A stretch of 64,000 bases of DNA, taken from NCBI RefSeq assembly GCF_963506605.1, contig NC_083288.1, forward strand, positions 38,812,001 to 38,876,000, given 5' to 3'. Position 1 is the stretch's first letter. Every line of letters begins with the position of its first letter. The stretch is from Zootoca vivipara (taxonomy: Eukaryota). The position numbers and the translations under genes were made by a program. The notes beneath the pieces are model-generated. The model was not told the origin of the DNA and ran no database searches. It saw nothing but the letters and a program-made list of their open reading frames with translations. This document shows positions 1 to 64,000 of the stretch, piece after piece.

Positions 1-7989
<7,989 letters not shown>

Positions 7990-8765
7990 TGGTGCTCTGG
8001 GACATGTGTGCACCTGTATCAAGCAGCTTCCCTCGTCTCCAGTGGACTGGTGGGGTCAGTGTGAGCCCTGGGCAGAGAAACCGAGCCCCCCACTCCCTTC
8101 CTGTCAGGCAGGGATAAGAGTGCAGCCTCCTGCTGCCTTAACCTGAGGAGCACCCAGCCACCCCTCCCAGAAGGACTTTAGCCTCCTTCAGCTATGAACC
8201 TCTTCCAAGCACAGGTTGGGGCTTAAGAGATACGGGGTGTGATGTCTCTGTTTTAGGGGTGTTTGTGGCGGAGGGAGGGCAGGAGTCGAGGGGCTGGTGT
8301 GCCCTCAGTTTGGGGTCCCGGTTTCTTCCCAGATCCCTCTTCCTAACAGGTTTGTGTCTGCTTCCAGTATTCCTGCTGGGCTGAAATGGCTCTGGGGCGT
8401 GTTCTCCCTCAATGGACTGATGGGAAAGCTGCTTTCAGGGGAAGGGGGAGGGCTGTATCTTGGGGCACCTCCCCCTGCCAGGCAGTGTAAATATTTATAT
8501 ATTCTGCCCCAAGCAGGTGGGGGAAAAGGTTTTTTTGTACATTTATAAAAGGTTTGAGATTGTGATTTTAAAAGTGACTTCTCCCTCTTCTCCTATCCTC
8601 CCCCCACAGCTCCCCTTGTTTTTACTGTACTGCTCTTTTCTATACCTGTATCTGCACCCTCTCCACCTCCTGGTCCCTTTCCTCCTTCTGTAATTGATCG
8701 GAAAGGTGCAGTGATGAGGGTGCAATGCACTTGTCCTGTGCCCCTTTTCTTCCCCAGGTTGGTTA

Positions 8766-8771
8766 ATTAAA
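8766..8771 (+). terminator. Probable FBRS poly(A) signal (ATTAAA)
   Basis: ATTAAA about 780 nt after the FBRS stop, followed by GT-rich sequence (tcggtgtgtgtgtcttt). Confidence 0.5.
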
Positions 8772-10599
8772 ACCCAAACTGGTGCTTCTGGATTCCTCGG
8801 TGTGTGTGTCTTTGGATGGATGGCGGGGAGGAGGGCAGGAGGAAGAGGAGGGGAAAGCGCAAGACCTCTACAATCTTTCTCACTTGAATCCTGGGTGTTT
8901 AGCCCCATCTGTTGGAAGCAGGACACTATTACGGTAGATTAAAAGTGGAGTTCTGGGAAAGGGAGGCTGGCACCCTGGAAGAGTATAATTTTTGTAGCCC
9001 TTTAAAAGATAAAAGAAAGGGAACAAGACTTGGAGCCAAACTGTACACTGCTTGATCAAGATTCCCCCAAAAGCATCCCATCTCCAGAGCAATTGTGATG
9101 GTATGGAAGTAGGACACTAGTTTTACAGGTGGTGAAACCCTTTGGCATGAAGGCAGCATCAACAGTGTTTTTGCTTTGGAAGAGAAATGAAAGCCTCATT
9201 TTAGTCTCTCTCTTCCCTCACCCTTTTGTTTTAGGGACAGAGTGATAAACCAGTGCAAGTGGCTGCCTGAAATTGAAAGTGGGTTTTCCATTTCCCTGCC
9301 CCCACCTTTAATCCTTCCTGCACAAGTGCTAGACTTAGATCCCAGCAGACAAAGCCCTTTCTCCAAAGGATGATCCCACACACCAGAGGGCAACTTAAGA
9401 AATGCCCATTAAAAAGCTAACACCTGCCAGGGAGTTGGGCAAAATGAAATGGTCTAAGATATCTGCAGGACAGACTTCATAACTCCTTTGAAGTTGGGAC
9501 AAAGTATGTTTTGGTGCCTCTCACTTTCATTGCTATAAGCCATGCCAAGACACTAAGGTAAATTTGTGCAGGTCTACAGGTAACCCCTACCAGTCATAGC
9601 CAGAGGTTTTCCCACCCAAGTGTGGTATCTTTGCTAGCCACTATTGAACACTGAGCTAGATTTGATGCTCTGAGCAGCACTGAAAGCCCTAAGGATTTCT
9701 CTCTCTACCCTAAAGGCTGGATTTTCATTACTATGAGTTGCCCTAGTATGATATATCATGCCAAATGAGAGTGGAGGAGGAAGTAGGCCGTTGATGCTGC
9801 TTGTAGCCTGGTTGGTTATGGCAAGGGAACCAGTCTATAATTCACTTTCAAACCAGTAGTTGTCAGTCTTTGACACCTCTGCCACAAACACTTCCTAATG
9901 TTGAGAAAGTACATAAAAGGGGCAGACATCTCCAAATCCTGTACTATCCTGGTATATTATGAAACAGGGTTGGCAGTGTGGAATTGTCATTGGGGAGATC
10001 CCCTGGCTATCACCAGCCTGAGATCTCCGATTCTGGAGTTTTGCTTCACATCCCTTCCAACTCTTTAACACCATAGACTGTTTGGGCTTTGGTAGAATCT
10101 GGGGGAAAGTGATAAAAGATGTGGCATTACAGCCAGAAATGAGCCAGGCTGGGACTACTACCAGGTTGGACCCTTATTTTTCTCCATTCTCACTTCAAAA
10201 GCCACATACTGTATTGTTCATTGCGATCCCTTGGGGAAAAGGGGGAAATCTCACTAAATATTGAATGGCCATGATTAAGTGACACATACATAATTGGTTT
10301 ATACTCCTTGTATTTTCACAAAAGTTCTCCATTGCAGCAATTTTTAAATCTCTGTGATAAGAATAGGATGGAAGAGGTAGGTAAAATGGAAAGTTTCTTG
10401 TCTGTGAAGTTTGCTTTGTACTTTTCTGCTTTCTAGTAGTCTCAGTGTTTGGTACTGTCTCTTTCCAACCAGGAGGCAGCAAAGAATCTGGAGCAACAAT
10501 GACTGAAATCCAAAATCCCTTTTAAAACCACTTTAATAAGAATGAACTTTTCTTTCCTCCGCCAAGCCACAAATTTAGAGATTTTATCATGTTCCAGGT

Positions 10600-10847
10600 C
10601 ATGGGTAGGCAAACTAAGGCCCGGGGGCCGGATCCGGCCCAATCGCCTTCTAAATTTGGCCTGCGGATGGTCCGGGAATCAGCGTGTTTTTACATGAGTA
10701 GAATGTGTCCTTTTATTTAAAATGCATGTCTGGGTTATTTGTTGGGCATAGGAATTCGTTCTGCCCCCCCAAAAAATATAGTATGCCCCCCACAAGGTCT
10801 GAGGGACAGTGGACCAGCCCCCTGCTGAAAAAAATTGCTGACCCCTG
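10600..10847. mobile_element. hAT-type MITE
   Basis: Ends catgggtaggcaaact / aattgctgacccctg; near-perfect 8-bp TSD ttccaggt / ttctaggt. Confidence 0.8.
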
Positions 10848-13759
10848 TTCTAGGTGATGCAGGGATCATTTTGCAGAAATGAGTGCAACTAGCCAAATGC
10901 TATATCCTAGGCTACTTTTATTTTTTATACATAAAAACACGCCACCTACATGCCTGGTTCAGTTTGGACTGAAGCTCTTGTTTGAAACATGAAGTATTGG
11001 AAAAGTGTAGTAGTCCTTACTCTTGCCTTTTATACGCCACTCTCTACATATTCACAAATTGAATTGGGTGGCAAAAGCGCTTAGGAAATCGGGAATCCTG
11101 CAGTTTTCAATCTAATTTGGGATTGTGTCTCCCAGCTTTTTAAAATGGTTTTATTTTTATATTTTTAACACACAAAGATACATGATGTCTTTGAGGTGGT
11201 ACCAAATTATCCAAAAGACTGAGATGGATCTCTAATGTCCAATATTCTTGATGAGCTGTTTTGTATTTTTTTAAAAAACAAAACAAAACCTGGTAGATCA
11301 ATAATGGTTCCCAATTGTCCAAAAAACAGAATCCCTGTGGTAGTTTATAGCAAGTGATTTTTACTGTTAACTGACCTTTGCCAAACGGGAGCCAGTCCTT
11401 CAGAGGAGGCAAACTGACTTTTCCCATATTTTGTAATCAGAATATACACTGTAACACATAGATAATTTAGTAAATATTGATGCTTTTATAATATGTTGCC
11501 AAAATATTCCCAATAACATAATTTCTGGTCTCAAAAGTAATACTTGTAAAAAAAAAGTTAAAGCAAGAGGTTTCCAAATGATAGCTGTCATTGGAAAGTA
11601 GTTATCACATACCGTATTAGGAATGCTGTTTTTTTTTAATTGCCATGTGAACATCCCGAAGCTGCTAATGCTACAATCCTAATTCAATGGGACTTACTCC
11701 CAAGTAAGTGGGTATAGTATTGCATCTTAAACGGCACATCCTCTTTAAACTCCATGGTGTTGATACGAAAAAATAATAAAAATTATTTCCGGGTTGAATA
11801 TCCACTGAGATTTCTAAAGCCCCAACACAGATTTCAACCTAGTCCCAAGTTAGATCTATTGATTTAACTGGCCTTGTTCTGTGTGTGACTAAAATTGGAT
11901 ACCATCCTATAACAATTTATTGTATAGTGAAAACGATTTTATAAACCCTTGGTGAAAACTTTCTGAGGTGTTGTCCTCATAATACATCCTCAGGAGTTCT
12001 TCTACATACTGGCATGTTTCCATTTGTTCCTTCAGAACCGGATGTCATTCATGGAATGTGTGGCTTTTTTCCTTTTATGATGAAAATAAAAGTTATCTGA
12101 AAGAAACGTCACAGATGAAGGCATTTTAATGAATTGTTTTAAGAACAGAAGAATCTAGTTCCAGAACACAATCAGCAAAGCTTGCATTTGTGTCTGCAAC
12201 AAGTGGAGCTACGTACAGCAGTGATGGAGAACTAATGCTTTAGGTCATGCTAGACCTATAGTCTGACTTAAATGTAAGGCAACATCGTATGGTTATCAGT
12301 TTATAGATAACTGGTTGTTTTTTACCAGCACACACACACACAAACCTATCAAGCTGCACTCCAATCCAGAAGTCCAAAACTTCCATGGGTTCATACATCC
12401 TTTTTAATATATTGGGGACGACGGATGGACGGACGGACACACACACACTCGTCATCACTTATGACAGTGGGACCTATGGAAGCAGTTTAAAAATGACAAA
12501 TACAGAGGAATCTTGGGGAGGGGGCTGGATACATCCTGTGGGCTGCAGGTTAGCTATCCCTGCTACACAGCATAGTAGTTTAAATAAATTAAAAGTTATA
12601 TATTCACAATAACAAATTGGCTTGATCAAAGATGCTAGTACTCAATATAGCTACAATTTTGCTAAAAATCCTTGTGTGTTTAGGACTGCAGCATTAACTT
12701 GGTTTATCCTCAGAATAAGTGAGAGGGTATCCTAGGTATTTGTTTTTCCCACTGCAGCCAATTAGTCCATGGCAAGAGGTAGGACTTGAATATAGGCCTC
12801 TCACGTATTAAGTCAAGTAGACATTGCAGCATGCTGTCTCTCTGTCCCCATTCTTTTAAATTTGTTGGACAGGCCCAATCCTGAACCATCTATCCAGAAT
12901 GGAAGTGAAGAAGAGCAAATATTTGTAAATGCCACCCCCTTATTTTATTTAGAAATCAACTGTGACTTATAGCTATCAAAGCAATAAAGACAGTAATAAA
13001 AAACATAAGAGCAGGTAAAAATGAGTTTATAAGCAGGTAGCTCAAGGCTTTAGCATGAACCTAAAAGGTTTATTCAAAAGTAACCTCCATTAAGTTCAAT
13101 AGGGTTTACTGCCAGCTGTGTGTGTAGGATTATAGCCTCGACCACATGAACATGAAAAGGTCTATGCTACATCTAAAATGAAAATACTGGTTTTGAAATA
13201 AGTCTCATGTTTGCTTTAAATGCCAATGAGTTTTTCCCTCTTCCTTTGCCAAGTTAGCCAGGCCCACTTTTGCATGTAACCTCAAAATTTGGAATTGGTT
13301 CCCTTTGGAGAAATCATGATTTCAAACTCAAAACTCATTGAAGCTCTGGAGTTCCGAATGCAGATTTATCAGTGCACTAGAAGTTTGTTGAATTCACAGC
13401 TTTTATGGTTTTGAAATGAGATCGAAATGTTGTCAACAACGTCTTGTAAACCTCGTTTCGCGCAACGGTGCCCATGTAAACAATATTCATTGAAAGTTTC
13501 CTGACTTTCAAAGTCGCATCTGAAGTATCTGCCAGTCCTAGGGGAAGTGCATGTTTTCACGAGCCAAAGCAGCCTCTTCTCATTCATAAGCGCGGTGTGC
13601 ACCTTGTTTTGAGCACCTTCGAATGGTCGCGCCAGCCCGCCCAGCGAACAATTGGAAGAATTTTTCAGGAAAGACAAATCGAGTCCTCCCTCCCACCGTC
13701 CGAAAGAGAACGGGAGACTCCAACCCCCAGCATACCCCAGGACTCCATATCCCAGCATG

Positions 13760-14850
13760 CACTTCACTCGCGATGGCCTTTCCCTCGTCCCGCGGGCTCG
13801 CAGTCCCGCATCCCAATCTATCTGATTGTGAGGGAGAAGACCTCCATTTTCCGCAGTTCTTCTGGCCCGCGGCCTCTCGCCGGGACGCCGTCCTCCTGCG
13901 TGACGCGTCTGTGAGACACTTTGGGTTTGAGTTTCTTTTCTCTTTCTCCACGCACGCACACCCTCCTTCGCGTTATCCAAGCTCTCGCGAGACTTGTACG
14001 CCGAGGCCGGCGGGTGGAGGGAGCGGTGGGAGGAGGGAGGGGCTGGCCCTGGCGCTTGGTGGTGGCGGCCGCCATTTTGCCGCGGCGGGTCGGGTCTGGC
14101 TCGGCGGGGCCTGGTTAGGGATCAGCATCCGGGTGGGAGGGGTGGGCGACGTGCCGAGGAGCACCGGCGAAGGCCGCGCAAAGGGAGAAGTCGCGCGGGA
14201 GAGGCCTGGGGGCCACGGATGGCGGCGGATTCTCTCCGGCCGAGGCGGCGGCGCTGGGGCTGAGGCGGCGGCAGGAGGAGGCGGGGCAGGAGGCGCCTCC
14301 CCTCCCTCCTCACTCCTCCCCCCTCCCACCCAGGTAAGATGGCGGACCGGCCGGGGCTCTACTCCACTCGCTCACACCCACCTTCCTGGAGGGGTGCAAG
14401 TCTCTGCTTCGAGTCGGGAGGGAAAAGTGAGGAAACAGATAAGAGCGCGCGCGTGTGCCTGGTTGCCGGTGGTCGCGCGCTCGCGCGGCCTTTTACCTCC
14501 CCCGTCCCTTCCTCTCTTCCATCGGCCATCGGCCATTTCCCTCCCCTGCCTATAGAGGGCGCACTAATGGAGAGTGGCGGGGCGGGAAATAAAGAGAAAG
14601 GAGCCAATGTGGGAGCCGCACGCGCTTACCCAGCCAACGGCCGCTCTCAGTGCTGGCCTATTATTACTTCACCTATCGCCCTCCCCCCCCCCCCGTCACC
14701 TCGTTTCCTTGCGCGCGCCGCGAAACCGACCAACCAACGGCCGCCTACTCCTCAGTGGGTGGGGGAGGGGCGAGCGGGGATTCTCGGGGGACTAAGGAGG
14801 GAGGGCTAGGGAGGGAGGCGTTTGGGGGAAACCGGGGCGGGGTCAAGGGG
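13760..14850. promoter_or_regulatory. CpG island / SRCAP promoter
   Basis: Dense CpG. TCTCGCGAGA palindrome (BANP/ZBTB33 motif) at 13983-13992; YY1 motifs CCGCCATTTT at 14069-14078 and AAGATGGCGG at 14336-14345; GC boxes; CCAAT at 14604. Confidence 0.9.
14050..14333 (+). other. SRCAP: SRCAP exon 1 (5' leader; start approximate)
   Basis: Strong donor CAG|GTAAGA at 14333/14334 inside the CpG island; the TSS cannot be determined from sequence. Confidence 0.7.
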
Positions 14851-15218
14851 TCAAAGGGAAAAGGTGGGAGGGAAAGGGTGTTAAAGGGTGGGGAAAATTA
14901 AAGGGCATCGAACTTGTGCTGAAAAAGAAAGAAACTAGGGGTCAGAGGGGGAATCGCTTGCGGTTAGGGTGCAATGAATGAATAAATGCAGGATTGCGGG
15001 TACAAGGATTGATTTTTAGCGGGGCGCAAGGGTTCTGCTAAAGTGTGGCAAGTTCAAAGGGTATTCGGGTATCATCTGGGACTTGAGCGGTTGCACTGCT
15101 CTAGGGTTTGAGTGGCTAGGGATAATACTTGAAAAGTTGGGAGTGGGTTGCAGTTACTTAGCACCATCAAAGTTTTGCAAGAAACCAGACCAGAAATAAG
15201 TGAAAGGTTAATGTAGTC

Positions 15219-18200
15219 ATGGAGTCTGAGGAGGGGCAGGCTGAAGCTCAGGATGATAGGAAGGGAGAGGAGGCTGTAGTGAATGAAGAAACCACAGTGG
15301 AAGGACTTCCCAATGAGGCAGAGAGAAAGATATCTGGATTGCTTCCAGAGACAGGTGTGGGACAGGGGGAGGCTAAAGACTCAGAGGCAAGTGAGGGGGA
15401 GGCTAAAGACTCAGAGGCAAGTGAGGGGGAGGCTAAAGACTCAGAGGCGAGTGAGGGGAAGGTTGAGGACTTGCTGGAGGCAAGTCAGGGGGAGACAGAG
15501 GAGGAGGTTGAAAAAGAACATGAGGCACCAGCTACTGGAGAATTGATGGAACCAGACCAGGATACATTTGAACCCTTAGCAGAACTGGATAGGGGGGTGG
15601 CTGAGGATGCACTGAAAGGAGATGTGGCATTAGATATGTCTGGGGAAGAGGCTGAGGAGATTATTGAACCAGATCTGGGAAAAGCAGAAGAATTGGAGAC
15701 AGTGGTTCTTGAGGCAATTCAACACCAGAGTAATAGAGAGAAAGAAGAAGCTGAAGAGTCAAGTGAACCAAATCAGGAGGAAATCAGTGTTTCCGGGAGC
15801 CCAGACGAGGGGGAAGCTGAGGGGAAGACTGGAAAAGGAATGGATCAGCAGGAGACAGAGGAATTTATTCATGAGGAAGAAGCACTGGTGGGAGAGGGTG
15901 AAATGGTTCTAGAAATGGGGGGACATGGGACTGAAGAGTTGGCAGGGCCGGACCATGGGAAAGAAGAGGATTTGGTAGAAGAGGACCGTGTAGATTCTGG
16001 AGAGAGGGTTGAAAAGGGAGATGAACAGCAAAAGTTGATGGGACTGCAAGAGGGGGAAGCTGAGGCAACTGTTAGAGACGATGAGGCAGTGGAGGAGGCT
16101 GAAAAGATGCCAGAGTCTGTGGAGCTGGGAGAGAGTGACAAAGAAGTTGGTGAATCAACAGAGGATAAGGGGAAGATGGATGAATTGTCAGGGCTGGGTC
16201 AAGGGGAGATCCTAGAGGTCACCGGAAAGGAAGAGGATGTGGTACCTGCAATGGACTATAAAGAAACTGAGAAGGTGTCAGGTGTAAATGAGAGAGAGCT
16301 AGAGGAAGTGACTGCAGAGGAAGATGCAATATTAGCAAGGGGCCAGGAGGAGTTGGTAGGACTAGGTCAGGGGGAAATTGAGGTGTTGAGTGGAGAGGAG
16401 GAACCAGTTTTGGATAAGAGGGAGGCGGAGATGACAGTTGGACCAGGTGAGGAGGGGCTTGGTGAGGAAATTGAAAGGGAAGATAGGGTATCTGGGGTAG
16501 ATCAGAGAGAGGCTGAAAGCATGATTGTGGAAGGGGATGTGGTATCAGCAGAGGGTTGGGGGGAGGTTGAAGACTCGGTGAAGTCAAGCAGGGGAGAGGC
16601 AGAGGAGGTGGCACCATCAATGGATCAAGTTAAAGCTGAAGCCCTACAGGAAGATCTGAGGGAGTCAGAGTTGGTGATTGCTGAGGGAGAGGCAGGCGCA
16701 TCTGAGGAGAAGGCTGAGCATTTGGTGGTGGCAAGTCAGGAAGAAGTTGAGGGTGAGACTGAAAAAGAGAGTATGCCATCAACACTAGATCAGGGGTCAC
16801 CAGGAATAGATGAAAGGCAGGTAGAGGAGGTGACTACAGAGAAAGATGTGGAATCAGTAGAAGATCAAAAGCAAGTTGAGGATTTGGCTGGGATAAGTCA
16901 GGGTGAGATTGGCGATATGGTAGCCACAGTGGAGGAAGGGGAAGCTGAAAAAGTGCTAGGGGAAGATAAGAGGGAGGCAGAGGTGTCAATTTCAAAGGGA
17001 GATGCGGCATTTATTGAGGGGGAGGGTTTGGTAGTGACAAGTCAGGAAGAGACTGAGGAGGTGACTGTCAAGGAGGATATGATAAAAGTGGCTATTGATG
17101 TGGCTGAGCAAGTGATAGGAGCAGCTCAGAGGGAAACAGAAGAGATGACTGCAATGGGTCAGGAAGAAGGAAGGGAGGAGGCGGTGGGAGCACCAGAGAG
17201 AATAGCTGGAACACAAGAAGAAACTGGAGGTCTGGAGGAAGTACTTGTGCAAAGTCAGGAGATGGGGGCTGAGGAAGAGGTGAAACTAGGAACTAGTCAG
17301 GAGAAAGTTGGAGATCTAGCAGAACCAGAACAAAGGGAGACAAAAGAGCATGTAGGACTTGATCAGGAAGAAGCCAGGCAGTTGGGTTCAACTGAGATGG
17401 TTACTAGGGAGGAATCTCGAGAAAAAAAAGAGGCATTAGTTGGGGATCAGAGTGATACTAAGGTGCTGGTGGAACCATTTCAAGGACCAGTAGTGGAGGT
17501 TACAAGTGTAGGAGAGATTGTATTGGCTGAGCAGCATCAAGGTACTCTGGGAAGAAAGGTATCCTCTCAGGAGAAGACATTAATTTGGAGCCCAGAATTA
17601 GAAGAACAGTTGGGAGGACCAACTCAGGAGATGGCAGGCGTGCCTTCCAGGGAGGTGATATTGAGTCAAAGGGCAAGACCAATTGAAGAAGATACCAGAG
17701 TAACCTGGTTGGCATCTGATACGAACCTGGCCCGAGGTCGAGTGGAATCAAGCCTGAAGGTGGCTGAATTGAAAAAATCAGGTTCCTCAGTGCTATCATC
17801 ACATTTTTCACAGCGTACTGCCATAGGAAGTCAAGAGGAACGTCGCAAGTTGAAGGGGAAAATAATTTCAGGGTTGGCAGGATTACGGCAAGGGCCAATA
17901 CTGGTACCACATCAAGGGGCAACACGCTCATGTGGATTCCGTCGTGGAGTGCTGGAGCACAGGGCTCCAGGGTTGATTGTGACCAGTTTAACAGCGATGG
18001 CTCAGCAAAAGGGAATGGTTAAGGAGGCTTCTACGCAACTGGGAAAGGGTGAATTAGATCAGAGGGAGACACGATCAGCTGAATTGAGGTCTCGTGCAAT
18101 TAGGGTTAAAGTGGGTGAGCCAGTGGTTATGATGGGGTACAGAATTGGACGGGAAGGGATGTCATGTTTCTCTGAGGCAGATAACAGGATAGAGGGCTTT

Positions 18201-19049
18201 CAGCATGTTCCTATGATGGAGGAGGCAGGGAAGGAACCTGATCAGACCCCAGCAGAACTACCGAGGCAGGAAGAGAAAGTTAAGGAGTTGGAGACACTGG
18301 CCAAGGATGTTGATGACAGAGCAAGGCAACATCCAGAAGGAATGTACTTGCCATGGCTTGGTAGGCCACTAACACAAGATTATGCGACAATACGACCAGG
18401 TTCTGGTTGGACTGCAGGCCTTGGGTCTGGGCATGGACTTGCTTTAGGGCCATTGCGGGCTGGAATAAAAGAACGAATAAACATGATGGTGACAGGTCAG
18501 GGAGCAGTAAAGTCAGGAGGACCAAGTCCTGAGCCACCAGTGTCTGGGATGGGAAGAAGGGTGTTTGGGCTTACAAGCCAATCAGGCAATGTACACTGGG
18601 TGAAGGACGTATTGGGATCTAAGCAGACAGTCTCTCGACTCTCTGTAACAGTTTGTGGCTCAAAAGCAAGCAGTCCTGACTCTATGGCAGGGAGACGAAG
18701 TCCAGGCGTATTAACAGGAAAGCAAGAGTTGAAAGATTGGCGGGATGGGGTAATGGGAATTGCAATTAAAAGGTATAATGCCATGAGGCGGGCAATGTGG
18801 GGTGAAGGCCCAGCTGGTTTGCATGTGAAGGGGGTGAAGGTGGCTGAAATTTCCAATGGTATTCCATTGAGTTCTGTTAAGACTAGTTCCATTCTGGGGC
18901 AGGTTGAACAGAGGGCGCTGAGGCTGGCACAACATGTGGAGGGTGAGGCTGTGTCAGGATTGGAAGTAGAAGGGCAGGGGCTGGCTGATAGGCTGAAGCA
19001 GGATATGGAGTCAGCAGGGTCAGGCCAGGGAGGTAGAATTACAAGGTAA
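15219..19049 (+). CDS. 1276-aa Glu/Gly-rich ORF in SRCAP intron 1; probable giant alternative coding exon (15219-19045) spliced in frame to SRCAP
   Basis: 3.8-kb uninterrupted ORF with a strong Kozak context (gtcATGG). The stop TAA lies inside the donor AAG|GTAACT, and the phase-2 junction to exon 19805 keeps the frame open to the SRCAP ATG at 21136. Confidence 0.75.
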   Translation: MESEEGQAEAQDDRKGEEAVVNEETTVEGLPNEAERKISGLLPETGVGQGEAKDSEASEGEAKDSEASEGEAKDSEASEGKVEDLLEASQGETEEEVEKEHEAPATGELMEPDQDTFEPLAELDRGVAEDALKGDVALDMSGEEAEEIIEPDLGKAEELETVVLEAIQHQSNREKEEAEESSEPNQEEISVSGSPDEGEAEGKTGKGMDQQETEEFIHEEEALVGEGEMVLEMGGHGTEELAGPDHGKEEDLVEEDRVDSGERVEKGDEQQKLMGLQEGEAEATVRDDEAVEEAEKMPESVELGESDKEVGESTEDKGKMDELSGLGQGEILEVTGKEEDVVPAMDYKETEKVSGVNERELEEVTAEEDAILARGQEELVGLGQGEIEVLSGEEEPVLDKREAEMTVGPGEEGLGEEIEREDRVSGVDQREAESMIVEGDVVSAEGWGEVEDSVKSSRGEAEEVAPSMDQVKAEALQEDLRESELVIAEGEAGASEEKAEHLVVASQEEVEGETEKESMPSTLDQGSPGIDERQVEEVTTEKDVESVEDQKQVEDLAGISQGEIGDMVATVEEGEAEKVLGEDKREAEVSISKGDAAFIEGEGLVVTSQEETEEVTVKEDMIKVAIDVAEQVIGAAQRETEEMTAMGQEEGREEAVGAPERIAGTQEETGGLEEVLVQSQEMGAEEEVKLGTSQEKVGDLAEPEQRETKEHVGLDQEEARQLGSTEMVTREESREKKEALVGDQSDTKVLVEPFQGPVVEVTSVGEIVLAEQHQGTLGRKVSSQEKTLIWSPELEEQLGGPTQEMAGVPSREVILSQRARPIEEDTRVTWLASDTNLARGRVESSLKVAELKKSGSSVLSSHFSQRTAIGSQEERRKLKGKIISGLAGLRQGPILVPHQGATRSCGFRRGVLEHRAPGLIVTSLTAMAQQKGMVKEASTQLGKGELDQRETRSAELRSRAIRVKVGEPVVMMGYRIGREGMSCFSEADNRIEGFQHVPMMEEAGKEPDQTPAELPRQEEKVKELETLAKDVDDRARQHPEGMYLPWLGRPLTQDYATIRPGSGWTAGLGSGHGLALGPLRAGIKERINMMVTGQGAVKSGGPSPEPPVSGMGRRVFGLTSQSGNVHWVKDVLGSKQTVSRLSVTVCGSKASSPDSMAGRRSPGVLTGKQELKDWRDGVMGIAIKRYNAMRRAMWGEGPAGLHVKGVKVAEISNGIPLSSVKTSSILGQVEQRALRLAQHVEGEAVSGLEVEGQGLADRLKQDMESAGSGQGGRITR
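15366..15455 (+). repeat. 30-bp coding tandem repeat x3 (GEAKDSEASE)
   Basis: ggggaggctaaagactcagaggcaagtgag repeated three times, in frame. Confidence 0.95.
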
Positions 19050-19514
19050 CTGGGTTAAGTGTGGAGTGAGAGGGAAGGAACAAAAGATTTGGGAGATAGT
19101 GGGTTATTTATGAGCTAGGGACAAAATTGAGCTATAGAAGCAGAGAGTTAATAGGACACTATTAGCAATAGAGTTGAGTTGCAAAATCTCAGCTAGCAGG
19201 ATGCATGGGTTGTAGATATCTCTCAAAAGAATGAAGCCAAGAAGGGAAGTAAAGTCTGGGATAATGATATCAGGGTGACATGCAGAATATTCACGCTTCT
19301 GAAGCAAAGGTGGGTACATAGGAAGCAAAATAAAAGGCAAAATAATAATTTATTAGTTATACTCCACTCATCCAGCCAGGTCACCCCAGATACTGAGAAT
19401 ATTTTGGGCTCTGGATACCTAGGCATGGGAGTGAGTGAAAAGGACACTGCTAGACAACTCAGAATCCATCAAGTGGGTGGGAAAGTGAGATAATTCTCCT
19501 AGTGGCTCACCAAA

Positions 19515-19649
19515 CCGCACCCCAAACAGGTTCCTGCCTCTTTTCATAGGCTTGAATTTGGTAGCTGGTGCATACAGTAAAACTCTCCACCACAACCCGT
19601 GGACAGGCTGTTCCCATGCTGTCTGCGTAACAATAAAAGAGAGACAGGG
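19515..19649 (+). ncRNA. SNORA30: H/ACA snoRNA, SNORA30/SNORA37 family
   Basis: Hairpin 1 gcac...acaggttcc...atttggtagctggtgc resembles SNORA30/37 as I recall them. H box ACAGTA at 19574-19579; hairpin 2 closed by ctctc/gagag; ACA at 19644-19646 plus 3 nt. SRCAP is the known SNORA30 host gene. Confidence 0.8.
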
Positions 19650-19737
19650 TTTGATTTACCCTATGGCAGAGTCGTTCAGGGTCCCGAGAGGAAGTTTGAA
19701 TGATCCTTACCTAAAGGAATAGGCTTCTGTGCATCTA

Positions 19738-19739
<2 letters not shown>

Positions 19740-19768
<29 letters not shown>
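19740..19768. repeat. (CA)n microsatellite
   Basis: Directly visible. Confidence 0.95.
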
Positions 19769-19769
<1 letters not shown>

Positions 19770-19804
19770 GTGTTCTCTGGACTAATAGTTCCATCTTTTT
19801 TCAG

Positions 19805-19878
19805 GTGTAGTATTCCCCAGGAAAGCGAAACCCTGGAAGTTCAGCCTGACAAGCAAGAGGAGTTCGCAGCTCACGCAG
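19805..19878 (+). other. SRCAP: SRCAP exon 2 (74 nt, nominally 5'UTR, open in the SRCAP frame)
   Basis: Acceptor tcttttttcag, donor CAG|GTACAA; reads CSIPQESETLEVQPDKQEEFAAHA with no stop. Confidence 0.75.
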
Positions 19879-21135
19879 GTACAAGTGAAATTGAATACCT
19901 TTGGGGAATTGGCAACAGGGTTTTAAGCAGGAACATCAAGCAAATCTAAATCTTTGGCTGTTTTTCTGAGCTCAGTGTTGGATTTATTTTCTTTTCAAAA
20001 TGCTTTTTCTGTCACCAACATCTATATTGATGGGCCATAATTTATTATGTACTAGAATCTGGCTTGGCTACAACTAAACTTAATTTGCTTGTTGAGCTAC
20101 TGCAGCTCAAAGGAATGAAATAAATTTTACAATATCTGTTCATAGCTCCCCTAGAAATTTTTGGAAAGTCTAGGCATTTAGTACTAAACAGTAGAATATG
20201 TATCCAGTGGAGGAAGATAGGTGAATCCTCTACTTGTAGGCAGGGTTTACATCTTTTGTGTCTAAAATATTAAAGTATCAAATGCAAACTTTGAGAGAAA
20301 ACTTTTTTTTTGTTTTCCATTTTGGAGTCACATTACCCAAACATTTATTCTGTAACAGAAAATGTATGCTTGTGTGTACAAACTTAGCAATGGAGATTTC
20401 CTAATGCTGTTGTGTTTTTGATAGCTACTGTGTTGGATATATTAATTTTCTACTGGTTTTTGCCACCAGATCTTTTGTAGATTGTAAATTAGGAGAGGCT
20501 AGCCCCTAGTTTGGGGGCCTGATCCGGCTCCCAAGCAAATTTTTCTGGGCCTCCCCTGATTTTGGCAACAGCAAAAAAAAGGAAAAAGAACCCCCCTCCC
20601 TGCACTGTAATCATTAATCAAATCATATTTATACTCACAGCTTCTTTTTTGAAAAAACATAGTGAGAAATGAGATTTGATCAGCTGGGAACTGTTTGGTT
20701 TACATTTATGCTCTTTAGTTAATAGCTGCTTTTAAGGTGCATTCCTTTCCTTCTTTAATTTTTAGTGCTTTACTTTGTGTTAAAGGAAAGTAAAATTGTA
20801 GGCAGAGGGCATACTAATGTCATTTTGACGTTTAATTTCACTTCCTCTGAAAATCTTCCTTTAGCTTGTTCTTGAGTGGGTGTCTTTCAGTTCTTTTCAG
20901 TCTGGCTCTGATCACAATGTGACTGATTTTTCCTCATGAATCTCTAGATAATTCTGAGACAGGCAGTCCCGAGCGCAGGCTGGGCTGCCAAGGAACCCAG
21001 GAGCTGGACGGCTCGTCCCAGTGGCTGGCTGAGCAGAATGAGGCCGGTTCCGAGCATGCACTGGAGCAGGAAGCCAGCACTACAACCGCAAACGAAGCTG
21101 TTGGGACGAGAGGCAAAGAGCAAGAGAGAACTAAA

Positions 21136-45143
<24,008 letters not shown>

Positions 45144-46349
45144 CCGCAGCGCGAGAAGTTCTGCCGTCACTTCTCTCTCTGTGTGGGGGGGGGGTCAATG
45201 GCCAGCTCTTCCTCGCACATACTGTAAGCAGTTTTAGCCCCCTGCCCCGACCCACCCATTGCTCTCGATCCTCCTGTTATCATGGAGGGCAGCCGATGGG
45301 GCTCACCTGTCCCCACACAGCTCCCTGCATTCCAGACTTGACTGTTAAGAGTACTACTTGAAAGAGTAGGAGGAGGAGGGCAGCAGGTGTGGCTGCTCCC
45401 TCCCGGATGCTTTGTCTCAGAGCAGGGCGAGGGACACTCCTGCAGAAGTTGGCTAGCTCTGGATGTGTAGCTCAGCTGCTCCCTCGCAGGGGAAGTGACG
45501 GAGCCAACACTGTTCCCAATTAATTCTGCTACTTGCTGATCATGGAGTGAGGGAGGGCAGCTCCATAGAGGTGTGGCCCCCTGAGTTGACGCTTCAGGGC
45601 TCCCGCTGCTACTGAATGGCCCCCGCAAAGTTCAGTACCACTTTGGGATGCCTCCGTTCAGCCTTCCGTTAGGCGCTTGCATCCTTTTTAAAATAAAAAT
45701 CAAATTTTGGGGCTCTGCATCCTTGCCCTCTGCCCCTTCCCCTTAAGAAACCCGCAGGGGATGCCCTCCTGATTTATAACACAATTAGCTCTTACTTTTT
45801 TAATGGCTCTGGGTTGGTTTTTAAATGACAGTGACCAAATGCTGGGTCCCCTTCTCTGGCTTTCCCTTTTGATTGTCGCCCTGTTTATTCCGTTCACAGC
45901 TTAGGGCCCTCTTGAGGCACAAGGAGGTGGCAGAGTTGACTCCTTGAAAAGGGGAAGGTTGTGCCCTCATGTTTTGCATTGCCACCAGGAGAGATGGTCT
46001 TATTTTTAATGATGTATATTGCAGCCTCACTGCTCCGAGGACTCTGTGGGCTTCTGAGTTGGATCAAATCCCTCTTCCCTTCCCCGCCTCTCTGTGTACA
46101 GCTCTCATTGTAAAATAGGTTCTTTTGAACATAATCTATGCAAAGGTTATTTTGTATAGGGGAGCACAACGTTCCCTCCCCTCCCCCACCGCAGTGGGAT
46201 TGAGGGGTGGCAGTAGTTCTCTGGTTTGGGGGAAGGGGGTGCAGTTGGGGTGGAGGGGGAGGTGTTCCCATGGAGCTGTCTTTCCTACTGAAGCATGTTC
46301 AGAACTTGTACAGAAGACCGATGTAATCTTTCTTCAGAATAATGCTATG

Positions 46350-46355
46350 AATAAA
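46350..46355 (+). terminator. Probable SRCAP poly(A) signal AATAAA (proximal alternative at 45692-45697)
   Basis: AATAAA 1.2 kb after the stop codon, with T-rich downstream sequence. Confidence 0.65.
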
Positions 46356-46599
46356 GTGTTAAAAAAAGAAAAACCAACAGCACACCAAATGGGTCTGTAG
46401 AGTCTTTTTTTATATATAAAGAAGACACTTCATGCTTCCTTTTCTGATTCTTTCAGTCTTCTTGGAGCAGGGATGGGGTACCTGTGGACCTCCCAATCTC
46501 GGCCTACAGTTTCCATCATACCTGACTCTTGAGCACCCTGACTAGGGCTGATAGGAGCTGGAGTCCAGGAACTTCTGGTGCCCCACCAGTGCCATAGAA

Positions 46600-46795
46600 C
46601 AGAGCTTTCCAAACTCTGTGTCGCAACACATTAGTGTGTCGGCTGCAGTGTGCGGATGTGTCGTCTGAATGCTTCTGGGGCTGGAAAGGGGTTAGTTTAA
46701 CCTCCGGTTTGCTAATAAAACTGAATTAATGTGTCGCGAAATAATGCATGTCTAAAAAGTGTGTGTCACCAACATGAAAAGTTTGGAAAGCTCTT
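46600..46795. mobile_element. hAT-type MITE
   Basis: TIR cagagctttccaaact / agtttggaaagctct; TSD ccatagaa / ccttagaa. Confidence 0.85.
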
Positions 46796-47362
46796 CCTTA
46801 GAAGATCCAATGATTGGTTCATGCACAATATTAGACCATTGCATGGTGTTGCATGAGCAAGCCTCAGGCTCTCACAGCCCCTCCCTCTGCCCACACTCTT
46901 ATATTCAAAAAGATAACTTCTCATTTAGTATAAAACCAGCTTGTGTGCCATGACTGGCTTTTGAGAGGACGGGATTATCTTTTACCTCAGGGATGGGGGA
47001 CCTGTGGTCTTTCTGAGATTATGGCCTCTGTCAGGTGTGACTCTTGGCCATGCTTGCAGAGGCTGACAGGAGCCAGGGGCAAGCAACACATACAGCAAAT
47101 ATAATTAATAGTAACAGCATTAGGAGGGCTACATCCCTGCTTTTATACACTGAGGCTCAGGACTCTTTTTTTCCAGGGTGGGAAAAATCACACTGAGCAG
47201 GTTGGCTGCTAAAAGCAGCACAGTTCCTCTAGATGGCCTCTTTCTGCTCCTCTGTGAGAGCACTCTTCAGTCTTCCTCCACTGTCAAGTGATGACAAGGT
47301 GGGGCACACCATTTTCTAAAATCCATATATGCAGTAGTTCAATGACTCACAGGGGCAGGTAT

Positions 47363-47729
47363 GGTAAAGTTAAAGGACCCCTGGACGGTTAGGTCCAGTC
47401 AAGGACGACTGGGGTGTGCACATCTCACTTCAAGCCAAGGGAGCTGGTGTTTGTCCACATGCAGCTTTCCGGGTCAGGTGGCCAGCATGACTAAACCTCT
47501 GGCACAATGGAACACCGTGACGTAAACCAGAGTGCACGGAAATGCTGTTTTCCTTCCTGCTGCATGGGTACTTATTTACTTGCACTGGTGTGCTTTCAAA
47601 ATGCTAGGTTGGCAGAAGCTGGGACAGAGCAACGGGAGCTCACCCTGTTGGGCAGATTCAAACTGCCAACCTTCTGCTCGACAAGCCCAAGAGGCTCAGT
47701 GGTTTAGACCACAGCACCACCCGCGTCCC
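47363..47729 (-). mobile_element. Sauria SINE (Squam1)
   Basis: ggtaaag...ggacccctg...gtggccagcatgact...ctgctaggttggcag...cacccgcgtccc; four copies in this window. Confidence 0.85.
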
Positions 47730-48653
47730 TCACAGGGCACACCCCCTTGAACAGGGCATCCATCCTAAATTATTTTGTACTCTGGGTGAGGCATCCTCTT
47801 TGGTGCAAGAACATTCGTACCAAAAGGAATTGATCAACAGTGTTGATAGGGGCGAGGAAACTTAGGCATAGGGACCAAATGGAGTCCTCCAAGCCACTTA
47901 CCAAGCCTGTGGGACAGTCCTTGGACTGTACCCCTCATTGACTCTGCTTTGCACCCCCTAAGTCTTTTTGACTGGCTGGAGTGTGTCCTCTGACTCTTAA
48001 TGTCTCTTGACTAGGGGAGAGAAGTTGCTTCTTCTTGGTTTTATACCTTTCAGGGGGCGGGGATTAATATGGAGGCCTGTACTACCTCCACATGTTGGTG
48101 GAGAAGGGCTAGTTCCTTGCTATTGCAATATCTAGGTTTTTTATCTGATAATCTGGAAAGCACCATGATCAAGAATAGATTAACAAGGAACCAAATATGG
48201 GCCCAGGCAAGTCTAAACAAGGACACGCCTCAGCTGAGGCATGGGACAATTGCACAAAAGTTCCCACTGCTAGGTAATGCCACGAACAACCGGGGGGGGG
48301 GGACCAGTTTGGTCACATTCTTGTAGCCAGTCAGGAATGACACCTTCCGAAGCCTACAGTAACCAAGAGTAAACAATGAGTCAGTTAATTAGGACTTCCC
48401 GTTTACACTTTTTAGGCCTTTTGATTCATTTTTGGCATATTCCTCTCACAACAGCCTTCTGATCTGTAGATTTTCTATACAACATAGTGTTTTGTGAAAA
48501 AAAACAAGCAGCTGCATTCCTCTGAAACATACAACCCACTTTGGGGCTAATACTGTATATGAGTGGCTGTAGAAATGAGAACCACCTGGGCAGTGGCCAA
48601 ATGGGTACAGGTAATGCTAGGAAATAAGTCCTTAATTTAAACAGATAACTGTA

Positions 48654-48888
48654 CAGTCAAACTTCGGTTCCCAAATGCCTCCATTTTGGAACGTTTCGGC
48701 TCCCGAACGCCGAAACCAGAAAGTAACTGCTCTGGTTTTCAAACGATTTTTGGAAGCCGAACAGCTGAGCCGCATTTTTCATTTTTTCCCCTTGACTGCA
48801 GCCAGCCCATTGATCCTTGGTTTTCAAACTTTTCGGAAGCTGAACGGTCTTCTGGAACGGATTAAGTTAGAAAACCGAGGTTCCACTG
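48654..48888. mobile_element. Tigger-like MITE
   Basis: ta-cagtcaaacttcggtt / aaccgaggttccactg-ta. Confidence 0.75.
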
Positions 48889-49924
48889 TAGTTCCTCTGT
48901 GCTACAGTTGCTTAATTGTAATTACAATACAACAACTTTTAAAGGAAACATTTGTTCTTTTGGCAGGGGATAGTGAGAGGACTGGATGGGTCAGCCTTTC
49001 TTATGCCCCTTTTGTCTTCTAAAATGTGCTTTCAGGGGATCAAAATGTGAAATTTTGCAGAATCCAAGAGTTAAACCTGTACTTGGAAGTTAATGCAAAA
49101 TTATCAGTTATGGTGAAAGGAGAATCCTGTGTTATTGCAAAAATCTACATGTGTAAACCAGCAGGTGCAACCATTCTAGAGTTCTGCAGTTTGGTTCTTC
49201 ATATTTACATGAGAGCAGAACTGGAGGCTGAGCTCACTTGAGCCTCGGAGCATGATGTGCTAGGCCTCAGACCTGAGGCATCTGAAGGACTGGCAAAGGA
49301 GAGTTGAAAAATTCGAGTCCCTTTCGCTACTGAGGGAATTTGCTATCTCTGTTAGGATAAAAGTTGGGGGGAACGGAACAAAACAACAACTGTGAAGGCT
49401 ACAGTAAGTGTGCCCCACACTATAAAGCTCTAAAATTGAAGTCAATGCGGCTAGACAAAAAAATATGTGGGTGCAATATTGTATTGCCCCCTCTTTTCTT
49501 TTTTGGAAGCACTTAAAAGTCATAAAAATCTAGTGATAGGTGTAAAAGTTAAGGGGTGAAGGAACCCACAGTGCTAACTCGTGCCACCACCTCCCTCCCT
49601 TTCCCAGAGGCTGTGGATCATGATAATAATAATAAAAATATAATAATATTTTTTATTTATACCCTGCCCATCTGGCTGGGTTTCCCCAGCCACTCTGGGC
49701 ACCTCCCAACAGGTAATTTTGCCTACCTTACCATTTCAGCCTGATCTCCCTTCAGCAGCTGAGGAGACCACCCCCCAAGTTTTGATTTCTCAGATTTCCT
49801 GCATTAAGTGAAATTCCTGCGCTTAAGTTTCCCTGAACCGCAACCCAGTTAAGCTGAAGCACTAGCCTGTAGACAAAGAGGAAAGGAGTGTATGATCTCA
49901 GGAGGAATGTGCAACCTACGGTAT

Positions 49925-50035
49925 GTACCTGAGTCAGGTCCAACAACAGTGACCTCACCCAATAAAGATTCTGGGACCCAGCCCAAAAAAATGAATAACC
50001 AAACAAACCGGAAGCTGCCAGGTGTGTATAAAAGT
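49925..50035 (+). promoter_or_regulatory. Candidate TATA promoter of TMEM265
   Basis: AP-1 site TGAGTCA at 49930-49936, TGACCT half-site, CCAAT near 49959, TATAAAA at 50027-50033, and a donor-like site near 50266-50272 ahead of the first coding exon. Confidence 0.45.
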
Positions 50036-50551
50036 GTTTCTGAGAGGTGAGCTCCCAGCCTGCAGATGTTGGACTATTCTCAATATTTCTTCCTTCAGAG
50101 GAGCTGTACTAATGACTGAGGAACTAGACTTATTTAGGCATGAAGAGGATCACACCCTTTTGGCTTCAGGTGAATTATCAGGCGTTGGTACTTTATCATT
50201 TCTAGAACACTTTCAGCTTGTGAAAGACGTTCCTTTGAATTCCACGTTTCCTTTTGCAGCAGTCTGGTGAGGTAGGGCGATAATACGCCCAGGTATTTTA
50301 CACAAAGGAAACCTGAGGCCAAGAGCGAAAGTCACTTTCTCGGTGCTGTACAGAGAATTCACAGAAGAGGTGGGGTTTGAACCTGGCCCTCTAAAATCGA
50401 ACTCTCCACTAGCTATTTCAAGCTCCTGGCTTGGAATTTAGAAGCACAAATGTGGATTCAGATCATCACTGCTCGTGGTTCATAATTGAAATAGCAGAGA
50501 GAAAAGAGCAGGCTTGTCAGCACACCAGCAATTTTATGTGTGCCAGTTGCT

Positions 50552-52205
50552 ATGGAAGGAGAGCAGGAGCTCAAAAATGGGACCCTTCGGCAAGATGCTG
50601 CAGAGACCATCGTGATGATCCCAGCAGACACCCAGGAGAAGGACATGCCTGCCAAGCCCCCTTCTTTTCATAAACACAGACTGCGCAGCCTGGCCATATT
50701 TAGCATCATCTGTGGCTGCTCTTGCATCGGAGTCCTAGCACTGATCTATGCAGTCAAGGTGAGTTACCTGCTGCTTTGACAAGGGATGCAGGTGGGTGGG
50801 ACAAGGGGTGCCCTTCCCCAAATGAATGAAAGTGCAGTGCAGTATTTGGATCAGTTTTCTTTCTAGGGAAAGAATTAATGGAGGCTTAGGGAGGGGAAGT
50901 GGGTTCAATATTGATCATACACAGAGTAGAGCCATTTAAATGAGTGAACAATGAGTGGCAAACTTGGATCCATTAAGTCCACTAGGTCCACTGTGAGTAC
51001 ACTTTGGTTAGAGAAAACCTTGTGCCTTTCCAAATGTATTTACTGATCAGACGAAAATCCGCTGGGATCTGAACAGCTTCTGCCATTCTCTTGCCTTCCT
51101 TTCCAGATAAATAACTGTAGCTGTGCCTCCTGTGTCCTTGCAAGTGTGCTCTTTAAACCAAAACAGAATGGGCAGCCGGACAAATGGGCAGCTCAAAAAT
51201 TAAAGGCATGCCAAAGTTATGTTAGGCGATGTAAAAAGTGACTGAGAACCAGTGATGTAGTATACCCAGGGTTGTCATATCAATGAAACAAAATGATAGA
51301 TCCACATATTAAATGGGGTGCGTGTGTGAGATGTTTCCTGAGCACAGCATTGCAGTCGTGGGCAGGAGCCACCTCACTGCCCCACCCAGGCCAATATTTA
51401 CTGCCTTGAAAGCTCCCACACATTATTGTCACGTGGTGAAACTGCAGCGAATGCTCGGTGGAGATGTACAATCTGAAACCAAGGCACGGCAATCGTTGCG
51501 TTCCATCTGGCAATGAGAGTCTGCTCCAGAGAACCCTTGGGATTCCTCAACAAGGCCAGAGGTGGTGGACGAGATTCCCTGAGAGGACTTGCCACCACTA
51601 CTGATCTTCTTCCCCTGCAATGTGCAGCCAGAAAGGGATGTTGGAGGTGTTCTGGGCCATGCCTTCCCTCTGACAGCCGAGCCACCCCACCTGAACTGTG
51701 AAAGGAGCCCTAGAGTCCCCAGCAAGACAGGCATTATGTGACAGAGGCCAGATATTCCTGGAAAGTTGGCCCCTTGAAGTCAGCAGATCCAGAAGTGCCA
51801 GGTCCCTTCATGAGAGTCGTAGCCATGCCCCTTCATGTCCATACGCCCCTTCTAAGATTATACAACAAGCTTAGATAGCTTTAATCTGGGTCAAGGCTAC
51901 TAAGATCAGAGGTTGCAAAGAAATTTAGACCTGATGTAAGTCCAGAGGAGGAGACCTAAAATGTAAGTTGTTTTTTTTAAAAATAAAATAAAAATAAGTG
52001 ACATCAATAATGAGCTTCTCTCTCTTGGTTTTGTCCCATCCAGGCTAGTGAGAAGCAAAAGGCTGGTTCCCAGGTATCAGCGGCTGACTGGGCTCGGAGG
52101 TCCCGGAGATTGTCTGTCTTAAGTATCAGTGTCTGGGTGTCCCTCATCATTCTGGTGCCCGTGTCAGTGTACCTCATTTCCTACCTCTTAACTCAAGCCG
52201 AATGA
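50552..52205 (+). CDS. TMEM265: Transmembrane protein 265 (CD225/dispanin family), 122 aa
   Basis: Exons 50552-50758 and 52044-52205: LRSLAIFSIICGCSCIGVLALIYAVK|ASEKQKAG...ARRSRRLSVLSISVWVSLIIL...; lies between SRCAP and PHKG2 as in human. Confidence 0.88.
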
Positions 52206-53356
52206 TGATGACCCTGAAGAACATGTGACTTGGGACTTCCAGGACCATCTTCTCCTCTGGTTCCCACATACTTGCCCAGCTGGAATGAGCAGAAGTGGGT
52301 ATTATGTGGGTCTTTGTTACATGCACCCTGGTCTGGTGTACTCTTGTCAAAGCCTTCTTTGTGGAGGTCCTAGGAGACTGTAGAAACAGAACAGCTTCTG
52401 CTGCAGACATTGGATCTCCATGGCTTGCTTTTATGGACTGCTTCTATGGACATATATCTGGTTCGCTACAGTGGAATACAGGATGCTGGACTAGAGGGGG
52501 CTTTGCTCTGAGCTGGGAAGTGCCTCTTCTTTAAGCTCTAGCGTAGCTGGGATATGCCTGAGTTCTGCTTGGGACAAAGTATGTGCTCTGTCCTGCTTCA
52601 GGTTTTGCTCCTGCACGTAAGTGCTAGGATCCACTCCCTTGGAACTGAAGGATATTGGAAACACAGGAACATACTTTCTGCACTGTGCTGTGTTTCTTGC
52701 TTCAATCTTTTATTTATTTATTTATTTTCAATAAGCATGTTTATTCTGCTCATTAATTTTATATGCAAAAATACAAATAAACAGTTGCACTACTGTGATT
52801 TTTATGGGGGTGGTGTTTTTTGTTTTGTTTTGTTCCACTTGTCTCTTGGGTGGCCATTACAGGAGTAGGGCTGGAAGAAACAAATAAAACATTGGACTTG
52901 GGGTCTAGTGGCAGGAATAGTTGTGCCCCCTGCCAGGTGTGGTAGAACTCCAACTCTCATCAGCCCCAGTTGGGATGGCCATTGGTCAGGGATGATAGAA
53001 GTTGTAGTCCCATAGCCAGTGCAACAGTGAGGTGACCTGAAGTGACCCACTTCTAGTAAGCTCCTCAGAGGGCAGGAGATCCTGCCACTGCACCACCACT
53101 TATTTTCTTCCAGCTGCTGCCTCTGCCTGGCCTTGGTGGTTGGAGGTGGCTACAAATTCCTAGCACCCTTAACGAGCTATGGCTTCCATGGTTCTTTGCG
53201 GGAAGTCATCTGATTTAAAAATGCATTGATGTTGTGGGACAGATCCACATGTTCTCTAAACGTGTGGGTCTGCCCCATCATGTCAGTGCCTCTTACTCAC
53301 ATCTGCTCACCAGTAATGGCCTGCTCAGAAACATGATGATGCTGAGCATATATAAA

Positions 53357-53672
53357 AGGTAAAGGTACCCCTGATCCAGTTGCGGACGACTCTGGGGTTG
53401 CGTGCTTATCTCGCTCTATAGGCTGAGGGAGCCGGCGTTTGTCCGTAGACAGCTTCCGGGTAATGTGGCCAACATGACTAAGCCGCTTCTAGCGAACCAG
53501 AGCAGAGAGTACCTATTTATCTACTTGCACTTTGATGTGCTTTCAAACTGCTAGGTGGGCAGGAGCTGGGACCAAACAACGGGAGCTCACCCTGTCGTGG
53601 GGATTCGAACTGCTGACCTTCCAATCGGCAAGCTAGGTTCTGTGGTTTAGACCACAGCACCATCCACGTCCC
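53357..53672 (-). mobile_element. Sauria SINE (Squam1)
   Basis: Same consensus as 56803-57151, with an internal deletion. Confidence 0.85.
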
Positions 53673-54999
53673 ACCTGCTGAGCATGTATAAGATGCAGCT
53701 ATTCTCCAAGTGCAGGCAAGCCCATTGTGAGAGTAAACATTCCTTTAAATATTAACTTAAAAGGGAGTGAAATTGCCTTTGTCAGTTTATGAACCCACCC
53801 TGCTTCAAACTGAGGAAACAACGGCAGCACCTTGTGACGCTGTGCAAACCAGCAGATGTATGAGAAATCCAAGTTGTTAAGGTGCCACTCCAATATTATT
53901 TGTTGTTTTCTTGTTACGGAGCAGGGCAGACAATTAAAAAGTTAAATTAATGTAACATACAATATGCAGAGAAGGGGCTTCAGCCATGTTTTAATTGGAG
54001 GCGAGAATGGTTGGGGGGGTCAGTCAGGCTTAGGATCCTTAGCTGAGATGAAAGGTGTTAACATTCACAACTATTTTAATCTCTGAATACTTGTTACAGG
54101 TAGGTTCCAAGGGAGAGGCTTAATGAAAAAAACATTAATAACAGCACTTGTATAGCCACTACTGATAGATGCTGGTCTGACAACGGATGTAACTGTACCT
54201 GAGTGGTAGGCACGTGTTATTTATTTATTTGTTTATATGACATTTGTATACCGCTCTTCATCTGCAAATCTCAGGTTGGTTCACGACCTAAAAATACATG
54301 ATAAACACAAGAAAAAACAACCAACCAATAACCCCCTCCCTCCCACCTTACGAAGAGAGTGAGCGATTCTTACTGCACGTTAGAGATCACAGCGCTGTCA
54401 TGGCAAAATTTGGGGTGGAGTAGAGGCCATGTAGTTTGATTTGCATATGCAGAAGGAGAGGGAAAGCCTTTTGGCCCAAGGAATTCTTTTACACTTTGTG
54501 TAGCTGCCTCTGGGTGAGTGGGTGTTCTGCTGGAGGGGTTTTCTTTCCCTATGGATGTCATGGGATGGAGCAATTTATTTGGTGCAGGAAACCCGAAGAC
54601 CAACTGTGAAATTGAGGTTAAAATGATGGGTCAGGGAGACACAGGTTCAAATGCTTATTCATCCATGATGAGCGATGAGTGACCTTGGGCGGGTCATTCT
54701 CTGTCAGCCAGAACTCACGTCACAAGACTTGTGAAGATTGGAAGAGGAGGTAGGAAGAAAATATGTGCTGCCTCGAGCTCCTTGCAGGAAAGATGGACTC
54801 ATCATCATTATCATCTCATTTTGTTCACAACCAAACTCCTGATTTGCCCCAAACTTAAAGACACGACAGGACCACCCAGGAAACAGAAATAAAATGCACA
54901 AACTCCCTCCTGCTCCGTAGAGAGACCGTGGTGTATTTTTCGTTTTTTTTCGTTTTGGGGAAGTAGGGAAGTAGTAGCTATGACCTCATTCTGACCTTT

Positions 55000-55570
55000 A
55001 GTATCGCGATTGTGAAACCCTGAATAACCCCAATGTTCTGCTCCCGCCCACTTCCGATCGCGATTGGCCGCTGTTTTCCCCAGACTTCAGATTCTGAGCT
55101 CCTCCCCTCAGCGCTGTTCCTCAATACGAGCAGCCGATGGGTCAACTCGCATGTCAATAACGCGCTTCCTTCGCCCGCCCATCCGTGGCTTCGCTCATTG
55201 GCTGAGCATTCTCCCCTCCCCGGCTGCCGTTCGGAAACAGTCGCTTCCTCTTTTAATCCCCGCCCCATATTTCTTCACCTTAGCGCTGATTGGCTACTGC
55301 CGCTGACAGCGCTACTTCTTCATCCGTCCACTCACTGGATGCTGGCCTTCGGCCGTCTCGACACACCCTGTTTTCTCCTTTCGCCGATTGGTGCTACGGC
55401 CCGGCCGCGCCTCTGGAACGCGACGGACCAATCAGAAAGAAGAGGAGGCGGAGCCTGGGAGTCGCCGGCTGCAGGTGGGGGTCATTCACTCGCACCCAGC
55501 AACGGCGCTGCCGGGTGAGGATCTCGGGGAGTCCCTCCGCGTGCGTGGGCGGGGCTGGGCGGTGTGAGGA
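55000..55570 (+). promoter_or_regulatory. PHKG2 CpG-island promoter and non-coding exon 1
   Basis: CpG-rich; five CCAAT/ATTGG boxes (about 55062, 55197, 55288, 55387, 55428); GC boxes; donor CGG|GTGAGG at 55514/55515. Confidence 0.75.
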
Positions 55571-56145
55571 ATCCCTCTGGAGAGAGGAGGAGGAGGTAAC
55601 TCGGAAGGGCTGGACCGATAGGCAAGGCTTCATTTCACCCTGGGGCTCTCATGAGCCCCGGAACCTGTTGACAGTGCTAGGCCACGGTTCTGAAATCTAC
55701 GGACAGAGTGCCTCTGAGTATAAACAGAGTGAATTTTCCACCTCTGCGTGGCTCTGAATTGAGCCTTGGGAAGGGGACTTCCAGGATAAACAGGATGGGT
55801 ATCTTGTCTCAGCCGCTGCATAAATTATAGTATTATACTTTAAACGGTCGTTATGTATATAATGAACAAAGGGCTGTTTTAGTAATCCTTACACCAGTCC
55901 TTCAAGGTAGTCCAGTATTGCAGATGTTTTTAGAAGGGGAAGTCCTGGGATGGGGAAAGAATGAAGGGTATTATGGGTTTGGAGATCTTGTAGAAGGGGT
56001 TATACACTCCAGATAATGTAATAGGGATTGCTTAGTAGGGATGTAATTGTTTAATAGGGATTGTGATATGCTATGCTCCTGTGCACAATCTGGATCATAA
56101 AATCTATCCTGCCAAGCCTGTTGTCAGTGCATGTTTATTCTGATT

Positions 56146-56507
56146 CAGGGGTGGGAAACCTCATGCTCAGGGCCCGAATATGGTCTTATAGCCCTCCCAA
56201 CCTCTCTATCTGGCCCTCAGGACTCTCCCCAGCTAGACCCCTTATGGGCCCTGCTTTGAATGGTTTTGCCTGGCTGGAATGTGTCCTAGAACTCTCATGA
56301 TGCATCTTTGCTTCCCTGAATGGAGGGTAGAGATGTGTGTGTGTGTGTTTGTAGGAAGTAGCCTAATGTTCAAAGGTTATATTGACACTTGTTGCCCCTC
56401 CTACTTTTGCGTTTGGGCCTGTCCAGCCCTGCATGCTGCATGGGGCATGTAGCCCCCAGAAACTTGTCTAGAAGGGAATGTGGTTGAAAAAAGGTTCCCT
56501 ACAACTG
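56146..56507. mobile_element. hAT-type MITE
   Basis: caggggtgggaaacct / aggttccctacaactg; TSD ttctgatt / ttcttatt. A related fragment lies at about 47840-48010. Confidence 0.75.
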
Positions 56508-56802
56508 TTCTTATTTGGCTATGCTCTGCCTCCATGATCAGAAGCAGTGTGATCTTGAATACCAGCTGCTATAAACCACAGGATGTGCTCAGGTCCTGCT
56601 TGCGGGCTTCTCATAGGCATGTGGCTGGCCACTATGAGAACAGGATAATGGCCAGATTATTGGTCCAACCCAGCAGGCTCTTTTTATTTTCCTAATTTGT
56701 ATTGATACCCAGGAGATGTAATTACAGTGTATTGTTTCAAACTCATGGTTGTAAGGGTCTATTTTGAAAGACTAAAGAAATCTCAGAGTCATGGGGATGT
56801 AA

Positions 56803-57151
56803 AGGTAAAGGGACCCCTGACCATTAGGTCCAGTCATGAACGACTCTGGGGTTGCGGCGCTCATCTTGTGTTATTGGCCGCGGGAGCCGGCGTACAGCTT
56901 CCAGATCATGTGGCCAGCATGACAAAGCTGCTTCTGGCAAACCAGAGCAGTGCACGGAAACGCAGTTTACCTTCCTGCTGTAGCGGTACCTATTTATCTA
57001 CTTGCATTTTGATGCGCTTTCAAACTGCTAGGTTGGCAGGAGCTGGGGCCGAGAAACGAGAGCTTACCCCGTAGCAGGGATTCGAACCGCTGACCTTCTG
57101 ATCGGCAAGCCCTAGGTTCTGTGGTTTAACCCACAGCACCACCTGCGTCCC
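56803..57151 (-). mobile_element. Sauria SINE (Squam1), full length
   Basis: Complete consensus, flanked by the direct repeat catggggatgta (TSD). Confidence 0.9.
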
Positions 57152-57312
57152 CATGGGGATGTAGTAGATGGCTATTTAACACACAGTGCAATCTTATGCA
57201 TATTTATTTCAGACTGGCTGGCCCTGCACGCGTTGCTGTGTGTTAGTCTGTCAAATGGAGGATAATAGGCCCCCTTCAGATCTCCCTGAGCCTCAGAGTC
57301 CCCCTGTTTTAC

Positions 57313-57514
57313 AGGGGCCTACATAAAACAAAGGCCGTGCTGCGGCCTGCGACCCGGGCAGTCACCCTTCCACCCCCCCGGGCCTAGTGGGGGCCTGGCG
57401 GCCTGGCAGGGGCCTACATAAAACAAAGGCCGTGCTGCGACCTGCGATCCGGGCGCTCGTCCTCTCCCCCCCCCCCGGGCCTTGTGGGGGCCTAGCAGCC
57501 TGGCAGGGGCCTAG
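57313..57514. repeat. About 95-98-bp GC-rich tandem duplication (2.1 copies)
   Basis: aggggcctacataaaacaaaggccgtgctgcg at 57313 and 57408; a third start at 57506. Confidence 0.9.
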
Positions 57515-58653
57515 GGGTCTGATAATGGCCACCTTGGTGGTTTCAGTTGCTTGGTTGATGATGTCATTATTTGGTTTGTGGGTGTGGTGTAGATTTCACA
57601 GGAAGGGAGGGCGTGTACTGTGGGAGGAATTCCACTTGAGGGCGCTGTTTTACTTTGTGGAAAAGCAGGTTTATACCTGCCCAGGTGTGAAATTTGAGGG
57701 ATTTTTTTTTCTAACAACGGTCGGGGAGTGGCCTGGATTGTTGTGTCAAAATTTCAGGACGATCGGTCAAGCGGTTACGGAGAAAAGTGGAACACACACT
57801 TTCACGTTTTTAACATTTTTATATATATAGATGAAGCTCCACAGTGGCAGTCAGAATGTTTTGGATGGTAGCTGCATTGCAGAGATCTGAGTTCATAATC
57901 TCTGCGGGGTTTAGCACAGATTAACCTCATAGGGTTATAAGGCAGTTGAAATGTTGGTCCAAGTTGCTTGAAGAAATATCAGAATTGCTGCAGTATGAGG
58001 ATGGAAAACAAAGGATATAAGCTGCACCATTCACGCCTGACATTTGAAGAGCAATCTCCCTAAGATCAGTTCTGCAATCTACTCCCGCCTGCAGTCTTGC
58101 TGTGCTTATATCGTCATTGTGGTTGTGCCAGAGAGCTGATTCAGGCTTTTTGACCTTTTCCCTCCCTATTTGGGGAAATCTGATGCAGCCATATTGCAGT
58201 CCTCCAACTTGTTGATTTTGACTAGTCTGATTGTCTAAAGGGAGGAGGCTTCATGACCTGTGATTTTTGTTGGAGGCCTTGATAACTTGATGGCTGAAAT
58301 GTGTCTGATGAAATTGTCAACTATGCCCTACCAATGGTTACTTCCCAGTGATGACCAAGACTAGGTCATTCTCCTTTCTCACTTCCACAACTCCCCTGAA
58401 AGTGGCATGGTAATTGGCATGTCTCTACCTGCCTCCCCTGACATCAGACACCCTTTGCCTCTTATGTTTACTGCCCTTCTTAACTCTCCATCTGCTGTGT
58501 TGCATTCCTTGCATTCCACCTTCCATGTTGACCTTTCAAAAAGTCTTTTATTGTGTAGCTGTTGCTTGAAGTATTCAGCTGTCTAAATATCACTGCTGCC
58601 ATCACCCTTTGCTTTTCAGCTCTTGATCCAGAGCATTCCACATCTACAATAGG

Positions 58654-62517
<3,864 letters not shown>

Positions 62518-63142
62518 GTAAGATGGTGACAATCCCATCTTTTGTAACACAACTCGAGCTACATGTACATTCAACATCTCCTTTTAGGAAACAGCTGTGC
62601 CCAGAAAAAAAGACTTCTGCAATGTGGTATTGTGAAGGATCTTACCAGCTGGGCCCAACTGGGATTTGTCTTCCCACCAGTTTCTTATTAAATCCTACAG
62701 GATCCCTGTCTAAAACAGTTTATATACAGTGTTCCTACTTTTTAATTTATAGCTGCCACTATTTAATTCCAGCTGGTTGCTTTAACCTTTTACTACATGG
62801 AGTAGCAGATTAGAGGCATGGAACAAATGGAGCTGGAGGCTTGTAATATTAATAGTAATAATAGTAATAATAGTAGTAACAACAACAACAACAATAATTT
62901 ATTATTTATACCCTGCCCATCTGGCTGGGTTTCCCCAGCCACTCTGGGTGGCTTCCAACAGAATATTAAAATACAATAATCTATTAAACATTAAAAGCTT
63001 CCCTAAACAAATATGCATTAAAGCTTATTTAATATAAAATCATGGCTTTAATGCAGGTATTTATTTAACAACATAGTTTGATGATTGCCAAAATATGTTA
63101 CTACATGGAGTAGCAGATTAGAGGCATGGAACAAATGGAGCT

Positions 63143-63371
63143 GGAGCCGGCGTACAGCTTCCAGGTCATGTGGCCAGCATGACTAAGCCGCTTCTGGCGA
63201 ACCAGAGCAGCACATGGAAACGCCGTTTATCTTCCCGCCAGAGTGGTACCTATTTATCTACTTGCACTTTGACGTGCTTTCGAACTGCTAGGTTGGCAGG
63301 AGCTGGGACCCAGCAATGGGAGCTCACCCCATCGCGGCGATTCGAACCGCCAACAGCGACACCCGCGTCCC
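63143..63371 (-). mobile_element. Truncated Sauria SINE within a local duplication
   Basis: ggagccggcgtacagcttcc...acccgcgtccc. Confidence 0.85.
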
Positions 63372-64000
63372 ATCATCATCACCTACATAGTTTGATGATT
63401 GCCAAAATATGTTACCATTACTTTAAATCTGGTGTTGGCTCAAAAAAGGTTGCTACATCATTGTCCTATTTCTCATCCCTATGCCGACCTGATAGCCAGA
63501 TCTCCATTTATCCACTGCTCTGGTCAGGGTATTACTGAAAGAGCACAAGGTAGCTAAGCGTGTCTCAATTGTTAGTCAGACTGAACTCCCATCTCTTGAG
63601 ACTTCTGCTCACCCCCTGATCGGCCTGATTCAGTTTTCTTCAGAAATCTCTTTTCTGGTCTGGCACTTGAAGACTCAGCCATCATGGTGCTGCCTCTGAA
63701 GTCTTTTTCCTTCGTGAGGCCCACTGTCAGCTGCTGGCCGCTCTGGTCAGACACCATCCTGGAAAACTACCTCTCCTGGCTGGCCTCCCTTAGTCCCTGT
63801 CTCCTGTGGTTCTAAGCTCATCTTCCGACTCTTTCTCATCTCCTGACCAACTGCTCCCAAAGAATGCTGTGTCTGCCCTTATATTTACTCCCTCTGGCCA
63901 ATCATTGGGTTCTTTCTGGAGTTCCGAGTCCTCATTGGACCAATCATTCGAACGGAATGCCCACGAAAGGACCTATCACTATTTGACTTTTTCAATTCAC

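Follow-up and report, generated by a model that had tools for sequence, protein, structure and literature searches.

A squamate-restricted gene in the first intron of SRCAP and its probable expression from a conjoined transcript

The first intron of SRCAP in the window (the whole 64,000-nucleotide stretch of Zootoca vivipara DNA that was analysed, contig NC_083288.1, positions 38,812,001 to 38,876,000) harbours an open reading frame (ORF) that, judged by its sequence, is a genuine protein-coding gene with a distribution limited to lizards and snakes. The ORF is conserved, and in a related lacertid it is transcribed within a large alternative 5' exon that is joined to SRCAP exon 2 (Table 1). 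The donor used for this joint lies past the stop codon of the ORF, hence the evidence points to a separate protein of 1276 residues rather than to a giant SRCAP fusion. The locus is probably best described as a squamate-only gene on an alternative SRCAP 5' exon, which encodes a stand-alone protein and shares a conjoined transcript of the bicistronic type with its host.

Table 1. Coordinates of the ORF exon, its splice sites and the SRCAP 5' exons in the window (a slash marks the exon–intron or intron–exon boundary).
Feature	Position	Strand	Basis or detail
SRCAP exon 1, 3' end with donor CAG/GTAAGA (14333/14334)	14300..14339	+	sequence; weight-matrix score 11.1; one X21 read in bin
Alternative 5' exon, 4.2 kb, containing the whole ORF	15098..19309	+	X1 contig
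ORF, 1276 codons, ATG to TAA	15219-19049	+	stop is TAA at 19047
30-nt tandem repeat, 4.3 copies, encoding EGEAKDSEAS units	15364..15494	+	TRF
Proposed donor AAG/GTAACT (19045/19046), overlapping the Arg-stop AGG TAA	19043..19051	+	weight-matrix score 8.4
Used donor AAG/GTGGGT (19309/19310), joined to 19805	19307..19315	+	X1 contig; weight-matrix score 9.7
AATAAA, candidate intronic polyadenylation signal, 20 nt 3' of the used donor	19329..19334	+	pattern only
Second AATAAA, candidate intronic polyadenylation signal	19632	+	pattern only
SRCAP exon 2, 74 nt, 5' leader	19805-19878	+	acceptor ttttttcag/G, donor CAG/GTACAA
SRCAP exon 3, with ATG at 21136 (MQSSPP...)	20948..21180	+	acceptor tctctag/AT, donor CAG/GTAGAG

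The open reading frame and its relatives

A preliminary description of this DNA had reported an intron-1 ORF whose stop codon resembles a splice site, and this holds: the ORF runs for 1276 codons and ends ACA AGG TAA. The frame is free of stops from 15204 to 19046, while the other two forward frames carry about 100 stops each, and the longest open run in 2000 shuffles was 193 codons as compared to 1281 observed. Codon periodicity is strong, with G at 51% of first positions and C at 5.6% of third positions. The ATG has G at both −3 and +4 and is preceded by an in-frame TGA at 15201.

The predicted product falls into two parts. Residues 1–780 are acidic (27–35% D+E) and poorly conserved; residues 780–1276 show conservation throughout Squamata and a mildly basic composition. 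The earlier label "largely acidic" consequently fits the first ~780 residues but not the last ~500. The copy number of the EGEAKDSEAS repeat varies between species (60 nt are missing from the contig of X1, an RNA run of a related lacertid, and units are missing from Podarcis proteins). No Pfam family was found at E up to 1 across all 1276 residues, a PDB profile search returned no relative, and the ESM Atlas gave no usable match. When the C-terminal 509 residues, which are conserved, were modelled with AlphaFold from an alignment of 12 rows, confidence was low, with a pLDDT of 36. The best explanation is a disordered, fast-evolving acidic N-terminal region of ~780 residues, followed by ~500 C-terminal residues that contain short stretches of conserved sequence and a small number of helices. 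Names assigned automatically to family members (titin homolog, AKAP12-like, enolase-phosphatase E1-like, RP1L1) are attributed to glutamate-rich composition only; the AKAP WSK and RII-binding motifs and the Ig/FN3 repeats that would mark AKAP12 or titin were not found, and neither was a Pfam or PDB relative.

Among 1.84 billion representative proteins no homologue of the ORF was found outside Squamata, in agreement with the lineage restriction suggested earlier for this exon. Homologues are present in Podarcis, Candoia, Notechis, Pseudonaja, Thamnophis, Micrurus, Anolis sagrei and Phrynocephalus. Frame conservation in relatives, which the preliminary description had singled out for checking, was confirmed in lacertids, iguanians and snakes, and the ORF, its start and its stop are kept together with conserved residues in distant species, as expected of an independent gene. 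Identity to the ORF product is 85–92% in Podarcis, and lizard and snake proteins are 46–63% identical across the C-terminal 500 residues; for orthologues in general, values range from 36–85% over the whole protein (first search) and from 46–92% in the conserved C-terminal part. Lacertids and snakes share the N-terminal MEPEEG, whereas the C-terminal conserved blocks are common to all homologues, most of which have the same end point. More than 120 columns are invariant between lizards and snakes (alignments A1 and A2), and GLAGLRQG, MGYRIGRE, WLGRP and ELKDWRDGVMG..AI.RYNAMR are long motifs identical in both.

These comparisons bear on the possibility that there is no gene here but a purine-rich, T-poor stretch that is open by chance and was spread by automatic gene callers. 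The composition of the ORF region is indeed strongly purine-skewed and T-poor, and the blank Pfam, PDB and Atlas searches as well as the low pLDDT would be consistent with such an origin. Moreover, nucleotide divergence from a close relative (organism A) amounts to 5.4% in the ORF, which is no less than the 4.5% of the intron, and the first 38 listed differences in the N-terminal part of the ORF fall on codon positions 14/9/15. Still, the indels relative to organism A within the ORF (60, 12, 2+1, 12, 21, 15 and +3 nt) all preserve the frame, while the single one just outside it is 1 nt long. Together with the stop counts in the other frames, the shuffles, and the frame, start, end and motifs kept from lizards to snakes, this renders the absence of a gene very unlikely.

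The gene is already annotated but uncharacterized. The 1276-residue product of the window's genome is contained in NCBI and UniRef, and RefSeq and other annotators list a separate gene model in at least seven species. All 19 family proteins in the databases are stand-alone models; each of them, that of the window's genome included, is an "uncharacterized protein" of 882–1363 residues, and most end at the same Arg-stop. The orthologous RefSeq models LOC114583697 (Podarcis muralis), LOC113443587 (Pseudonaja textilis), LOC113421704 (Notechis scutatus) and LOC134495752 (Candoia aspera) have the same start as the window ORF and mostly the same end, and a function is described for none of the four. 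The stop of the ORF also closes the Micrurus protein, which we take from its UniProt accession to be transcriptome-derived, and the protein on a snake contig that is presumably RNA-derived. The link to SRCAP transcripts is without a published account that we could find, as the literature on SRCAP in squamates or on bicistronic SRCAP yielded no description of the arrangement.

Splicing of the ORF exon to SRCAP

SRCAP is an essential remodeller that deposits H2A.Z. The identity of the host gene follows from its SNF2-rel_dom (7e-15) and Helicase_C (8e-15) domains, with a weak HSA match, from the best PDB chain, 6igm_H Helicase SRCAP (9e-33; SWR1, 3e-21; p400, 3e-19), and from the N-terminal sequence MQSSPP. 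Exon 1 lies inside a CpG-rich promoter island (~13500–14800, GC 55–73%). An N-terminal extension of SRCAP from exon 1 was considered and rejected, the frame that feeds the leader having a stop at 14116 and no ATG. Exons 2 and 3 are located where the preliminary description had placed them, as borne out by splice-site sequences and junction overhangs. In the same-species RNA run X21 and in X1, the overhang at 19878 equals the first 30 letters of exon 3 (20948-20977), which confirms the junction 19878^20948 both in same-species reads and in the relative's contig. Exon 2 of the window matches that of organism A at 100%, and when the first 30 nt of exon 3 are counted in, the two sequences still show no difference over 104 nt.

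Evidence for the ORF exon comes from X1, in which a contig of 4094 nt spans 15098–19312 at a depth of 40, unbroken save for a 60-nt difference in repeat copies. Position 15098 is the end of the relative's contig, and the exon may begin further upstream. Another X1 contig, of 4920 nt, reads the joint as 19307^19803, and moving the cut by two places yields GT..AG borders; left of the joint it holds only 25–27 nt, which equals the k-1 overlap, and on the right it enters exon 2, exon 3 and 4.8 kb more. Splicing of the ORF exon to exon 2 is thus observed in the relative; the window contains the donor sequence as well. The junction evidence stems from this one run of a related species, in the form of assembled contigs that do not display strand, ends or rare forms. 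A large intron-1 exon spliced to exon 2 had been correctly foreseen, but not its junction: 19309^19805 was seen in place of 19045^19805.

The k-mer depth of the spliced path (39.5) matches that of the ORF exon (40), as compared to 5.9 for the unspliced contig, which continues past 19350 to exon 2. This distribution is difficult to reconcile with an independent nested gene whose monocistronic mRNA ends by intronic polyadenylation at one of the AATAAA signals (19329 or 19632) and whose splicing to SRCAP is functionless read-through. Such a gene would account for the presence of two signals soon after the ORF exon and for the separate gene models that RefSeq and other annotators give in at least seven species. 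It would also suit a 4537-nt snake contig from Logan (with snake protein P0013; presumably RNA-derived), in which a 3312-nt ORF leaves only ~1.2 kb to spare. Given the dominance of the spliced path in X1 and an unspliced contig that reaches exon 2 rather than stopping at 19350, we consider this arrangement rather unlikely.

In three RNA runs from the same species (X19–X21, each sampled to ~6%) no reads were found on the ORF. Across 6 kb these runs contributed 0–6 reads, one run having reads on exons 2–3; X19 reads match a repeat at 19341-19680 at 90–99% and probably originate elsewhere. The tissue-restricted use proposed earlier is borne out to the extent that use seems to depend on tissue or sample, being dominant in X1 and absent from the three thinly sampled same-species runs. 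Should the ORF-exon form make up nearly all SRCAP mRNA in X1, the source of SRCAP protein in that sample would be puzzling.

The stop codon as a candidate donor

The preliminary description had proposed that the ORF is spliced at 19045, within its terminal Arg-stop, directly to exon 2, producing a SRCAP with a giant in-frame N-terminal extension. The underlying arithmetic is correct (3827 + 74 + 188 = 4089 nt, or 1363 codons), and the joined path is open up to the SRCAP ATG, the leader being free of stops in that frame. However, this openness is weak evidence because the 262-nt leader is stop-free in two of its three frames (P = 0.035 in shuffles). The fusion itself found no support. The X1 contig is unbroken through 19045 and retains seven in-frame stops, i.e. 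the TAA at 19047 and six more at 19056, 19116, 19128, 19149, 19152 and 19194. The used junction lies 260–264 nt past the ORF stop, no single frame leads across it into SRCAP, and in the spliced transcript 522 nt separate the ORF stop from the SRCAP ATG. The junction 19045^19805 was detected in none of four RNA runs, of which those from the same species hardly cover the region and the contigs omit rare forms. When the last 100 residues were used to look for fragments crossing the proposed junction, nothing scored, which is weak evidence. Contrary to the suggestion that automated annotation may already contain the fusion, an exhaustive search gave no giant SRCAP isoform with ORF sequence.

Still, a tissue or stage may use donor 19045 in place of 19309, in which case 87 leader codons would connect the ORF to a SRCAP of ~4790 residues. 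The site matches eight of nine donor consensus positions in the right phase, and the ATG frame of the leader contains no stop. A phase-2 consensus donor, AG/GTRA, reads as Arg-stop, so that a conserved donor would yield a kept Arg-stop; lacertids, a boa, elapids, a colubrid and an unplaced fragment all retain this ending, with varying residues before it (IT, FS, IS, VS). The identity with organism A over the 104 nt from exon 2 and the start of exon 3, as compared to 5.4% divergence in the ORF, would agree with such a fusion as well, and the fusion would escape the problem of nonsense-mediated decay. Conversely, the junction is missing from all four runs, the X1 contig crosses 19045 at full depth, the leader has its second open frame, and no database protein continues past the stop. 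The Micrurus protein ends with Met-stop, the models of Anolis sagrei and Phrynocephalus have other end points, and the elapid RefSeq isoforms X3 and X5, in which the ORF exon is spliced to a downstream exon, stop after two codons. Donor look-alikes are common in the purine-rich ORF exon, where 19045 ranks 6th of 230 GT sites with a crude weight matrix and five other sites score equal or better. Use of 19045 in some tissue or stage is deemed unlikely, and it appears improbable that the stop codon serves as a regulated 5' splice site by which one exon provides the protein either in free form or tethered to the remodeller. If true, such use would put a conserved 500-residue module and an acidic arm on the N-terminus of SRCAP.

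Conjoined transcription and known precedents

In the reading we favour, a stand-alone protein made from a conjoined transcript, the gene resides within SRCAP intron 1 on the SRCAP strand and has a 4.2-kb 5' exon whose start, at 15098 or further upstream, is just downstream of the CpG island. Translation from 15219 to the TAA at 19047 would produce the 1276-residue protein, and the same RNA, as seen in X1, runs past the stop and is spliced from 19309 to exon 2, exon 3 and later exons of SRCAP. Scanning ribosomes would be expected to translate the upstream ORF, and few would arrive at the SRCAP start. Choice of the ORF exon would then shift production from SRCAP to the upstream protein in the tissues that use the exon, and canonical exon-1 transcripts would supply SRCAP. 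One observation counts against this scheme: a stop codon upstream of many splice junctions should trigger nonsense-mediated decay, and more than 30 splice junctions follow the ORF stop, yet the transcript is abundant in X1.

The GNAS XL exon (XL-alpha-s/ALEX) is a known case of a very large alternative 5' exon that brings its own start and is spliced to exon 2 of its host. It resembles the ORF exon in its long disordered coding region and separate start, and illustrates how the fusion would work. Conversely, the reading frame of the GNAS XL exon continues into the shared exons, whereas the junction seen at SRCAP keeps the stop and gives no fusion; of imprinting and a second-frame protein, as in GNAS, there is no indication at the ORF exon. 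Bicistronic or conjoined vertebrate transcripts are represented by SNURF-SNRPN and the RefSeq read-through loci. SNURF-SNRPN and the SRCAP locus have in common two separately conserved ORFs on one spliced mRNA, with the upstream ORF translated first and the exon of the upstream gene joined to the second exon of the downstream gene. Unlike SNURF, with its 71 codons, the upstream ORF at SRCAP has 1276, lies inside intron 1 of its host and is confined to Squamata. Long acidic tracts are found in the histone chaperones nucleoplasmin, NAP1 and ANP32E and in the H2A.Z-binding region of Swr1/SRCAP. The ORF product shares with these a long D/E-rich tract, a likeness of composition only, and its acidic part is its least conserved part. 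The histone-binding role that the preliminary description had suggested for this tract is hypothetical, and a chromatin link of the product is only a guess from the position of the gene.

The locus is of interest as a whole conserved, lineage-restricted gene that is lodged in the first intron of SRCAP and shares SRCAP transcripts. If 5' exon choice indeed trades SRCAP translation for the upstream protein, squamates would possess an unusual means of switching a core chromatin enzyme. The locus also offers a test case for the escape from nonsense-mediated decay of a vertebrate mRNA whose upstream ORF measures 3.8 kb, for translation of a downstream cistron, and for the origin and persistence of an orphan gene inside a housekeeping gene. 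In Pseudonaja, the accession numbers of SRCAP and LOC113443587 are consecutive, which implies that the two genes are neighbours in snakes too, and LOC113443587 is expressed in the venom gland (PMC10874052 supplement).

A long reading frame within SRCAP intron 1

The preliminary description proposed that an ORF in SRCAP intron 1 is spliced in frame to exon 2, giving a SRCAP isoform of ~4790 aa. The ATG-to-stop ORF itself is confirmed at 1276 codons. Its frame is free of stops over 15204–19046, each other forward frame holds on the order of a hundred, and the longest open run (1281 codons) far exceeds the maximum of 193 in 2000 shuffles of the region. Codon periodicity is strong (position 1 G = 51%, position 3 C = 5.6%), and the scarcity of C at the third position is what CpG loss before codons starting with G would produce. 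A close relative, organism A, is ~94.6% identical to the window; its indels within the ORF (60, 12, 2+1, 12, 21, 15 and +3 nt) all preserve the frame, and the one just beyond it measures 1 nt. The ORF is a real gene. Only residues 1–780 of the product are acidic. Searches of Pfam, PDB and Atlas returned no relative, and the AlphaFold model consists mainly of disorder plus four short helices (pLDDT 36). Two or more units of a coding tandem repeat (see table) are missing in organism A and Podarcis proteins.

SRCAP is identified as the host gene by SNF2 and helicase-C exons, a weak HSA match, the N-terminus MQSSPP and the best solved relative, 6igm_H (Helicase SRCAP, 9e-33). The order of SRCAP and its two downstream neighbours matches that of human 16p11.2.

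Features of the SRCAP region and X1 contigs, in window coordinates
Feature	Position	Strand	Remarks
ORF	15219–19049	+	ATG to TAA, 1276 codons
Tandem repeat	15364–15494		30-nt unit, EGEAKDSEAS; copy number variable
X1 contig, 4094 nt	15098–19312		depth 40; unbroken through stop and proposed donor
X1 contig, 4920 nt	19283–19309, then exon 2 from 19805		first 25–27 nt on 19283–19309; exon 2, exon 3 and 4.8 kb more; depth 39.5
X1 contig, 515 nt	19283–19813		unspliced; depth 5.9
SRCAP exon 2	19805–19878
SRCAP exon 3	from 20948		ATG 21136
CD225/TMEM265-like exon	50495–50776		downstream of SRCAP
PHKG2-like kinase exons	58995–61387		downstream of SRCAP

Transcripts carrying the ORF exon

RNA was compared over 14280–20279, using three same-species runs (X19, X20 and X21, each sampled at ~6%) and X1, assembled contigs of a related lacertid. 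The same-species samples gave very few reads overall and zero on the ORF; X21 contributed one read at exon 1 and three joining exons 2 and 3. These three reads and an X1 contig confirm the junction 19878^20948 (the overhang at 19878 is identical to the initial 30 letters of exon 3). The boundaries of exons 2 and 3 are those proposed earlier. A few X19 reads, 90–99% alike, fall at 19341–19680, four with unrelated sequence before 19341; this segment is probably a dispersed intronic repeat, and the reads probably derive from other copies.

The ORF ends ACA AGG TAA CT, and its stop codon does form part of a 5′ splice-site-like AAG|GTAACT (19045|19046). By a crude weight matrix from textbook frequencies, our own approximation, this site ranks 6th and 19309 ranks 2nd among the 230 GT sites of the exon, and GGTGAG-type look-alikes are frequent in its purine-rich sequence. 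The three X1 contigs meet exactly where spliced and unspliced sequence diverge (AAAG GTG, then G or T), which places the donor used by ORF-exon transcripts, in this one run of a related species, at 19309|19310 (AAG|GTGGGT). The proposed junction 19045^19805 was absent from the RNA examined, with 19309^19805 found instead. The latter keeps the TAA at 19047 and six further in-frame stops up to 19194, so the mRNA is bicistronic in type (ORF, 522 nt, SRCAP ATG). Both the exon and its connection with SRCAP are thus real, whereas the fusion protein is not supported. The equal depths of the two long contigs suggest that most SRCAP mRNA in the X1 sample carries the ORF exon. The net indel length in X1, −120 nt, corresponds to about 1236 residues, near the Podarcis protein sizes.

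The account with the best support, shown or strongly implied, is that SRCAP transcripts have an alternative 5′ exon of 4.2 kb, which encodes a stand-alone protein found only in squamates. The ORF would be the part translated from the conjoined mRNA, and choice of its exon would reduce SRCAP output. This account leaves unexplained how the mRNA avoids nonsense-mediated decay, and how SRCAP is produced if the ORF-exon form dominates a tissue. Conjoined or bicistronic arrangements in which a host gene harbours a nested orphan gene are of a known kind; literature searches found no description of the SRCAP/ORF arrangement.

The SRCAP leader and the proposed in-frame fusion

By local frame counting, the 262-nt leader (exon 2 and exon 3 up to the SRCAP ATG) has no stop in the ATG frame, and the arithmetic of the proposed extension (3827 + 74 + 188 = 4089) is correct. 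A second leader frame is open too, and as evidence for fusion this openness is statistically weak (shuffles, P = 0.035). The window and organism A show 0 differences in 104 nt of untranslated leader (19805–19878 and 20948–20977), compared with 5.4% in the ORF and 4.5% in the intron, suggesting that constraint acts on the leader at the nucleotide level.

This very high conservation of exons 2–3 also speaks for fusion through the 19045 donor, as do the donor's phase and the conserved terminal Arg-stop, which a phase-2 consensus donor necessarily reads. Against it, the required junction did not appear in the RNA examined, database models of the fusion are lacking, the C-terminus is variable in Iguania and in Micrurus, and snake isoforms that splice onward terminate. 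Moreover, the look-alike donors, the second open leader frame and the confinement of acidity to residues 1–780 weaken the coincidences behind the proposal. Fusion is consequently considered improbable, and is retained as a minor alternative because contigs conceal rare forms.

Two exon 3 ATGs (21038 and 21056) belong to the second open frame, which runs without a stop through the exon end past the SRCAP ATG; they may start an overlapping upstream ORF in the canonical leader. A (CA)15 microsatellite (19739–19768) lies 37 nt 5′ of the exon 2 acceptor.

Squamate homologues and snake isoforms

Relatives of the ORF protein come from squamates only, as judged by a word-indexed search over 5.8 billion proteins and by exhaustive HMMER scanning of 1.84 billion representatives, in line with the lineage restriction suggested earlier. 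They comprise the lacertids Podarcis lilfordi and P. muralis (1233–1235 aa), the snakes Candoia aspera, Notechis scutatus, Pseudonaja textilis, Thamnophis elegans and Micrurus lemniscatus (a UniProt accession we take to be transcriptome-derived), Anolis sagrei, Phrynocephalus forsythii, two snake proteins on Logan contigs (P0012, P0013) and one short ENA fragment. NCBI and UniRef also contain the 1276-residue product of the window itself, and all relatives are stand-alone models of 882–1363 residues. Names such as titin homolog, AKAP12-like, RP1L1 and enolase-phosphatase E1-like are composition artefacts; the others are "uncharacterized". Lacertids and snakes share the MEPEEG start. Between lizard and snake, identity is 46–63% with long invariant motifs over the C-terminal 500 residues, and only 21–41% in the acidic N-terminal part.

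Among the snake homologues examined (P0015, P0016, P0005, P0012), elapid RefSeq isoforms X3 and X5 splice from a donor inside the ORF exon, at ...SLRAG|I, into a downstream exon and meet a stop after two codons (...SLRADV-stop). Another isoform pair differs by a ~50-residue in-frame internal segment (exitron), and a Logan-contig protein diverges beyond ...RSAGG. These differences indicate internal alternative splicing of the ORF exon in snakes.

Pseudonaja accessions of SRCAP and of the orthologue LOC113443587 are numerically contiguous (XM_026711917/921 vs 711923–927; XP_026567702 vs 567708–712). If accession order follows genome order, their linkage would be old. According to the supplement of PMC10874052, LOC113443587 is expressed in the Pseudonaja textilis venom gland. 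In the milked gland, supplementary files 1 and 2 list SRCAP variant X2 as 86-fold up and X1 at 0.004-fold, an apparent isoform switch, and LOC113443587 variants are given as 3–5-fold up (PMC10874052).
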